A DNA stretch of 64,000 bases from Candidatus Latescibacterota bacterium. Lineage in GTDB: Bacteria > Latescibacterota > UBA2968 > GCA-2709665. The notes beneath the pieces were generated by a model, which was not told where the DNA came from, made no database searches, and saw nothing but the letters and a program-made list of their open reading frames with translations. The stretch is from positions 2,144,001 to 2,208,000 of the forward strand of contig OZ244744.1 in assembly GCA_965219455.1 (NCBI GenBank), in the 5' to 3' direction. The translations under genes and the position numbers were made by a program. Numbering within the stretch: the stretch's first letter is position 1; each line of letters begins with the position of its first letter. Below, piece by piece: positions 1 to 64,000 of this stretch.

Positions 1-997
1 TTCCCCGTTCCGGATCTCCGAAACGCAGGTTGGTATACGCCACCCGTCCGCAATGCTCCATCAGGCGTTCGTTAATCGGCGTCAGGAACAACGGGTCACG
101 CCCCGTCCAGAATGCTCGCAGCGCCTCCTCATCCGGCAGTTCTTCGTCTTCCTCCATACTCTTTTTTCCGACCAGCATGAATACGGACATCATGAACTGC
201 TGTTGGCGCGGCGGCATCCGGCGCAATCCGTTCACATAGGCAGGATAGGCACGCTTGAATTCGTCCTGCGCCTGGTATGCCAACCCTAAAAAGAAATAAG
301 CGTCCGGATCGTCCGGGCGGCGTTTCAGGAAATCCTCGAATAGCAACGACATTTTGTCGGACATCTGGGCTTCGTAATACACCAATCCCAACAGAAGCAG
401 TGAAGGTCTGTGTTCCGGATCGACATTCAGCGCTCTGGTCAGATATCCGATCGCCTGATCCCGGTCTTCCTCCCCGAATCTTTCCAGACTGAACGATCTC
501 GTGCGGCGATTGCCTAAATCGTCGTACTGATAGTCGACCCGCTCGCCTTCCAGATACCGCGACATCTGCCAGGCGGCGTACCGGCCGGCCACGTACAGAG
601 CGCCGACGTGGTCCGGATTCAGGTCGATCGCCCTCATTGCATTCTTATAGGCGTGGCCCCTTCTGCCCAGGGCCCATAGCACGTTCGCATATTCAATGCG
701 AAAATCCATATTCGTTTTGTCTTTCCGCATCGCCCGCTGTAGCCAGGTAGAGGCCTGTCTGCGCGTACCCGGCGTCCTTTCATCGCTGTAAAGCCGAGCG
801 AGTTCGTACATTGCCCATCCGGTATCGTCGAACCGAATCGCATCCCTTATAAGCCTGACGCGTTTCTGGTATTCGATCGTGGTGTCCGACGCAGCCGCAA
901 GGAGCGAATCCACCCGCATCGAAACCGCTCTGGCGGCTTCGATGGGCGCCGCACAGACCAGAACGGCCCCCACAATCACATAAGCCAATGGCCGCAT
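1..997 (-). CDS. TPR-repeat, GWxTD-domain protein (partial, runs off the window start)
   Basis: Not in the ORF track; translated by hand. AGGAGG RBS, ATG at 997, signal-like MRPLAYVIVGAVLVCAA, TPR-like helices (ALNVDPEHRPSLLLLGLVYY, PDDPDAYFFLGLAY) and FWTGRDPLFLTPINERLMEHCGRVAYTNLRF, the segment that precedes the GWxTD motif. Confidence 0.8.
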   Translation of the reverse strand, partial: MRPLAYVIVGAVLVCAAPIEAARAVSMRVDSLLAAASDTTIEYQKRVRLIRDAIRFDDTGWAMYELARLYSDERTPGTRRQASTWLQRAMRKDKTNMDFRIEYANVLWALGRRGHAYKNAMRAIDLNPDHVGALYVAGRYAAWQMSRYLEGERVDYQYDDLGNRRTRSFSLERFGEEDRDQAIGYLTRALNVDPEHRPSLLLLGLVYYEAQMSDKMSLLFEDFLKRRPDDPDAYFFLGLAYQAQDEFKRAYPAYVNGLRRMPPRQQQFMMSVFMLVGKKSMEEDEELPDEEALRAFWTGRDPLFLTPINERLMEHCGRVAYTNLRFGDPERG

Positions 998-1058
998 ACT
1001 CCCTCCTGAAGGTGGCTCCCAACGTCGCGAAATCTGTAACAACGCAATAAATGGCAGT

Positions 1059-1087
1059 TTGACAATGAAATAAATGCCCGGTATCAT
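1059..1087 (+). promoter_or_regulatory. sigma70-type promoter upstream of the catabolic cluster
   Basis: TTGACA-17 bp-TATCAT, 180 bp upstream of the ATG at 1267. Confidence 0.6.
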
Positions 1088-1266
1088 GTATACGAACGAT
1101 CCGTTGAAAAGTTCTCTGCCAATTCCACCTGACCCCCATCTCAACTGGAATATACGCCGGGAATGAATTATGTTACGGCGTCCCGCTCTTGAGGACGTGT
1201 AATCCGGGCCGGAGTTGCAAATCGGCTGCCACGTTCCAATAGAAACTGCTATCCGCGGAGAATTCC

Positions 1267-2337
1267 ATGTCCAACCCCTACAGCCAGCCGCCTGAGGTCA
1301 TCAACCGCTGGATCAACGATCGTCAACGACTGCTTCGAAATGAATCCGAAGACTTTCTTCGCAATGAAGTCCTGAACTACGGCCCGCGGCAGGCCGCGCA
1401 CTGGAATCGGGACTACAGCTCGGTTGAAGCCTTTGAAAGTTCAGTCGAAGCCAACCGACGCCGCTGGCAGAAAACGATCGGCATCTTTGAGTACGACGGC
1501 ACCCAACTCGAACCGGTACTCGATCCGTGGTACGAAGACGACACGTTTACCGCGTGGTGGCTTACCATCGGATTATCGGGCAATCTGAAGGGCCGCGGAA
1601 TACTCGCCCTGCCCAAAGGCAAGGACGATCCTGTCCCGCTTGTCATCGCCCAGCACGGTATCGGATCGTCGCCTGAAAAGGCATTTGGCCTGGACGACCC
1701 GGGCGATCTGTACAAATCCTACGGTCGTCGCCTGGCGGAGGAGGGGTTTGCCGTCATCGCTCCGATGAATATCTCGGGCGCCTCTCCTCGAGCCCGGCAG
1801 GAACGCCTCTGCAAGCTCCTGGGCAAAACCCTTTGGGGCCTCGAGATCTACCGTACCCGGCGCCTCCTGGACTACCTGGAAACCCGCCCTGAAATCGATA
1901 CCAAACGCACAGCCATGTATGGCATCAGCCTCGGCGGCGCCTACACCATGTTCACAACCCCGATCGAACCCCGCATCAGGGCCGCCGTGGTGTGCGCCTG
2001 GTTCAACCACAGGCGTAATAAAATGGCCGTGGACGACCCCCGGTACAGCTGCTTTCTCTCTGTTAACGAAGAACATGTATGGATTCCCGGCTGGCTGAGC
2101 GCGTTCACCGACAGCGACCTGGTTTCACTCATCTGTCCCCGTCCCCTGCTGGTAGAGCAGGGCAAAGCCGACGGAATCGCCTGGTGGCCCATGATGCTGG
2201 AGGAGTATCACCTGGCCCGCGAACACTACGCCAGACTCGGATTATCCGAAAGTATCGAAATTGACCTTCACGAAGGCGGCCACGAGATTCGGCTCGACAA
2301 GAGCCTTCAATTTCTCAAGAAATGGTTGGCGCTGTAG
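1267..2337 (+). CDS. alpha/beta hydrolase (dienelactone hydrolase / acetyl xylan esterase-like)
   Basis: Nucleophile elbow GISLGG, HGIG, C-terminal GGHE catalytic His. Confidence 0.8.
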   Translation: MSNPYSQPPEVINRWINDRQRLLRNESEDFLRNEVLNYGPRQAAHWNRDYSSVEAFESSVEANRRRWQKTIGIFEYDGTQLEPVLDPWYEDDTFTAWWLTIGLSGNLKGRGILALPKGKDDPVPLVIAQHGIGSSPEKAFGLDDPGDLYKSYGRRLAEEGFAVIAPMNISGASPRARQERLCKLLGKTLWGLEIYRTRRLLDYLETRPEIDTKRTAMYGISLGGAYTMFTTPIEPRIRAAVVCAWFNHRRNKMAVDDPRYSCFLSVNEEHVWIPGWLSAFTDSDLVSLICPRPLLVEQGKADGIAWWPMMLEEYHLAREHYARLGLSESIEIDLHEGGHEIRLDKSLQFLKKWLAL

Positions 2338-2424
2338 CCGGTACCCTGCGGATTGCCGGATTTCGTTTTGCATGTTGACGGCTGAACCGGACATTCCAAA
2401 ATACACAACGCAAAGGAAAAAAAC

Positions 2425-3423
2425 ATGGTTAAACTTGGTGTCTTCGGATGCGCAGGCATTGCGACCCATCAGCTGAGTTCCGTCTGGGACGACAATCGTT
2501 TCGACGTGGTCGCCGGCGCGGACGTCCGTCCGGCGCAACTCGACGTATTCAGGGAAAAATTCGACATGCGGCACGGGTACACCGACTACCGGGTTCTGCT
2601 TGCCGAAGCCGATATCGAAGCCGTCATGATCTGTGCGCCCACCTTCCTCCATCCGGAAATGGCCATCGCCTCCGCGGAGGCCGGCAAACATATCTTCTGC
2701 CAGAAACCCATGGCAATGAACGCTTACGATTGTTACCGTATGATCCAGACCTGCCGCAAATATAACGTCAAACTCCAGATCGGTTTCGTACGGCGTTTCG
2801 ACAACGACTGGGGCACGGTCAAAAGGGTCGTCGACTCCGGCCGGCTGGGAAGCCCTGTTCTCTGGCGCCAAACCGCCGGGGGCTCGCCCCCGGGCAGCCC
2901 GTTCTTTATGGACCGCTTTCAGGGCGGCGGGCCGATGATCGACGGAATGGTCCACAACTACGACTTCGCGGTCCACTGTTTCGGCAAACCCGTGGAAGTC
3001 AAATCCATGCCTATGAAAATCCACCACACGTCCACGGCCTGGGATACCGGCACCGTCCTCGTCCGCTTTGAACGGGGCGATGCCCTCATGTGCTCCTGGA
3101 CCTGGGGACTGCCGGCCGGCGTTCGCACCGGAGGCGGCACGGACATCATCGGTCCCAATGGTGTGCTCTTATTTCCCGGAAACTACGATCCGAAAAAAAC
3201 CGAAAACAAATACGACGCCGACACCCAGGGCGCTTACCACCTATCCATGGCCGATGGCGAAGAGGAAGTCATCCCCTTCAAAAAGAAAAACATGTTTCGG
3301 GATGAGATGCTGCATTTCGCCGATTGGGTTCAGAGTGGCGCCGATCCGCTCGTCACAGGTGAAAACGGTCTGTGCGCCACCCGAATCGCCGAACTCGCGC
3401 TCAACGGCGGAGGTCTGTATTAG
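2425..3423 (+). CDS. Gfo/Idh/MocA family oxidoreductase
   Basis: GVFGCAGIA Rossmann loop, HIFCQKPMA, GFVRRF, GGGPMID..VH. Confidence 0.9.
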   Translation: MVKLGVFGCAGIATHQLSSVWDDNRFDVVAGADVRPAQLDVFREKFDMRHGYTDYRVLLAEADIEAVMICAPTFLHPEMAIASAEAGKHIFCQKPMAMNAYDCYRMIQTCRKYNVKLQIGFVRRFDNDWGTVKRVVDSGRLGSPVLWRQTAGGSPPGSPFFMDRFQGGGPMIDGMVHNYDFAVHCFGKPVEVKSMPMKIHHTSTAWDTGTVLVRFERGDALMCSWTWGLPAGVRTGGGTDIIGPNGVLLFPGNYDPKKTENKYDADTQGAYHLSMADGEEEVIPFKKKNMFRDEMLHFADWVQSGADPLVTGENGLCATRIAELALNGGGLY

Positions 3424-3516
3424 CCCGGGGAGCGTGCGCGGCAATCAGGAACTGTCAGAGAAAGTCATCGTAACGCTTGAACGGATGTCCGACCGTTAAA
3501 AGATTAAGAGTTATAC

Positions 3517-4401
3517 ATGACCCTGGTGCGTATCGCCCTGGCGCAGACACGCCAAACTGCGGACCGAGAGGACAACCGCCGCGCCATTCTCGAAGCCATC
3601 GACCTCGCGGCCTCCCGGAACGTGCAAATCCTGTGTTTTCCCGAGACCCAGACGATTGGCTACCGGGTAGACATTGCTTCCGCCGACGCACCCGTGCCCG
3701 TCGCCTGGCTCAATGAGGTTCACGGCGAGGTTGCAGCACGATGCGCGAAGCACGGCATAGCCTGCATCCTGGGTACCGAAATGGCCTCCGATGGCGGAAA
3801 GCCGTACAACACCGCTCTCGTGATCGATAAAGATGGGAATGTCCAGGGTATGCACCATAAGACAATGCTGACGCCACTGGACGCAATGGCCTACGAACGG
3901 GGAAACGGGCAGCACGCGTTCAATCTTTCTGGCGTGCGCATTGGCGTGGTCATCTGCTTCGAGGCACTGCGCTTTGCGGAGACGACAGCCGAATGCGTAC
4001 GCCGCGGCGCCCAGGTCGTCTTCCATCCGCAGAACAACACGACCCGTCCCAACGACTGGAAAATCCCCATTCACCACGCGATGATCGTCACTCGCGCAGC
4101 CGAGAACACCGTTTGGTTCGCTTCTTGCAACGCCTGCCTCCCACACCAGAACAGCCGCAGCCTGATTGTAGCCCCCGACGGCCGCATACACGGGCAGACG
4201 GATCTGAAACAGGAGGAATTGTTGGTACGTGACATCGACATCCGGAAGGCAACGCGTGCGATGTTCCGCCTGGGAGAAGACGGCTCAGCCGAGGGGGCGG
4301 TGGAACACAGCGCAAGCCTGCTGTTCGCCGACACGGTGAAGCCGGAAGAGTATGCCGCCGCGCTCGATGTGAACAATTCCCCATCCGGGGCATCGCAATG
4401 A
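3517..4401 (+). CDS. carbon-nitrogen hydrolase (nitrilase family)
   Basis: E-K-C triad motifs FPE, HHK and ICFE; RAAEN. Confidence 0.9.
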   Translation: MTLVRIALAQTRQTADREDNRRAILEAIDLAASRNVQILCFPETQTIGYRVDIASADAPVPVAWLNEVHGEVAARCAKHGIACILGTEMASDGGKPYNTALVIDKDGNVQGMHHKTMLTPLDAMAYERGNGQHAFNLSGVRIGVVICFEALRFAETTAECVRRGAQVVFHPQNNTTRPNDWKIPIHHAMIVTRAAENTVWFASCNACLPHQNSRSLIVAPDGRIHGQTDLKQEELLVRDIDIRKATRAMFRLGEDGSAEGAVEHSASLLFADTVKPEEYAAALDVNNSPSGASQ

Positions 4402-6443
4402 CCACTCGAACCCTCCTGATGCTGGCCGTTCTCCTCTGCACGGCGCCAACCCTGTATGCACAGGGCGACGAAAACCCTCCCAACGTCGACTTCAACGACG
4501 ACGGCGTCGTCGACTTCCAGGATTTCATCCAGTTTGCACAAGCCTTCGGAACCAGGCAGACTCTATATGACCTGGACAGCGACGGCACTGTCGCCTTTGG
4601 AGACTTCCTGCTCTTCGTCCGGGCGTTCGGCCAGACCGGCGTCCCCATTCCTCAGATCCGCAATATCGGCATCCCTGTACGTTCCGTAAACTGGGTTCGT
4701 CTTCATCCGGGTCGAAACAGTGAGAACCGCCCACGTGTGTACGTTACTATGGGGCAACAGGCCGACAACCTGTTCGTCCTCCAGGTCGACCCCGAAACCG
4801 GCGACTTCCACCAGTTCGTCTCCCCGGTACCCCGCTCGAACTACCCCACCGCCACCCTGATGAGCCGGTCAGGACGCCTTTACATCGGTTCCGCGTATGC
4901 CGGCCATCTCCTCTGTTTCGATCCTCGCCAGAACGCCCTTCTGGATCTGGGCGCCATCAACCCGGGAGCCGCCACTTTCCCATGCCAAATCGACGAAGAT
5001 CAGAACGGTCGCATCTGGATCGGTAGTTATCCAGGAGCTGACCTTACGGTTTACGATCCAAAAACAGGCGAGTTCACACGCTACGGTCGCATGTCCAGCC
5101 TCGACAAGTACAACTATCCCCTGGTCGCCCCCGACGGAAAGATCGCTTGCCGCATCTGGCCGACACGGCCGCACGTCGTCGTCTTCGATCCCACCACGAA
5201 GGAAAGTTTCCTTGTCGGGCCGATAACATACAAGGGCCAGGGTACGCTTACTTTGGAAAGAAGAAAGGACGACAACCTCTACGTCATCACGTCGGACTAC
5301 GGCAATTTCCAGATTTCCGGCAACGTAGGGATTCCCGTTTCGAGTCTGCCGGGACGCATACCCCGGCCCACGCTGCCCGACGGCAGCACTTTCTTTTTCG
5401 CGGACGCCCGCCAGCAGATCAATCGCAAGCTGAGCATCCGCAGTCCGACAGGCCGCGTCAGATCGTTTGAACTGGACTACAGGGCCAGCGGCAGCGACAT
5501 TTTCTATATACACACCGGGCCGGACGGTCTTATCTACGGCTCCAGCATCCTGCCATTGCACCTCTTCAGATTTAACCCCATCTCCGGTGAAATGGTCGAC
5601 CTGGGCAAATGTTCCAGTTCCGGCGGCGAAGCCTATTCCATGGCAAACCTGGAAGGTAAACTATATATCTCCTCCTATCCGGCCGCTCGCATTTCAGTCT
5701 ACGACCCTTCACTCCCGTATCACTTTGGTTCAGGCCCGGACGACAACCCTCGTGAGTTGGGTCGGCTGGACGACATCTCCTACCGGCCCCGTTCCACGCT
5801 CGCCGGTCCAATGGGCAGGGTGTGGATCGCGTCTGTACCGGACTATGGCCGGTGGGGCGGCCCTCTCGCCTATTACGATCCCGAGACCGGTGCCAGAAAA
5901 TCCTACAAGCGCATCGCGGGGGACGCGAGTTGCTACACCCTCGCTCATCTGGAGCGCCAGAATCTCATCGCCGTGGGCACCAATATCCGCGGCGGCAGCG
6001 GGACGGATCCGAAAGTCAATGAAGCCACGCTCTTCCTCTGGGATTACCACGCCGAAGAAAAAGCCTGGGAGGGCACGATCGAAGGCCGAAGCGCACCCGT
6101 TTCGGTCTTCAATGCGTTACTCGCCGGGCCCGACGGCCTGCTTTATGGCACGGTTCGGGGCGGTGGAGTCGATGAACTCTTCGTGTTCGATCCAAACGCC
6201 CGCATCTTCACACACCGCATTACCCTGCCCGGCGGAAGGCCGCTGGACCTGGGCCTTCGGAACGGGCCGGACGGCAAAATCTACGGCTTCACCACGTCTC
6301 TCATCTACAGTCTCGACCCCTCCACCCGTCAGGTTGAGGAGGTCCTCAGCGTGGAAGATGGTATCCAAATCGCAGGGCCGATTCTGGACCAGGACATTTT
6401 CTTCGCGACCGGCGGGGTGCTTCGGTCGGCCAACATATTCTAA
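4398..6443 (+). CDS. secreted beta-propeller protein with N-terminal dockerin-like double EF-hand
   Basis: Signal peptide; DFNDDGVVDFQDFIQFAQAFG and DLDSDGTVAFGDFLLFVRAFG; repeated GPDGxIYG and YDP propeller blades; ATGA overlap with the nitrilase gene. Confidence 0.8.
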   Translation: MTTRTLLMLAVLLCTAPTLYAQGDENPPNVDFNDDGVVDFQDFIQFAQAFGTRQTLYDLDSDGTVAFGDFLLFVRAFGQTGVPIPQIRNIGIPVRSVNWVRLHPGRNSENRPRVYVTMGQQADNLFVLQVDPETGDFHQFVSPVPRSNYPTATLMSRSGRLYIGSAYAGHLLCFDPRQNALLDLGAINPGAATFPCQIDEDQNGRIWIGSYPGADLTVYDPKTGEFTRYGRMSSLDKYNYPLVAPDGKIACRIWPTRPHVVVFDPTTKESFLVGPITYKGQGTLTLERRKDDNLYVITSDYGNFQISGNVGIPVSSLPGRIPRPTLPDGSTFFFADARQQINRKLSIRSPTGRVRSFELDYRASGSDIFYIHTGPDGLIYGSSILPLHLFRFNPISGEMVDLGKCSSSGGEAYSMANLEGKLYISSYPAARISVYDPSLPYHFGSGPDDNPRELGRLDDISYRPRSTLAGPMGRVWIASVPDYGRWGGPLAYYDPETGARKSYKRIAGDASCYTLAHLERQNLIAVGTNIRGGSGTDPKVNEATLFLWDYHAEEKAWEGTIEGRSAPVSVFNALLAGPDGLLYGTVRGGGVDELFVFDPNARIFTHRITLPGGRPLDLGLRNGPDGKIYGFTTSLIYSLDPSTRQVEEVLSVEDGIQIAGPILDQDIFFATGGVLRSANIF

Positions 6444-6601
6444 CCCGTTTCAGGTGTGAACAATACCGGCATTCCCCGGTCGCTGCCGGGAGGGGTGGGC
6501 TTTTTCGAGTTGCATGGCCGCCTTTCAGGCGATATTGTAGGGCCTCGAGACAGCATTGTTGTCCTTGTGCCCGTATGTCACGTCTCACAGGGGTACACCG
6601 A

Positions 6602-7669
6602 ATGGCCCGGACAGCCTCGAAAAGAAAGCTCCGTATCGCCTTCATCGGCGCGGGAGGCATCGCCGGAACCCACATGCGTTGTTTCGCGGAGATGGACGAC
6701 GTAGAGATGATCGCCATGGCAGACATCTCGGAGACGGCTCTTGAACAGCGTTCGAAAGAATACGACATTGCCAATTGCTTTACGGACTACACAACCATGC
6801 TGCGAAAAGTCAAGCCCGATGCCGTAAGCATCTGCACGCCGAACGGCCTTCACGCCCCGACCACCATAGCCGCGCTTTCAGCGGGCGCTCACGTCATTGT
6901 CGAAAAGCCACTGGCCATGAATGCACGTGAGGGCAAAACCATGTTGGACGCAGCGGCAAAACACCGGCGCAAACTCGTCATCGGCTTTCAGCAACGCTTC
7001 GACCCCAAAACCCAATTCATCAAGAGAGCCGTGGACAGCGGCCGGCTGGGAAGGATACTTTTCGGCCGGGTGCAGGCCCTGCGCAGACGCGGCATTCCCA
7101 ACTGGGGTGTTTTCGGCCGCAAGGAACTCCAGGGTGGCGGTCCGCTCGTCGACATCGGTGTACACGTGCTGGAAGCCGTCCACTACATCATGGGCTCACC
7201 TACACCCGTCGCAGCCAGTGGAAATGTCTTTACCTACCTCGGAAACAGAAAATCAGAAACGGCCTGCAGGTGGCCGGACTGGGATCACAAGACCTACACC
7301 GTCGAAGACCTTGCGGTGGGCCAGGTCCGCTTTGACGGCGGCGGCGTCATTCACGTTGAATCCAGTTTTGCCGCCCACATACCGGCCGACGTATGGAACT
7401 TTCAACTCTTTGGCGAACGAGGCGGCGTCACCTGGGATCCTCTCTCGATCGCGCGGGATGACAACGGATACATGGTAAACACCGAACCCGGCTGGTTGCC
7501 CAAATCCGATTTCGGATCCACCTTCGGCGCCAAACTTCGCAACTTTGTAGACCATGTCCTTCACGACAAACCCACTCTTGCACCCGCCGAACATGGCCTG
7601 ATGGTTCAACAAATGATGGACGCCATTTACGAATCCGCCGAAAAGGGACGTGAAGTTGGCATCGATTGA
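6602..7669 (+). CDS. Gfo/Idh/MocA family oxidoreductase
   Basis: IGAGGIA, VEKPLA, GGGPLVDIGVH. Start placed at ATG 6602 (alternative 6575). Confidence 0.9.
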   Translation: MARTASKRKLRIAFIGAGGIAGTHMRCFAEMDDVEMIAMADISETALEQRSKEYDIANCFTDYTTMLRKVKPDAVSICTPNGLHAPTTIAALSAGAHVIVEKPLAMNAREGKTMLDAAAKHRRKLVIGFQQRFDPKTQFIKRAVDSGRLGRILFGRVQALRRRGIPNWGVFGRKELQGGGPLVDIGVHVLEAVHYIMGSPTPVAASGNVFTYLGNRKSETACRWPDWDHKTYTVEDLAVGQVRFDGGGVIHVESSFAAHIPADVWNFQLFGERGGVTWDPLSIARDDNGYMVNTEPGWLPKSDFGSTFGAKLRNFVDHVLHDKPTLAPAEHGLMVQQMMDAIYESAEKGREVGID

Positions 7670-7806
7670 TAGGGTGCGCGGATCAGCGTTTCGCGTTCCT
7701 GGTCCAGGGGCTGAACGAAGGACGACGCCTCTTACGGAGAGGCGGAATTCGATCCGTTCGGACATCAAAATACCTTTTTCACTTCCCATACGGCATGGAA
7801 ATACCG

Positions 7807-9198
7807 ATGAATACCGATGACCTCGTGGCCGCATCGCGCCACCTCTGGCAGAACTATTTCCACGGCGCGCAGCCCGAAAAACGACCCATGACGATTACCC
7901 ATGGCAAAGGCCTCTACATTTACGACGCCGAGGGTAACGAATACCTGGACACCTTTGCCTCCCTGCTCACGACGCTGTGCGGCCACGGTCGATCGGAAGT
8001 CATCGACGCGGTCAATAAACAGATGGGGAAATTGGCCTACTTTCCCGGCGAAAAGGACTACCTGATCGAGCCAGCCGTCAGACTGGCCGCAAAATTGGCC
8101 GAAATCGCGCCGGGAGACCTGTCCGTCTCATTCCTTGTCAACGACGGCTCGGAAGCCAACGAGGCGGCCATTAAACTGGCGCGCAGTTATTACTGGGCCA
8201 AAGGCGAAAAGAACCGCTTTAAGGTCATATTCCGCAGGGGCTCATATCACGGCGCCACCCTCGGAGCGCTCTCCGCCACCGGCCTTGCCGGTACTCGCGA
8301 GCCCTTTGAACCCCTGCTCCCGGGATTCACCCATGCCATGCCGGCGAATTGTTATCGCTGCGAACTCGGCCTGGATCCCGAAACCTGTGCGCTGGCCTGC
8401 CTGAAGAATCTGACATCCATCCTGGAATGGGAAGGGCCCCAATCCGTCGCCGCCGTCATTATGGACCCCATCCCCGGCTCAAATACGGGATTTCCCCTTC
8501 CCCCCGACGGATATTTGCAGGGCGTGCGCGACCTGTGTGATCGACACGGTATCCTGCTTATCTTCGATGAAATTCAGACCGGCTTCGGCCGCACCGGGAG
8601 GATGTTCGCCTGTGAGAACTGGAACGTCACCCCGGACATTATGACCGTCGCCAAGGGTTTCTCCGGGGGTTATCTACCAATCGGCGCCGCCATTGCAACC
8701 GAGGAGATCGCCGAATGCATTCGAAGGGCCAGCACGGGATTCCGACACATCCACACCTTCTCCGGCCACGCAGCCGCCTGCGCCGCCGCACTCGCCCATA
8801 TCGAAGTCATCCAGAACGAAAACCTTGTGCAACGCGCCGCCGAACTGGGCGATTATCTGCAGAGGCGGTTGGACGAACTCTACCAGTATCCTCTGGTGGG
8901 AAGTATCCGCGGTCTCGGCACCCTCTGGGCCGTCGAACTCGTGGCGAACCGGGAAACCAGGTCGCCTCTGGACCCTGCGGGAAAAGCTGGCGGCTTTATC
9001 GCCGATTACTGCCGGAAATCCGGCGTGATCCTGCGCAACAACGGCGACATCCTTGTCCTGGCTCCCGCCCTCGTGATGACCTTCGCGCAGGCAGACAGGA
9101 TTTTCAACCTGCTGCATAGCGCCATTGATTCTGCGTTGAGACATTGTGAACAGAAAGAAGACCGCCTCCAGTGGATCAAGGAAGAGACCGGGAATTAG
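7807..9198 (+). CDS. class III PLP-dependent aminotransferase
   Basis: GSEANEAAIK, SYHG, FDEIQTGFGRTG, AKG (PLP lysine), HTFSGH. Start approximate (7795 or 7807). Confidence 0.9.
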   Translation: MNTDDLVAASRHLWQNYFHGAQPEKRPMTITHGKGLYIYDAEGNEYLDTFASLLTTLCGHGRSEVIDAVNKQMGKLAYFPGEKDYLIEPAVRLAAKLAEIAPGDLSVSFLVNDGSEANEAAIKLARSYYWAKGEKNRFKVIFRRGSYHGATLGALSATGLAGTREPFEPLLPGFTHAMPANCYRCELGLDPETCALACLKNLTSILEWEGPQSVAAVIMDPIPGSNTGFPLPPDGYLQGVRDLCDRHGILLIFDEIQTGFGRTGRMFACENWNVTPDIMTVAKGFSGGYLPIGAAIATEEIAECIRRASTGFRHIHTFSGHAAACAAALAHIEVIQNENLVQRAAELGDYLQRRLDELYQYPLVGSIRGLGTLWAVELVANRETRSPLDPAGKAGGFIADYCRKSGVILRNNGDILVLAPALVMTFAQADRIFNLLHSAIDSALRHCEQKEDRLQWIKEETGN

Positions 9199-9264
9199 AG
9201 ACCGGACCTCCGCGAGACCCCAGGTGACGGCGCCTCCCCCTTCCTTCCGTGGGAGAAAAAGCCA

Positions 9265-10263
9265 ATGATGCCGCCGAAAGAAAAATGCCTCGATATGCTC
9301 CGAGGGATGTATCGCATCCGCTCGTTCGAAGAGCAGGTGAAAACTCACTACGATTATACCAGCTATCTTCGCGACAATCCCGAAAGCGAAGGGGTCATCT
9401 CCGGCGCGGCCCACCTGGCCATCGGCCAGGAAGCCGCCGAAGTCGGTGTCTGCGCCGCCCTCGAACCGGATGACTTCGTGGCCAGCACACACAGGGGTCA
9501 TGGCCATGCCATTGCCAAAGGCGCAGATCTCAAGCCGATGATGGCCGAGTTAATGGGGCGGAAACACGGGTACAGCGGCGGATGCGGAGGCTCCATGCAC
9601 ATCTTCAGTACCGAACTCGGACTGATTGGAGGCAACGGAATCGTGGGCGCTCAAATCCCCATCGCCACCGGCGCGGCTTTCTCCGCCAAATACCGTGGAA
9701 CACGTCAGGTGGCCGTCGCTTTTTTCAGTGAGGGGGCCGCCAATCAGGGCGCGTTTCACGAAGCCCTTAACATGGCCGCTCTCTGGGACCTCCCCGCGGT
9801 TTACGTCTGCGAAAACAACCTCTACGCCGCCACTACGCCCGCTACAATAACGCTCTCGCCTCCCGACGTTGCCGCCAGGGCGGCCGCTTACGATATGCCA
9901 GGATTCATCGTAGACGGCCAGGACATCCTCGCTGTGTTTAAAATCGTATCGGAGGCCGTTGCCAGAGCTCGCGCCGGAAACGGACCCACACTCGTCGAAT
10001 GCAAGACCTACCGCTTTGTGAGCCACGCAGGCGGCGGCCAATCCGCCCACAACAACCCCGAGGAGCTGGAGGTCTGGAAACGCAAAGATCCGATCGCCCT
10101 CTTCGAACGCAAGCTCACCGGCGCCGGATACCTCACTGCCGAAGAGAGGCAAACCGTCATTTCCGAAGCCCGGTCGGAAGCCCGCGAGGCCGTCGCCTAC
10201 GGCAAACGATCTCCCTATCCTGAATTCGAAGATATGCCCGTTACCTCAGGGGTCGCCCTGTAG
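9265..10263 (+). CDS. TPP-dependent dehydrogenase E1 alpha subunit (acetoin/pyruvate dehydrogenase-like)
   Basis: HLAIGQEA, STHRGHGH, GGSMH, (S)EGA..ENN TPP motif, TYRF. Confidence 0.9.
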   Translation: MMPPKEKCLDMLRGMYRIRSFEEQVKTHYDYTSYLRDNPESEGVISGAAHLAIGQEAAEVGVCAALEPDDFVASTHRGHGHAIAKGADLKPMMAELMGRKHGYSGGCGGSMHIFSTELGLIGGNGIVGAQIPIATGAAFSAKYRGTRQVAVAFFSEGAANQGAFHEALNMAALWDLPAVYVCENNLYAATTPATITLSPPDVAARAAAYDMPGFIVDGQDILAVFKIVSEAVARARAGNGPTLVECKTYRFVSHAGGGQSAHNNPEELEVWKRKDPIALFERKLTGAGYLTAEERQTVISEARSEAREAVAYGKRSPYPEFEDMPVTSGVAL

Positions 10264-10274
10264 TGTCCCGTCCC
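10261..10274 (+). repeat. solo end of MITE family 1 overlapping the E1 alpha stop codon
   Basis: TAGTGTCCCGTCCC; the AGTGTCCCGTCCC part matches the terminus of the 52867 element. Confidence 0.45.
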
Positions 10275-10330
10275 AGTTCCAATCCGGATGGGTCAACCTG
10301 ATCCCGCGTTGGACAAATGGAGACCATTCA

Positions 10331-11293
10331 TTGCCCCACGTCACGTACGCCCAGGCCATTAATGACGCCATTCGAGAAGAGATCGCCCGCGACGAGCGTG
10401 TCTTCACCATCGGTGAGGATATCGGTCCGGTCCGCGATGCTGAAAAACTCTGGGACCAGTTCCGCGAGCGCCGCACGTGGCAGACCCCTATTTCCGAATC
10501 GGGCTTTGTCGGATTGGCGGTAGGCGCCGCCATAACCGGCCTGCGTCCGGTCGCCGTCATCATGTATTGTGACTTTGTCACCGTCTGCATGGACCCCATT
10601 GTCAACCAGGCTGCCAAAATCCATCTGATGTCGGGGGGCAACGTCAATGTCCCGCTCGTGATCCGTACTCCTGGCGGGGCAGGCACGCGGGAGGCCGGTC
10701 ATCACAGCCAGAGCCTTGAGAGTTGGTTCGTGCATACTCCGGGACTGAAAGTAGTAATGCCGGCCACGGCCGCCGACGCCAAGGGCCTGATGAAATCCGG
10801 CATCCGCGACGACGGCCCGGTTGTTTTCATCCAGCACCGGCTGCTGGGCGAAATCGAGCAGGCCGTGCCGGAAGGCGATCACGTCGTTCCCCTGGGCGTC
10901 GCGGACGTAAAACGCAAAGGCGTCGATGTTACCGTTGTCGCCGTCTCCTACGCGTTGCCGAAGACACTTCAAGCGGCTGAATTCCTGGAATCGGACATCA
11001 GCGTCGAGGTGATAGACCCCCGTACGCTCGTCCCTCTCGACGTGGACACCATCCTTCGCTCGGTGAAAAAAACCGGCCGCCTCCTGGTCGTGCACGAAGC
11101 GCCCGCACGAGGGGGTGTCGGTGCGGAAGTTGTCCGCCAGGTTGCCGAACGGGGTTTTGAACACCTTCGCAAACCCCCAAAGGTTCTCGGCGGCCTGAAT
11201 ACGCCAATGCCGTACAGCGCCTCGCTTGAAGATGCCTGTTTACCTCAGCCTGAGGACATCGCCAACACCATCAGAAATTGCGTCCGCGGCTAG
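10331..11293 (+). CDS. TPP-dependent dehydrogenase E1 beta subunit
   Basis: GEDIG, TPISESGFVG, HHSQSLE, EVIDPRTLVPLD. TTG start after GGAG. Confidence 0.9.
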   Translation: MPHVTYAQAINDAIREEIARDERVFTIGEDIGPVRDAEKLWDQFRERRTWQTPISESGFVGLAVGAAITGLRPVAVIMYCDFVTVCMDPIVNQAAKIHLMSGGNVNVPLVIRTPGGAGTREAGHHSQSLESWFVHTPGLKVVMPATAADAKGLMKSGIRDDGPVVFIQHRLLGEIEQAVPEGDHVVPLGVADVKRKGVDVTVVAVSYALPKTLQAAEFLESDISVEVIDPRTLVPLDVDTILRSVKKTGRLLVVHEAPARGGVGAEVVRQVAERGFEHLRKPPKVLGGLNTPMPYSASLEDACLPQPEDIANTIRNCVRG

Positions 11294-11324
11294 ACTGGCG
11301 CGGCTTCGAGATGCTCAACCCTCC

Positions 11325-11542
11325 TGCGCCCACACGCTGGCGAAGCGCTTGTAAAGGTGGGGCAGACATTCCTGTCTGCCCGCCTCGTTGGTCCTTCTGT
11401 GGGATTGGAGACAGAAGGTTAGTTTACTCCGCCGCAGGTCTATCCGCAAAATGCGTCCGTCGCCCGTGCGCCCACACTCTCAGGAAGCGCTTGTAAAGGT
11501 GGGGCAGACATTCCTGTCTGCCCGCCTCGTTGGTTCTTCTGT
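11325..11542. repeat. two ~76-bp direct repeats carrying a REP-like hairpin
   Basis: 11325-11400 and 11467-11542 are nearly identical; each contains GGGCAGACA-TTCC-TGTCTGCCC. Confidence 0.85.
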
Positions 11543-11924
11543 CATCCTGAGGAAGCCGCCAGGCTGACGAAGCATCTCCTGCAGCATTGGATGATGCCTG
11601 AGTGTCTCTCACCTGGCCCGGCTTGCCAGGCAGCACAACAACCCCCTTTTAGCCCACCGGCAACGGCTCGACAAGCCAAAGTCCGGGTGTGGCGATGATC
11701 GATTCCTGGTATCTGTAGGGGCGACCGGGAGAGAGGGCGAGTTCTACAGGGACGCGTTAGCGCTATTGCTTGAGGCTGAAGCAACTTAGATCAGAGTCGA
11801 AGAAACCTGCACCGGCAAGCCACGAGGCTCCTCGTGCTGGAGGGAGCTGGCCAACCTTCCTCAATGGGACAACTATTTCGTTGAGAAACAGACGGTCGCG
11901 AAATGACCGGGCGGCGTTTCGCAG

Positions 11925-12030
11925 GCGCGAATTTATCCAGGACTGGGTACTTTGACTGCCGCGCGGTGCAACGCCTTGAGGCGCTGCACGTCGTCGATAG
12001 TCTCAATCCGAGCGGCGTATGGTTGCAACG
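11925..12030 (-). pseudogene. short remnant resembling the C-terminus of an Rpn/YhgA-like protein
   Basis: Hand translation LQPYAARIETIDDVQRLKALHRAAVKVPS, then a frameshift to LDKF. No start codon; abuts the helD stop. Confidence 0.35.
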
Positions 12031-12034
12031 CAGG

Positions 12035-14953
12035 CTATTTACGTGTCCGTCCCTTTTTTTTGACAACTGTTGAACGCCCTGGCCGCTTTTCCAGGACATT
12101 CCGCGTATATTTGCAGTTGGGCCAATTCGAACAACCGATAAACAGTCCATATTTTCCACTCTTCTCCTGCAGCCATCCAAAGCACGTCGGACATCCCTCA
12201 ACGGCCTGCCGGCAGTCTCGGCAACGGTAGTTCCCATCAGCTTTCGCCAGTAATCCAGTCCTGCAATGGGGACACCCGGACTGTCGATACTCGCAATATG
12301 GCCAGTGCGAACAACCGTAGAATATCCCCCTGTCCTGAGCGCTACCTCTCCGCTGCAGCCTTCCATGGATGCATTTGGGGCACGGTACATCCCGTTTCGG
12401 TTGCTTTCCATGAACCTTTACGTCATAACCGTCCTTCATCAACTCCTCGACGAAAGCCGAAGGCGTTCCGATATCGACAACGAGATAGACGCCGCGCCTG
12501 GCGCGAGTGACCGCGACATAGAACAAGCGGCGCTCCTCGGCGTTTGGATATGCTTCCGGCGCAGCCAGAACGAGATCCAGTAGCGGGTCGTCATCGATCT
12601 CGGTGGGGAAGCCGTACTTTCCGGAGCATAGGTCGAGCACCACCACATAGTCGGCCTCAAGGCCTTTGGAGCCGTGGACAGTCATGAAAGAGAGTTGAAG
12701 ATTGAAATGTGCTCGCGCCAACGCGCCCATATTCTGAGGCCTGGTGTGCCTGTACCGGCCCAGCAGCAGAACCGTAGAGTACTCGTCGTCCTCGGCTGCA
12801 TGAGCGGCAATTGCGTTCAACGCCTCCGCCAGTGGATCGGGACACGTTTCTCGGGCGACCATTACATGCACGCATGGTTCGTCTGCATTGAAGATAGACG
12901 AAACACGCTTACGGATCTGTGCGGGATTGCTGAGCACGAATCGGGTTGCGAGATCGGCGATACGATCCGTGCATCTGAACGTTGTTTCCAGGTTGACTCG
13001 TTCGCTCTCGCCAAAGCGTGCCGTGAACTCTCGCATGATGGCGATGTCCGAACCCGCAAATCGGTAGATGGCCTGCCAATCGTCGCCGACCGCAAACAAC
13101 TGTGCGGTGTTCGATGTGTCCAGCAACGCCTTCAGCAGTCGCGCTCTCCCGGCCGAAATATCCTGAAACTCATCGACGAGTATGTAGCCAAACCGGTTGC
13201 GGTAACGCCCACTCTGCACGTGTTCCGTCGCGTTGGTGATCATGTCGTGGAAATCGATTTTCCGCAGCCGCGCAAGCGATTCCTGGTAACGCTCATATAC
13301 AGGAATGAAAACGGTCAGGAAAGCCTCGGCCCGAGGACGGTTTCGAGCCCTGGCAGCGCGACGGGTCACGTCGTTTGCCGACAGTTGCGCACCCTTGTAG
13401 TGATGGAGGAACGTCGCAACCAGACGCGTGAAAGGATCGATTCGACCTTGCTGTTCGAGGACGGAGAAGGTGTCCTGGGATGGGATCGGAGATAGCTTTA
13501 CCCCATGGACGGCCAGTTTTTCCGCCAGGTTCTCGGTCAGTCTGCCCGCATCCTTTTCGTGACTATAGGTCTCCACAAGAACCGTGCCATGTTCCGCATG
13601 CAGCCGTCTTTTCCAGTCCAATGACCTGAGATATTCGTCGCGATCGATAAAGGGAGGCGTATTATTCGATTCCGAGAGTGCAAAATGCTCAATGTATATC
13701 CCCGCGTCGGGGAGGTAGAAGTCGGGCCGGTATCGCCTCTTGTCCGACGCGGCGGTTTCGTGTTCGTAGTCGCGTTCGTACTCATAAGGCACGCCGTTGA
13801 GGTAAAGGAAGTTGGCAATCTCGCATTCTTCGAAACTCTTGAGCTTCTCGCCTTGCAGGGACCGGACCCCGTTGTCCCGGAGATAAGCCCAATACTCTCC
13901 CTGAGTCTGGAATTCGAACTCGCTTCGGTACGGAGCAAAATGCCCTGCGAACCATCTGAGCATGACCCCGGCGAACCTGGGATCGGCGACGAGGTCGCCA
14001 ATGATGCACTTCAGCAGGTCGAACAGGGCTTGTTCATCTACCGCAGCCTTGGCCACGGCCGGGCGTCTGCGTTCCACCTCGCTGATGATCGACATGCCCA
14101 GGCTGTGGAATGTTCGAACCGTGAGTTCGGCGCCCAACTGTACGCCAAGGCGTTTCCGGACCCTTTCCTTCATTTCTTCCTGGGCATCTTTGGCAAATGC
14201 AAGCAGAAGCAGTTCCGATGGGCGCCGGTAACCCTTATGAATAAGCCAGCCGGCCTTGGCAACGATGACTGACGTCTTGCCGCTTCCGGCGGCTGCAACG
14301 ACCAGGTTGCGGTCTTCATCGACGACAACCGCTCTCCGCTGCTCGTCCGTGAGCGGCCTCGCCTCGATCCTTTCGAAGAAATCCCTGGATCGCACCAGTT
14401 CGTTGGCCACAAACGTTTCGCAGGCTCTCGCCCGACAAACTTCGGAATCATCCGCGAAGTCCTGAATCGCCTTCAGCATTCGGATTTCTGCGATGTCGGA
14501 TAGTTGTTCGGGCCACTGAGAGGGGAACCGGGCGACCACGGCTTTTGCATCTTGCTCGATTGGGGAAAAGACAGTACGCGCCACATACCGCGGCGGGTCG
14601 GTAAACTGCGCCAGGCGGTCGTAAACGGATTGAATCGTTCCGACATGTGTATCCTCCAGGGCGTCTCGCCACCAGTCGACTCTCCCGCGTATAAGTGCGT
14701 CGCTGAACAACTCAGCGTCCGGCTTCGACAGTCCGGATACCGTTACATTGCCAGAGACGAAACGTACTTGCAATCCTCCCCAGAACCACCCGTGCGCCAC
14801 CTCCGCGGTCTCGATTTCCCGAAAGGGGATAACCATCGACCTGGACGGGTGTTCCAGAATCAATGTTGCACTGTTCAACGTGACCGCTCTGGCATGTCCC
14901 GGACGAAGGATCGGGAACACGTACGAGGCCAGGCCGGATCGTCCGACGCGCAT
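12035..14953 (-). CDS. helD: DNA helicase IV (UvrD family) with an internal PD-(D/E)xK-like insert and C-terminal topoisomerase-type Zn ribbons
   Basis: AAAGSGKT, LVDEFQD, GDDWQAIY, TVHGSKGLEAD, EERRLFYVAVTRAR; C-terminal CPKC..GCSHWPYC and CPTC..GCSNWPNC. Start placed at ATG 14953 after AGGGG. Confidence 0.85.
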   Translation of the reverse strand: MRVGRSGLASYVFPILRPGHARAVTLNSATLILEHPSRSMVIPFREIETAEVAHGWFWGGLQVRFVSGNVTVSGLSKPDAELFSDALIRGRVDWWRDALEDTHVGTIQSVYDRLAQFTDPPRYVARTVFSPIEQDAKAVVARFPSQWPEQLSDIAEIRMLKAIQDFADDSEVCRARACETFVANELVRSRDFFERIEARPLTDEQRRAVVVDEDRNLVVAAAGSGKTSVIVAKAGWLIHKGYRRPSELLLLAFAKDAQEEMKERVRKRLGVQLGAELTVRTFHSLGMSIISEVERRRPAVAKAAVDEQALFDLLKCIIGDLVADPRFAGVMLRWFAGHFAPYRSEFEFQTQGEYWAYLRDNGVRSLQGEKLKSFEECEIANFLYLNGVPYEYERDYEHETAASDKRRYRPDFYLPDAGIYIEHFALSESNNTPPFIDRDEYLRSLDWKRRLHAEHGTVLVETYSHEKDAGRLTENLAEKLAVHGVKLSPIPSQDTFSVLEQQGRIDPFTRLVATFLHHYKGAQLSANDVTRRAARARNRPRAEAFLTVFIPVYERYQESLARLRKIDFHDMITNATEHVQSGRYRNRFGYILVDEFQDISAGRARLLKALLDTSNTAQLFAVGDDWQAIYRFAGSDIAIMREFTARFGESERVNLETTFRCTDRIADLATRFVLSNPAQIRKRVSSIFNADEPCVHVMVARETCPDPLAEALNAIAAHAAEDDEYSTVLLLGRYRHTRPQNMGALARAHFNLQLSFMTVHGSKGLEADYVVVLDLCSGKYGFPTEIDDDPLLDLVLAAPEAYPNAEERRLFYVAVTRARRGVYLVVDIGTPSAFVEELMKDGYDVKVHGKQPKRDVPCPKCIHGRLQRRGSAQDRGIFYGCSHWPYCEYRQSGCPHCRTGLLAKADGNYRCRDCRQAVEGCPTCFGWLQEKSGKYGLFIGCSNWPNCKYTRNVLEKRPGRSTVVKKKGRTRK

Positions 14954-15513
14954 AGATCCCCTGGGGCCCGAATTACGACTGTGTGCACGGGCCAAGTCTG
15001 TCTTCCACACATGCGAAGTACATTAGTTGACACGGTAAGCGTGGCCTTCAGGCACACTTGAATATTGCCCGGTAGCCTATCCGTTTCAAGCTGGGCTTTT
15101 TTATCCTGCAAACCGTATGCCAGGCCGATCGGGTAACGACTGTAAAACCAGTCGTGCAGGCGGTCGCTGCGCGGGCGCTGGCCTCCGCCTCATCGGCTGC
15201 CGCGCCCGCGTCAATTTCCACCCCGAAGGGAGTTGTAAGGCATTCCAACATGAATTCCGCCTTTGTTTTCCATTGACACTCTCCCCCCATTGCGCTTTCT
15301 TTCGCCTTCCGTAACGCCGTCTTTCGTTTTCGGCCGAATGGCGGGTTCGTCGTTCCCCAATGTCTCTGGGCGTATGGCCTGTCTCGTTCGAAAACTTTGC
15401 ATTTCATTACAATACAGCGTTGTCCTGAATAAGCAGAACTCCAACCCCGAATTAACAAATCACGCGTAGACCGCCCCCCATGGGGTTTTCTATTTTGATG
15501 GAGAGGCCAGCCA

Positions 15514-16314
15514 ATGGAAACCGTACGCGACAGGCTCTGGATCTTCACCTGTGTGGCCGGATCGGACAACGACTCTCTCACCCAGGCCGGGTACCCGCAA
15601 GGGTCGCGCATGACACCGGCCGAAGGCGCATTATTTCTGGATGTCCCCAACCTCCATATGATCCGGTGGCGCGGTCTGCCCGCGTATCCGTACGAGCAGT
15701 ATGCCGTTACCTTTTCCTCGCTGAAGCAGGTCACCTGGTCCATCGTGGGCAGCGGCGGCCAGGTGGAAGGAGATGAACTGCAGAGGGTTCTCGATCTTGC
15801 CGGGAGGCATCCCAACGTCACCGGCGTCTATCTGGACGACTTCATGAGAAAGGAAGGCCGAGGCGCCCTCAGCGTGGATGACCTGGCCAACATACGTCCG
15901 AGATTAAACATTTCCGGCAGAAGGCTGGACCTCTGGGTTGTCCTGTACGTCAAGCAACTCGACCTTCCCGTTGCCCCCTACCTCGAATACTGCGACGTGG
16001 TCAATCTCTGGACCTGGAACTCCGAAGACCTGGAAAACCTGGAACAGAACCTGGAACGCCTCGAAGCGGTGAATCCCGGCGGCCGCGTTTCCCTGGGGTG
16101 TTATCTCTGGGACTTCCACAACCAGCGCTCGGTTTCCATCCCGCAAATGGAGCACCAGTGTGACCTTGGTCTCCGGTGGCTGCGGGAAGGCCGTATCGAA
16201 AGCATCGTTTTTCTCGCCAACACCACCTGCGACATCGGTATCGAGTCCGCCCCGTGGGCGCAGGCGTGGACCAGGAAGGTCGGTGATATACCGCTTGACG
16301 CTGTCAAGGGGTGA
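15514..16314 (+). CDS. conserved hypothetical protein (possible TIM-barrel)
   Basis: GGAGAGG RBS, host-like codon usage, GVYLDDF motif; function not assignable. Confidence 0.7.
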   Translation: METVRDRLWIFTCVAGSDNDSLTQAGYPQGSRMTPAEGALFLDVPNLHMIRWRGLPAYPYEQYAVTFSSLKQVTWSIVGSGGQVEGDELQRVLDLAGRHPNVTGVYLDDFMRKEGRGALSVDDLANIRPRLNISGRRLDLWVVLYVKQLDLPVAPYLEYCDVVNLWTWNSEDLENLEQNLERLEAVNPGGRVSLGCYLWDFHNQRSVSIPQMEHQCDLGLRWLREGRIESIVFLANTTCDIGIESAPWAQAWTRKVGDIPLDAVKG

Positions 16315-16481
16315 ACCGGACACGCGGTACAATAGCCACAAAGGACACAGAACGTACATAGCAGTTCGGAAACGACCGCAATCGGGTCGCAAGTTTTGTG
16401 GTTTATCGGGCAGGGCATGCTTGAGTCTTGCATTTTCGGATGCGGCTGGGCAAAGCGAAGCTACGTGAGGAGACGACCAAT

Positions 16482-17750
16482 ATGGAGAACCGGGAAGGGA
16501 TCGGAAACAACCTCGACACGAGTATCTACATACGGAGCGACGGCCTTCATGCGTTTTACGCATCAGGACAGACGTATATGGGCGCGACCGGCGAACGCAT
16601 CGTTGAAACGGTGACCTCCGAATGCCTCCAGTGGGTGACTCACGATGATGGACGCACGACGCTGGATGCCTGTTACGACGGCACCTGGCTCAGGTTATCG
16701 GAAGACAGCGGATCACACTGGACGGACTGGGGGCCGAGGGTACGCTTCGACATCGGGATCGCGGACGAGCAACTGATGCCGGCGGGATTCAGCCTGGACA
16801 GGAATAACGACACCCTGGTGCAGTTCTACCGGGGGCAGAAGGCCGATAAGAGTTGTTACGGCTACATCAACCAGGGCGCCTATCGGGCGTATTACAGCGT
16901 CTCCGGCGACCAGGGAAGAACCTGGAGCGATCCCGAGCAGATCATCGCCCGGGGTGACGGTTTTGAAGCGGAACGCTGGGGTCCCGGCTTCGAGTATGGC
17001 GTCCGAGGCGGGATCCTCAACGGGAACCACTGCGTCTGGCTGGAGGACGGGTCGGTACTGGCGCCCTTCACGGAATACGAACGATTGGACGGTACCAGAC
17101 CCTGGTGCTTCAGGGTGGTCTGCGCAAGGGGAAATTGGAAGGACGATATGAGCGGGCTTGACTGGGAGTTTGGGGACTTTATCGAGGTACCGTTTGAGAA
17201 ATCCGGCATCGGATGCTGCGAGCCCTCAATCACGGCCTTGGAATCGGGTGCGCTGTTCGTCACGATGAGGTGTCAGGGGAACGAGGCCCAGGGCTTCTAT
17301 TCCATACCCTATACCGCCGTTTCGGAGGATGGCGGAATGAGCTGGACGCAGCCGGAGCCTCTGACCTATGATGACGGCACGAACGTATGGACGCCCGCCT
17401 CGTGTACAGCCTTTTATGATTCCTCAGTGACGGGCAAGACCTACTGGATTGCCAATATCCTGGACGGCCCCGTCTACGGGCAGATTCCTCGATATCCGCT
17501 GAATATTTCCGAATTCGACACGGTCAACGCGTGCATCGTGAAGAACTCGGTCCGGCTCATTCAGGACCGGCCCGACGACGCGCACGAAAACGTAAGATAT
17601 ACCAACTTCGGGTGGTATGAAGACAGAAGATCAGGAAAACTGATTATCACGCTTCCCGAGCAGTATCGCAGCATGGGTTGGGACGACATGGAAAAGCCGG
17701 AGGACTTCGCGGCGGATTGCATCAAATACACGGTAGATTTGGAAGAGTAG
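16482..17750 (+). CDS. sialidase/BNR (Asp-box) family protein
   Basis: Asp-boxes SEDSGSHW, SGDQGRTW, SEDGGMSW; CEP; GAGGAG RBS before ATG 16482. Confidence 0.8.
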   Translation: MENREGIGNNLDTSIYIRSDGLHAFYASGQTYMGATGERIVETVTSECLQWVTHDDGRTTLDACYDGTWLRLSEDSGSHWTDWGPRVRFDIGIADEQLMPAGFSLDRNNDTLVQFYRGQKADKSCYGYINQGAYRAYYSVSGDQGRTWSDPEQIIARGDGFEAERWGPGFEYGVRGGILNGNHCVWLEDGSVLAPFTEYERLDGTRPWCFRVVCARGNWKDDMSGLDWEFGDFIEVPFEKSGIGCCEPSITALESGALFVTMRCQGNEAQGFYSIPYTAVSEDGGMSWTQPEPLTYDDGTNVWTPASCTAFYDSSVTGKTYWIANILDGPVYGQIPRYPLNISEFDTVNACIVKNSVRLIQDRPDDAHENVRYTNFGWYEDRRSGKLIITLPEQYRSMGWDDMEKPEDFAADCIKYTVDLEE

Positions 17751-17785
17751 TAATTTAAATTATGCCATTCATGAACAACAACTTA

Positions 17786-19764
<1,979 letters not shown>

Positions 19765-19817
19765 CATGGATGCACAGGATAGACAGGATAAAATCTCAAT
19801 CGCCGTAACGATGTGTC

Positions 19818-20075
19818 TTGTTTAGAGTTGCTGCAATCATTGGTGGCTTGATTGGGTCGATCAGTGACATTCGATTCGTGCGTAATCTCCTGCTCGCGAT
19901 CCTGTGCGTTGTAGGTTGTATGGCTGGGCTTATCGTTCTTCAGGGGTGGCATCTGGGAATGGATGTGACAGTCAAGGGGCATGGTTGCGTCCAGCCGATC
20001 GTAACGTTTAAACCTCGACGCCCCGGATTGATCAAGAAGGTTCTCGTCGAGCACGGGCAAGACGTCAGACGTTAA
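19818..20075 (+). pseudogene. truncated HlyD-family membrane-fusion protein (N-terminal fragment)
   Basis: TM segment followed by DVTVKGHGCVQP..PGLIKKVLVEHGQDVR, then a stop where the lipoyl-like half-motif should continue. Confidence 0.55.
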
Positions 20076-20150
20076 GCGCAATTGTCCGGAAGACAACCGT
20101 TCTTCCGGATACCGACAAGCCCCTGGGCAGTTGGATTTTAGCCCAGGTGC

Positions 20151-21854
20151 CTATTCTTCGTCCTTAAACCTTCGGTACATAAATCGTAAAGCCTCTCTCG
20201 CCTTCTCACGGACCGGATAAGGGTCTCCGCGATAATATCCGTCGTGTTGGCTTATAGAGTCCAGTAGAGCATATACGAATGAGTCATTGATATATCTCAA
20301 AGCCGTGATTGCGTCAATTCGATAATGATGAAATTCTGAATGAGCGAATTCTACAAGGGCTGTTTTGAGACGTTCTTGCTTTTCGTTGTCGCGCAAAAAC
20401 GGTTGGTTGGCGTTCAACATTGCCTCGAATACTTTCGCGGCTTCTTTTTGGACGTGAGGTTTACGAGTATCACGGAGTATATACAGAAGCGGTTCGAACG
20501 AAGGTTCTCCAATATCCATTAAACCTTGTACTGCTGGCTTCATTGAGATATTCTGAATAAAGAATGGAACAAAACGAGGGTCTTTCTGCCAACCGGTCAT
20601 TAGCAGTAATTTCCATTCAATCAAACCTTCGTGATCTTGAAATTTCAGTTTTTCGCCAGTCTCACTGTCTGTGATGTCACCGGTAACAGGGTCTACATCC
20701 AGAAAATAGCGATCGATGATATAGAGTAGCATCGTGCGGGCATTTTCTGGCCAGGGCTCCCGTGGTAAGCGATACAGGCGATATACCATACTTTCCATAA
20801 CCAGAATATTCCCTTTAATGAGATCCTCGGCCCACTCAGCATATTCTGAATCCATAGGGAATTCATTGCCGATTGTTTCTACTTCATCGTAAATATTGAT
20901 CGATCGGGCATAGCTGTGCAAATAAGTGATCTCATGCACTATTATCATTTTGTTTCGATAGGTATCGATCGAAATTGGATTCCAGTATTTGGGATCCATA
21001 AAACCTATGTCCAATGGTTCCCGCTGTATAAATCCGTGCTCCGCAAAGGTGATTGCTGTCACGCGTCTCGGTTCCTCGGTTAATTCAAGGATTCGTCCTT
21101 TGTGGTCAACTGTTATTTGAGAATGTTCTTCTTGTCGGCGGATAGTTCTCGAAGGACTATTGGGTGTTACGCTGAGGACTTCAAAGTCATGAACTTTAAT
21201 ATCCCAATTCTGGCCAAAGGTGCTTATAAGGATTTCGTCATTACCATCTTTGTCTACATCACCGAGGTTTAACCCACCCCAGTAGATTCCGGATTGATTT
21301 GACAATTGCGTGACCGTGATTGCGAAATCTTCGGTAATATTCGACCATCGGCCGATCTTTAATGTGGCTTTATTAATGCCATCATTTTCGGCAAAAACAA
21401 CCTCGTCCTGACCATCACCATTAATGTCACCCATTGCCAGGAGACCGATCACGTTATCACGAGGAATCAATAACTTCTGGTATTCATATTTCCCCTTACT
21501 TAAGTAAATTCCAAGTAGATATTGCGTTGTTTTCATATCCTTAAGCCCAAATCCTGCGACCACGAAATCTAACTGGCCGTCTCCATTTAAGTCGCCGGTA
21601 TCAAAACTACGGGCCGCAACAAATGTCTCGTGATCTTCCCAGACTTTCTCTACTCTACTATGTGGTTTAAATGCATTAAACAGCGCCAATCTTGTCGGCC
21701 AGAAACAAATCAACCTTACTGTGTCAGGATCTATAATCTCGATAGTTGCTTTATCTGTTCCGTCGAATTCGTACCATCTGAAAAACCTTGAGTCAGCAAA
21801 TAAGGGTTGTGTGAGAATCAATAAAGTGACAGAAATTATGAGTGAATTATTCAT
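20151..21854 (-). CDS. secreted FG-GAP/VCBS-repeat protein with a C-terminal HEAT-like domain
   Basis: Signal MNNSLIISVTLLILTQPLFA; GDLNGDGQLDFVV, GDINGDGQDEVVF, GDVDKDGNDEILI; C-terminal VREKAREAL. Visibly AT-rich. Confidence 0.8.
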   Translation of the reverse strand: MNNSLIISVTLLILTQPLFADSRFFRWYEFDGTDKATIEIIDPDTVRLICFWPTRLALFNAFKPHSRVEKVWEDHETFVAARSFDTGDLNGDGQLDFVVAGFGLKDMKTTQYLLGIYLSKGKYEYQKLLIPRDNVIGLLAMGDINGDGQDEVVFAENDGINKATLKIGRWSNITEDFAITVTQLSNQSGIYWGGLNLGDVDKDGNDEILISTFGQNWDIKVHDFEVLSVTPNSPSRTIRRQEEHSQITVDHKGRILELTEEPRRVTAITFAEHGFIQREPLDIGFMDPKYWNPISIDTYRNKMIIVHEITYLHSYARSINIYDEVETIGNEFPMDSEYAEWAEDLIKGNILVMESMVYRLYRLPREPWPENARTMLLYIIDRYFLDVDPVTGDITDSETGEKLKFQDHEGLIEWKLLLMTGWQKDPRFVPFFIQNISMKPAVQGLMDIGEPSFEPLLYILRDTRKPHVQKEAAKVFEAMLNANQPFLRDNEKQERLKTALVEFAHSEFHHYRIDAITALRYINDSFVYALLDSISQHDGYYRGDPYPVREKAREALRFMYRRFKDEE

Positions 21855-22007
21855 AGTGGCCTGACTGCTGTCGGAATGTCGATTGGCAGAGAATTCTGGA
21901 CTTGAACATAGCGTTGGATTCTGAAATAACACCGGCGATTAAGACCCCCCTACGTGCCAATGGAGTGAGACGATGTTCCCTGCAAGTTTAGGGCGTCCGC
22001 AAAAATA

Positions 22008-23699
22008 TCACCCCCCGTATTTGGAGATGAGATCCACAGCGGCCTCATCTCCTTTTTTCTGCGCCCAGGCGAGGGGCGTGGCCCATTCGGCGCCGGCCAG
22101 CGTGGGATCGGCCCCGCGTTCGAGATAGAGACGGGCCAGATCGCATTTGCCCCATCTGACCGCCCAGCCAAGCGGTGTGGACTGAAGGAGTTCGTCGATA
22201 ACGTTAAGATCGGCGCCGTGGTCCAGAAGGATGATGGCAAAGGCGATCCGTTCGGGTTCGGTCATAATCGGTTCTCCCCAGACAACGCCGCAGGCCGCCA
22301 GATGATGAGTAAGCCGGTACCCGAAACGACCCACGAGATTGGGGTTTACGCCGTAGTCCAGAATCATTCGAAAGATTTCGGGATAGACCGTACGATCGAA
22401 GTCGCGGAATTTGCGGTGGGGATTCGTCCGCCAGAGTCGAAGGGGCTGTTCGAGCAGGCTGAACCAGCGGCTGTCATCGGGTTCCCAATCGAGTTGCCGC
22501 AGGCACATCCCCACAATATTCGGGTCGCCGCCGCATCCTGCGGCCCAGAGCAGCTTCTCCGCGATCGACGGGTCGTTGTGGAGGGCAACGGCAGCGGCCG
22601 ACGTCTCGGCTTCGAGTCCGGCAGTGGTGTGATCCAGGATCCCGCCGTATCGAAACAGCAGTCCCTTCATCCGGTCGTCGCGGTTGTTGTACGCCGCGCC
22701 CACGGGATTCGCGCTGGCATAGATGCTGGCGTTGGGATCCGCGCCGTTCTCGAGCAGGAGTTCGGCGATTTCATAACGGGAATTGCCCGCCGCATTGGAC
22801 AGGGGCTCGCCCCACGAATACGGCCTGGATTCGTAGTGCTGCAACTGATGCCTGTCGTCCGGGTGCAGACCCAGGTCGAGCAGCAGGCGTACTATGTCGA
22901 TATCGTCGTTCTGGACGGCGATCTGCAGAAGCCCGTCCCGCTCGCTGTCGTTGGACTGAAAGCGTTCCGGATGCGCCCTTGCGAACGCGCGAACGAAGTC
23001 GAAGTCGCCAAGTGCGACCGCGGATTCGATCGATTGCTCGCATCCCGCCTGCAGCAGGATGCCCGTGCAGATCAGACACCCTTCGTTGAGCGGCCTGTTG
23101 CGCCCGCGTACATTGAGGACCGCGCCGTCGAGGGGCGATTGGCCCTCGGGCGTGAGATGCGTGATATCGGCGCCCCGATCGAGCAGTTCGCGAACCAGCC
23201 GGTAACGGCCGTGCGACGCGGCCGCGTGAATCACGCTGCCGCCATTTCGATGACACGCATCCAGCAGTTCGGGCTGACGGTCCAGGATGTCGAGCGCGGC
23301 CTTCTCCCGCCCCTCCCGGACGGCTTCGAACAGCGCGTCGTTTTCTTCGGTGATGGTAATATTCTTGCAGGCGGCCAGCTTGCGTTTTTCGTCTTCCGCC
23401 CTGATCACGTGGACGATTTCGTCCAGGCCGCGTTCCTGCGCCATCGTAAACGCGCCGGTGGCGTCGCGGTGGGGGTAGATGCCCGAATTGTGGTCCGCGC
23501 CCGCTTCCATGAGAACCCGGACCGCATCGGCGTGCCGGTTCATCACCGCGTAGTGAATCGCGCGGTGTTCGTTGTTCTCAGCCATGTGCACGTTCACCAG
23601 ATCGGGCTGCTCGCCAAGTATCTGCTTAATCCGCGAGACATCGCCGCTCCCTGCCGCCTTACAAAGATCTGCGACCCTGTAGGATCCGTTGCCGGCCAT
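22008..23699 (-). CDS. ankyrin-repeat protein
   Basis: Repeated TPLxxA / LLxxGAD units (STPLGWAVRWG, ATPLAWA, LLDRGADI); AAGGA RBS before ATG 23699. Confidence 0.9.
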   Translation of the reverse strand: MAGNGSYRVADLCKAAGSGDVSRIKQILGEQPDLVNVHMAENNEHRAIHYAVMNRHADAVRVLMEAGADHNSGIYPHRDATGAFTMAQERGLDEIVHVIRAEDEKRKLAACKNITITEENDALFEAVREGREKAALDILDRQPELLDACHRNGGSVIHAAASHGRYRLVRELLDRGADITHLTPEGQSPLDGAVLNVRGRNRPLNEGCLICTGILLQAGCEQSIESAVALGDFDFVRAFARAHPERFQSNDSERDGLLQIAVQNDDIDIVRLLLDLGLHPDDRHQLQHYESRPYSWGEPLSNAAGNSRYEIAELLLENGADPNASIYASANPVGAAYNNRDDRMKGLLFRYGGILDHTTAGLEAETSAAAVALHNDPSIAEKLLWAAGCGGDPNIVGMCLRQLDWEPDDSRWFSLLEQPLRLWRTNPHRKFRDFDRTVYPEIFRMILDYGVNPNLVGRFGYRLTHHLAACGVVWGEPIMTEPERIAFAIILLDHGADLNVIDELLQSTPLGWAVRWGKCDLARLYLERGADPTLAGAEWATPLAWAQKKGDEAAVDLISKYGG

Positions 23700-23812
23700 C
23701 TCTGTTCCTTTCCGGGTTTGCACGTCATCCAATTCCGATAGCGAAGCCGTCACCCCCCGGCGTATAAACCTGAACTCGAATTCCCGCAACCGGAGGCGTC
23801 ACCGCGAATAGT

Positions 23813-24366
23813 TCAAAGTCCGTATTCGAATGTGAGTTCCTTCTTCACATCCGTTCTCTCGACACTTTCCCTGATATCCTCCATCATCTCCAGCCACCTG
23901 TGTTTCTTGAATTTCCCGAAGTCAAAGACGAATCCCGGGAGCGCCCTGCTCTCGATCCGGCCGGCTCCTGCCCCAGAACCTCGAACTTCCCGCCTCGAAG
24001 CTGGTACCACGTCGCCGGTTTTCCGTTCTCCACGAACAATGCCTCCTGGACTCCTGAAGCCTCATATATCTGAAGTTTTTTGCCCAGGTTGGTAAATGCG
24101 TGCTTGGACTCCATTTCCAGTACGAAATTCGGCGACCCCTCGTAGACCTGGTGATCGTGGTTCTTTTTGCAGATTTGCCTGGGTCCGTTTCTGCGCACGA
24201 TCACGCCCACGTTTGGATAGACCATACAATCCGACTTACCGCCATAACTTAGCCTTACCGGAGGGAAGAGGACCACGTCCATACCTGTAGCGAGCATACG
24301 ATAGTAATTGATTACGGTAAGCACGTCCGTGTGATGTCGCGAAACGTTCGCATCGGGTATCCACAT
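23813..24366 (-). pseudogene. frameshifted Uma2 (DUF820) endonuclease-like gene
   Basis: GSPNFVLEMES..KKLQIYEASGVQE..WYQLRGGKF in one frame continues as GRIESRALPGFVFD in another frame near 23965. Confidence 0.7.
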
Positions 24367-24447
24367 GATTATCCTCCCTCTACGTCAATTCCGTTCGTGG
24401 TCATCCCGGTTCCTTTCTCAATACGTCCTCAATCTGACTGGACGTTT

Positions 24448-26841
24448 TCATTCGTGGCGCAGAGCTTCTATGGGATTCGCACTGGAGGCTTTAAAGCACT
24501 GGAATCCGACAACCAGCGACGTGGCGAAAACAGATCCCAATGCGCTGACAACAAAGGGGAACACGCCCATGTTTGCGCGATAGGCGAAATCTTGCAGCCA
24601 GTCTTGCATGAGGACATAAGCAAACGGCCATGCGATGAGATTGGCGAAAAGCACCAGCCTTGTGAATTCGGCACCCAATAAGATCGCGATTTTGGCGATG
24701 GATGCACCGAAGACTTTGCGAATGCCAATCTCTTTGCGGCGGCGTTCGCCCGTGTGGGCGGCAAGCCCAAGCAGGCCAATATAGGCGATGAGAAAAGAGA
24801 CTACGAACCCTACGGCAAATATGCGTTGAAAGCGCCGGTATTTGCCGTAATTGATCTCCAACCGGTCATCGAGAAACGCATACATGAATGGACGAACCGG
24901 GATATAGGTTTTCCAGATTTCTTCGAGGCCCTGCATGGTTTCGCCGATGTTTCCGGTAGCGAGTCGCAAGTTGACCACGCGAAATGAACGTGGGCGCAAA
25001 ACAAAGGCATTGGCGCGTAGTTTTTCAGTCAGCCGGCGCATATGAAAGTCTTCTACGACGCCGATGATCCAGCCTTCATTGTCGAGAAGTTTGAACGGTT
25101 TTCCAACGGGGTTTTCAAGTCCGAATTTCTCGACCGCTGTCTCGTTGAGAATATAAGCACTTTCAAAATCACTCTTGGTGTCAACGGAAAAATTGCGCCC
25201 CGCAAGGATATCAACGCCGATCATGGGGAATAGATCTTCGTCAATACCGTATTGCCGTATCTCAAAAGCAGCGCCTGATGGATCCAGGACCATTTCTTTT
25301 CTGCTTGTCCAGCCTTCGCCTGGAAGGCTGGCAGATGCGGCTGCGGCGAGCACATTGGGGTGTTTGAGAAAGCGCTGTTTCACTTCGTTGTAGGTATTTC
25401 TTAGCGACCCATCGACGTCAAAGATGCGAAGCGCGAGGATGTTTTCTTTCTTAAACCCCAGGTCTTTTTGCAGGACATAGTCGAGTTGGACAAAGGCGAC
25501 AAGAGCGACAAAGACGAGAAAAATGGAGATGGCAAACTGGAAGATCACAAAAACCTTGCGCGGGAATGATCCGCTGGACCCTGAGGCGGTTTGGCTGTGC
25601 AGTGCGGTAATAGGGGAAAATCGGCTGAGGAGAAAGGCTGGATAAATGCCCGAGAACAGACCAACCAGAACCGTTGCAGCCAAGAGTACAATCGCCATGT
25701 CCGGCTCTAAAAACACAGAGAGTGTATCCGTTTGGCCCACGATTTGTTGCAAGAAAGGCAGGGTTATGCCCGTGAGGATGAGGCACAAGGGCAGTGCGAG
25801 AAAGGTGAGCAAAACAGACTCAAGGAGGAATTGGAATGCCAATTGTCGTTGACCTGCACCGACGACCTTTCGCATACCCACTTCCTTGGCCCGAAGGGCC
25901 GCGCGCGCGGTAGAGAGATTGATAAAGTTGATACAGGCGACGAATAAGACGAGCATGCCAATGGCGGCGAGGGTGCGAACCGCTTTGAGATCGCCGGCGC
26001 CAATGCCGGTACCCGGACCACCGATGCCTTCGGGGAAGTCTTCAGGGCCATAGAGACGCGTACGCAAGAGTGATTGCAGGCGATGGCTGGTTGTGTTTTC
26101 CGGGTTTTCTTCGGGTACGAACAGCGCGCGCAATTTCTGTTCGGTTCGTTCCGGACTGGCATCCGTGCGCAGACGGATAAAGGTTTGCACCCAGTGAAAT
26201 GAGGTGCGGAATTCCCAGTTGGACCAGGCATCGCGGACGCCTGCCGGCAGGGTTGCGGTTACAAAGTGAGGGTTAAAATGCGTGTTGCGCGGTTGCTCGT
26301 CTAAAATACCGGTGACAATGTAATCGCCCCACTGACATTCGAGCACTTTGCCCATGGGGTCTTCCCCGGTCGGGAAGAATTCGACAATGGCTTCTTGCGA
26401 GATGACCACACCGCCGGGTTGTTCGAGAGCTTTGTGGAGATCGCCACGCTTTAATCTGATCCCCCAGAATACGAGATAGTTGGGATCGGTGTACCAGAAG
26501 GAACGGCGTTGGGCAAACTGGCGATATTGCACCCACCGATGGCCCGGACGGATGCGGTTGGCAGATTCAATTTCGGCGATGGATTCGATCATTTTTGGGG
26601 TGAGCGCACCGTGAGTGTCGATCTGGAAATCCATTTTGTAGGGGGTGGTCAGTTGCCGCAATACCCGAAAGGTGCGACCGGCCCCGGGACGAAAGGTGTC
26701 GTAGCTGATTTCGTGGGCGACATAGAGCCACGTTAGGAGCATGCACGTGAGACCAACGCTCAAGCCGAGGAGATTGGCCAGAGTATACAAACGCTGGCGA
26801 ATGATGTGCCGGATGGCGACTGTGAGAAAGTTGCGTAGAAT
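24448..26841 (-). CDS. ABC transporter permease (MacB/FtsX type, two FtsX modules)
   Basis: ACINFINLSTARA..RAKEVGMRKVVGA, RRKEIGIRKVFGAS, ANPIEALRHE. The frame extends upstream to an ATT codon at 26841 (ILRNFLTVAIRHI), the usual N-terminus of this family. Confidence 0.85.
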   Translation of the reverse strand: MLRNFLTVAIRHIIRQRLYTLANLLGLSVGLTCMLLTWLYVAHEISYDTFRPGAGRTFRVLRQLTTPYKMDFQIDTHGALTPKMIESIAEIESANRIRPGHRWVQYRQFAQRRSFWYTDPNYLVFWGIRLKRGDLHKALEQPGGVVISQEAIVEFFPTGEDPMGKVLECQWGDYIVTGILDEQPRNTHFNPHFVTATLPAGVRDAWSNWEFRTSFHWVQTFIRLRTDASPERTEQKLRALFVPEENPENTTSHRLQSLLRTRLYGPEDFPEGIGGPGTGIGAGDLKAVRTLAAIGMLVLFVACINFINLSTARAALRAKEVGMRKVVGAGQRQLAFQFLLESVLLTFLALPLCLILTGITLPFLQQIVGQTDTLSVFLEPDMAIVLLAATVLVGLFSGIYPAFLLSRFSPITALHSQTASGSSGSFPRKVFVIFQFAISIFLVFVALVAFVQLDYVLQKDLGFKKENILALRIFDVDGSLRNTYNEVKQRFLKHPNVLAAAASASLPGEGWTSRKEMVLDPSGAAFEIRQYGIDEDLFPMIGVDILAGRNFSVDTKSDFESAYILNETAVEKFGLENPVGKPFKLLDNEGWIIGVVEDFHMRRLTEKLRANAFVLRPRSFRVVNLRLATGNIGETMQGLEEIWKTYIPVRPFMYAFLDDRLEINYGKYRRFQRIFAVGFVVSFLIAYIGLLGLAAHTGERRRKEIGIRKVFGASIAKIAILLGAEFTRLVLFANLIAWPFAYVLMQDWLQDFAYRANMGVFPFVVSALGSVFATSLVVGFQCFKASSANPIEALRHE

Positions 26842-26844
26842 GTC

Positions 26845-27073
26845 TTATTCCTGGCTCAATACATCGACGGGGTTGGTACGGGCCGCCTTCCGGGCAAGAT
26901 GAGCCACCGTTGCAATGGCGATACTGTGCCGAGGCAAGTCCAGACTCGCGGCGGCCGCGTCAATGCAAGGGATATCGGCAGGGCGACCAGGGAGAAAAGC
27001 ACGGACTCGCATAGGAATTGGCCCATCACCTGCCCGCGCTGCGAACCGCGACTGTAAGGAAGTTGTATAGAAT
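26845..27073 (-). pseudogene. collapsed paralogous ABC permease (N-terminus, middle and C-terminus only)
   Basis: ILYNFLTVAVR, GSQRGQVMGQFLCESVLFSLVALP and ARKAARTNPVDVLSQE-stop all lie within 229 bp. Confidence 0.75.
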
Positions 27074-27083
27074 CGTTGAACCC

Positions 27084-27254
27084 AGTGTTCTGTCCCGGAA
27101 ATAGGTTGCCTGAATTCGGCCGACGAGTCGCCCGGCTGGCAACCCTTCGACAGGCTCAGCACAAGCAACACAGCGAGACGGGATGAATAGGCCTGCCTGC
27201 TGAAGCATGCGAGGCAGGCGGAAGATTGGTGTCATATTTCTGGAACGAGACACT
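27084..27254 (+). mobile_element. MITE family 1, copy A
   Basis: Imperfect TIRs AGTGTTCTGTCCCGGAAATA ... TATTTCTGGAACGAGACACT; interior shared with the 40493 and 52867 copies. Confidence 0.8.
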
Positions 27255-27259
27255 TGAGT

Positions 27260-28048
27260 TCAGGACTCCCAGACAAAAACCTTTTTGTAGTAGACGATCT
27301 CAAATCCGTTGCGTTCGAGGTTGCCCAACGATGTTTTCAGCATTACGAGGGTCTCGCTGCAGGCCACACGGCATCCCAGGTCCGCGGCACGATTCAGGCG
27401 GGCTCGTATAAGTGAATTCTGTCCGCCTTTTCTTCTGTGCGCCTCGGCGGTTCCTGCCCACCCGAGATAGGCGAAGTCGCCGTGATGGGCGAGTATCGCG
27501 GCGCTGACAGGCGTACCCGCGTCATACGCCAGGAAATGGTCGAATCCGGGTTGATCGACACTTTCAAGGAAAAACGTGCAGGGCCACGGATCGAATATGC
27601 GGAGAATCGCATCCTTGTAATTCTCAACCTCATGCCCCGATACGCGGCACACGTCAAGATGGGTCTGGAAAGGCGCCACTTTTTCGACGGGACGAATCAG
27701 CGTCGGATACCGGGTGCCTCCAAATGGTTTCAGACGGTTGCCCCGGAGCCACTCGATAATTTCCTCTTCCTGGGGATTCGGGCTCAGCCAGAAAAAAAAC
27801 CGTTCGGTCCCCGATTGCCTGAATACATCCAGTATGTTCAGGAGATCCGTCCGGGAAACCGTGGTCCCGCACCCGAAGAAAAATACGCCGTTTCGATTCG
27901 CCGATGGATACGGCGATGATGCGGAAGGAGGATCGACCGTGACGATGGCGTTTCCGACGATCTTATGGATCTTCGAACCGGGCGGCGCACAGCCGAGTTC
28001 CTTGTGCTTGATCTCCGTCAGAAGTTGCACGATTTCATCGGGTCTCAT
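27260..28048 (-). CDS. GNAT-family N-acetyltransferase
   Basis: [18 protein letters not shown] acetyl-CoA motif; [10 protein letters not shown]. Confidence 0.8.
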
Positions 28049-28368
28049 GTTGGGGTCGAGAACGATCTCTCGTCCAGATGGGGTTTCAGAAACTGTCCCG
28101 TAAATGACTGCCGAACCGCGGCAACCGCCGCCGGCGGGCCGGTCGCGACAACGCGTGCGCCGTGCACCCCGGGTCCGGGGCCCATTTCGATGATATGATC
28201 GGCGGCGCGTATGGTATCCTCGTCGTGCTCGACGACGATGACCGTGTTCCCGATGTCTCGGAGTTGCCGCATGGTGCTGATCATCTTGGCGTTGTCTTTC
28301 GGGTGCAAACCGATGCTGGGCTCATCGAGTACGTACAACATGCCCATGAGCCCCGAGCCGATCTGCGA
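28045..28368 (-). pseudogene. uvrA: uvrA remnant
   Basis: [47 protein letters not shown]; about 105 aa of a protein normally about 940 aa long. Confidence 0.85.
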
Positions 28369-28607
28369 GGAACGGTTTGCGCCTGGATGTTGACGTCATC
28401 TTCGCAGAGTGTAACATGGCCTTGTTTTTGTCTATCCTGCATGATGATCCACAGGTCGATATCCGAGTTCTCCCAGACTTCGTCGTAGGACAGACTGCCA
28501 AAGAGTATCGCCGCGAGTACCGTTCGGTCTTTTTCAAGTTTTCCGACCAGAGACAATAGTGCTTTCCGGTAGCGCCTCCGGATGACTTCCGGCTCGAAAT
28601 GAGACAT
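28369..28607 (-). pseudogene. truncated Pol-beta-type nucleotidyltransferase fused out of frame to the uvrA remnant
   Basis: GGAG RBS, ATG 28607, AILFGSLSYDEVWENSDIDL (GS..DxD). Confidence 0.7.
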
Positions 28608-29226
28608 GGTAACTCCACCATATAGTGTATGGGAAGGAGCACGTGATATACGCAGGTTCGAATCAGGTGTCAAGGTCAATTACCGGAAAGCGCAGGCGTC
28701 CGCGGGTGGGCGGGGAACGACCACTGGAATGCCGGATAACAGGCGAAGAAACCGAGTTTTCACACGACTGTTACGTGGGGTTGGAAAACCGGAGTATTCC
28801 GGCTCCCCGCCGTAACCTGAGCGAGATTTTTAAACCGCTAAACGACGTCGTACACATTCCTGGCGCAAAACCACAAAACCGGGCGATCGACACACCGATC
28901 GCCCGGTTCAATTTGCGAAGATCGCTCGGTCCGTTTCGCTAACGGCATTTACGGGATTGCCGCGCGCGAAGCCAGCCAGATTTCCGCGAAATTCCGCCTA
29001 AAGACCCCGCAGAATTCTCCCTCCTCACCGGTTTTGCCCAAGTAAAACGTGAATGCTCTGAAACAAGCGGATTGGTTGTTCGCGGTTCCTGATACGATTC
29101 GGCCGAACGTAGGGGTACTACCTGCAAGTTAAACGCTCTCGCAATTCTTGGATAGAAGTGTAATCTTTCGATTAGATCCCGCGCGAACGACCATGGGTCC
29201 GCACAAAATTCGGAAATTTGAGTCAC

Positions 29227-29250
29227 GTTGTATTCTCAGTTGTATTCTCA
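29227..29250. repeat. 12-bp tandem duplication
   Basis: GTTGTATTCTCA twice. Confidence 0.8.
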
Positions 29251-29274
29251 TGTATATTGAAGAGTTTAACGATA

Positions 29275-29661
29275 TCACCCCGTCGGCATCAATACCAACT
29301 TACTGAGAAGAGCCAGTTTCCTCGCGATGCTCTGCCGTTCACTCTTGTTCGCCGGGAACGGTGTGATATTGGCATGTAGTTCATGAGGCTGTGTATCCGG
29401 AATGACGTTGAGGCTGTTTTCATAAACATGCTGTGCCAAAAAATCCGCCCTTGCTTTTATTCTTCGTTCCTCGGTTTCAACGTAATCTCTGCCAATTGAC
29501 CAGACTTCGCGGTCAGCGAGGGATGAAATGCGATACACCGAAATTTGGTCGCTGTTTGATGGAGGAATAAATGCACCGAATTTTACGACCCTGTTCATAA
29601 CTGAAAATTGTCTTCTATAGAATATATATCGGGCAATTTTTTCACCTGGTGAAACATCCAT
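29275..29661 (-). CDS. small hypothetical protein, ADP-ribosyltransferase-like motif pattern
   Basis: 128 aa; EKIAR..AF..ISVYR..HANI pattern (R-S-H). The fold call is inference. Confidence 0.7.
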   Translation of the reverse strand: MDVSPGEKIARYIFYRRQFSVMNRVVKFGAFIPPSNSDQISVYRISSLADREVWSIGRDYVETEERRIKARADFLAQHVYENSLNVIPDTQPHELHANITPFPANKSERQSIARKLALLSKLVLMPTG

Positions 29662-29674
29662 ATAAAGTTCTCAA

Positions 29675-30319
29675 TTAGACGAGGAGGCTTGACAATGTTA
29701 CAATAATACCCCGCAACAAGGCAGTATCTGATAATGTACAGATTCCTTCGACTTTGCGTTTGTCGTCGAAAAAAGCACCGTAGATGACAAGATTATCTCC
29801 ATATAGTCCCATCGACACTATCCCATTCTCTGGTCGCCACTCGAAGCCAAGACTGCCATCTTCTGCCCAGCCGATGTCGGGCATGGGGACATTGTAACGA
29901 GAAAGCAGATCTAGTAAAGAATCCGCGTCATCATATGCGGAATCAGGGATAGGATCAATCTCATTACTCAAAGCCAAGGCTTCCATGGCCTCTTGGCGTG
30001 TTTTCTCTATTTGCCGTTTTGCATCATCCAATTTTCGCTGTGGAGCGTAGGTCGGCAAATGGAAATACAGGTTAGATGCATCCCCTTCAAGCAAATCTCT
30101 ATCGCTTGCCTTTGGTAGATTATAGGCCTGAGTTTGTAGATTTCGTGGGTATTCATAGTGTGATGAACGTGTTCGATGTTCGTCATTGACCGCAACGACC
30201 CACCCCTCAGTGGTGTGTAGACTTCTCGGTTCATCAATCCGACTGCCGTGAAACCAGTCATAGACGTATTTAGCCTCAAGGCTTGAGTGGTCTTCGGCCT
30301 GACGTGCGAGGGTTATCAT
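29675..30319 (-). CDS. hypothetical protein (putative antitoxin or adaptor)
   Basis: ATG overlaps the upstream TAA (TAATG); GGGGGAGG RBS; C-terminal PDIGWAEDGSLGFEW domain. Confidence 0.75.
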   Translation of the reverse strand: MITLARQAEDHSSLEAKYVYDWFHGSRIDEPRSLHTTEGWVVAVNDEHRTRSSHYEYPRNLQTQAYNLPKASDRDLLEGDASNLYFHLPTYAPQRKLDDAKRQIEKTRQEAMEALALSNEIDPIPDSAYDDADSLLDLLSRYNVPMPDIGWAEDGSLGFEWRPENGIVSMGLYGDNLVIYGAFFDDKRKVEGICTLSDTALLRGIIVTLSSLLV

Positions 30320-31137
30320 TATTTCCTCCCCCAGGTGCGAGTTTGGATGTCTTCCGTAAACAATCCAGTGAATTTCCCACGAATACAGCCATGTGCCGAC
30401 GTAAACCACGTTATCATCACGTTGTCTTCCCCAGCCTGTGGAAAGCCACGCATTGTAAAATCCGTTTGTAAAGTTTGTTTTTGATCAGATACCCGTACCC
30501 TATGACTAACGGCAAGATGTAACCTTCCGTTTAAGTCCTCTATCGGAAATGATGTCCGCAAGATCACAGATTCAGCACCTGACCAAAATGAACTCGATGG
30601 CTCAGACTTAATGAACAGCTTATATACTTCCCCAACGTCGTTAAGAGTATTCCAGCCATCACCACGCAATAATTGATCAATATAGGTCAATTCATATTGT
30701 AGTGGAACTACCTCGCCGACTTCCATTGATCTAACTATCTCCTGAAAGCGACTATAGAACTTTGCAAACCTTTCAAATATCGCAGTGAATCCAGGATATT
30801 TCTGATCTGGCTCTGTCTTGCGCCAGTTAAACGTAAATCGATCCCGCTGAATTTGAATGATGTGATTTTGTTGTTCGTGTATGAACCAAATTCGTGCGAA
30901 GTTTGGGACATTTTTAAAATGCAACTCAGTCTCTTGGTTTGGGTGATCTAGATTTTCGATTGTAGGCATCACAGGCGGTTGTTCCACGACCTCTGAGAAC
31001 CCCACCTTTTTGAATTCCTCCCACATCACTCCTAGATGGGGAGCCAGCAACATATCGAGAGACTTGAAGAGTACACTCAATACCACCTCATCTACCGGTG
31101 GTCGTACGTAATCGAGCTCATTGTGCACGGAGTCCAT
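30319..31137 (-). CDS. TIGR04255-like protein
   Basis: YVRPPVDEVVLSVLF, RIWF, IQIQRDRFTFNWRK, YPGF, ELTYID, F..AH..I...F; GAGAGGTG RBS. Confidence 0.8.
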   Translation of the reverse strand: MDSVHNELDYVRPPVDEVVLSVLFKSLDMLLAPHLGVMWEEFKKVGFSEVVEQPPVMPTIENLDHPNQETELHFKNVPNFARIWFIHEQQNHIIQIQRDRFTFNWRKTEPDQKYPGFTAIFERFAKFYSRFQEIVRSMEVGEVVPLQYELTYIDQLLRGDGWNTLNDVGEVYKLFIKSEPSSSFWSGAESVILRTSFPIEDLNGRLHLAVSHRVRVSDQKQTLQTDFTMRGFPQAGEDNVMITWFTSAHGCIRGKFTGLFTEDIQTRTWGRK

Positions 31138-31807
31138 GAGGTGTCACCTCTCAAGATCTTAAACACGTACCCGATCTAATTGTGATAACGCCTGATTGAA
31201 ATGTATAGTTTCACTAAATGCGATGCGTATGCTTGATCTATTATGAGACGTTACCTTTTTGTACATTACATCCTCAATGCTCGGAAATTTCCATGTCGCC
31301 TATATGTAAATTAACATATGGAAGCGTCCAAACAAAGCCAAATAGCGATATCTCCGATATCAGTCGCAACGATCAGGTCGTCTGCAGGTATACCCTCGAA
31401 CGGGGAGAATCCGCGGCGCGATATTAAACGACGTCAAATGGAAACTATATGCAGTCAATGGTCAGATCCGATTGATGCTTGATCATCGGGTCTGGGCAGT
31501 TGTACTATGCAGCTTCTCTTTCGTGGAGTAGTTCAAACATTGATCCGACAAATACGTTCGACGCGGTATCCAATATTACCATATTTCATGGTAATTCTAT
31601 GTGCGAGGAGTGTCTGACACTATAGAAGGGTGATCCGAAACGCAAGCTTTTGAATATCATTGGAAGTTCCGATCGAATTCATAGCCAAGAACTGATGCAG
31701 TATTTCACTATTCCTTTCGACAGCAACTTCAAACGACATAGATTGGCGTGCGGATCGTACTCGAGTTCCGGCTGCCTCGCTTCGGCAGTATCAGGACATC
31801 TGTTCCC

Positions 31808-31836
31808 TTGACGAATCCGAACATTTCCAGTATATT
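31808..31836 (+). promoter_or_regulatory. sigma70-type promoter of the leader-peptide/TonB operon
   Basis: TTGACG-17 bp-TATATT. Confidence 0.6.
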
Positions 31837-31881
31837 TTAGCTGTATCTCGAAAAGGCTTACCCTCTCCAGGGACGGTAGAG

Positions 31882-32157
31882 ATGTTTTATTCCTCCAGAC
31901 GGATTCATCCTGTTGTCGTATTCGCTCTGGCGATATTCGCGGCCTACCTGGCGGTATTCTTACTTGCCGCCTTCCCCGGTCACGATCACGATCAACAATG
32001 TACTGTCTGCGCCTGGTTCAACAACCTGAGCATCGGTTTGCCGGCAGTACTGGTGTTTCACCTTTGCTTCCTGCATTTCCGGCAGTCGTACTCCACGTGC
32101 CGGTCCCGTCGCACTTCCTTCCTCCTTCCCGATGGACGCGCCCCTCCTTTGTCCTGA
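31882..32157 (+). CDS. DUF2946/CruR-like leader peptide (TM, HDHD, CxxC, RAPP)
   Basis: Hydrophobic N-terminus, GHDHDQQCTVC, C-terminal GRAPPLS; upstream of a TonB-dependent receptor. Confidence 0.75.
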   Translation: MFYSSRRIHPVVVFALAIFAAYLAVFLLAAFPGHDHDQQCTVCAWFNNLSIGLPAVLVFHLCFLHFRQSYSTCRSRRTSFLLPDGRAPPLS

Positions 32158-32444
32158 TCCATCCCCCAGTGTCCTGAGGACACTTCCGCAGTTTTTCGCG
32201 CATTTTCCAAATTGTATCAGATCCGCTCTACAACTGTGTTCACGTTCACAGGAATCCGGATTCCCTGGACAGTAACACGGCTCTGCCCCTGCCGCGATTC
32301 TCTCTCTGTGTCCGGCAGGAATGCGGTTCAGTAAAGCGGGAATACCAGCCAGGAAAACGGCATGCCACCAGCATGGTGAAATATCCGTATCGCGCCTTGC
32401 CAGTTGCGGGTGAAGGTGAAATCCTGGCACACGGGAGACCCCAG

Positions 32445-32942
32445 ATGCTTCGCTTGATGAAAATGATAACATCTTGTACCAACATTGCCACGGCAGCGGT
32501 CTTAACCGTGTTCCTGGCCGCTTGTGGCAAGGACGACCCCCTGACGCCACAGGAGGAACATTACGAAGCCGAAGGCCTGGTTCTCATCGACTCCGGCCAC
32601 CGGTTCTTCCGGTATTTCCAGGTTAAGGTGGACTCGGACGACGGCCGGGTGGACGTCCTCGAGGTTCCTCACGGCCAACTCACCAGCCATTGGAGCATCC
32701 GTTTCCTGGATGAAGACGGAAACGAAATGGCGCCCCCCGGCGGCGAGGGCCACACTTTCACGTGGGAAATTGCGGATAAGTCGATCGTGGAAGTGGTCCA
32801 GGACGAGGGCGACGAGGGTAAATTCGTCTTCTACCTGCGCGGTCTCGAAGCCGGCGAAACCACCATCAAGCTTCAGATCTCGCACGAAGGCCACGTGGAC
32901 TTCACCACGCTACCCATTCCGGTGCGCGTCGAGTCACAATAA
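32445..32942 (+). CDS. lipoprotein, His/acidic, possibly metal-binding
   Basis: Lipobox LAAC; EEHYEAEG, HEGHVDF; GGGAG RBS before ATG 32445. Confidence 0.8.
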   Translation: MLRLMKMITSCTNIATAAVLTVFLAACGKDDPLTPQEEHYEAEGLVLIDSGHRFFRYFQVKVDSDDGRVDVLEVPHGQLTSHWSIRFLDEDGNEMAPPGGEGHTFTWEIADKSIVEVVQDEGDEGKFVFYLRGLEAGETTIKLQISHEGHVDFTTLPIPVRVESQ

Positions 32943-33006
32943 TTTCCAGGCGGATGGCGCCCTGAGTCGCCATTCTCATGGTTCACAGAATCGGAGTTCA
33001 TTCCAA

Positions 33007-35283
33007 ATGATTCATTTACTCGAAATCCGGGGTGTATTGTCGAACGCAAACGTGAGCGATCCAATCTTCACACGTTTGCACTTAAACAGGATCGTGCTGG
33101 CGCTGTTCTGTCTGCTTTTCTTGACGGGAACCGGCTTGGCGAATCGGGCAGCACTGGTCGAAGGGTATGTCTTCGACAGCGAAACCGGGCGGCCCATGGA
33201 GAACGTGAACGTCCAACCCGCAGATCACTCCGCAGGCACGTCTACCGATGAAAAAGGCCGGTTTGCGCTCCACCTGTCCCCGGGTGTATATCGGGTGTCC
33301 TTTACCCATGTCAGCTATCGTGAAATGAACTATAAACTGACCGTCACAGGCGCAGGACACCCTGTCGTCTATATTGAAATGGTCCCGCGGGAGCTTGAGT
33401 TGAATTCCATCGATGTCGTCTCCAAACGCGCCGAAACCCGATTTGACGAACTCCAACGGGCCACAGGCGTGCTCTCAGGAGACGAACTCAGGAAAAAATA
33501 CAGCATCACGCTCGCCGAAACCATGAAGAACGAACTCGGCGTTGCCATCCGCAGCATGGGACCCGCCCCGGCCCGCCCGGTCATCCGGGGACTCAGCGGC
33601 GACCGCGTACAGATCAACGTCGACGGCATTCAGGCTCAGGATCTCTCTTCAACGTCCGCAGATCACGCGGTGACGGTCGAGACCTTCAACGCGGAACGCC
33701 TGGAAATTATCCGGGGGCCCCGCACACTGCTGCACACGTCCACGGCCGGCGGCGGCGTTATCAATGTCGTCAAGCACAAAATTCCCGAAGCCCGGCCCAG
33801 GCGCTTTTTCGGCAGTGTCGGCGCCTATGGGGAAACGGTCAACCGGGGCTATCTCTCCTCCGCCGCCGTAACCGTGCCCGTAGGGCCGCTCGCGCTCTAC
33901 GCCGAATCCACGTACCGGGATACACGGGACATACAGACCCCCATTGGCAGCCTCGCCAACACACCCATCAACACCCGTACCTATACACTCGGCCTGTCCT
34001 ACGCGGTGGATCGAGGCTATATCGGCGCTTCTTTCGATCAATTCGATACACGGTACGGCATTCCCGGAGGGTTTATCGGTGCTCATCCAAACGGCGCAGA
34101 CCTTGACATCATGCGTCGGGTCTTCGACGGCAGGGCAGTCTACCGGTTCGATAGCCGGACGATAGACAGAGTGGAGGCGGGTTTCACAAAGGCGTATTAC
34201 CATCACGTCGAGTTCGAATCCAGCGGCCGCATCGGATCCGAATTCTTGTTTCACGACTACAGCGGCGATCTCAAGCTACACCTGAACACGCAAGGGCAAG
34301 CGCAAAACACCGTGCTGACCGCCGGCTTTGAACACCGCAATCTCAAACTGGGCGCTTTTGTCTTCACTCCGCCCACGCGAAAACAAGACGTAAACTTCGG
34401 TTTGTATCACAAAACAACCTACCGCCATATTGAGCTTCAGGCCGCTGCCCGGTACACCTACGCCTCCTTCGACCCGCGCCTCAACGTAATCTCAAGCACG
34501 AGTCTGGACATAGACCGCACCTTTCATGCCTGGTCCGCGGCCTTCAGCCCTCTCGTGCCGATCACCGACCAGCTGACCGCTGGCGCCAGCCTCAACCGCT
34601 CCCAGCGCGCACCCACCATCGAGGAACTCTACAACGAGGGACCTCACCTTGCCGCATACACCTTTGAGAAGGGCAATGTCGAACTCAATGCTGAACGGAG
34701 TTTCGGCCTGGAGGCATTCTTCCACTACCTGCAACCGGGTTTCGACCTGGTCTTCACGGGATTCTGGAATGAATTCGGCAATTACATCGCGCCTCGAAAT
34801 ACGGGTGAAATAAACTTCGCTCTACTCCTCCCCATCTACGCCGCCGAAGGCATCGATGCGAGAATGCTGGGCGTGGAGACGCACCTGAAGTGGCGTCCGA
34901 ATGCGCGTCTCGAACTGGAAATGAACCTCAGCCACGTACGTGGAGAAAATCGGGACGAGCGTATGCCCATGCCCGAAATGCCGCCGCTCAAATTCGTCGG
35001 CGGCGTAACCTACCGGCACCCCTGGCTGACCGCGGGAGGGACCGTTGAATGGGCCGCGGGGCAGGAACGCGTGGACACGTTTGAGGACCCCACGGCCGGT
35101 TATTCCGTTTTCGGCGCCTACGTACAGCGCGATTTCCTCACAGACCACGCCCGCCACAGCCTTATTCTTTCCCTGGAGAATCTCTTCGACACGGAATACC
35201 GTAACCACCTGTCGCGCATCCGGTCCGTGATGCCTGAAACAGGCCGGAACCTTAAATTGCACTACAAGATGTATTTCTTTTGA
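33007..35283 (+). CDS. TonB-dependent receptor, ZnuD-like metal transporter
   Basis: N-terminal CarboxypepD-like domain, plug GPAPARPVIRGLSGDRV..SADHAV, IIRGPRTL, ENLFDTEYRNHLS, terminal Phe. Start approximate. Confidence 0.9.
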   Translation: MIHLLEIRGVLSNANVSDPIFTRLHLNRIVLALFCLLFLTGTGLANRAALVEGYVFDSETGRPMENVNVQPADHSAGTSTDEKGRFALHLSPGVYRVSFTHVSYREMNYKLTVTGAGHPVVYIEMVPRELELNSIDVVSKRAETRFDELQRATGVLSGDELRKKYSITLAETMKNELGVAIRSMGPAPARPVIRGLSGDRVQINVDGIQAQDLSSTSADHAVTVETFNAERLEIIRGPRTLLHTSTAGGGVINVVKHKIPEARPRRFFGSVGAYGETVNRGYLSSAAVTVPVGPLALYAESTYRDTRDIQTPIGSLANTPINTRTYTLGLSYAVDRGYIGASFDQFDTRYGIPGGFIGAHPNGADLDIMRRVFDGRAVYRFDSRTIDRVEAGFTKAYYHHVEFESSGRIGSEFLFHDYSGDLKLHLNTQGQAQNTVLTAGFEHRNLKLGAFVFTPPTRKQDVNFGLYHKTTYRHIELQAAARYTYASFDPRLNVISSTSLDIDRTFHAWSAAFSPLVPITDQLTAGASLNRSQRAPTIEELYNEGPHLAAYTFEKGNVELNAERSFGLEAFFHYLQPGFDLVFTGFWNEFGNYIAPRNTGEINFALLLPIYAAEGIDARMLGVETHLKWRPNARLELEMNLSHVRGENRDERMPMPEMPPLKFVGGVTYRHPWLTAGGTVEWAAGQERVDTFEDPTAGYSVFGAYVQRDFLTDHARHSLILSLENLFDTEYRNHLSRIRSVMPETGRNLKLHYKMYFF

Positions 35284-35363
35284 TATTGAAGGTTCTTAGT
35301 CAACCGGCCCTGCAACAAAACCTGGTCCAGGTGGGTACAGGCCGGCATGAAGACATGCTCATA

Positions 35364-35399
35364 GCCCCGGGTCTGTCTAACGACCCGGGGCCTATTTTT
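35364..35399 (+). terminator. intrinsic terminator
   Basis: GCCCCGGGTC-8 nt-GACCCGGGGC followed by CTATTTTT. Confidence 0.7.
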
Positions 35400-35457
35400 C
35401 ATCAGCCTTATTCTCGACCCGTAGCCTTCCTCGCGTTCAGATGAAGTACGCTTCTTC

Positions 35458-36225
35458 TTAATGGCCAGCGCCACCCTTCCGAATTTTTTCCAGCAACGCC
35501 CGCCGCATCACGGGTTCCACAATGCGGGGACACCACGTACCCAGAAAAGCCGCCGCACGATTTCCAAAACCCGGAATAACGAGACGTTTTCTTTTCTCGA
35601 TGCCTCGATGGATGGCGTCCGCCAATTCTTCCGGCGGCATTCGTCTTTCCTCTCGCGAATTGTCAGGGCTGTACCGGCGGGCATGGGCGGTGCGCGTAGG
35701 GCCCGGAAAGACCGTCATGACATGCATATCCCATTGAGCAAGCGCGACCGAGAGACTTCGTGAATAGGACGCCAGCCCGCTCTTGGTTGCCGCGTAGGTC
35801 GCTGCCCCCGGATAACTTACGTAGTGGGAGAGAGAGGAGACGAAAACCAGGGATGCACCTCTGGCAATGCGGTCGGCCCTCAGCAATCCCGCCGTAACCG
35901 CCATGGGCGCGTAGAAATTCACTTTAGTCACACGTTTCTGCGCTTCCAGGCTCACGTCGGAAAACCGTCCCACGGCATTGATGCCCGCGTTGTGGATCAA
36001 CACGTCAATAGGAACCATTGAAACCAATTGATCGTGAGCCCTTGCAATGCCCGCATCGCAGCTCAAGTCCGCAAAGACAAAACGTGCGCCTGTTTCCCGC
36101 TCAAGATTCGCCCCACCCTCCGCATCTATGTCCACGCCGGTCACGGAATACCCCGCACGTACGAATCTTCGGGTCAGCGCCTCGCCAATACCATTCGCCG
36201 CACCGGTTATGACCACGTGTTTCAC
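35458..36225 (-). CDS. short-chain dehydrogenase/reductase
   Basis: TGAANGIG, NAG, YAATK. GTG start overlaps the upstream TAG, after GGAG. Confidence 0.85.
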   Translation of the reverse strand: MKHVVITGAANGIGEALTRRFVRAGYSVTGVDIDAEGGANLERETGARFVFADLSCDAGIARAHDQLVSMVPIDVLIHNAGINAVGRFSDVSLEAQKRVTKVNFYAPMAVTAGLLRADRIARGASLVFVSSLSHYVSYPGAATYAATKSGLASYSRSLSVALAQWDMHVMTVFPGPTRTAHARRYSPDNSREERRMPPEELADAIHRGIEKRKRLVIPGFGNRAAAFLGTWCPRIVEPVMRRALLEKIRKGGAGH

Positions 36226-36965
36226 TATGCTCTCCATCGCATCAGGGCATCCACAACCCCACCGAAATAACGCCCGCAGAACCGCAACCCTTTGTTTCCC
36301 AAACCGATTGTCACCACAGACTTTCGTCCATCGATCGCACGCACAATCCGCCGGGCGACCCGATCCGCCGATGGGAACGCTCTCGAATTCTCGTTGTCCC
36401 ATCCTGCCTTCCGATGAATGCCCGTTTGCGTCGCCCCCGGGTGTATGACCTGGACGTTCACGTCGCCCTCAACGCGCAAATTGCGCCCCAGAACATCCAG
36501 CGCCTCTTTGGTCGCCGCATACACGGCAAAATCGGGACACGGAAACGCGTGAGCGATGGAGCCAATAAACACGTGTTTGCCGCTTGCGTTTTTCACAAAC
36601 GGTACCAAAGCGTGTGTCAGGCGTAACGGCGCCAGAAGATTGACGGCTACGATCTCTCGAATGCCGGCGTCGGGCTGATCGGCGACGGAACCGTAATGTC
36701 CCGTTGCCGCGTTTTGAATCGCCAGATCCAATGCATCAATTTTCCGCGATCTCAGAAATGAGCACACCTTGTCCGCGCAATCCTCCTCCGACAGATCCAC
36801 TTCACAATAGGTCTCTTCGCTGTAAAGTTCGCATTTGAGCGAATCCAGCGCCCGCCTGCCCACCAGCACCAGCCGTTCTTCACGCGCGCGATAGATTTCC
36901 GCAAGCGCCCGTCCAATTCCATCCGTTGCACCTGTGATCAATACGGTCTCTCTTTCCTTTGCCAT
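36225..36965 (-). CDS. short-chain dehydrogenase/reductase
   Basis: TGATDGIG, YAATK, HPGATQT. Confidence 0.85.
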   Translation of the reverse strand: MAKERETVLITGATDGIGRALAEIYRAREERLVLVGRRALDSLKCELYSEETYCEVDLSEEDCADKVCSFLRSRKIDALDLAIQNAATGHYGSVADQPDAGIREIVAVNLLAPLRLTHALVPFVKNASGKHVFIGSIAHAFPCPDFAVYAATKEALDVLGRNLRVEGDVNVQVIHPGATQTGIHRKAGWDNENSRAFPSADRVARRIVRAIDGRKSVVTIGLGNKGLRFCGRYFGGVVDALMRWRA

Positions 36966-37233
36966 GACATACATATCCTTCGTCGCATCTGTCCCCGACA
37001 CCCACGCCGCCCCCACTGGGGAGTTCGGGTGGATACGCACAGCACTGTATTGACCGTCCCATCCAGGGCTTGCTCTGCGACGCGTCAGATCCTATCTTTC
37101 CTCGAGCCCTGGCTCACACAATGCCGGAGGCCAAAGACAATCTTCGCGAGTTGGCCGCCAAGCCCGATACCGTTGACATCTTGTCGGTAGCGGAAGCCGG
37201 TATTTTACGGGAGGCGGCCGGAGAGACGAGACA

Positions 37234-38196
37234 ATGATTGATTCGCAGATGTTGACCGAAGGAGTGTCCGACGAGCGGGCATGGCGGACGAGTAGCGTCG
37301 ATGATTCCGCAGCGTGGTACTATCCATTGTCCGAGGATTATCTCTCCAGCTCTGAGCGCATCGTCCGTGATGCGCGAGTTCGTCAATTGCCCATTACGGA
37401 GATTTCCCGCCAGGGCGTATCGTTCAATTACTCCGGAGAATGCCTTCAACCGGTACGTGACGCCCTCGGATCGGGGCGTGGATTTGCCATCGTCAATCGC
37501 GTGCCGATCGAAGGGTATGTGATTGAAGAAGCGCTGTCGATGTACTGGATGATTGGCGAGAACCTTGGCACCCCCGTGGAGCAGAATATTGAGGGAACGC
37601 TATTGTACGATGTCCGAGATACGGGCAAGAATGTGGCGCAAGGAGCCAGGTTTTCAGTGACCAATGCGGAGAGCACGTTTCACAACGACAATGCCTTCGG
37701 CGAACCGCTGCCCTACATTGTGGGACTGCTCTGCCTGAGCACGGCGAAATCCGGCGGGCAGAGTCAGCTTGTCAGCGGCTACGCTCTCCACAATGAACTC
37801 CTCGAAAATCACGCCGATGTCCTCGAAATACTCTATCAGCTGTTCCATTTTGATCGTCGAGGACAGTTCAAGGCCGGGGACTCGCCGACGTCTCAATTCC
37901 CGATTTTTCAGTGGAGCCGGGGCGAACTGACGCTCCGATACATGTACTATTACATCCAGGTGGGTCACGAGAGGGCCGGCAAACCGCTAACCGCCGATCA
38001 GAGAAGCGCACTGGAAGTCGTGGAACAGTTGCTTGGCTGCGCGGATTTCAGGGTGGAGTTCAGTCTACAACCCGGACAGATGCTATTCACGAACAACCGC
38101 TGGATCCTGCACAATCGCACCGCATTTGAGGACCATCCCGACCCGGAACGCCGCCGGCATTATGTGCGGCTCTGGCTGCGCCGCCGCGACTGGTAA
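37234..38196 (+). CDS. TauD/TfdA family Fe(II)/2-oxoglutarate dioxygenase
   Basis: FHND (HxD), LLCL..AKSGGQS, NNRWILHNRTAF, RHYVRLW. Confidence 0.85.
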   Translation: MIDSQMLTEGVSDERAWRTSSVDDSAAWYYPLSEDYLSSSERIVRDARVRQLPITEISRQGVSFNYSGECLQPVRDALGSGRGFAIVNRVPIEGYVIEEALSMYWMIGENLGTPVEQNIEGTLLYDVRDTGKNVAQGARFSVTNAESTFHNDNAFGEPLPYIVGLLCLSTAKSGGQSQLVSGYALHNELLENHADVLEILYQLFHFDRRGQFKAGDSPTSQFPIFQWSRGELTLRYMYYYIQVGHERAGKPLTADQRSALEVVEQLLGCADFRVEFSLQPGQMLFTNNRWILHNRTAFEDHPDPERRRHYVRLWLRRRDW

Positions 38197-38232
38197 TTGA
38201 GAACTTGGGTCCCATTTGTATGTATCCGGCGC

Positions 38233-38691
38233 TTACCCGTCCACAATCTCGTAAACACCCGAATTGTTCATGTTCTCCCGCGTCTCCACCCGGTAGACCC
38301 GGCAACGCCCATCCGTCTTCTCACGTATCATCCGATTGGCATAGTCAAACACGTACTTGGAGGAGGCCTCCATCCCCACGTTGGGTATCACGCGAAGGTC
38401 CACAATCCGCCTGCGGTGCATCTCCTCAAACAGCTCCCGCTCCGGGTCGTTTTCGTTGATCAGCATCGTGTGGTCAAACATGTTCTCCAACCAGGCCTTC
38501 AGGTCATTGAGCTTTCCAAAATCCACCACAAAGTGATTCTCATCCAGTTCGTCGCACGTAAAATGGAACGTAATGTCCCGGTTGTAACCGTGGATAAACT
38601 GACAGTGCCCGTCGTGATGCGCCTGTCGGTGTGAACATGGCAGATTGTGAAATGTCTTGGTGGATGAAAACCGCCCTTTTCCGCTGGCCAT
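38233..38691 (-). CDS. queD: 6-carboxytetrahydropterin synthase (PTPS/QueD family)
   Basis: SHRQ..HDGHCQFIHGY, VVDFG, FDH, E..NNS. Confidence 0.75.
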   Translation of the reverse strand: MASGKGRFSSTKTFHNLPCSHRQAHHDGHCQFIHGYNRDITFHFTCDELDENHFVVDFGKLNDLKAWLENMFDHTMLINENDPERELFEEMHRRRIVDLRVIPNVGMEASSKYVFDYANRMIREKTDGRCRVYRVETRENMNNSGVYEIVDG

Positions 38692-38797
38692 AAACCCGTC
38701 TCTCTTCCGTGTTGATTCCTGGCGATCACCATAGAAAATACGGATCTCATCTTCTCTGTCAAGGCTTCCGCACCCGAAATCCACAAGGAGCGCGCCG

Positions 38798-39640
38798 ATG
38801 ATCATCGACACCCATACCCATTTCTACGATCCCCGACGCCCTGAAGGGGTACCCTGGCCGCCGCCGGACGACGCCCTGCTCTACCGCCGTGTGTTTCCTG
38901 AAGATTACAAAGCCGTGGCCGTTCCCGAGGGCGTGACCGGCACCGTGGTCGTGGAAGCCAGTGAATGGGTTGAAGACAATCGCTGGATCCTCGATCTGGC
39001 CGAAAATGAGCCCTTCGTCGTGGGCTTCGTTGGCAATCTCGACCCGGAATCCGACGCTTTTGAAAGACACCTTACTAAACTTTCAGCAAACCCCCTTTTC
39101 CGCGGCATCCGCCTTCACCGGAACGAGATTGCGACCGTCAGCGATTTGCTGTTTTCCAAACTCGAACTGCTCGTGCAGAAGGACCTCTCCCTCGACCTCC
39201 TCATCGACGTCGAGCAGCTTCACTCCGCAGTCCATATTGCTGCCAGGCTACCGGATCTGCGTATTGTGCTCAACCACGTAATCCACGTACCAATAGACGG
39301 CAAGACGCCGAACCCCGATTGGATCGACGGCCTGCACAATGTCGCACAGCACCCGAACATCTACTGCAAGGTCTCCGGCCTCGTCGAAACCGCCTTGGAG
39401 AGACCGGCGCCTCCCGAGTTGATCTACTACGCGCCGACCCTGGACCACCTCTGGGAAATTCTCGGCGTGGATCGCCTCATCTACGCCAGCAACTGGCCCG
39501 TGTGCGAACACGGCGCCGACTACGCCACGGTACAGCGCATCCCCATGGAATACTTCAAAGCCATTGGAGAAGATGCGGTCGAGAAGGTATTCTGGAAAAA
39601 CGCAAAAGCAGCTTACAAGTGGCCCGACCACGGGCATTAG
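38798..39640 (+). CDS. amidohydrolase 2 family (lactonase-like)
   Basis: IIDTHTHFYD, FRGIR, VLNH, CKVSGL, ASNWPV. Confidence 0.85.
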   Translation: MIIDTHTHFYDPRRPEGVPWPPPDDALLYRRVFPEDYKAVAVPEGVTGTVVVEASEWVEDNRWILDLAENEPFVVGFVGNLDPESDAFERHLTKLSANPLFRGIRLHRNEIATVSDLLFSKLELLVQKDLSLDLLIDVEQLHSAVHIAARLPDLRIVLNHVIHVPIDGKTPNPDWIDGLHNVAQHPNIYCKVSGLVETALERPAPPELIYYAPTLDHLWEILGVDRLIYASNWPVCEHGADYATVQRIPMEYFKAIGEDAVEKVFWKNAKAAYKWPDHGH

Positions 39641-39745
39641 CAATCCGTGAGACGATGGGAGCGCGCCACCAGGACGATCCCACCGGGTGCAGAAAAACCC
39701 GGGGTCCGGGGGTCATTTTTCGTCCCTCCAGATGGCGGACAAACG

Positions 39746-40102
39746 TCATTGTTGCCGGGTGAGCATGGGCCCGAGCGGCCGACCGCCGATCAGATGCATA
39801 TGCAGGTGGTAGACCTCCTGACCGCCATGGTCACGGCAATTCACGATCAACCTGTAGCCGTCCTCGGCAAGTCCTTCCTCTTTCGCAAGCTGTGCCGCTA
39901 CCGTAAACAACCGGCCGAGTGCGGTCTCATCCTCGGTCGACACATCGTTTATCGTGGGAATCACCTTATTGGGAACGATCAAAATATGAGTCGGCGCCTG
40001 GGGGCTGATATCTCGAAACGCCGTCACCAGTTCATCCTGGTACGTTATTTCCGACGGTATCTCCTTCCTGATTATCTTGCTGAAAATCGTCTCTTCCGCC
40101 AT
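39746..40102 (-). CDS. hinT: histidine triad nucleotide-binding protein
   Basis: [33 protein letters not shown]. Confidence 0.95.
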
Positions 40103-40230
40103 GAATTCTCCTTTCGGTAATCACCCCTTTTTGCTATCTTCTCCTGTCAGCGTCGGCTGGCATCAAAAAAACTCCTCGTCATTCACAGATCAAGCCAATC
40201 CTGATCTTAGACGTGAAAGAACGCCGGGAC

Positions 40231-40581
40231 ATGCTTCGCCCCATCGACCGCCTTCTGGCCGGTATAACGATTATCCTTCTAAGGTTTTACCGGTTGCTGA
40301 TCTCTCCTTTTTTCCAGGTCGTTTTCGGCCCAGGCAGCGGGTGCCGGTTTCACCCCACGTGCTCCCGGTACGCCCGTGATTGCTTTCGGCAACACCCCTT
40401 TCCAGTCGCCCTCTTTCTATCGGTCTCGCGAATTCTAAAATGTCATCCCTACCATTCGGGCGGATATGATCCCGTCCCGCCGCAACGTCGTGAGTGTTTT
40501 GTCCCGGAAATAGATTGCCGGAATTCGGCCGACGAGTCGCCCGGCTCGCGTCCTTCGACAGGCTCAGGAAACGGCGCCTGA
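40231..40581 (+). CDS. yidD: membrane protein insertion efficiency factor YidD with a MITE-derived C-terminal extension
   Basis: YRLLISP, CRFHPTCSRYA, RILKCHPY..GGYDPVP. Confidence 0.9.
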   Translation: MLRPIDRLLAGITIILLRFYRLLISPFFQVVFGPGSGCRFHPTCSRYARDCFRQHPFPVALFLSVSRILKCHPYHSGGYDPVPPQRRECFVPEIDCRNSADESPGSRPSTGSGNGA

Positions 40582-40700
40582 GCGAGGCGACCTGCGGAAG
40601 GTCGGCGAGAGAAGACACTTCGACAAGCTCAGCGCAAGCAACGCAGCGAGACGGGATGAACCGGCGGACGAATGGTGACATATTTCCGGGACAGAACAAT
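40493..40700 (+). mobile_element. MITE family 1, copy B
   Basis: AGTGTTTTGTCCCGGAAATA ... TATTTCCGGGACAGAACAAT. Confidence 0.85.
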
Positions 40701-40713
40701 AGTCCAGACTCCC

Positions 40714-41499
40714 ATGTTCGAAATCGCCCAGTTCCATTGGAGTGCCGACCCCGAGATTTTTAGCGTCGGCCCCGTCGTCTTGCGCTGGTACAGCCTGTGC
40801 TTTCTCGTCACCTTCACCCTCGGCTACTTCATTATGCGCCGCATGTTCCGGTTCGAGGGGAAATCGGCAAAGGACCTGGACAGCCTGGTAAACCACATGG
40901 TGCTCGGTACCCTCATCGGCGCGCGCCTGGGACACTGTCTGTTTTACGACCCCGCATTCTACCTCACGAACCCGATCGAAATCTTCAAAATCTGGCGAGG
41001 CGGCCTTGCCAGCCACGGCGCCGCCATCGGTATCTTTACCGCCCTATATCTGTACGCCCGAAACCGGCCGGATCAATCCTATCTCTGGATTCTCGACCGC
41101 GTTGTCGTTACGGTTGCCCTTGGCGGTTGTTTCATCCGCATTGGAAACCTGTTCAATTCCGAAATCTATGGCACCCCTGCCGACCTGCCCTGGGCCATTG
41201 TTTTTTCACACGTAGATGCAATCCCAAGGCATCCGGCGCAGCTCTACGAGTCCCTCGCCTACGGACTGATTTTCCTCCTCCTGTATGCCGTCTATGCGAA
41301 ACGACGCGCCCAGACTCCCTCCGGATTGCTTCTCGGCCTGTTCCTCGTTTCCGTATTCTCATTCCGGATGGTCGTTGAATTCGTCAAAGTCCGCCAGGCC
41401 GCTTACGGCCACGGCTTCCCCCTCAGCGTGGGACAGTGGCTCAGTATTCCCCTCATCATCCTTGGCTTCATCCTGCTCGTAAAAACATCGAGAAAGTGA
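40714..41499 (+). CDS. lgt: prolipoprotein diacylglyceryl transferase
   Basis: LRWYS, GARLGHCLFY, GGLASHG, IRIGNLFNSEIYG, RHPAQLYE. Confidence 0.95.
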   Translation: MFEIAQFHWSADPEIFSVGPVVLRWYSLCFLVTFTLGYFIMRRMFRFEGKSAKDLDSLVNHMVLGTLIGARLGHCLFYDPAFYLTNPIEIFKIWRGGLASHGAAIGIFTALYLYARNRPDQSYLWILDRVVVTVALGGCFIRIGNLFNSEIYGTPADLPWAIVFSHVDAIPRHPAQLYESLAYGLIFLLLYAVYAKRRAQTPSGLLLGLFLVSVFSFRMVVEFVKVRQAAYGHGFPLSVGQWLSIPLIILGFILLVKTSRK

Positions 41500-41579
41500 G
41501 GGCTCCACAGCCCCGCGGTCAGTCAGAGCGGAACGACAGATACAGCTGTCCCCGAAATATCACAGAAAGGCGGGATCCC

Positions 41580-42335
41580 ATGAACTCGTACACGGAAATT
41601 TCCAGCACGCTGCAGAAATCCCTGCACCTTGCCTTGCCTCCCATTGCCATCTGCATTTCGGACGAAGTGCCTGAAGGCGTGCCGGACTATCATGGTCGGG
41701 CGCCTGCCGGCTGTCTGTTCTGGCAGGAGGTTGGGAACGGACCCTTTGCCACCCGGACTTCCGACCACGAACTGTGCGCCGTCGGCGTCCATACACACCA
41801 TATGGCCAATCCTCCGGACTCGTACGAAGCCGAACTGGGCGACGTTTTGAAGACGATGGCCGACATGGATTACGTGCGTGAACAAGACGTAATGGAGATC
41901 CCGGTGCTGGAGAACGAAACCAGGCACGTAATTTACGCCCCTCTGGACAAAACGCCACTTGAACCGGCCGTGGTCCTGCTCTTTGCGCATTCGCGGCAGA
42001 GCCTGATTATTACCGAAGCCGTCCAGCAGGTCGAACCGGCCGTGCCGCCGGCAATGGGCAGGCCCGCCTGCGCCGTGGTTCCCCAAGCCGTCAGAACCGG
42101 ACGGGCCGCCCTCAGCCTGGGCTGCTGCGGCGCGAGGGCATACCTGGATATCCTCACCGACGACGTCGCCATATGGGCGCTGCCCGGCGACAAGGTGAAT
42201 ACGTACGCAGCACGCATCGATATTCTCGCCAGAGCCAACTCTGTCCTGGGTGAATTTCATTCCCTGCGTCGAAAAGACGTCGAAGCCGGACTTGAACCCA
42301 CCGTTGCGGAATCTCTCTCAAGGCTGGGAAACTGA
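41580..42335 (+). CDS. DUF169-family protein
   Basis: Cys motifs GCLF, LCAVG, PACA, SLGCCGAR; YAPL. Confidence 0.7.
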   Translation: MNSYTEISSTLQKSLHLALPPIAICISDEVPEGVPDYHGRAPAGCLFWQEVGNGPFATRTSDHELCAVGVHTHHMANPPDSYEAELGDVLKTMADMDYVREQDVMEIPVLENETRHVIYAPLDKTPLEPAVVLLFAHSRQSLIITEAVQQVEPAVPPAMGRPACAVVPQAVRTGRAALSLGCCGARAYLDILTDDVAIWALPGDKVNTYAARIDILARANSVLGEFHSLRRKDVEAGLEPTVAESLSRLGN

Positions 42336-42474
42336 CCCCACACCAACGGATTGAAGGTGCGCGGCCCGACCGGACACCGGACGCCCATCTTTCGCTTGAA
42401 ACAGCACCAATCCATGGTATATTGTGAAAAAATCGTTGCACGTAGATTCACTTCCTCATCAGATGGAAACTTCG

Positions 42475-43197
42475 ATGCGTTCCACTTCCAAAGAAGAAAC
42501 CCTGGACCTGCGTGAAAAAGGCAAACCCATCAATGGACAGGTACAGGCCAGCAACCGACGGCTCTATATGCAGTTGCACGTCTTAGGAAACTGCACGCGC
42601 ACGGACGTCCTGGCCGGCGCACTCGGTGAATCCGGCGTCGACGCCGTCCTGTACGTCGACCTGAACGATCCATACGGCGTTGCCATTCTCACCCTGTCCG
42701 AATCTCCGGGCACGTTCGTGGGGGAAATCCGCACATTGCTGAACAGCCATCCCTTCACCGGGCTTCGACCCAATTCCGACCTCACCATGATCGGACGAAC
42801 CTACGCCCACGGGTACGAACCCGACCTTGAAGACACACTGTTGCATAAACCACGCCGTAAGGTCCTCAACCCGGACTGGCCCTGGGCCATCTGGTATCCT
42901 CTGAGACGCAAGCCGGAATTCGGCCTGCTAACGGGAGACGATCTGCGGGGAATTCTGGGCGAACACGCACGAATCGGACGCGCCTATGCCGAGGCCGGAT
43001 TTGCCCAGGACATCCGCCTGGCCTGTTATGGCATGGACCGCAACGACAACGACTTCGTCATCGGCCTGCTGGGGCCCGAGTTGCATCCGCTCTCACACGT
43101 TGTCCAGGAAATGCGAAAGACCCGGCAGACCGCGCAATACGTGCAATCCCTCGGACCGTTTTTCGTTGGCAAAGCCATCTGGCAAACGCCTTTCTGA
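42475..43197 (+). CDS. chlorite dismutase / coproheme decarboxylase-like heme protein
   Basis: WYPLRR, EHARIG (proximal His), YGMD..DFVIGL, GPFFVG. Confidence 0.8.
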   Translation: MRSTSKEETLDLREKGKPINGQVQASNRRLYMQLHVLGNCTRTDVLAGALGESGVDAVLYVDLNDPYGVAILTLSESPGTFVGEIRTLLNSHPFTGLRPNSDLTMIGRTYAHGYEPDLEDTLLHKPRRKVLNPDWPWAIWYPLRRKPEFGLLTGDDLRGILGEHARIGRAYAEAGFAQDIRLACYGMDRNDNDFVIGLLGPELHPLSHVVQEMRKTRQTAQYVQSLGPFFVGKAIWQTPF

Positions 43198-43245
43198 GAC
43201 TGACGAAAAAGGACATTGAGGCCGCTTCACCCACGGCACGTCGAC

Positions 43246-44499
43246 ATGATTCGTAAAATCGAAGTCCTCCGCTACGGCTGCCTGCGTTTCATCAGCCGAC
43301 CGCTGGATCCGTTCCACATACTGGTTGGGCCGAATGCCAGCGGGAAAACCACCCTGCTGGATGCCATCGCGTTCCTCGGCGACCTCGTTTCCGTCGGCCT
43401 GGAGGAGGCCGTCGGAAAACGCACGGCCGACCTGCGAGATCTGGTCTGGCGTCGGACGTTCGACCCGTTCGAACTGGCCATTGATCTGAGCATACCGGCG
43501 CAGAAAACCGACCTTTTCGAAAACCGGCAATACAATCGATGCCGTTACGAAATCGCCATTGGGCCGTCAACCGAAACCGGTGAGACTGCCATTCTCGCGG
43601 AACGTGTTCTGCTTCTCCCCGACGTTCCCCACGAAGACGTCGAGTCCGAACAGCAGACGCTTTTCCCGATCGACCGCCCCATGCCCGACACGCTTGCCCT
43701 GCCCCGCCTCAGAGGCGCCAGAACCATTGTACACAAAGTTCACGGAAGCAACGATAACTTCTACTACGAAACCGGCACCGGATGGGACCACTCTTTCAAA
43801 CTGGGTCCGAGGCGGTCCGCTCTGGCAAATCTGCCCGAAGACGAAACCCGTTATCCCGTTGCCACCTGGCTGAAGGGCGTACTCAACGACGGAATCCAGC
43901 GTCTGGTGCTGAACAGCGCCAGCATGCGCCGTCCCAGCCCGCCCGGCCGTCCCGCCGGGTTCCGGCCCGACGGTACCAATCTGCCCTGGGTCATCTCCGC
44001 ACTGCAGACCAGCGCACCCGACCGATTCACGGCGTGGATCGCGTGCCTGCAGTCCGTCCTTCCCGACCTGAGAACCATTCGCACAATCGAACGTCCCGAG
44101 GATCGGCACTGTTATCTGGTCGTCCAGGATCGGAACGGCCTGGAAGCGCCCTCCTGGACAATTTCAGACGGCACCCTTCGCCTTCTGGCCCTTACGCTCC
44201 CGGCCTACCTGCCGGACTTTGGTGGCGCCTACCTCGTTGAAGAGCCCGAAAACGGGATACATCCGCGGGCTGTCGAAACCGTTTTTCGTGCGCTGTCGTC
44301 GATACAAGACGTCCAGGTTCTCTTAACCACGCACTCGCCCGTCATTGTGGGCCTGGCTGAAGGCAGTCAGGTCATCTGTTTCTCCAAGACCGAAACCGGC
44401 GCCACCGACCTGGTCCTCAGCACCGAAAATCCCGCGCTCCGCGAATGGCAGGGCGAAACCGATCTGGGTTCCCTGTTTGCCGACGGTGTGCTGGGATAG
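43246..44499 (+). CDS. ABC/AAA_21-type ATPase resembling the MADS MAD3 family
   Basis: GPNASGKT, ISDGTLR, VEEPENGIHP, TTHSP. Confidence 0.8.
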   Translation: MIRKIEVLRYGCLRFISRPLDPFHILVGPNASGKTTLLDAIAFLGDLVSVGLEEAVGKRTADLRDLVWRRTFDPFELAIDLSIPAQKTDLFENRQYNRCRYEIAIGPSTETGETAILAERVLLLPDVPHEDVESEQQTLFPIDRPMPDTLALPRLRGARTIVHKVHGSNDNFYYETGTGWDHSFKLGPRRSALANLPEDETRYPVATWLKGVLNDGIQRLVLNSASMRRPSPPGRPAGFRPDGTNLPWVISALQTSAPDRFTAWIACLQSVLPDLRTIRTIERPEDRHCYLVVQDRNGLEAPSWTISDGTLRLLALTLPAYLPDFGGAYLVEEPENGIHPRAVETVFRALSSIQDVQVLLTTHSPVIVGLAEGSQVICFSKTETGATDLVLSTENPALREWQGETDLGSLFADGVLG

Positions 44500-44550
44500 C
44501 ACCCTGAGCGCCGGATGCGCTACGCGAGATATCCTGGAAACCTGAAAAAA

Positions 44551-44656
44551 AGAACCGGCCGGCGAAAGCGCCGACGCACCATGGAAGACCGCGGGAGGAA
44601 CCGACGACGACCCGACCGCCCGGGCAGTTAACCTTCATCGCCCGGGCTATTGTATT
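44551..44656 (+). promoter_or_regulatory. ZMP/ZTP (pfl) riboswitch-like element with overlapping terminator (variant or degenerate)
   Basis: CCGGCGAA..TGGAAGACCGCGGGAG..CCGACCGCCCGGGCA, then a second GCCCGGGC and TATTGTATT; directly upstream of AICAR transformylase. Confidence 0.6.
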
Positions 44657-44703
44657 CCAGTCACGTCAGTATCGAATTTCGAAGACACTCGAGGCCATGC
44701 GCC

Positions 44704-45873
44704 ATGGTTGAACTCGCCCTGAAATACGGATGCAACCCACACCAGAAACACGCAAGAATATACAACAAATATGGCTCGCTGCCCTTCACCGTATTGAACG
44801 GCTCGCCCGGCTATATCAACCTGCTCGATGCGCTCAATTCCTGGCAGCTTGTAAGGGAATTGAGGCAGACGCTCGGCGCACCTGCGGCCGCTTCCTTCAA
44901 ACACATCAGCCCCGCCGGCGCCGCAGTGGCCGTTCCTCTGAACGACGACCTGAAGAAAGCCTATTTTGTTGAAGACCTGGATCTCTCGCCCTTAGCCGTG
45001 GCATACGCCCGCGCCCGGGGCGCCGACCGGCTATCTTCATATGGCGATTGGGCTGCCCTTAGCGACACGGTGGACGACCCCACCGCCAGACTCCTGCGCC
45101 GCGAGGTCTCCGATGGCGTGATTGCGCCCGGGTATGAACCGGAAGCCCTGGATATATTGAAGCAGAAAAAAGGAGGCGCCTACCCGGTCCTTCAAATCAA
45201 TCCGGATTACAAACCCCGGGAAATGGAGCGCCGGGAGGTGTTCGGACTCACTTTTGAGCAGCAATGCAACACCCGGGTCGCCGGTCCTGAGATATTGAAA
45301 AACGTCGTTACTCGCAGACAGGAAATCCCCCCGGACAAAGCCCGCGATATGCTTGTGGCCACAATCACGCTCAAGTTCACCCAGTCCAACTCCATCTGCT
45401 TCGCATTGCAGGGCCAGGCCATTGGCGTGGGTGCGGGCCAGCAAAACCGCATTGCATGCACCGATCTCGCTGCAAACAAGGCCGAAGCGTGGTTTCTTCG
45501 CCAGCACCCGGCGGTTCTCAATCTGAGATTCAGAAAGGGAGCCAGGCGGCCGGAAAAAATAAACGCGATCGATCTCTATCTCAAGGGAGACATGACACCC
45601 GAGGAACAAAGCGCGTGGCGGTCCTCGTTCCGCGAAGCGCCCCAGCCCATCGGCGATACCGCCAAGCGGGAATGGTTGCAGCGTCTCGAGGGCGTCGTGC
45701 TCGGCTCCGACGCGTATATTCCCTTCCGCGACAATATCGACCGCGCCGCTCGAACGGGTGTGGAATACGTCGTCCAGACCGGCGGCTCCGTACAGGATGA
45801 TGCCGTGGCCGCCGCCGCCGATGAATACGGCATGGTTATGGTCAATACCGGCATCAGGCTCTTTCATCATTAG
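44704..45873 (+). CDS. purH: AICAR transformylase (PurH C-terminal domain only, no IMP cyclohydrolase domain)
   Basis: LKYGCNPHQ, GYINLLDALN, SFKHISPAGAA, TQSNS, GAGQQNR, SDAYIPFRDN, RLFHH. Confidence 0.9.
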   Translation: MVELALKYGCNPHQKHARIYNKYGSLPFTVLNGSPGYINLLDALNSWQLVRELRQTLGAPAAASFKHISPAGAAVAVPLNDDLKKAYFVEDLDLSPLAVAYARARGADRLSSYGDWAALSDTVDDPTARLLRREVSDGVIAPGYEPEALDILKQKKGGAYPVLQINPDYKPREMERREVFGLTFEQQCNTRVAGPEILKNVVTRRQEIPPDKARDMLVATITLKFTQSNSICFALQGQAIGVGAGQQNRIACTDLAANKAEAWFLRQHPAVLNLRFRKGARRPEKINAIDLYLKGDMTPEEQSAWRSSFREAPQPIGDTAKREWLQRLEGVVLGSDAYIPFRDNIDRAARTGVEYVVQTGGSVQDDAVAAAADEYGMVMVNTGIRLFHH

Positions 45874-45898
45874 TGTTCTGTCCCGGAAATAGTTTGCC
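45871..45898 (+). repeat. solo left end of MITE family 1 overlapping the stop codon
   Basis: TAGTGTTCTGTCCCGGAAATAG.TTGCC. Confidence 0.75.
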
Positions 45899-46256
45899 AA
45901 TCACCCTTCTAGCCGGGAAGACGGTTTATTCTTCCCGTCGACGGTCCGGATGTACGCAAGGGGAAGCCGAGGTCGTCGCATATTTCCAATGGCTCAAAAA
46001 AACGTCGAATTTTCCATTGACGACCGCGTGACCGGGTCTTATATTTATCGCTGAACGCAGTTCGATTTTCAGGAAAATGCGACTGCTGGTCTGTTCTTTT
46101 GGCATCGAAAACCATCGGCACCCGAACGGTCGCTCAGTTTCAGATCCTGCATGAGCCTCCAGACGCCGGTAATGCAGGATGAGCATCAACACGCTTCCTG
46201 ATGGATAAATGGGTGTACCTGAGGCATACGCCATCGCATATGGAGGTGCTCCGGAC

Positions 46257-47084
46257 ATGCAATCCAAGTATTTGGACGGCGACACCAACATCTATCTGCG
46301 CGATATCCGAAAATTCTCGCCGCTGAGCAAAGAAGTTGAGCCTGGTGTGATCGCAGACGCTCAGAAGGGTAGCCGTAAAGCCCTCGACTGTCTCATCACT
46401 GCCAACTTGCGATTTGTGGTCCGTATTGCGCGGGAATACAGCGGACGGGGTTTGCCGCTGGCGGACCTGATTGCCGAAGGCAACCTGGGTCTGATCCGAG
46501 CCACACGGACATTCGATCTTGCTCGTGGGCACAAATTTATCACTTACGCTGTCTGGTGGATCCGCCAGGCCATACTGTCAGCGCTCAATCGGTATACCCA
46601 CCCGGTTGTTTTTCCGGTGAATCAAATCGACGACCTTGACGTAATCAACAGGGCAAAGAACGCCCTTTCGCAATCGTTGGGCCGAATTCCCGATCTGGGC
46701 GAACTGGTTGAGAAAACCGGCATGCCGCTTAGAAGGCTGCGCCGCGCCCTCGAAGCCAGACGGACGACCGTATCGCTCGACAACTCCACGCACGACGGAT
46801 CCTCGGGAGTATACGCGGATACGCTCCCGTCCCAGGAGTCACGCCCGGACGAACAGTTCGAGGATGCCCGGATCAAGAAACTCCTGAAGGAATGCCTGAA
46901 CCGGTTACCCCGACGTGAAGCGCGGATCCTGAGTCTTTATTTCGGCCTGGACTCGGATAAGCCCGAGCCCCTCGAACGGATCGGCAAACGCCTGCAGATC
47001 AGCAGGGAGCGGGTCCGGCAACTCAAAGACAGAGCACTCAACAGACTCCGCCTCAGTTTTGTACAGGGGAATTTAATTTCGTAG
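46257..47084 (+). CDS. sigma-70 family RNA polymerase sigma factor (RpoD/RpoS-like, no region 1.1)
   Basis: [38 protein letters not shown]; GGAGG RBS. Confidence 0.9.
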
Positions 47085-47107
47085 ACGGCAGAAAAGCACA
47101 CCCATAA

Positions 47108-47142
47108 ACAAAGCGGGCGGCCTGAGTGGCCGCCCGCTTTGT
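47108..47142. terminator. bidirectional terminator
   Basis: ACAAAGCGGGCGGCC-TGAGT-GGCCGCCCGCTTTGT between convergent genes. Confidence 0.85.
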
Positions 47143-47161
47143 CTGTACTGATGTTACCCGC

Positions 47162-48358
47162 TCACTGACCGGAAAAACCCGGGGGGTTCTTGATCATTTG
47201 CTGCTTCAACAACTGCATTTCCCGTTGGAGACGTAGGAACTCCCGATACAGGGCCTGGTTGCCCTGCTGCATTGAAAGCTGCGAAGAGGCCGACAATTCG
47301 TCATAACTGACCGGTGGAAATCCACCGGATTCCGGTGAGAGTTCACCCACCTCAACGCGGGGAGTGTCCGGTTGTTCACCTCGTTTGACTTTCATCCGGA
47401 CTTCGGTTCCCGGAGTTGTGGAAAGGACCAGGCTCTGAAGATGCTCGGCGCTTTCCACCTGCTGCTCCTGGAACGAGATAATCAGGTCCCCCCGCACGAT
47501 ACCACTTCTCTCCGCAGGGCCGTTGCGCGCAATGCTATCGACACGCACACCGTGGTATTCGGGGTCGTACTCTCCAGTAACGCCCAGCCATCCGTATACC
47601 GTCTGTGAATCATTCAGAAGGCGTTGGGCAATGCGAACTGCACGGTTGATAGGCACCACAAATACCGTGGTCGGAATCTCCTGTGCCATTCGGGCGCCCG
47701 GAGCCCCTTCCGGCAGAATTCCGGACCAAGGATCGGGCAACGCCCAAACCAGGCCCAGAATCTCCCCGGAACTGCAAAATACCGGTGCGCCGCCAAAACT
47801 GAGGTGCACCCGCGCCGCAACATGAATCAGATCCTGAGCGTGGTCAACATTGTAAACGAAACCAAACGAAGGCGTCAGGTCACCAAAATTGTTGCCAAGA
47901 ATAAATGCATAATGGCCGATGCGGACCCGGTCGGAATTCCCAATTGCAATCGGCTGCAGACCCTCGGCTTCAACGCGGATAACCGCCACTCCCGAAACCG
48001 GATCTGATGCCACCAAACGGGCCTGGAGACGACGCCCCGTACCCAGGGTTACCCAGATTTCCTCGGCATCTTTTACCGCGCGATGGACGGTTACGATGGT
48101 ACCCTTGGAATCCAGAACAAACCCGGTGCCATGCATAAATCCCTTGCCGTACTGCAGCCCTTCCACCGCCCCCGCCTGGGTATAGCTGGCATGGATGCGT
48201 ACGACCCCGGTCCGGTTCTTTTCCAGAATCTCGGCTCTCTCTTCTTCCATTCCCTTGAGCACGCTGCCAGCATCGCAATCTGCCGCACCGGGCCCGGAGA
48301 ACAGTATCCCCATTATTGTGGGAACCATCCATAGGGATCTGCACCGTCGTGTTTTCAT
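47162..48358 (-). CDS. HtrA/DegS-like trypsin + PDZ protein lacking the catalytic triad
   Basis: GTGFVLD, IGNSDRVRIG, PDZ GWLGV..GPAERSGIVRGD; triad positions read TVHRAV, SGVAV and SFGGAP. Confidence 0.85.
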   Translation of the reverse strand: MKTRRCRSLWMVPTIMGILFSGPGAADCDAGSVLKGMEEERAEILEKNRTGVVRIHASYTQAGAVEGLQYGKGFMHGTGFVLDSKGTIVTVHRAVKDAEEIWVTLGTGRRLQARLVASDPVSGVAVIRVEAEGLQPIAIGNSDRVRIGHYAFILGNNFGDLTPSFGFVYNVDHAQDLIHVAARVHLSFGGAPVFCSSGEILGLVWALPDPWSGILPEGAPGARMAQEIPTTVFVVPINRAVRIAQRLLNDSQTVYGWLGVTGEYDPEYHGVRVDSIARNGPAERSGIVRGDLIISFQEQQVESAEHLQSLVLSTTPGTEVRMKVKRGEQPDTPRVEVGELSPESGGFPPVSYDELSASSQLSMQQGNQALYREFLRLQREMQLLKQQMIKNPPGFSGQ

Positions 48359-48390
48359 TGTCCGTACGACTTTCTCTCCCTGAAGATTCA

Positions 48391-48993
48391 CTAAAAGGAC
48401 ACCCGACGCACGTTGGCCAGGTGCCGACCCGGCCGCATACGCACCATTGACGCGGCCTTTACGGAATCCGCCGGCGCGGTCCGAGAAACCTGTTCCGAAA
48501 TCGGATAGGACGTTTTCTGGGACAGCCTCTTCAGCGCCCCCTTGCGGTCCGCGGCGGGAAACGGCGAAAATGCGGGCGCAACCACCGTCAACTGATGCAC
48601 ACGATCCGTGGTGACCGCGCGTGTTGCCGGCGCCTCGTCGAGTGCCGTAGTCATGCCGAGCGCCATCAGCACGACCGCCACGCCAGATGCAAACGCCCTT
48701 GGAAGGGTTGGAAAAAATACGTCTGGCAGCCTGTTCCAGAACGAAGTCTTTTGAGCCGCCTCCATCATCAGTCGGCTCCGAAGCGCAAAATCAAACCCGG
48801 CGGAAGGCGGTACCCGCGACATCCTGGCCAGCCGCTGGGTCAGGTTCCTGACGCCTTCAAGGGAATTGGCGCATGTGGGGCATTCTTCCACATGGCGATC
48901 CATATGCGCCCGCTTTGCGCCTGCTACCTCGTTTTCAAGATAGGCCGATAATCGGGCCGCAAACTCACCGCAAGTTATGTGACCCTCACCCAT
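48391..48993 (-). CDS. zf-HC2 membrane anti-sigma factor
   Basis: C..LSAYLE..HVEECPTC plus one TM helix. Confidence 0.85.
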   Translation of the reverse strand: MGEGHITCGEFAARLSAYLENEVAGAKRAHMDRHVEECPTCANSLEGVRNLTQRLARMSRVPPSAGFDFALRSRLMMEAAQKTSFWNRLPDVFFPTLPRAFASGVAVVLMALGMTTALDEAPATRAVTTDRVHQLTVVAPAFSPFPAADRKGALKRLSQKTSYPISEQVSRTAPADSVKAASMVRMRPGRHLANVRRVSF

Positions 48994-49060
48994 GTAATTC
49001 CTCCGATGGTTCTATTTCAATTGCCAATGTCCGTGTGGTTCGGAAAACGGCGTCATACTG

Positions 49061-49666
49061 TCAGATCACCAACCCCACGTCCCTTCCCTCATTCTTCAGC
49101 TTTTGCTGCAACTTCAGACGAGCCCTGTTCACGCGAGACTTGACAGTACCTACCGGACACCTGCTGATTTCTGCAATCTCCTGGTAGGACAGCCCTTCCA
49201 CGTCTCGAAGCAGGATGACCTGCCGGTAGTTTTCCGACAACGACATGATGGCCTGATGAATCTGCACATCGGCGATCGAAGATTCGGTAATTCGATCCGG
49301 CCGGTAGGACTCGTCCGGCAATTCCATCCCCGTCTCACTCTCCTCATCCCGGTGAAGCGGAAACAGCCGCCAACGTTTTCGACGTCTTAACTCGCTTTTA
49401 GCCAGGTTGCCGGCAATGGTAAACAACCACGTGGAGAAATTCGCTATTGCCCGATATTCGTTTCGCTTTCGATAAGCCCTGAGAAAGGCCTCCTGAACAA
49501 TATCCTCGGCTGTCTCCCGGTCGCCGACAAACCGAAAAACAAAGTTATAAAGCCTTCCTCTATAACGATTTACAATCTTTCCATAGGCTTCAATATCGCC
49601 ATTCGCAACATCTGTCAGAATATCAACATCCGACACCGCTCCGTTATCCGTGTTAACCATGAGCAT
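49061..49666 (-). CDS. ECF sigma factor (RpoE/SigW-like)
   Basis: AEDIVQEAF, FSTWLFTIA, GLSYQEIA..GTVKSRVNRAR. Confidence 0.95.
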   Translation of the reverse strand: MLMVNTDNGAVSDVDILTDVANGDIEAYGKIVNRYRGRLYNFVFRFVGDRETAEDIVQEAFLRAYRKRNEYRAIANFSTWLFTIAGNLAKSELRRRKRWRLFPLHRDEESETGMELPDESYRPDRITESSIADVQIHQAIMSLSENYRQVILLRDVEGLSYQEIAEISRCPVGTVKSRVNRARLKLQQKLKNEGRDVGLVI

Positions 49667-49924
49667 GGTCTTTCCCCCCTTTCACCTGCTACATCCACCG
49701 GGAATGGGGTATACAGAACCCTCAATCCAGACGATCACCGAACAGCTATTAAACCCTCTGGATTGAGAAAAGTTCCCGAAAAGCAAAAAATCTGTACTGG
49801 TACCCTAAAGCGCAACTCGCCTCTGCAAAGCATTCTCAAGACCGGATTGAGAGAACAACCAAACATAAGGAATTCCAGGAAAGAAAACAGCTGAATATCC
49901 ACGCATTCGATCCGGTTTCTCCGC

Positions 49925-49952
49925 TTGACATCCGCCTGCGATGTGGTATAAT
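49925..49952 (+). promoter_or_regulatory. consensus sigma70 promoter of acs
   Basis: TTGACA-16 bp-TATAAT with extended -10 TG. Confidence 0.75.
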
Positions 49953-50044
49953 TACAGCCGTTCCATCCGGGAATTTCAAGACCCGCTTTTACCGACATCG
50001 AATCTGCCATTTCATCCGTTTTAAACCGAAAGAAAGGGTTTTCA

Positions 50045-52045
50045 ATGGCGGCAAATCCAGACCGGATTCTAGAGAAGGGCGGACGATATTTCCCACCTCA
50101 ATATCTCAGTGGGCAGGCGCATATCGGTAGTTTCGAAGAATACCAGCAGCGATACCAGGATTCCATAAAGGACGTCGAGGCATTCTGGGCTGACGTGGCC
50201 GGAGACTTCCATTGGTTCAGAAAGTGGGATAACGTACGCGCATACAACTACAACGTCGACGAAGGACCCGTCTCCATCAGATGGTTTGAAGGTGCGAAGA
50301 CCAGCATTGCCTACAATTGCCTCGACCGTCACCTGGAAACACGCGGGGATCAGGTTGCGATCATCTGGGAAGGCAACGAACCGGGTGAAGATGGCCGGCT
50401 GACCTACCGGGAACTCCACCAGCAGGTCTGCAAATTCGCCAACGTGCTGAAGTCTCGGGGTGTAAAAAAAGGAGACCGCGTTTCCATATATATGCCAATG
50501 ATTCCCGAACTGGCCATTGCGATGCTCGCTTGCGCCAGGATCGGCGCAGTACACTCCATCGTTTTCGGCGGATTTTCCGCGGATGCGCTTGCCGACCGCA
50601 TTGTCGATTCCACCTGCCAGGTCGTCGTTACGACCGACGGCATGTTTCGTGGCGACAGACCGATGGAGCGCAAGGCGTTTGCCGATCACGCCATCGCCAA
50701 TGCCGATAGCCGGATGGGCGGCAAATCCGTAGATACCTGCATTGTCGTCCGCCGCGTGGGCGAACACGAGGGTATTTCCTGCCCCATGCGGGAGGGCAGG
50801 GACATCTGGTGGCACGAAGCCATGGAAACCGCCAGCCAGGATTGTCCCTGTGAAGAGATGGACGCGGAAGACCCGCTATACATCCTGTATACGTCGGGGT
50901 CCACCGGCAAACCCAAGGGCGTGCAGCACACTGTGGGCGGATATATGGTATACACCGCCTACACCCACAAAAATATCTTCGACTATCACGATGGCGACGT
51001 TTATTTCTGCGCCGCCGACATCGGCTGGGTTACCGGACACTCTTACATCATCTATGGTCCATTGGCGAACGGCGCCACGTCGGTCATGTTCGAAAGCACG
51101 CCCCTATATCCCGATCCGGGGCGTTACTGGCAGGTGATCGATAAATACGAAGTTGATCAGTTCTATACGGCGCCCACGGCAATCCGGGCAGTTGCCAAAG
51201 AGGGCAAAGCGTGGCCGGCCAAATACGACCTCTCCTCCCTGAAGCTTCTGGGGACCGTTGGCGAGCCCATCAACCCGGAAGCCTGGCTCTGGTACCACCA
51301 CAACGTGGGTCGAGGCCGGTGTCCGATCGTCGACACCTGGTGGCAAACCGAAACCGGGGGCATCCTCATCACCCCGCTTCCGGGCGCAACCGCCACGAAG
51401 CCCGGCTCCGCAACCCTTCCCTTCTTCGGCATCAAACCGGTTGTACTCGACCCCGAGTCGGGCAAAGAACTGGAGGGTAACGACGTCCGCGGCGTCCTTG
51501 CTATTGCGGAACCCTGGCCGGGGCAGATGCGCACCGTGTACGGCGACCACAAACGATTCGAGGAAACTTACTTTCAGCAATACAAAGGCTATTATTTCAC
51601 CGGCGACGGGTGCCGCAGGGACGAAGACGGTTATTACTGGATCACCGGTCGCGTGGATGACGTTATTAACATATCCGGGCACCGCATGGGCACGGCCGAG
51701 GTCGAATCCGCACTGGTCTCTCACGAGGGCGTGGCGGAAGCGGCTGTGGTGGGTTTCCCCCACGAAATCAAGGGTCAGGGAATCTACGCCTACGTAACCC
51801 TGAACGTCGGCGTGGAATACATCGATGCATTGAAAGACGAACTGAAGGCATGGGTTCGAAAAGAGATCGGGCCCATCGCCACACCTGACGTGATCCATTG
51901 GGCGCCGGGATTGCCCAAGACCAGATCCGGCAAAATAATGCGCCGTATTCTGCGCAAAATTGCCGCCGCCGACACCGGCGATCTCGGCGACACTTCCACG
52001 CTTGCAGAACCGGCGGTTGTGGATCAACTCCTGGAGAATCGATAG
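50045..52045 (+). CDS. acs: acetyl-CoA synthetase
   Basis: [37 protein letters not shown]. Confidence 0.97.
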
Positions 52046-52067
52046 GAAACCGATTGGTTTGCACTCA

Positions 52068-52103
52068 GTCAAGAGGGAGCCGGATGGCTCCCTCTTGACG
52101 TTT
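52068..52103 (+). terminator. hairpin terminator after acs
   Basis: GTCAAGAGGGAGCC-GGAT-GGCTCCCTCTTGAC then GTTT. Confidence 0.75.
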
Positions 52104-52127
52104 ATATGAGAAGGGTACCGCCCCGGG

Positions 52128-52835
52128 ATGACCCCGTTGCCCCAGAAATCTCTGCTCCTGCTCTCCGGCGGCATGGACTCCACGACGCTGCTCTGGTGGA
52201 TGCGAGACCGCGGCATTTCCGAGATCCACACCGTCTCGATCGACTACGGCCAGCGCCACGCTGTCGAACTCGAATCCAGCGCAACACTTTCCCGGATAGC
52301 GGGCGCAAACTCCCACCGCTGCCTCAAAGTCGACCTTCGGCAGATCGGCGGGAATCCGCTCACGGATAGAGGGCGCCCTATTCCCGCAGCGGAACAGGAT
52401 CGGCAGGCTCTAACCGTTGTCCCTTTCCGCAACATGCTCTTCGTCACGCTGGCTGCCGCGTGGGCAGAGGCGAAGGGTTGCAAGGATCTCTATCTCTCGC
52501 CGGTCCGGGACGACTTTCAAATCTACCGGGATTGCCGTCGCGAATTTTACGATATGCTGGAGAAGGCCCTGTCCCTGGGCGCCACGCGACAGACCCGCTA
52601 CCGTATCCATACCCCATTTGTGGAGAAATGGAAAGACGACGTCGTGAGCATGGGCCTGAACCTGGGTGTGCCCTACGCCGAGACCCACACCTGCTACGAA
52701 GGCAAACGCCCCGCCTGCGGCCGTTGCGACGCCTGCGTGGAACGCGTCGCCGCCTTTCGCGCCAACCACACCGTCGATCCTTTGGCCTACGAAATCGAAA
52801 TCGACTGGACAATATCCCCGGCGTCGCATCAATAG
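52128..52835 (+). CDS. queC: 7-cyano-7-deazaguanine synthase
   Basis: SGGMDS, YGQRH, VPFRN, DCR, CY..CGRCDAC..R. Confidence 0.95.
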   Translation: MTPLPQKSLLLLSGGMDSTTLLWWMRDRGISEIHTVSIDYGQRHAVELESSATLSRIAGANSHRCLKVDLRQIGGNPLTDRGRPIPAAEQDRQALTVVPFRNMLFVTLAAAWAEAKGCKDLYLSPVRDDFQIYRDCRREFYDMLEKALSLGATRQTRYRIHTPFVEKWKDDVVSMGLNLGVPYAETHTCYEGKRPACGRCDACVERVAAFRANHTVDPLAYEIEIDWTISPASHQ

Positions 52836-52866
52836 GCGGCCATGCGCGACGATCCCCGGCCGGACC

Positions 52867-53101
52867 AGTGTCCCGTCCCGGAAATATGTTACCATTCGGC
52901 CGCCTGCCTCGCATGCTTCAGCAGGCAGGCCGATTCATCCCGTCTTGCTGCGTTGCCTGCGCTGAGCTTGTCGACGTGCCCTCGATCGCCGAACTTGCGC
53001 AGGTCGCCTCGCTCAGGCGCTGGTTCCTGAGCCTGTCGAAGGATGCAAGCCGGGCGACTCGTCGGCCGAATTTAAGCAATCTATTTCAGGGACAGAACAT
53101 T
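52867..53101 (-). mobile_element. MITE family 1, copy C (inverted, longest)
   Basis: AGTGTCCCGTCCCGGAAATA ... TATTTCAGGGACAGAACATT. Confidence 0.85.
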
Positions 53102-54359
53102 AGGCGTTTTTCAATGCCGTCATGGTGTCGATCAGACGCCGATCCGCATTGTATCGAAGCTGAAGAATCTGAACGAGTTTCTCCGGACTGGCGTCCGCGG
53201 CCGTCAACCGATAGACCTCGAGTCTGTCCGCCAACGCGTTCATGACCATATCGAGCAAGATGAGATCCGATGCATCGTCCTCGACCATACACTCATCCGC
53301 CAGCACACGCCGGACCACCTTGAGGCGGTCCCGCAGCGCCTCATCGTCTATCTCCTCGACCTTTTCTCGACTGACCAGTGGGGTGGACAGCGTCGCCAGA
53401 AATCCTTCACTCAGATATTTTCGGGCTTTCTCTTCGGTCCAGGTGTCCGTCAGAATGTCCACGACAGACTGCGGGATCCGCTCAGCACGCTCCCGGCTTT
53501 CAGCAGGCCCGCCACCTTCGTTTTGCCGGCGCGGCTGCCGGCGCCGTCTCGTTCGGCGATGTTCCTGCGAAGCGCCCCTTGCGGGGGGCTCCTGCGTCCT
53601 TTCAGCCGGGGTCTCCGCGGGCGCGCCCGCTCCCGCATCGGGCGGTGACGCCGCCGCAGCCTCCGTGGTCTCCGCTACAGGCTCTTCAGCGGATTCCCTG
53701 GCGTTCGCCGGTTCAGGGGGCGCCGCGACTGGTGCCGCCGCTTCCACCGGCTCCACCGTTGTCTCGGCCTCTTTCTCGGATTGACTCTGCTTCTTGTCCT
53801 CCGCTTTCCCGCGTGTCGTGCGCTTCGTGGATTTTGTCGGCCCACGCGACCGTTTCACCGGCCGCCGCGACACCACACGCTTCTCCGGAACGTCCGCCGT
53901 TTTCTCAGTAGATTGACCTGCATCTTCCGTGGCGTCAGGTTCCGGCTCTTCCCTCTTTTCCTCTACCGGCGTGGTTCGGCTGCGGGTTGTCCTTTTCGTT
54001 TTCTTGCTCCGGGTACGCTTGGCCGGCCGCCGCGACACCACCCGCCTTTCAGAATCCCTGGCGTCGTCTTTCTTCTCCCCGTCCGGGGCTTCCGATACGG
54101 GTTGATCATTCTCCCCGTCCGGGGCTTCCGATACGGGTTGATCATTCTCCCCGTCCGGGGCTTCCGATACGGGCTGATCATTCTCCCCGTCCGGGGCTTC
54201 CGATACGGGCTGATCATTCTCCCCGTCCGGGGCTTCCGATACGGGCTGATCATTCTCCCCGTCCGGGGCTTCCGATACGGGCTGATCATTCTCCCCGTCC
54301 GGGGCTTCCGATACGGGCTGATCATTCTCCCCGGATGGAGAATCCAAAATATCGTCCAT
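53100..54359 (-). CDS. hypothetical protein: acidic tandem repeats, basic disordered region, helical C-terminal domain
   Basis: GGGAGG RBS; (GENDQPVSEAPD)x7; RVVSRRP twice; ordered-looking C-terminal ~130 aa. Confidence 0.75.
   Translation of the reverse strand: MDDILDSPSGENDQPVSEAPDGENDQPVSEAPDGENDQPVSEAPDGENDQPVSEAPDGENDQPVSEAPDGENDQPVSEAPDGENDQPVSEAPDGEKKDDARDSERRVVSRRPAKRTRSKKTKRTTRSRTTPVEEKREEPEPDATEDAGQSTEKTADVPEKRVVSRRPVKRSRGPTKSTKRTTRGKAEDKKQSQSEKEAETTVEPVEAAAPVAAPPEPANARESAEEPVAETTEAAAASPPDAGAGAPAETPAERTQEPPARGASQEHRRTRRRRQPRRQNEGGGPAESRERAERIPQSVVDILTDTWTEEKARKYLSEGFLATLSTPLVSREKVEEIDDEALRDRLKVVRRVLADECMVEDDASDLILLDMVMNALADRLEVYRLTAADASPEKLVQILQLRYNADRRLIDTMTALKNA
54073..54333. repeat. 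36-bp coding tandem repeat (7 full units plus 9 bp)
   Basis: TTCTCCCCGTCCGGGGCTTCCGATACGGGYTGATCA starting at 54073, 54109, 54145, 54181, 54217, 54253 and 54289. Confidence 0.95.
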
Positions 54360-54492
54360 ATGCCTCCCTTTGAGCTGCAGACGACGCATAACAGGCCATT
54401 TCGTCTACAACCCTCCTCGTTGTTGAACCTACCCTAAAACATCAAGCCGACACACACCAATATAAGCAAATGTGATCACCGTTTGCCAGACG

Positions 54493-54523
54493 AAAAAAGG
54501 TCGGCCAGTACCGGCCGACCTTT
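54493..54523 (-). terminator. intrinsic terminator of groEL
   Basis: AAAGGTCGGCC-6 nt-GGCCGACCTTT with a T6 tail on the minus strand. Confidence 0.85.
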
Positions 54524-54553
54524 GAACTCTTGCCCGATGTTGCGGACAGGGCA

Positions 54554-56182
54554 CTAATAATGATCGTGGCCGTGGCCCTGACCCTGCGGCTCTTTTTCCT
54601 CTTCCGGAACTTCCGTTACCAGCGTTTCAGTTGTCAACAGGAGCCCGGCAATGCTGGCCGCATTCTCAACCGCGGAACGCACAACCTTGGTGGGATCGGC
54701 CACGCCGGACTCGATCAGGTCTTCGTAGGTTTCGGTAAGCGCGTTGAATCCGAAGGCGCCATCTCCCTCTTTCACCCGTTGCGCAACCAGGCTGCCCTCG
54801 TGGCCCGCGTTATCGGCAATCTTTCTAAGAGGCGCTTCCAGCGCCTTGCTCAGGAGGTCCACGCCCGTCTTCTGATCTGCGCGAACCCGGCTGCGCACCG
54901 TGTCCAGCGACGAAATACATCTCACGAGGGCTACGCCGCCGCCAGGCACGATTCCTTCCTCCACAGCCGCCCGGGTCGCGTGCAGAGCATCTTCAACTCT
55001 CGCCTTCTTCTCTTTCATTTCGGTTTCGGTCGCGGCGCCGACGTTTACCACTGCCACACCGCCGGCCAGCTTGGCGAGTCGCTCCTGGAGTTTTTCCCGG
55101 TCGTAGTCCGAGGTCGTCTCCTCAATTTGCATGCGAATCTGGCTGACGCGTCCCTGGATGTCGTCGGTGGCTCCGGCTCCTTCCACGATTGTCGTATTGT
55201 CCTTGTCAACGACGATCCGCTTGGCCTGCCCCAGATCGTCGAGCTGGATATTTTCGAGTTTAATGCCCAGATCTTCGGAAATCACCCTACCGTCGGTGAG
55301 AATGGCGATATCCGCAAGCATCTCCGTCCGACGGTCGCCGTAGCCGGGCGCTTTTACCGCCGCCGCTTTAATGGTCCCGCGGACTTTATTCACAACAAAG
55401 GTCGCCAGCGCCTCACCCTCGACGTCTTCGGCGATCACCAACAACGCCCTGCCCGTTTGCGCCGTCTTCTCCAGCAACGGAAGGAGATCTTTCATGTTGG
55501 ACAGCTTTTTCTCGTGGATGAGGAGGTAAGCATCTTCCAGAACCGCTTCCATATTGTCCTGGTCGGTTACAAAATACGGCGAAATATAACCCCGGTCGAA
55601 CTGCATGCCTTCCACCACGTCCAACGTCGTCTCGATCGACTTGGCCTCTTCGACCGTAATCGTGCCGTCTTTGCCCACCTTCTCCATGGAATCGGCGATA
55701 ATTTCACCTATGCCACTGTCGTTGTTGGCCGAGATCATTGCCACCTGGGCGATTTCCTTGCGACCCTTGACCTCCTGTGACTGTGCCCTTAACGCATCGG
55801 TCACGGCCCCGACGCCCTCGTCGATTCCCCGCTTGATATCCATTGGGTTGGCTCCGGCCGTCACGTTCTTGAGCCCCTCGCGATAGATGGCTTCCGCAAG
55901 CACTGTGGCAGTGGTGGTGCCGTCACCTGCCACGTCTGACGTCTTGGAAGCCACCTCTTTCACCATCTGGGCGCCCATATTCTCGTAGGGATCAGGCAAT
56001 TCGATCTCTTTGGCCACCGTCACTCCGTCTTTGGTTACGGTTGGCGAACCCCATTTCTTGCCCAGAACGACGTTTCGGCCACGGGGGCCCAGCGTCGCTT
56101 TCACGGCTTTACACAGGATGTCCACGCCATCGAGAACCTTTGACCGGGCGTCTATCCCGTAGCTCAGTTGCTTAGCTGCCAT
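54554..56182 (-). CDS. groL: chaperonin GroEL with His-rich tail
   Basis: [32 protein letters not shown]. Confidence 0.98.
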
Positions 56183-56324
56183 AATGCCCCTCCTAATTGC
56201 GGTTAATTACGAAAACGGTACAGGATTCGATTCCGGGGATTTTGTTCCCACTTACCCTTCAGACATCCCATCGGTGCCCGGCTCGAATCAGGACACGCAT
56301 CATTGCGTTGTCCGTGATTGTTTA

Positions 56325-56615
56325 TTATTCCAGGATTCCCAAAATATCGTCTTCCGACGCGATAACAAGCTCCTCTCCGCCCACTTCCACCTCGGTGCCA
56401 GCATATTGGCCAATGAGAACACGGTTGCCGATACCCACCGAAACCGGTACCGGATCGCCGGTTTTGTCGTTGACTTTGCCCGGCCCGACAGCAACGACCT
56501 CGGCTTCGAGTGGTTTTTCTTTGGCCGTATCGGGAACAATAATGCCGCCCTTGACCTGTCCATCGGCTTCAATCCGCCGGAGAAGTATCCGGTCGGCCAT
56601 AGGCTTCACTGTCAT
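56325..56615 (-). CDS. groS: co-chaperonin GroES
   Basis: KPMADRIL, GGIIVPDTAKEKP, VAVGPG; AAGGAGG RBS. Confidence 0.95.
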   Translation of the reverse strand: MTVKPMADRILLRRIEADGQVKGGIIVPDTAKEKPLEAEVVAVGPGKVNDKTGDPVPVSVGIGNRVLIGQYAGTEVEVGGEELVIASEDDILGILE

Positions 56616-56691
56616 TAGCCCCTCCTTCGCAAAAAATTGAGTTATTAAGTTTGTGTTAACCCGTTTATTTATAGATATTTTTTTCTGATTA

Positions 56692-56718
56692 TTAGCACTC
56701 ATCGCATTCGAGTGCTAA
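56692..56718. promoter_or_regulatory. CIRCE element (HrcA operator)
   Basis: Perfect TTAGCACTC-N9-GAGTGCTAA upstream of groES. Confidence 0.97.
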
Positions 56719-56725
56719 TAACGCA

Positions 56726-56754
56726 AATATACAAGCTTTGACTTTGCGGCGCAA
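56726..56754 (-). promoter_or_regulatory. sigma70 promoter of groESL
   Basis: TTGCGC-17 bp-TATATT immediately upstream of CIRCE. Confidence 0.65.
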
Positions 56755-56767
56755 GGATAAATTCCCG

Positions 56768-56802
56768 AAAAGAAAAAGCGCATTACGAATGGTAATGCGC
56801 TT
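56768..56802 (-). terminator. intrinsic terminator after the rhodanese gene
   Basis: AAGCGCATTAC-5 nt-GTAATGCGCTT followed by a T-rich tail on the minus strand. Confidence 0.75.
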
Positions 56803-56849
56803 CGTCCGAATTTCCACGTATCGACTAATGTCTGTCCGGGACGCTCTGC

Positions 56850-57326
56850 CTACTGAATCGAACTCCTCAGCAGCGTTTTCTTCCGCGCGATCCGTTTCTC
56901 CAGGTGTTCAATTTCAGCTTCCAACAGTTCAGGGCGATCCAGATCGTCCGCCTCTTCAGGTGGCGGCGCCTGTTCCGACGGAAGGGCGGCATCCGCCCAG
57001 TCTTCGTACCCACCCGCCATCGAAATCACGCGCCTATAACCCAGTTCCTTCAATGACTCCGCAGCCAGAAGAGAACGTACCCCGCCAGCGCAATACACCA
57101 CCACTTCCCGGCACTTGTCGGGAATCCTGGATTCCGCCTCGGCTTCCAGGCGCCCTCGCGGTATGTGAACGGCCCCCCGCAAATGTCCCGACTCCCATTC
57201 TTCCTGGGCGCGCACATCCAACAGGACGGTACTCTCGCCGCTTTCCAGATGGTTGTGCACCTCCTGCACGCTCATCTCCGGAATCTCCCTGCGGGCTTCA
57301 TTCAACAGGTCATCTCTGGATTTCAT
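56850..57326 (-). CDS. rhodanese-domain protein with short C-terminal coiled coil
   Basis: LLDVR..EW..GHL.GA, active-site loop YCAGGVRS, MAGGY..W. Confidence 0.85.
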   Translation of the reverse strand: MKSRDDLLNEARREIPEMSVQEVHNHLESGESTVLLDVRAQEEWESGHLRGAVHIPRGRLEAEAESRIPDKCREVVVYCAGGVRSLLAAESLKELGYRRVISMAGGYEDWADAALPSEQAPPPEEADDLDRPELLEAEIEHLEKRIARKKTLLRSSIQ

Positions 57327-57343
57327 CGCCTCTGAGCTCCTAT

Positions 57344-57418
57344 CAGTCCGTTGAAAAAGTCCATCCGGTCTCCGGCCGGCTCTTGTGGCCGAATTACTGC
57401 GTTGCTTTTCACGCAGGC
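57344..57418. repeat. degenerate copy of MITE family 2
   Basis: CAGTCCGTTGAAAAAGTCCATCCGG matches the 63635 element; the right end is degenerate and overlaps the secA stop. Confidence 0.6.
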
Positions 57419-60400
57419 ACCCGGCCCGCCTGACCATGACATTTTTTATATTTTTTGCCGCTACCACACGGACATGGATCGTTTCTGCCCACCTTCTGCA
57501 CCCGAACAGGACGCTGCCTGGGCGGACCGCCTTCCGAAGCGCTGGTGGCGGTATCCGACATCGGCGACGCCTCGACTCCAGTGGAAAATCCCATACCTGT
57601 GGCATCCTGGTGCATGAGGGAGACCTGTTGAGGCAGACGGCTTCTGGGCCTTGTCAATTCCTCTTCAACGGGAATGCGAAACAGGGTTTTCAGGGTTTCG
57701 CGGTTGATCTCGTCCAGGAGATCGACGAACATCTGAAACCCTTCACGCTTGTATTCGATCAGCGGGTCCTTTTGTCCGTATCCGCGCAGACCGATGCCTT
57801 CCTTGAGGTCGTCCATCTCCCGGAGGTGGTCCTTCCACTTGTCGTCCGTTACGCCCAGATAGACCATCCGCTCGATGTCCCGCATCCTTCCCGCGCCAAT
57901 CAGACTCTCGCGGCGTGTGTAGGCTGCCCTGATCCCATCGAACAACTTTTCCCGGAATCTATCCTCTTTAAGCTCGGGCAACGCCTCCGGAGGCACTTCC
58001 GGGACCTGGAGGAAAATCTGGCGCAGATCGCGATAGAGTCCGTCCAGATCCCAGTCTTCCTGGGTTCCTTCCTCTGGAAGATGGCTCTCGAAAGAAGCGT
58101 TCACCACCTCCTCCATCTCTTCCTCGATCTGCTCGTGGATATTGTGTTGCTCCAACGCGTGGCGTCGCCGGTCGTATACGACCTCCCGCTGCTGGTTCAT
58201 CACGTCGTCGTATTCCAGTAGATGTTTGCGCACCTCAAAGTTTCGGCCTTCCACGCGTTTCTGCGCCCGCTCGATAGATCGGGTCACCATCCGGTGTTCG
58301 ATCATCTCGCCCTCTTCGGCTCCCAGCCGGTCCATAATCCGGGCAATCCGTTCGGATCCGAACAGCCGCATCAGATCGTCTTCCAATGAAATGAAAAACC
58401 GGGAATTTCCGGGGTCGCCCTGTCGGCCGGCGCGTCCCCGAAGCTGCCGGTCTATCCGCCTCGCCTCGTGTCGCTCGGTGCCGATTATGTGCAATCCGCA
58501 GGGCAACGCCTCCTGACACCGGTATTCTTCCAGGTGCGGGCACAATGGGCGACCGCCATTGGCGCCGGGGATCAGCGCGCATTGATGGCCTTCCGGCGCC
58601 TTGACCACGCCGTTACCCAGCTTGATATCCGTACCGCGACCCGCCATATTGGTGGCAAGAGTCACAGCTGCCGGCTGTCCGGCTCTGGCGACGATCTGGG
58701 CTTCCTGCTGGTTGTGGCGGGCGTTGAGCACTGAATGATTAATCCCTTTTCGCTTCAACATGCGGGATAGCAACTCCGATACTTCGACGCTGATCGTACC
58801 GACGAGTACCGGCAGGTTATTGTCGTTCAACCGCTCGATCTCATCCACGATGGCGTTGTATTTCTCCCGTTTGGTTCTGAAGATCAAATCCTCCGAATCC
58901 ACCCGCCGAACCGGTTCGTTCGTAGGCATCACCACCACGTCCAGCTTGTAGATCTGAAACAGTTCCACCGCCTCGGTTTCGGCGGTTCCCGTCATCCCGG
59001 CCAGTTTGTGGTACAATCTGAAGTAGTTCTGCAAGGTGATCGTGGCAATCGTCTGGGTGTCCCGTTCCACCTTGACCCGCTCTTTCGCTTCCAGAGCCTG
59101 GTGCAGCCCGTCCGCGAATCGCCGACCCGGCTGGGGGCGCCCGGTGAATTCGTCTACAATAATCACCTGGCCGCCGTCCACGATATACCTTACATCCTTC
59201 TCATAAAGCGTATAGGCGACCAGAAGCTGTTGCACACTGTGAATCGCCTCGCTCTTCCGGGCGTAGTCCTGATAGGCATCGTCCTGAGATCTGGCTTTTT
59301 CGTCCGGCGCCAGTGAATCATCCGCTTCGATTTCGTGCAGGATTTCATCCAGGTCCGGCAGCACAAAGTCGTCTGGCTTCCTGCTGATCTCGACACGACC
59401 CTTGTCAGTCAGGTCAATGACATGACTCTTCTCGTCCACGCTGAAGAAGAGGGTTTCGTCGATCTCGCCCATTCGCTTGTCGCGCATGTAATCCGCCTCA
59501 ACCCGGCCAATCAGGCGTTTGATTCCCTCCTCCTGCACCAACTTCATGAATCGGCGGTTTTTGGGCATCCCCCGCTGAACCTGAAGCAGCCGGATCCCCG
59601 CCTCGTATTCCTCCTCGTCGAGGAGTTCCTCCGCTTCGTTTAAAGTCCCGGTCACCACCCGCGTCTGCGCCCTGACCAACCGATCCACCAGTGGCCGCAT
59701 CTCATCGTAGCGCTGATTATCGGCCTCCGCCACCGCGCCGGAAATGATCAGCGGCGTCCTGGCTTCGTCGATCAATATGCTGTCCGCCTCGTCGATAATT
59801 GCGAAATAGTGTTCGCGCTGCATCAGGTCATCCGGTCGAACCGTCATATTGTCGTAAAGATAATCGAATCCGAACTGGTCTTTCGTGCCGTAGATGATAT
59901 CGGCCCGATAGGCCTCATGATGATCGCACTCCCGCAGGCGGTAACCGCCATGGCCATCCTCCTCCATGCGATACGCCTCCGCCTCCATGGACCGGTCCTG
60001 GATGATGCCCACGCTCATCCCAAGAAAGAGATAGACGGGCCCAAGCCACATGGCGTCTCGCTTTGCCAGATAGGAGTTAACCGTCACGAGATGCGCGCCC
60101 CGTCCCGTCAATCCGTTCAAATAAAGCGGCATTCCCGCCACGAGCGTCTTGCCCTCGCCAGTGGCCATCTCGGCTATTTTTCCCTGGTGCAGCACGACGC
60201 CGCCGAGCAACTGCACGTCGTAAGGCACCATATCCCAGACAATGGATTCCCCTGCACGCTCCCACTGCTTCCCCTCCGCCTTGAAGCGGCGACATGTCTC
60301 CTTGTAGACCGCAAATGCCTCGGGCAATATCCCCTCCAGAGCCTCCGCCTCGAGTTGCCTGGCCTCGCCCTCCAGTTCCGAGATCTCGTCCAGCAGTGAG

Positions 60401-60639
60401 GAACGATCCATTTCGTCCTCACGCTTCAACTCTGCCCGCATCCGATCCACCTGATCCGTGCATTCCTCTGTCGCGTCCTGCAGCCTCTGTCTGAACTCAG
60501 CTGTCTTGTCGCGCAGACCCGCATCCGAAAGCGGGGAGAATGACTCGCAAAGTCCGTTGATTCTATCGACCATCGGCCAGAGTTTCTTCAGATCCCGATC
60601 GTATTTGGTCCCGAAGACTTTTTTGATCACACCCATCAT
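57409..60639 (-). CDS. secA: preprotein translocase ATPase SecA
   Basis: [73 protein letters not shown]. Confidence 0.98.
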
Positions 60640-60656
60640 AAGCGGTTATCCACCCT

Positions 60657-61091
60657 TTAACGACAATCCATGGGATTTGTAATGATTCCCTGCTGTCTGA
60701 CCAGCGCATCCAGAATTCCGTTGATAAACGTGGGCGCCTTCTCAACGCTGTACCGCTTTGCGAGTTCAATGGCTTCGTTCATCGAGACCTTGACCGGTAT
60801 ATTGTCGAATGCCAGCATTTCAGTAAGCGCCATCCACAGCAGGATCCGATCGATTCTCGAGATGCGTTCCAACGCCCAGTTCCTGGAAATCCCCTCAACC
60901 ATACGGTTCAGTTCGTCTTTCCGCGTCCAGGTCTCCCGACCCAGCGTCTGTGCGAATTCGGCGGCGTCCTCCGACAGTTGTGCGCGAGCCGCCATGGCAT
61001 GGAGCGTCTGATGCACGGGGTCTCCCGAACTTTCGCTCCAATACAACGCCTGCAGCGCAACTTCGCGGGCTTTTCGGCGCGAACCCGTCAT
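60657..61091 (-). CDS. nusB: transcription antitermination factor NusB
   Basis: [30 protein letters not shown]. Confidence 0.95.
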
Positions 61092-61567
61092 GCCTCGTCT
61101 TCGTTCCAGGTTGCCAGCAGATTCGCCATCTCAACAGCGCCCAGGGCAACCTCCCATCCTTTGTTGCCGGCCTTGGTTCCCGCCCTTTCGATTGCCTGTT
61201 CGACGGTATCGGTCGTCAACACGCCAAACAGGCACGGCACACCCGATTCCAGCCCTACCGATGCAATGCCCTTGGAGACCTCGTTGGCCACATAATCGAA
61301 ATGGGGCGTACTCCCGCGAATCACGGCACCCAGGCAGATCACCGCGTCGTAACGCCCGCTGCGTGCCATTTTCTGAGCCATCAGTGGAATCTCGAACGAA
61401 CCCGGTACCCAGGCCACGTCCACGTTATCCGGTTCGCCTCCATGTCGCTTCAGACAATCCTCGGCACCTTCCAGCAACTGCTTGCTAACCAACGCGTTGA
61501 ATCGACTTACGACGATACCGAAGCGTTTGCCGTCGGCACTCAATCCACCTTCAAACATTCTGGCCAT
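61088..61567 (-). CDS. ribH: 6,7-dimethyl-8-ribityllumazine synthase
   Basis: [28 protein letters not shown]. Confidence 0.97.
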
Positions 61568-62825
61568 ACGTTCCCTCCGGGGCGCCATCGACCAACTTCA
61601 AGTCTTTTTCGTCAAAAATGTGTCCCATTTTCTTCTGTTTGGTGCGTAAATACCGGATATTCCATGGCGTTGGGACAATCTTGACAGGCACTCGCTCCAC
61701 AATCTCGATTCCATACGCTTCCAGCCCCACCCGCTTGGCCGGGTTGTTGGTGATCAGTCGCGCCTTCCTGATGCCCAGGTCCAGCAGGATCTGCGCACCG
61801 ATGCCGTAATCCCGCTCGTCCATCTTGAATCCCAGCTTCAGATTCGCCTCCACCGTATCGTAGCCTTCTTCCTGAAGTCGGTAGGCGTGTATCTTTTCAC
61901 GGAGTCCGATACCGCGGCCCTCCTGCCGCATGTAGACGACGGCGCCGCGACCCTCTCGTTCAATCATCTCGATCGCCGAGTGGAGGTTCGAGCTGCAGTC
62001 GCACCTTAGCGACCCGAAGGTGTCGCCGGTCAGACACTCGGAGTGCATCCGAACCAGCACGGGATCGCCTGCCGACAGGTCTCCCTTGGTCAATGCCACG
62101 TGCTCCCGCTGGTCGACTTCGCTATCGTAAAGGTGCAGCTTAAACTCGCCGAACCGGGTGGGGAGACGAACGGTCTCCAGGCATCCGACCAGCTTTTCCG
62201 ATCGGCGGCGATACGCAATCAGATCGCGAATTGTGATAATCTTCAGGTTGAACTGCCGGGCCATTTCCACCAGTTGCGGCAGCCGGGCCATCGTTCCGTC
62301 AGGATTCAATATTTCGCACAGGACACCCGCCGGATAGAGGCCGGCGAGCCGCGCCAGATCCACCGTCGCCTCCGTGTGCCCCGCTCGGCGCAATACACCT
62401 CCCGGACGGGCACACAGAGGAAAGATGTGTCCAGGTCTGGCAAAATCAGGGGGCCGGGCGCTCGGGTCCACAAATCGCTGTATTGTGACGGCCCGATCCT
62501 GCGCTGAAATCCCGGTGGTGGTGCCCTCTACCGCGTCGATGCTAACCGTGAAAGGCGTTCCATGCAGTGCTGTGTTTCTGCCCACCATCATCTCCAGATC
62601 CAACTCCTGTAGTCGCTCCGACGTTGCCGGCAGGCAGACCAGCCCGCGCCCGTTAAGGGCCATAAAATTGATAATCTCAGGCGTGACTTTTTCCGCCGCC
62701 GTGATCAGGTCCCCTTCGTTTTCCCGGTCCTCGTCGTCCACGACGATCACCAGCTTGCCCGCACGAATGTCGTCAAGCGCCTCTTCGATGGACGCAATAC
62801 GGAACCCGTTGTCGATTTCAGACAT
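61551..62825 (-). CDS. ribBA: bifunctional DHBP synthase / GTP cyclohydrolase II
   Basis: [43 protein letters not shown]. Confidence 0.97.
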
Positions 62826-62907
62826 GAAATGCTGCTCCCGGCAAAGTGACGGTGCGATATGAAGAAACCTCATCCCGTGCGATTCTCGTTAAACCCCTTC
62901 TCTTTCG

Positions 62908-63543
62908 CTACCGTATCTGCATGTCCCGCGCCGTCGCCAATTCGCCATTCGACGCGTGGCGGCCGATCAACCTGTCCAGATACCGCGCCACCATGTCGAC
63001 CTCCAGATTCACAGCGTCGCCGACCCGGCGTTCACCGATCGTTGTCACTTCCATCGTATGCGGTATTACCGTCACCGTGAAGTCGCGTGCGCCTGCAGAC
63101 ACAACCGTCAGGCTGATCCCGTCCACGGCTATTGAACCCTTATTTGCCACAAACGGGACGAGTTCGGCCGGCATCCCTATCCGGAACACGACGTTGTCCG
63201 CCCATCGCCGCCGCTCCTGCACTCGGCCCATCCCATCCACGTGCCCGGCCACCAGATGGCCTCCCAGGCGATCCGACAGCTTTAGCGACCGTTCCAGATT
63301 CACCCTGTCACCCGTTTTCAACCTACCCAGCGTCGTCCGCTCCAGGGTCTCCGAGACGGACTCAAATGAGAACCCCTGCCGCCCCACTTCGACAACGGTG
63401 TGGCAGGCGCCGTCGATCGATATGCTATCGCCGATCGCGACATCCGCCAGCACGCGCTTCGCTTCCAGACTCGTTCGCTGATACCCCGTCCGCCTCTGAA
63501 TCGTACGCACCAGCCCCACTTCCTCGACAATTCCCGTAAACAT
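62908..63543 (-). CDS. ribE: riboflavin synthase alpha chain
   Basis: MFTGIVEE, VNLERS, GGHLVAGHVD, KGSIAVDGISLTV. Confidence 0.97.
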   Translation of the reverse strand: MFTGIVEEVGLVRTIQRRTGYQRTSLEAKRVLADVAIGDSISIDGACHTVVEVGRQGFSFESVSETLERTTLGRLKTGDRVNLERSLKLSDRLGGHLVAGHVDGMGRVQERRRWADNVVFRIGMPAELVPFVANKGSIAVDGISLTVVSAGARDFTVTVIPHTMEVTTIGERRVGDAVNLEVDMVARYLDRLIGRHASNGELATARDMQIR

Positions 63544-63634
63544 CAAGCCCATCCTTTCCTGGGCCACGGAGTTCGGGAAATCAGAACCACGCCAAAAACC
63601 GGGTCCAGGTTTGCCATTCTATTCCCCGGCTTAT

Positions 63635-63692
63635 CAGCCCGTTGAAAAAGTCCATCCGGCCTCGCCTGCAGAGCAACTTTTTCAACGGACTG
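63635..63692. mobile_element. MITE family 2 (58 bp)
   Basis: TIRs CAGCCCGTTGAAAAAGT ... ACTTTTTCAACGGACTG, abutting the ribD stop. Confidence 0.7.
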
Positions 63693-64000
63693 TCAGGGCG
63701 CCCGTGTCGGGACGGCAGCGCCCTTCACCCGTGCCGTGTAAAATAAATCGGGACCGGTCCAATCCACGTCGACTTCATTCAGAAGAATCGCATCCACCAC
63801 TCTTGTTATCCCAAGATCACCCACCGAGTCAATCCCCTTACCCAAAATCACGGGGGCGATAAACACCGCCAGCCTGTCGATCAACCGGTCGCGCATCGCG
63901 GACGCCGCCACCGTACCGCCGCCTTCAATCAACACATGGGTGATTCCTTCATTGCCCGCCCGGGAAAGCACGTCTCGGAGCATGGGCCTTCCATCCATCT
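63693..64000 (-). CDS. ribD: RibD reductase domain C-terminus (partial)
   Basis: VLIEGGG, FIAPVILG, GPDL; directly upstream of ribE. Confidence 0.9.
   Translation of the reverse strand, partial: MDGRPMLRDVLSRAGNEGITHVLIEGGGTVAASAMRDRLIDRLAVFIAPVILGKGIDSVGDLGITRVVDAILLNEVDVDWTGPDLFYTARVKGAAVPTRAP

Follow-up and report, generated by a model that had tools for sequence, protein, structure and literature searches.

Gene layout and surroundings

The window analysed here is a whole stretch of 64,000 nucleotides, in which three intact open reading frames, referred to as g1, g2 and g3, lie close together on the minus strand. The features of the locus are as follows:

30319-31137, minus strand: g1, intact ORF of 272 aa
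29675-30319, minus strand: g2, intact ORF of 214 aa, its ATG at 30319-30317
29275-29661, minus strand: g3, intact ORF of 128 aa
28876-28909, minus strand: terminator-like hairpin with a 15-bp stem (9 G-C pairs), about 370 nt downstream of g3
31138-31880, no strand: AT-rich stretch upstream of g1 that holds no minus-strand ORF of at least 40 aa

The TAA stop of g1 and the ATG of g2 have one base in common (TAATG) and g2 is separated from g3 by a gap of 13 nt, which bears out the tight, co-oriented trio of the original prediction. The AT-rich island that it described is equally apparent, the GC content being 0.44-0.46 in the 1-kb windows of 29001-32000 versus about 0.56-0.58 on either side, and the decayed genes that it placed on one flank correspond to two remnants: a 100-aa ORF (28048-28347) matching only residues ~525-611 of the 972-aa UvrA (E 4e-57) and, overlapping it, a 132-aa ORF (28284-28679) in which a Polbeta nucleotidyltransferase motif is all that is kept. 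The hairpin marks the edge of the stretch common to related loci, and the similarity to two of them (L002 and L004) stops at 28872-28875. Rfam and repeat scans of 28500-32500 yielded no Rfam match and no repeats, and a promoter scan upstream of g1 disclosed no convincing site.

Distribution, mobility and restriction-modification context

Using the g1 profile, through which all loci were reached, we found 29 related loci, mostly from Poribacteria and Latescibacterota. In 27 of them g1, g2 and g3 followed one another in this order, all co-oriented, in agreement with the proposal that the triad is a conserved unit; the two exceptions were a locus that ends at a contig end after g2 (L018) and another with a g1 fragment only (L029). 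In 23 of 28 loci, the stop of g1 ran into the start of g2 with an overlap of 1 or 4 nt. Since dN/dS ranged from 0.13 to 0.40 in all 15 gene comparisons, all three genes are under purifying selection.

The triad had a lower GC content than its flanks in every one of the 26 loci with flanks, and one Latescibacterota clade fell among the Poribacteria copies, with a cross-phylum amino-acid identity of 53-63%. IS elements and an integrase were found near the triad in loci L004, L010 and L025, and in L004 g1 was split by IS copies and g3 frameshifted while g2 was intact. The triad is a horizontally moving module, exchanged between unrelated phyla. Both Poribacteria and Latescibacterota are groups of sponge symbionts. 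The genomes of sponge symbionts are reported to be enriched in restriction-modification (R-M) and toxin-antitoxin genes (PMC5649159). A distant three-gene set headed by a TIGR04255 protein (the family of g1, see below) adjoins a MobF relaxase on a Mycobacterium paragordonae plasmid. The two genes that follow did not match the g2 and g3 profiles significantly with HMMER (E 2.3 and 1.5), and hhalign gave P 0.0024 over 119 columns for gene 3 and P 0.049 for gene 2, which we take as a lead only; a search of plasmids with the plasmid TIGR04255 protein returned only itself. This foreign composition in every locus, the mixing of phyla, the neighbouring IS elements and integrase and the plasmid set could all be accounted for by a selfish addiction module that stabilises its island or plasmid and plays no anti-phage role. 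We consider this improbable, as the embedding in R-M operons described below is better explained by defence, even if the two roles are not exclusive.

The extra copies of g2 and g3 were distributed unequally. Nine of 14 extra g2 copies had no g3 after them (one lay at a contig end), whereas all four extra g3 genes (three intact, one split) had g2 directly upstream. Thus, orphan g2 genes are common and no intact g3 without an upstream g2 exists among the loci, a toxin-like asymmetry between the two genes.

Genes or fragments of hsdS upstream and hsdM downstream, on the strand of the triad, placed it inside a type I R-M operon in 12 of 28 triad loci; counting every locus with an hsd neighbour, whole or fragmentary, on one side or both, the number was 16 of 28. 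In the other 12 there was no adjacent hsd gene, and the triad of the window has neither hsd genes nor their remnants: no hsdS remnant was detectable in 31138-31880, and tblastn with Hsd proteins, UPF0175 and fragments disclosed none within the window. PrrC and TgvAB are described as genes embedded in type I R-M operons (PMC12707154; PMC11411939), and a search by "guilt by embedding" has served to find defence systems (10.1101/2024.02.24.581848; 10.1101/2024.01.29.577857). The triad is an additional candidate among the defence genes embedded in such operons. The original prediction mentioned neither this embedding nor the TBP-like fold of g1 and the superfamily size of g3 presented in the next section.

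The same position between hsdS and hsdM raises the question of whether the triad guards or assists the type I R-M enzyme, silenced by the Hsd complex and fired by a phage anti-restriction protein, or else a modulator of restriction. PrrC offers a precedent, as it sits in a type Ic locus and a phage inhibitor of the type Ic enzyme activates it (PMC1484252; PMC12707154). However, the triad and PrrC have no domain in common and, in the window as in the 12 loci lacking an adjoining hsd gene, the genes are intact under purifying selection, so that we regard this role as unlikely.

Protein families and the three-chain model

The residues and segments referred to in this section are:

30110-30142, minus strand: g2 motif NLQTQAYNLPK, residues 60-70, in the variable N-terminal extension; modelled on the g1 sheet
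29678-30022, minus strand: g2 C-terminal domain, about residues 100-214; widely conserved; modelled on g3
29629-29631, 29539-29541 and 29374-29376, minus strand: codons of g3 residues R11, S41 and H96, in a small alpha/beta domain

The likeness of g1 to TIGR04255 noticed beforehand turned out to be full membership, with 63.7 bits over a curated cut-off of 30 and a full-length match (NCBIfam, E 2.3e-17; model positions 2-250 of 252). To our knowledge, this curated family has no assigned role, and TIGR04255 (or CHP04255) was not mentioned in the literature searched, so that the three-gene module represents its first functional context. There were 150 g1 homologues, with 53-100% identity among the 120 listed; no Pfam family matched at E<=1 and nothing under E 0.1 was found in the PDB by sequence or profile. 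The AF2 model of g1 (pLDDT 79.8, pTM 0.82) is a duplicated TBP-like beta-alpha-beta4-alpha saddle, for which the best Foldseek PDB matches were TBP core domains (E 2e-4 to 1e-3, prob ~1.0), with TM values of just 0.24-0.31 by query and an rmsd above 10 A. The fold thus matches TBP-like domains, not SecB, and no SecB-like features were found in g1.

The 167 homologues of g2 showed wide conservation only in the C-terminal ~115 aa, and the 18 invariant columns of a g2 alignment all fell between D122 and L202, which is in keeping with the low-structure N-terminal half and compact C-terminal domain predicted at first. No relative of g2 was found in Pfam, NCBIfam, PHROG, PADLOC or the PDB, and its C-terminal domain matched only unnamed clusters in the ESM Atlas. 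The N-terminal extension goes with g1. The strict pattern [LMPV]QTxx[YF] was present in 19 of 28 triad g2 proteins versus none of 14 extra copies, and "LQT" in 31 of 43 long g2 homologues; moreover, the triad g2 proteins measured 156-253 aa (27 complete) and the extra copies away from g1 129-148 aa (11 complete). In g2-g3 pairs without g1, g2 had no extension, and its start often corresponded to the initial ~17 residues of g1. Of 77 short g2 proteins, 32 began with a stretch matching the N-terminal 26 aa of g1, compared with one of 43 long ones and none of 149 g3-family proteins; therefore, by their sequences the g2-g3 pairs look like deletion derivatives in which g1 and the extension were lost together. 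In one locus (L026, 8316-9026) a g2 copy was fused to a UPF0175-like, antitoxin-type DNA-binding domain.

The AF2 model of g3 (pLDDT 96.3) is a small alpha/beta domain. In an alignment of 76 distant relatives S41 and H96 were invariant and R11 was conserved in at least 90%, so the Arg, Ser and His to which the original prediction drew attention are indeed the most conserved residues of the family; the ADP-ribosyltransferase (ART) fold that it derived from them was not established. Tpt1/KptA proteins were the only coherent Foldseek PDB matches, and these were weak (prob 0.25-0.85, TM 0.39-0.50 by query, E 0.1-0.7, none at E<=0.001). No ART-family match was found at the sequence level, and hhalign of the g3 profile with E. 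coli KptA disclosed no relation. The classical ART catalytic triad is H-Y-E or R-S-E, with the Glu on strand 5. In g3, the Arg on strand 1, the Ser on strand 2 and the conserved residue on strand 5 follow what we take to be the order of the R-S-E triad, but strand 5 carries H96-A-N98, i.e. His96 and Asn98 in place of the Glu, and a conserved catalytic Glu is absent. As a small alpha/beta domain g3 resembles ART-fold enzymes (Tpt1/KptA, and toxins such as CmdT and DarT), and it departs from them in TM, catalytic residues and sequence; a nucleic-acid- or NAD-directed ART-like activity is no more than our leading guess.

Searches with g3 in Pfam, NCBIfam and PHROGs gave nothing credible, and the 76 distant relatives only scattered single chance matches in the same libraries; neither g2 nor g3 matched a known type II toxin-antitoxin family (Pfam, NCBIfam, PHROG), and neither these proteins nor their profiles found anything under E 0.1 in the PDB by sequence. 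A BFVD fold search with g3 returned one unnamed protein (E 9e-3), the rest being noise without a named match, the ESM Atlas contained only unnamed clusters, and tblastn of g3 and one distant relative against plasmids and phages gave no match. No significant structural or sequence match of g3 to any known toxin was found. This work defines two unnamed families (g2 and g3), and that of g3 is large, with 2524 cluster representatives at E<=1e-3. A recurring weak PDB match of g3 to eIF4E (E 0.2-0.4) was judged to be due to chance, and a polymorphic-toxin/immunity reading was rejected, since g3, with its 128 aa, stands alone and has no N-terminal delivery domain.

The matches to Tpt1/KptA, which are RNA 2'-phosphotransferases, are what would recommend a non-conflict enzyme complex, for example a Tpt1-like RNA-end or NAD-linked repair or modification enzyme with two regulatory subunits. 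We find this highly improbable, not only for the weakness of these matches and the hhalign result with KptA, but also because a patchy distribution on islands and inside R-M operons, with extra g2-g3 cassettes in tandem and with decayed copies, is atypical of housekeeping enzymes.

A three-chain model of g1, g2 and g3 reached an ipSAE of 0.84 versus 0.01 for the best of three controls; the mark used for this score, which 116 of 157 solved complexes attain as against 2 of 215 mismatched pairs, is a rough guide here, given that the job had its own alignments and three chains. At least 36% of the contacts agreed between runs, and the partner pLDDT was at least 61. In the model, g2 residues 60-70 lie on the g1 sheet and touch the invariant E17, Q95, N104 and E149 among others, and g2 residues 103-193 touch g3 residues 14-37, 65-66 and 106-118 with an expected error of 0.7-1.0 A. 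As modelled, g2 would thus be a bridge, with its C-terminal domain on g3 and the LQTQxY of its disordered N-terminal extension on the g1 sheet, in line with the binding of the g2 N-terminus by g1 that was first suggested. A control that kept g2 and g3 and replaced g1 scored 0.00; the g2-g3 interface is therefore confident in the three-chain model only and not supported on its own by the complex job.

TBP folds bind DNA, and g1 could consequently be a regulator, its saddle sitting on the operator of a two-gene g2-g3 toxin-antitoxin pair and g2 acting as co-repressor through the motif. The TBP core domains as the best fold matches, the existence of g2-g3 pairs without g1 and the fusion of g2 to a UPF0175-like domain, which suggests that regulation is added modularly, are compatible with this. 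On the other hand, the model has the g2 peptide on the g1 sheet, with conserved sheet residues in that interface, the TM to TBP is low and no repeat or operator-like element was found upstream. We consequently see this reading as quite unlikely.

Interpretation and comparison with known systems

We believe that the triad is a mobile three-component toxin-antitoxin-like module, most likely with an abortive-infection type of defence, an explanation that we hold with slightly more conviction than doubt. It probably combines a toxin and the protein that neutralises it with a third one, a holder, and would then be a new candidate anti-phage system. The analysis shows the gene arrangement, conservation, purifying selection, R-M embedding in relatives and the predicted folds and interfaces, whereas the toxicity of g3, its neutralisation by g2, the trigger and the chemistry are inferred. 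Under this explanation the effector would be g3, whose small, enzyme-like domain has an Arg, a Ser and a His conserved, and the C-terminal domain of g2 would neutralise it by direct binding. The LQTQxY motif in the disordered extension of g2 would dock on the concave sheet of g1, a putative holder or sensor, and g2 would stay competent as long as the motif is held; with a competitor present (e.g. a phage or anti-restriction protein) or g1 lost, g2 would be freed or become unstable and g3 would be released.

A bolder version, rather unlikely as a whole, is that TIGR04255 constitutes a new, non-SecB class of holders or sensors for toxin-antitoxin modules, whose TBP-like saddle reads the antitoxin LQTQxY. 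The module would guard type I restriction enzymes, and a phage anti-restriction protein or other phage product would displace the motif and unleash the Arg-Ser-His effector. The family of this effector would be new, with about 2,500 clusters that no domain database contains, and would act by modifying nucleic acid or consuming NAD+. Should our model be right, chaperone addiction as seen in toxin-antitoxin-chaperone (TAC) systems would have evolved independently on an unrelated fold, and the chemistry of a new effector would be there to discover.

The check for a named system set out at the start found none: PADLOC gave nothing for g1 or g2 (E<=1) and, for g3, a weak match to PDC-M32B (E 0.011), its only match in any library. 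This match was consistent in the family, as 24 of 35 close relatives of g3 showed it at E<=1 (best 3.3e-4) and 13 of 76 distant ones at E<=0.01. PDC-M32 is a PADLOC candidate of two genes, A and B, and PDC systems owe their definition to an embedded position within BREX, DISARM or type I R-M (10.1101/2024.01.29.577857). In contrast, none of g1, g2 and g3 matched PDC-M32A, and the g3 match is far weaker than the 5.9e-38 of a member given in a table of another report (PMC12429752 Table 4). With PrrC and TgvAB the triad shares, in relatives, the position inside an hsd operon, but no domains, and it also persists without R-M.

The closest analogy is with TAC systems such as HigBAC and CmdTAC, and the CmdTAC-like triad proposed at the outset stands at the level of logic, although not as TAC membership, g1 having no likeness to SecB. 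There are three genes in each case, and the antitoxin, a putative one here, has an extra unstructured segment for recognition by the third protein (a modelled contact in the present case), which the antitoxin would need. In the triad, g1 and the extension of g2 come and go jointly. The toxin of TAC systems is set free when phage proteins compete for the chaperone (10.1101/2024.02.24.581848; PMC11618068). The differences are that the third protein is a TIGR04255/TBP-like saddle here and SecB-like in TAC, that the extension is N-terminal whereas that of TAC is a C-terminal ChAD, that the gene order is holder-antitoxin-toxin, and that g3 is not HigB, CmdT or a member of any known toxin family. 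The best reading is that the triad is not a named system but a toxin-antitoxin-holder module, and that it works like TAC systems without being one of them.

A three-gene module in an AT-rich island

As proposed in the original prediction, g1, g2 and g3 (proposed holder/sensor, antitoxin and toxin/effector, respectively) are three intact, packed and co-oriented genes in an AT-rich island with decayed genes on one side. All of these points were borne out by the ORFs, by the GC content (0.44-0.46 in 1-kb windows of 29001-32000 vs about 0.56-0.58 around them) and by the remnants downstream. The features of the window are as follows.

Features of the window
17946-19313, minus strand: group II intron reverse transcriptase/maturase (RVT_1 E 1.9e-36, GIIM E 1.5e-13)
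20154-23789, minus strand: second AT-rich island (GC 0.44 at 20-22 kb), with a 593-aa FG-GAP repeat protein
23887-24366, minus strand: Uma2-family putative restriction endonuclease (E 4.7e-7)
28048-28679, minus strand: decayed genes downstream of the triad
28876-28909: strong terminator-like hairpin, closing the triad unit downstream
29275-29661, minus strand: g3, intact ORF, 128 aa, 13 nt after g2
29675-30319, minus strand: g2, intact ORF, 214 aa from an ATG that overlaps the g1 stop codon by one base (TAATG)
30319-31137, minus strand: g1, intact ORF, 272 aa

In the decayed stretch, a 100-aa ORF corresponds to residues ~525-611 of UvrA only, and the 132-aa ORF overlapping it keeps only a Polbeta nucleotidyltransferase motif (residues 47-87), perhaps a vestige of an MNT-type antitoxin. 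Since the stretch is 87-91% identical in the relatives' loci L001 and L004, these remnants are old. A 593-aa ankyrin-repeat protein adjoins the FG-GAP protein of the second island; eukaryote-like repeat proteins are typical of sponge symbionts. A Uma2 gene is also found upstream of the triad in locus L028.

A scan with the g1 profile, using one genome per species, yielded 29 loci, labelled as Poribacteria (21), Latescibacterota (4), "uncultured bacterium" (3) and Solirubrobacterales (1). The neighbourhood proved conserved: 27 of these loci have g1, g2 and g3 consecutively on a single strand, counting L004, which is decayed, and L005, where the contig stops inside g3; the two exceptions were L018, which ends inside g2, and L029, a broken g1 alone. 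In 23 of 28 loci, the end of g1 overlaps the beginning of g2 by 1 or 4 nt. For every gene, dN/dS against five relatives lies at 0.13-0.40, and the triad has a lower GC than its flanks in all 26 loci with flanks. The triad is a real, conserved three-gene module. Amino-acid identity across Poribacteria and Latescibacterota is 53-63%, and the Latescibacterota copies and the window form one clade (98/98) amid Poribacteria branches, with a chromosomal site beside a TonB-dependent receptor gene common to the window and L001-L004. We infer one inter-phylum transfer, in one direction or the other, followed by vertical descent.

Restriction-modification context and probable deletion traces

The typical Poribacteria setting of the triad is inside a type I restriction-modification (R-M) operon, all on one strand, in the order hsdR, small ORF, hsdS, two small genes (one of them for a UPF0175 protein), g1-g2-g3 and hsdM, sometimes with further g2(-g3) cassettes between triad and hsdM. 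Genes or fragments of hsd lie on both sides in 12 of the 28 triad loci (L003, L006-L010, L014, L019-L023) and on at least one side in 16 (adding L013, L015, L018 and L024); no hsd remnant was detectable in the window. The PrrC anticodon nuclease and the TgvAB restriction system are likewise encoded within type I R-M operons (PMC12707154, PMC11411939), an arrangement that served to predict and confirm defence systems and from which PADLOC's candidate (PDC) systems arose (10.1101/2024.01.29.577857). We regard the triad as a candidate defence system of the R-M-embedded kind. Between hsdS and the triad, L006-L009, L014, L015, L019 and L023 carry a ~98-aa unnamed ORF and a UPF0175 gene, probably a second toxin-antitoxin-like pair of the same operon. 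In L006, L007, L008, L011, L013-L015, L017, L021, L023, L024 and L026, the triad or R-M island has on its downstream side a ~800-aa gene that combines ARMT1-like and MobA-like NTP-transferase domains and marks a conserved Poribacteria insertion site.

Further copies of g2 and g3 occur that are not adjacent to g1. Triad g2 has 156-253 aa (27 complete copies), and these extra g2 have 129-148 aa (11 complete) and lack the N-terminal extension. The start of 32 of 77 short g2 homologues matches the first 26 g1 residues significantly, compared with that of 1 of 43 long ones and 0 of 149 g3-family proteins, and the junctions are of several kinds. The simplest reading is that deletions, occurring repeatedly, took the g1 body along with the g2 extension and left g2-g3 as an autonomous pair; such a joint loss would be expected were g2 made dependent on g1 by its extension. 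Downstream of the triad in L007, L008, L013, L020 and L023, additional cassettes of g2 or g2-g3 stand in tandem, between triad and hsdM or beyond hsdM; their short g2 copies have N-termini similar to the first ~17 g1 residues.

Nine of the 14 extra g2 copies are not followed by g3 (one of them at a contig end). The four extra g3 genes (three intact, one split, the second g3 of L023) all have g2 directly upstream, so that no intact g3 occurs without g2. In L004 (2620-5920 and 7351-7736), g2 is intact, g3 carries a frameshift and two IS copies split g1; the locus has two identical DDE_Tnp_1_4 transposase genes, of which one splits g1. This asymmetry, with orphan g2 and no orphan intact g3, matches the pattern of a toxin-antitoxin pair.

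The proteins and their predicted complex

The g1 protein belongs to the TIGR04255 family (63.7 bits vs a cut-off of 30). Its AF2 model (pLDDT 79.8, pTM 0.82) has two beta-alpha-beta4-alpha halves, and the best PDB matches were core domains of the TATA-binding protein (E 2e-4 to 1e-3, probability ~1), although the TM by query was only 0.24-0.31 and the rmsd >10 A; with caution, the predicted fold may be described as a TBP-like saddle.

For g2, no relative was found in Pfam, NCBIfam, PHROGs, PADLOC or PDB. Wide conservation is limited to its C-terminal ~115 residues, and the 18 invariant columns of a 43-sequence alignment all fall within D122-L202. The conserved motif [LMPV]QTxx[YF] is present in 19 of 28 triad g2 and 0 of 14 extra g2, with variants such as LQTYEN or WQTQDY in other triad copies. 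In L026 (8316-9026) the C-domain of g2 is joined at its C-terminal side to a UPF0175-like segment, a DNA-binding domain of the antitoxin type, which fits g2 as antitoxin.

One three-chain prediction was run on g1 and g3 with g2 as the partner chain and an alignment for each chain. It gave an ipSAE of 0.84 (runs 0.82, 0.84 and 0.84) vs 0.01 for the best control, with a contact agreement between runs of at least 36% and a partner pLDDT of at least 61. This ipSAE mark was attained by 116 of 157 solved complexes as against 2 of 215 mismatched pairs, counts that hold just roughly here because own alignments and three chains were used. In agreement with the binding of the g2 N-terminus by g1 anticipated earlier, g2 residues 60-70 (NLQTQAYNLPK) are modelled on the g1 sheet (residues 16-21, 84, 93-95, 102-107, 149-155 and 211-224), where the predicted contacts include the invariant E17, Q95, N104 and E149. 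The expected errors are lowest (0.7-1.0 A) where g2 residues 103-193 are placed on g3 residues 14-37, 65-66 and 106-118; a control in which g1 was replaced and g2 and g3 were retained scored 0.00, and therefore the g2-g3 contact has no independent support from the ternary job.

The g3 model is of high confidence (pLDDT 96.3). A profile of 35 close relatives matched 2524 cluster representatives at E<=1e-3 and 1407 at E<=1e-10, among 1.84 billion, and the 150 matches listed are small proteins (101-194 aa). In an alignment of 76 distant sequences drawn from these 150, S41 and H96 are invariant and R11, F31, P33, W54, R71, L84 and A97 at least 90% conserved; against Pfam and NCBIfam, the 76 gave no family, only single chance matches. 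The R-S-E catalytic triad of ADP-ribosyltransferases is paralleled in its order by the conserved Arg, Ser and His of g3, on strands 1, 2 and 5, with no catalytic Glu. The only coherent structural matches were Tpt1/KptA RNA 2'-phosphotransferases of three archaea (probability 0.25-0.85, TM by query 0.39-0.50, E 0.1-0.7), but the fold search gave no match of any kind at E<=0.001, BFVD nothing named, and hhalign of the g3 profile with E. coli KptA nothing. We treat the ADP-ribosyltransferase identity of the original prediction, neither disproved nor demonstrated, as possible but rather doubtful, a lead and not a result.

Comparison with known systems

The triad is no named system, as the PADLOC search confirmed. 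The sole library relative of the g3 family is the PADLOC candidate PDC-M32B, matched weakly by the window g3 (E 0.011), by 24 of the 35 close relatives at E<=1 (best 3.3e-4) and by 13 of the 76 distant ones at E<=0.01. Outside these phyla, g1 matched a single plasmid gene, an annotated TIGR04255 gene on a plasmid of Mycobacterium paragordonae, with a MobF relaxase beside it and two overlapping hypothetical genes (180 and 142 aa) after it (locus L031, NZ_CP025547.1, 4965-6704). The alignment of the third gene to the g3 profile spans 119 columns and pairs the Arg, Ser and His (hhalign P 0.0024, probability 12%), the second gene gave a weak alignment only (0.049), and neither was significant with HMMER; this hints that the three-gene layout may be general for TIGR04255.

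The triad, originally predicted to be analogous to CmdTAC, is not a member of the toxin-antitoxin-chaperone (TAC) systems, since it has neither a SecB-like protein nor a C-terminal chaperone-addiction (ChAD) element and its toxin candidate belongs to no known toxin family. The likeness in working is retained: the triad most likely works like a TAC system. In TAC systems, the ChAD element makes the antitoxin chaperone-dependent (10.1101/2024.02.24.581848), and by analogy the extension of g2 would make g2 dependent on g1.
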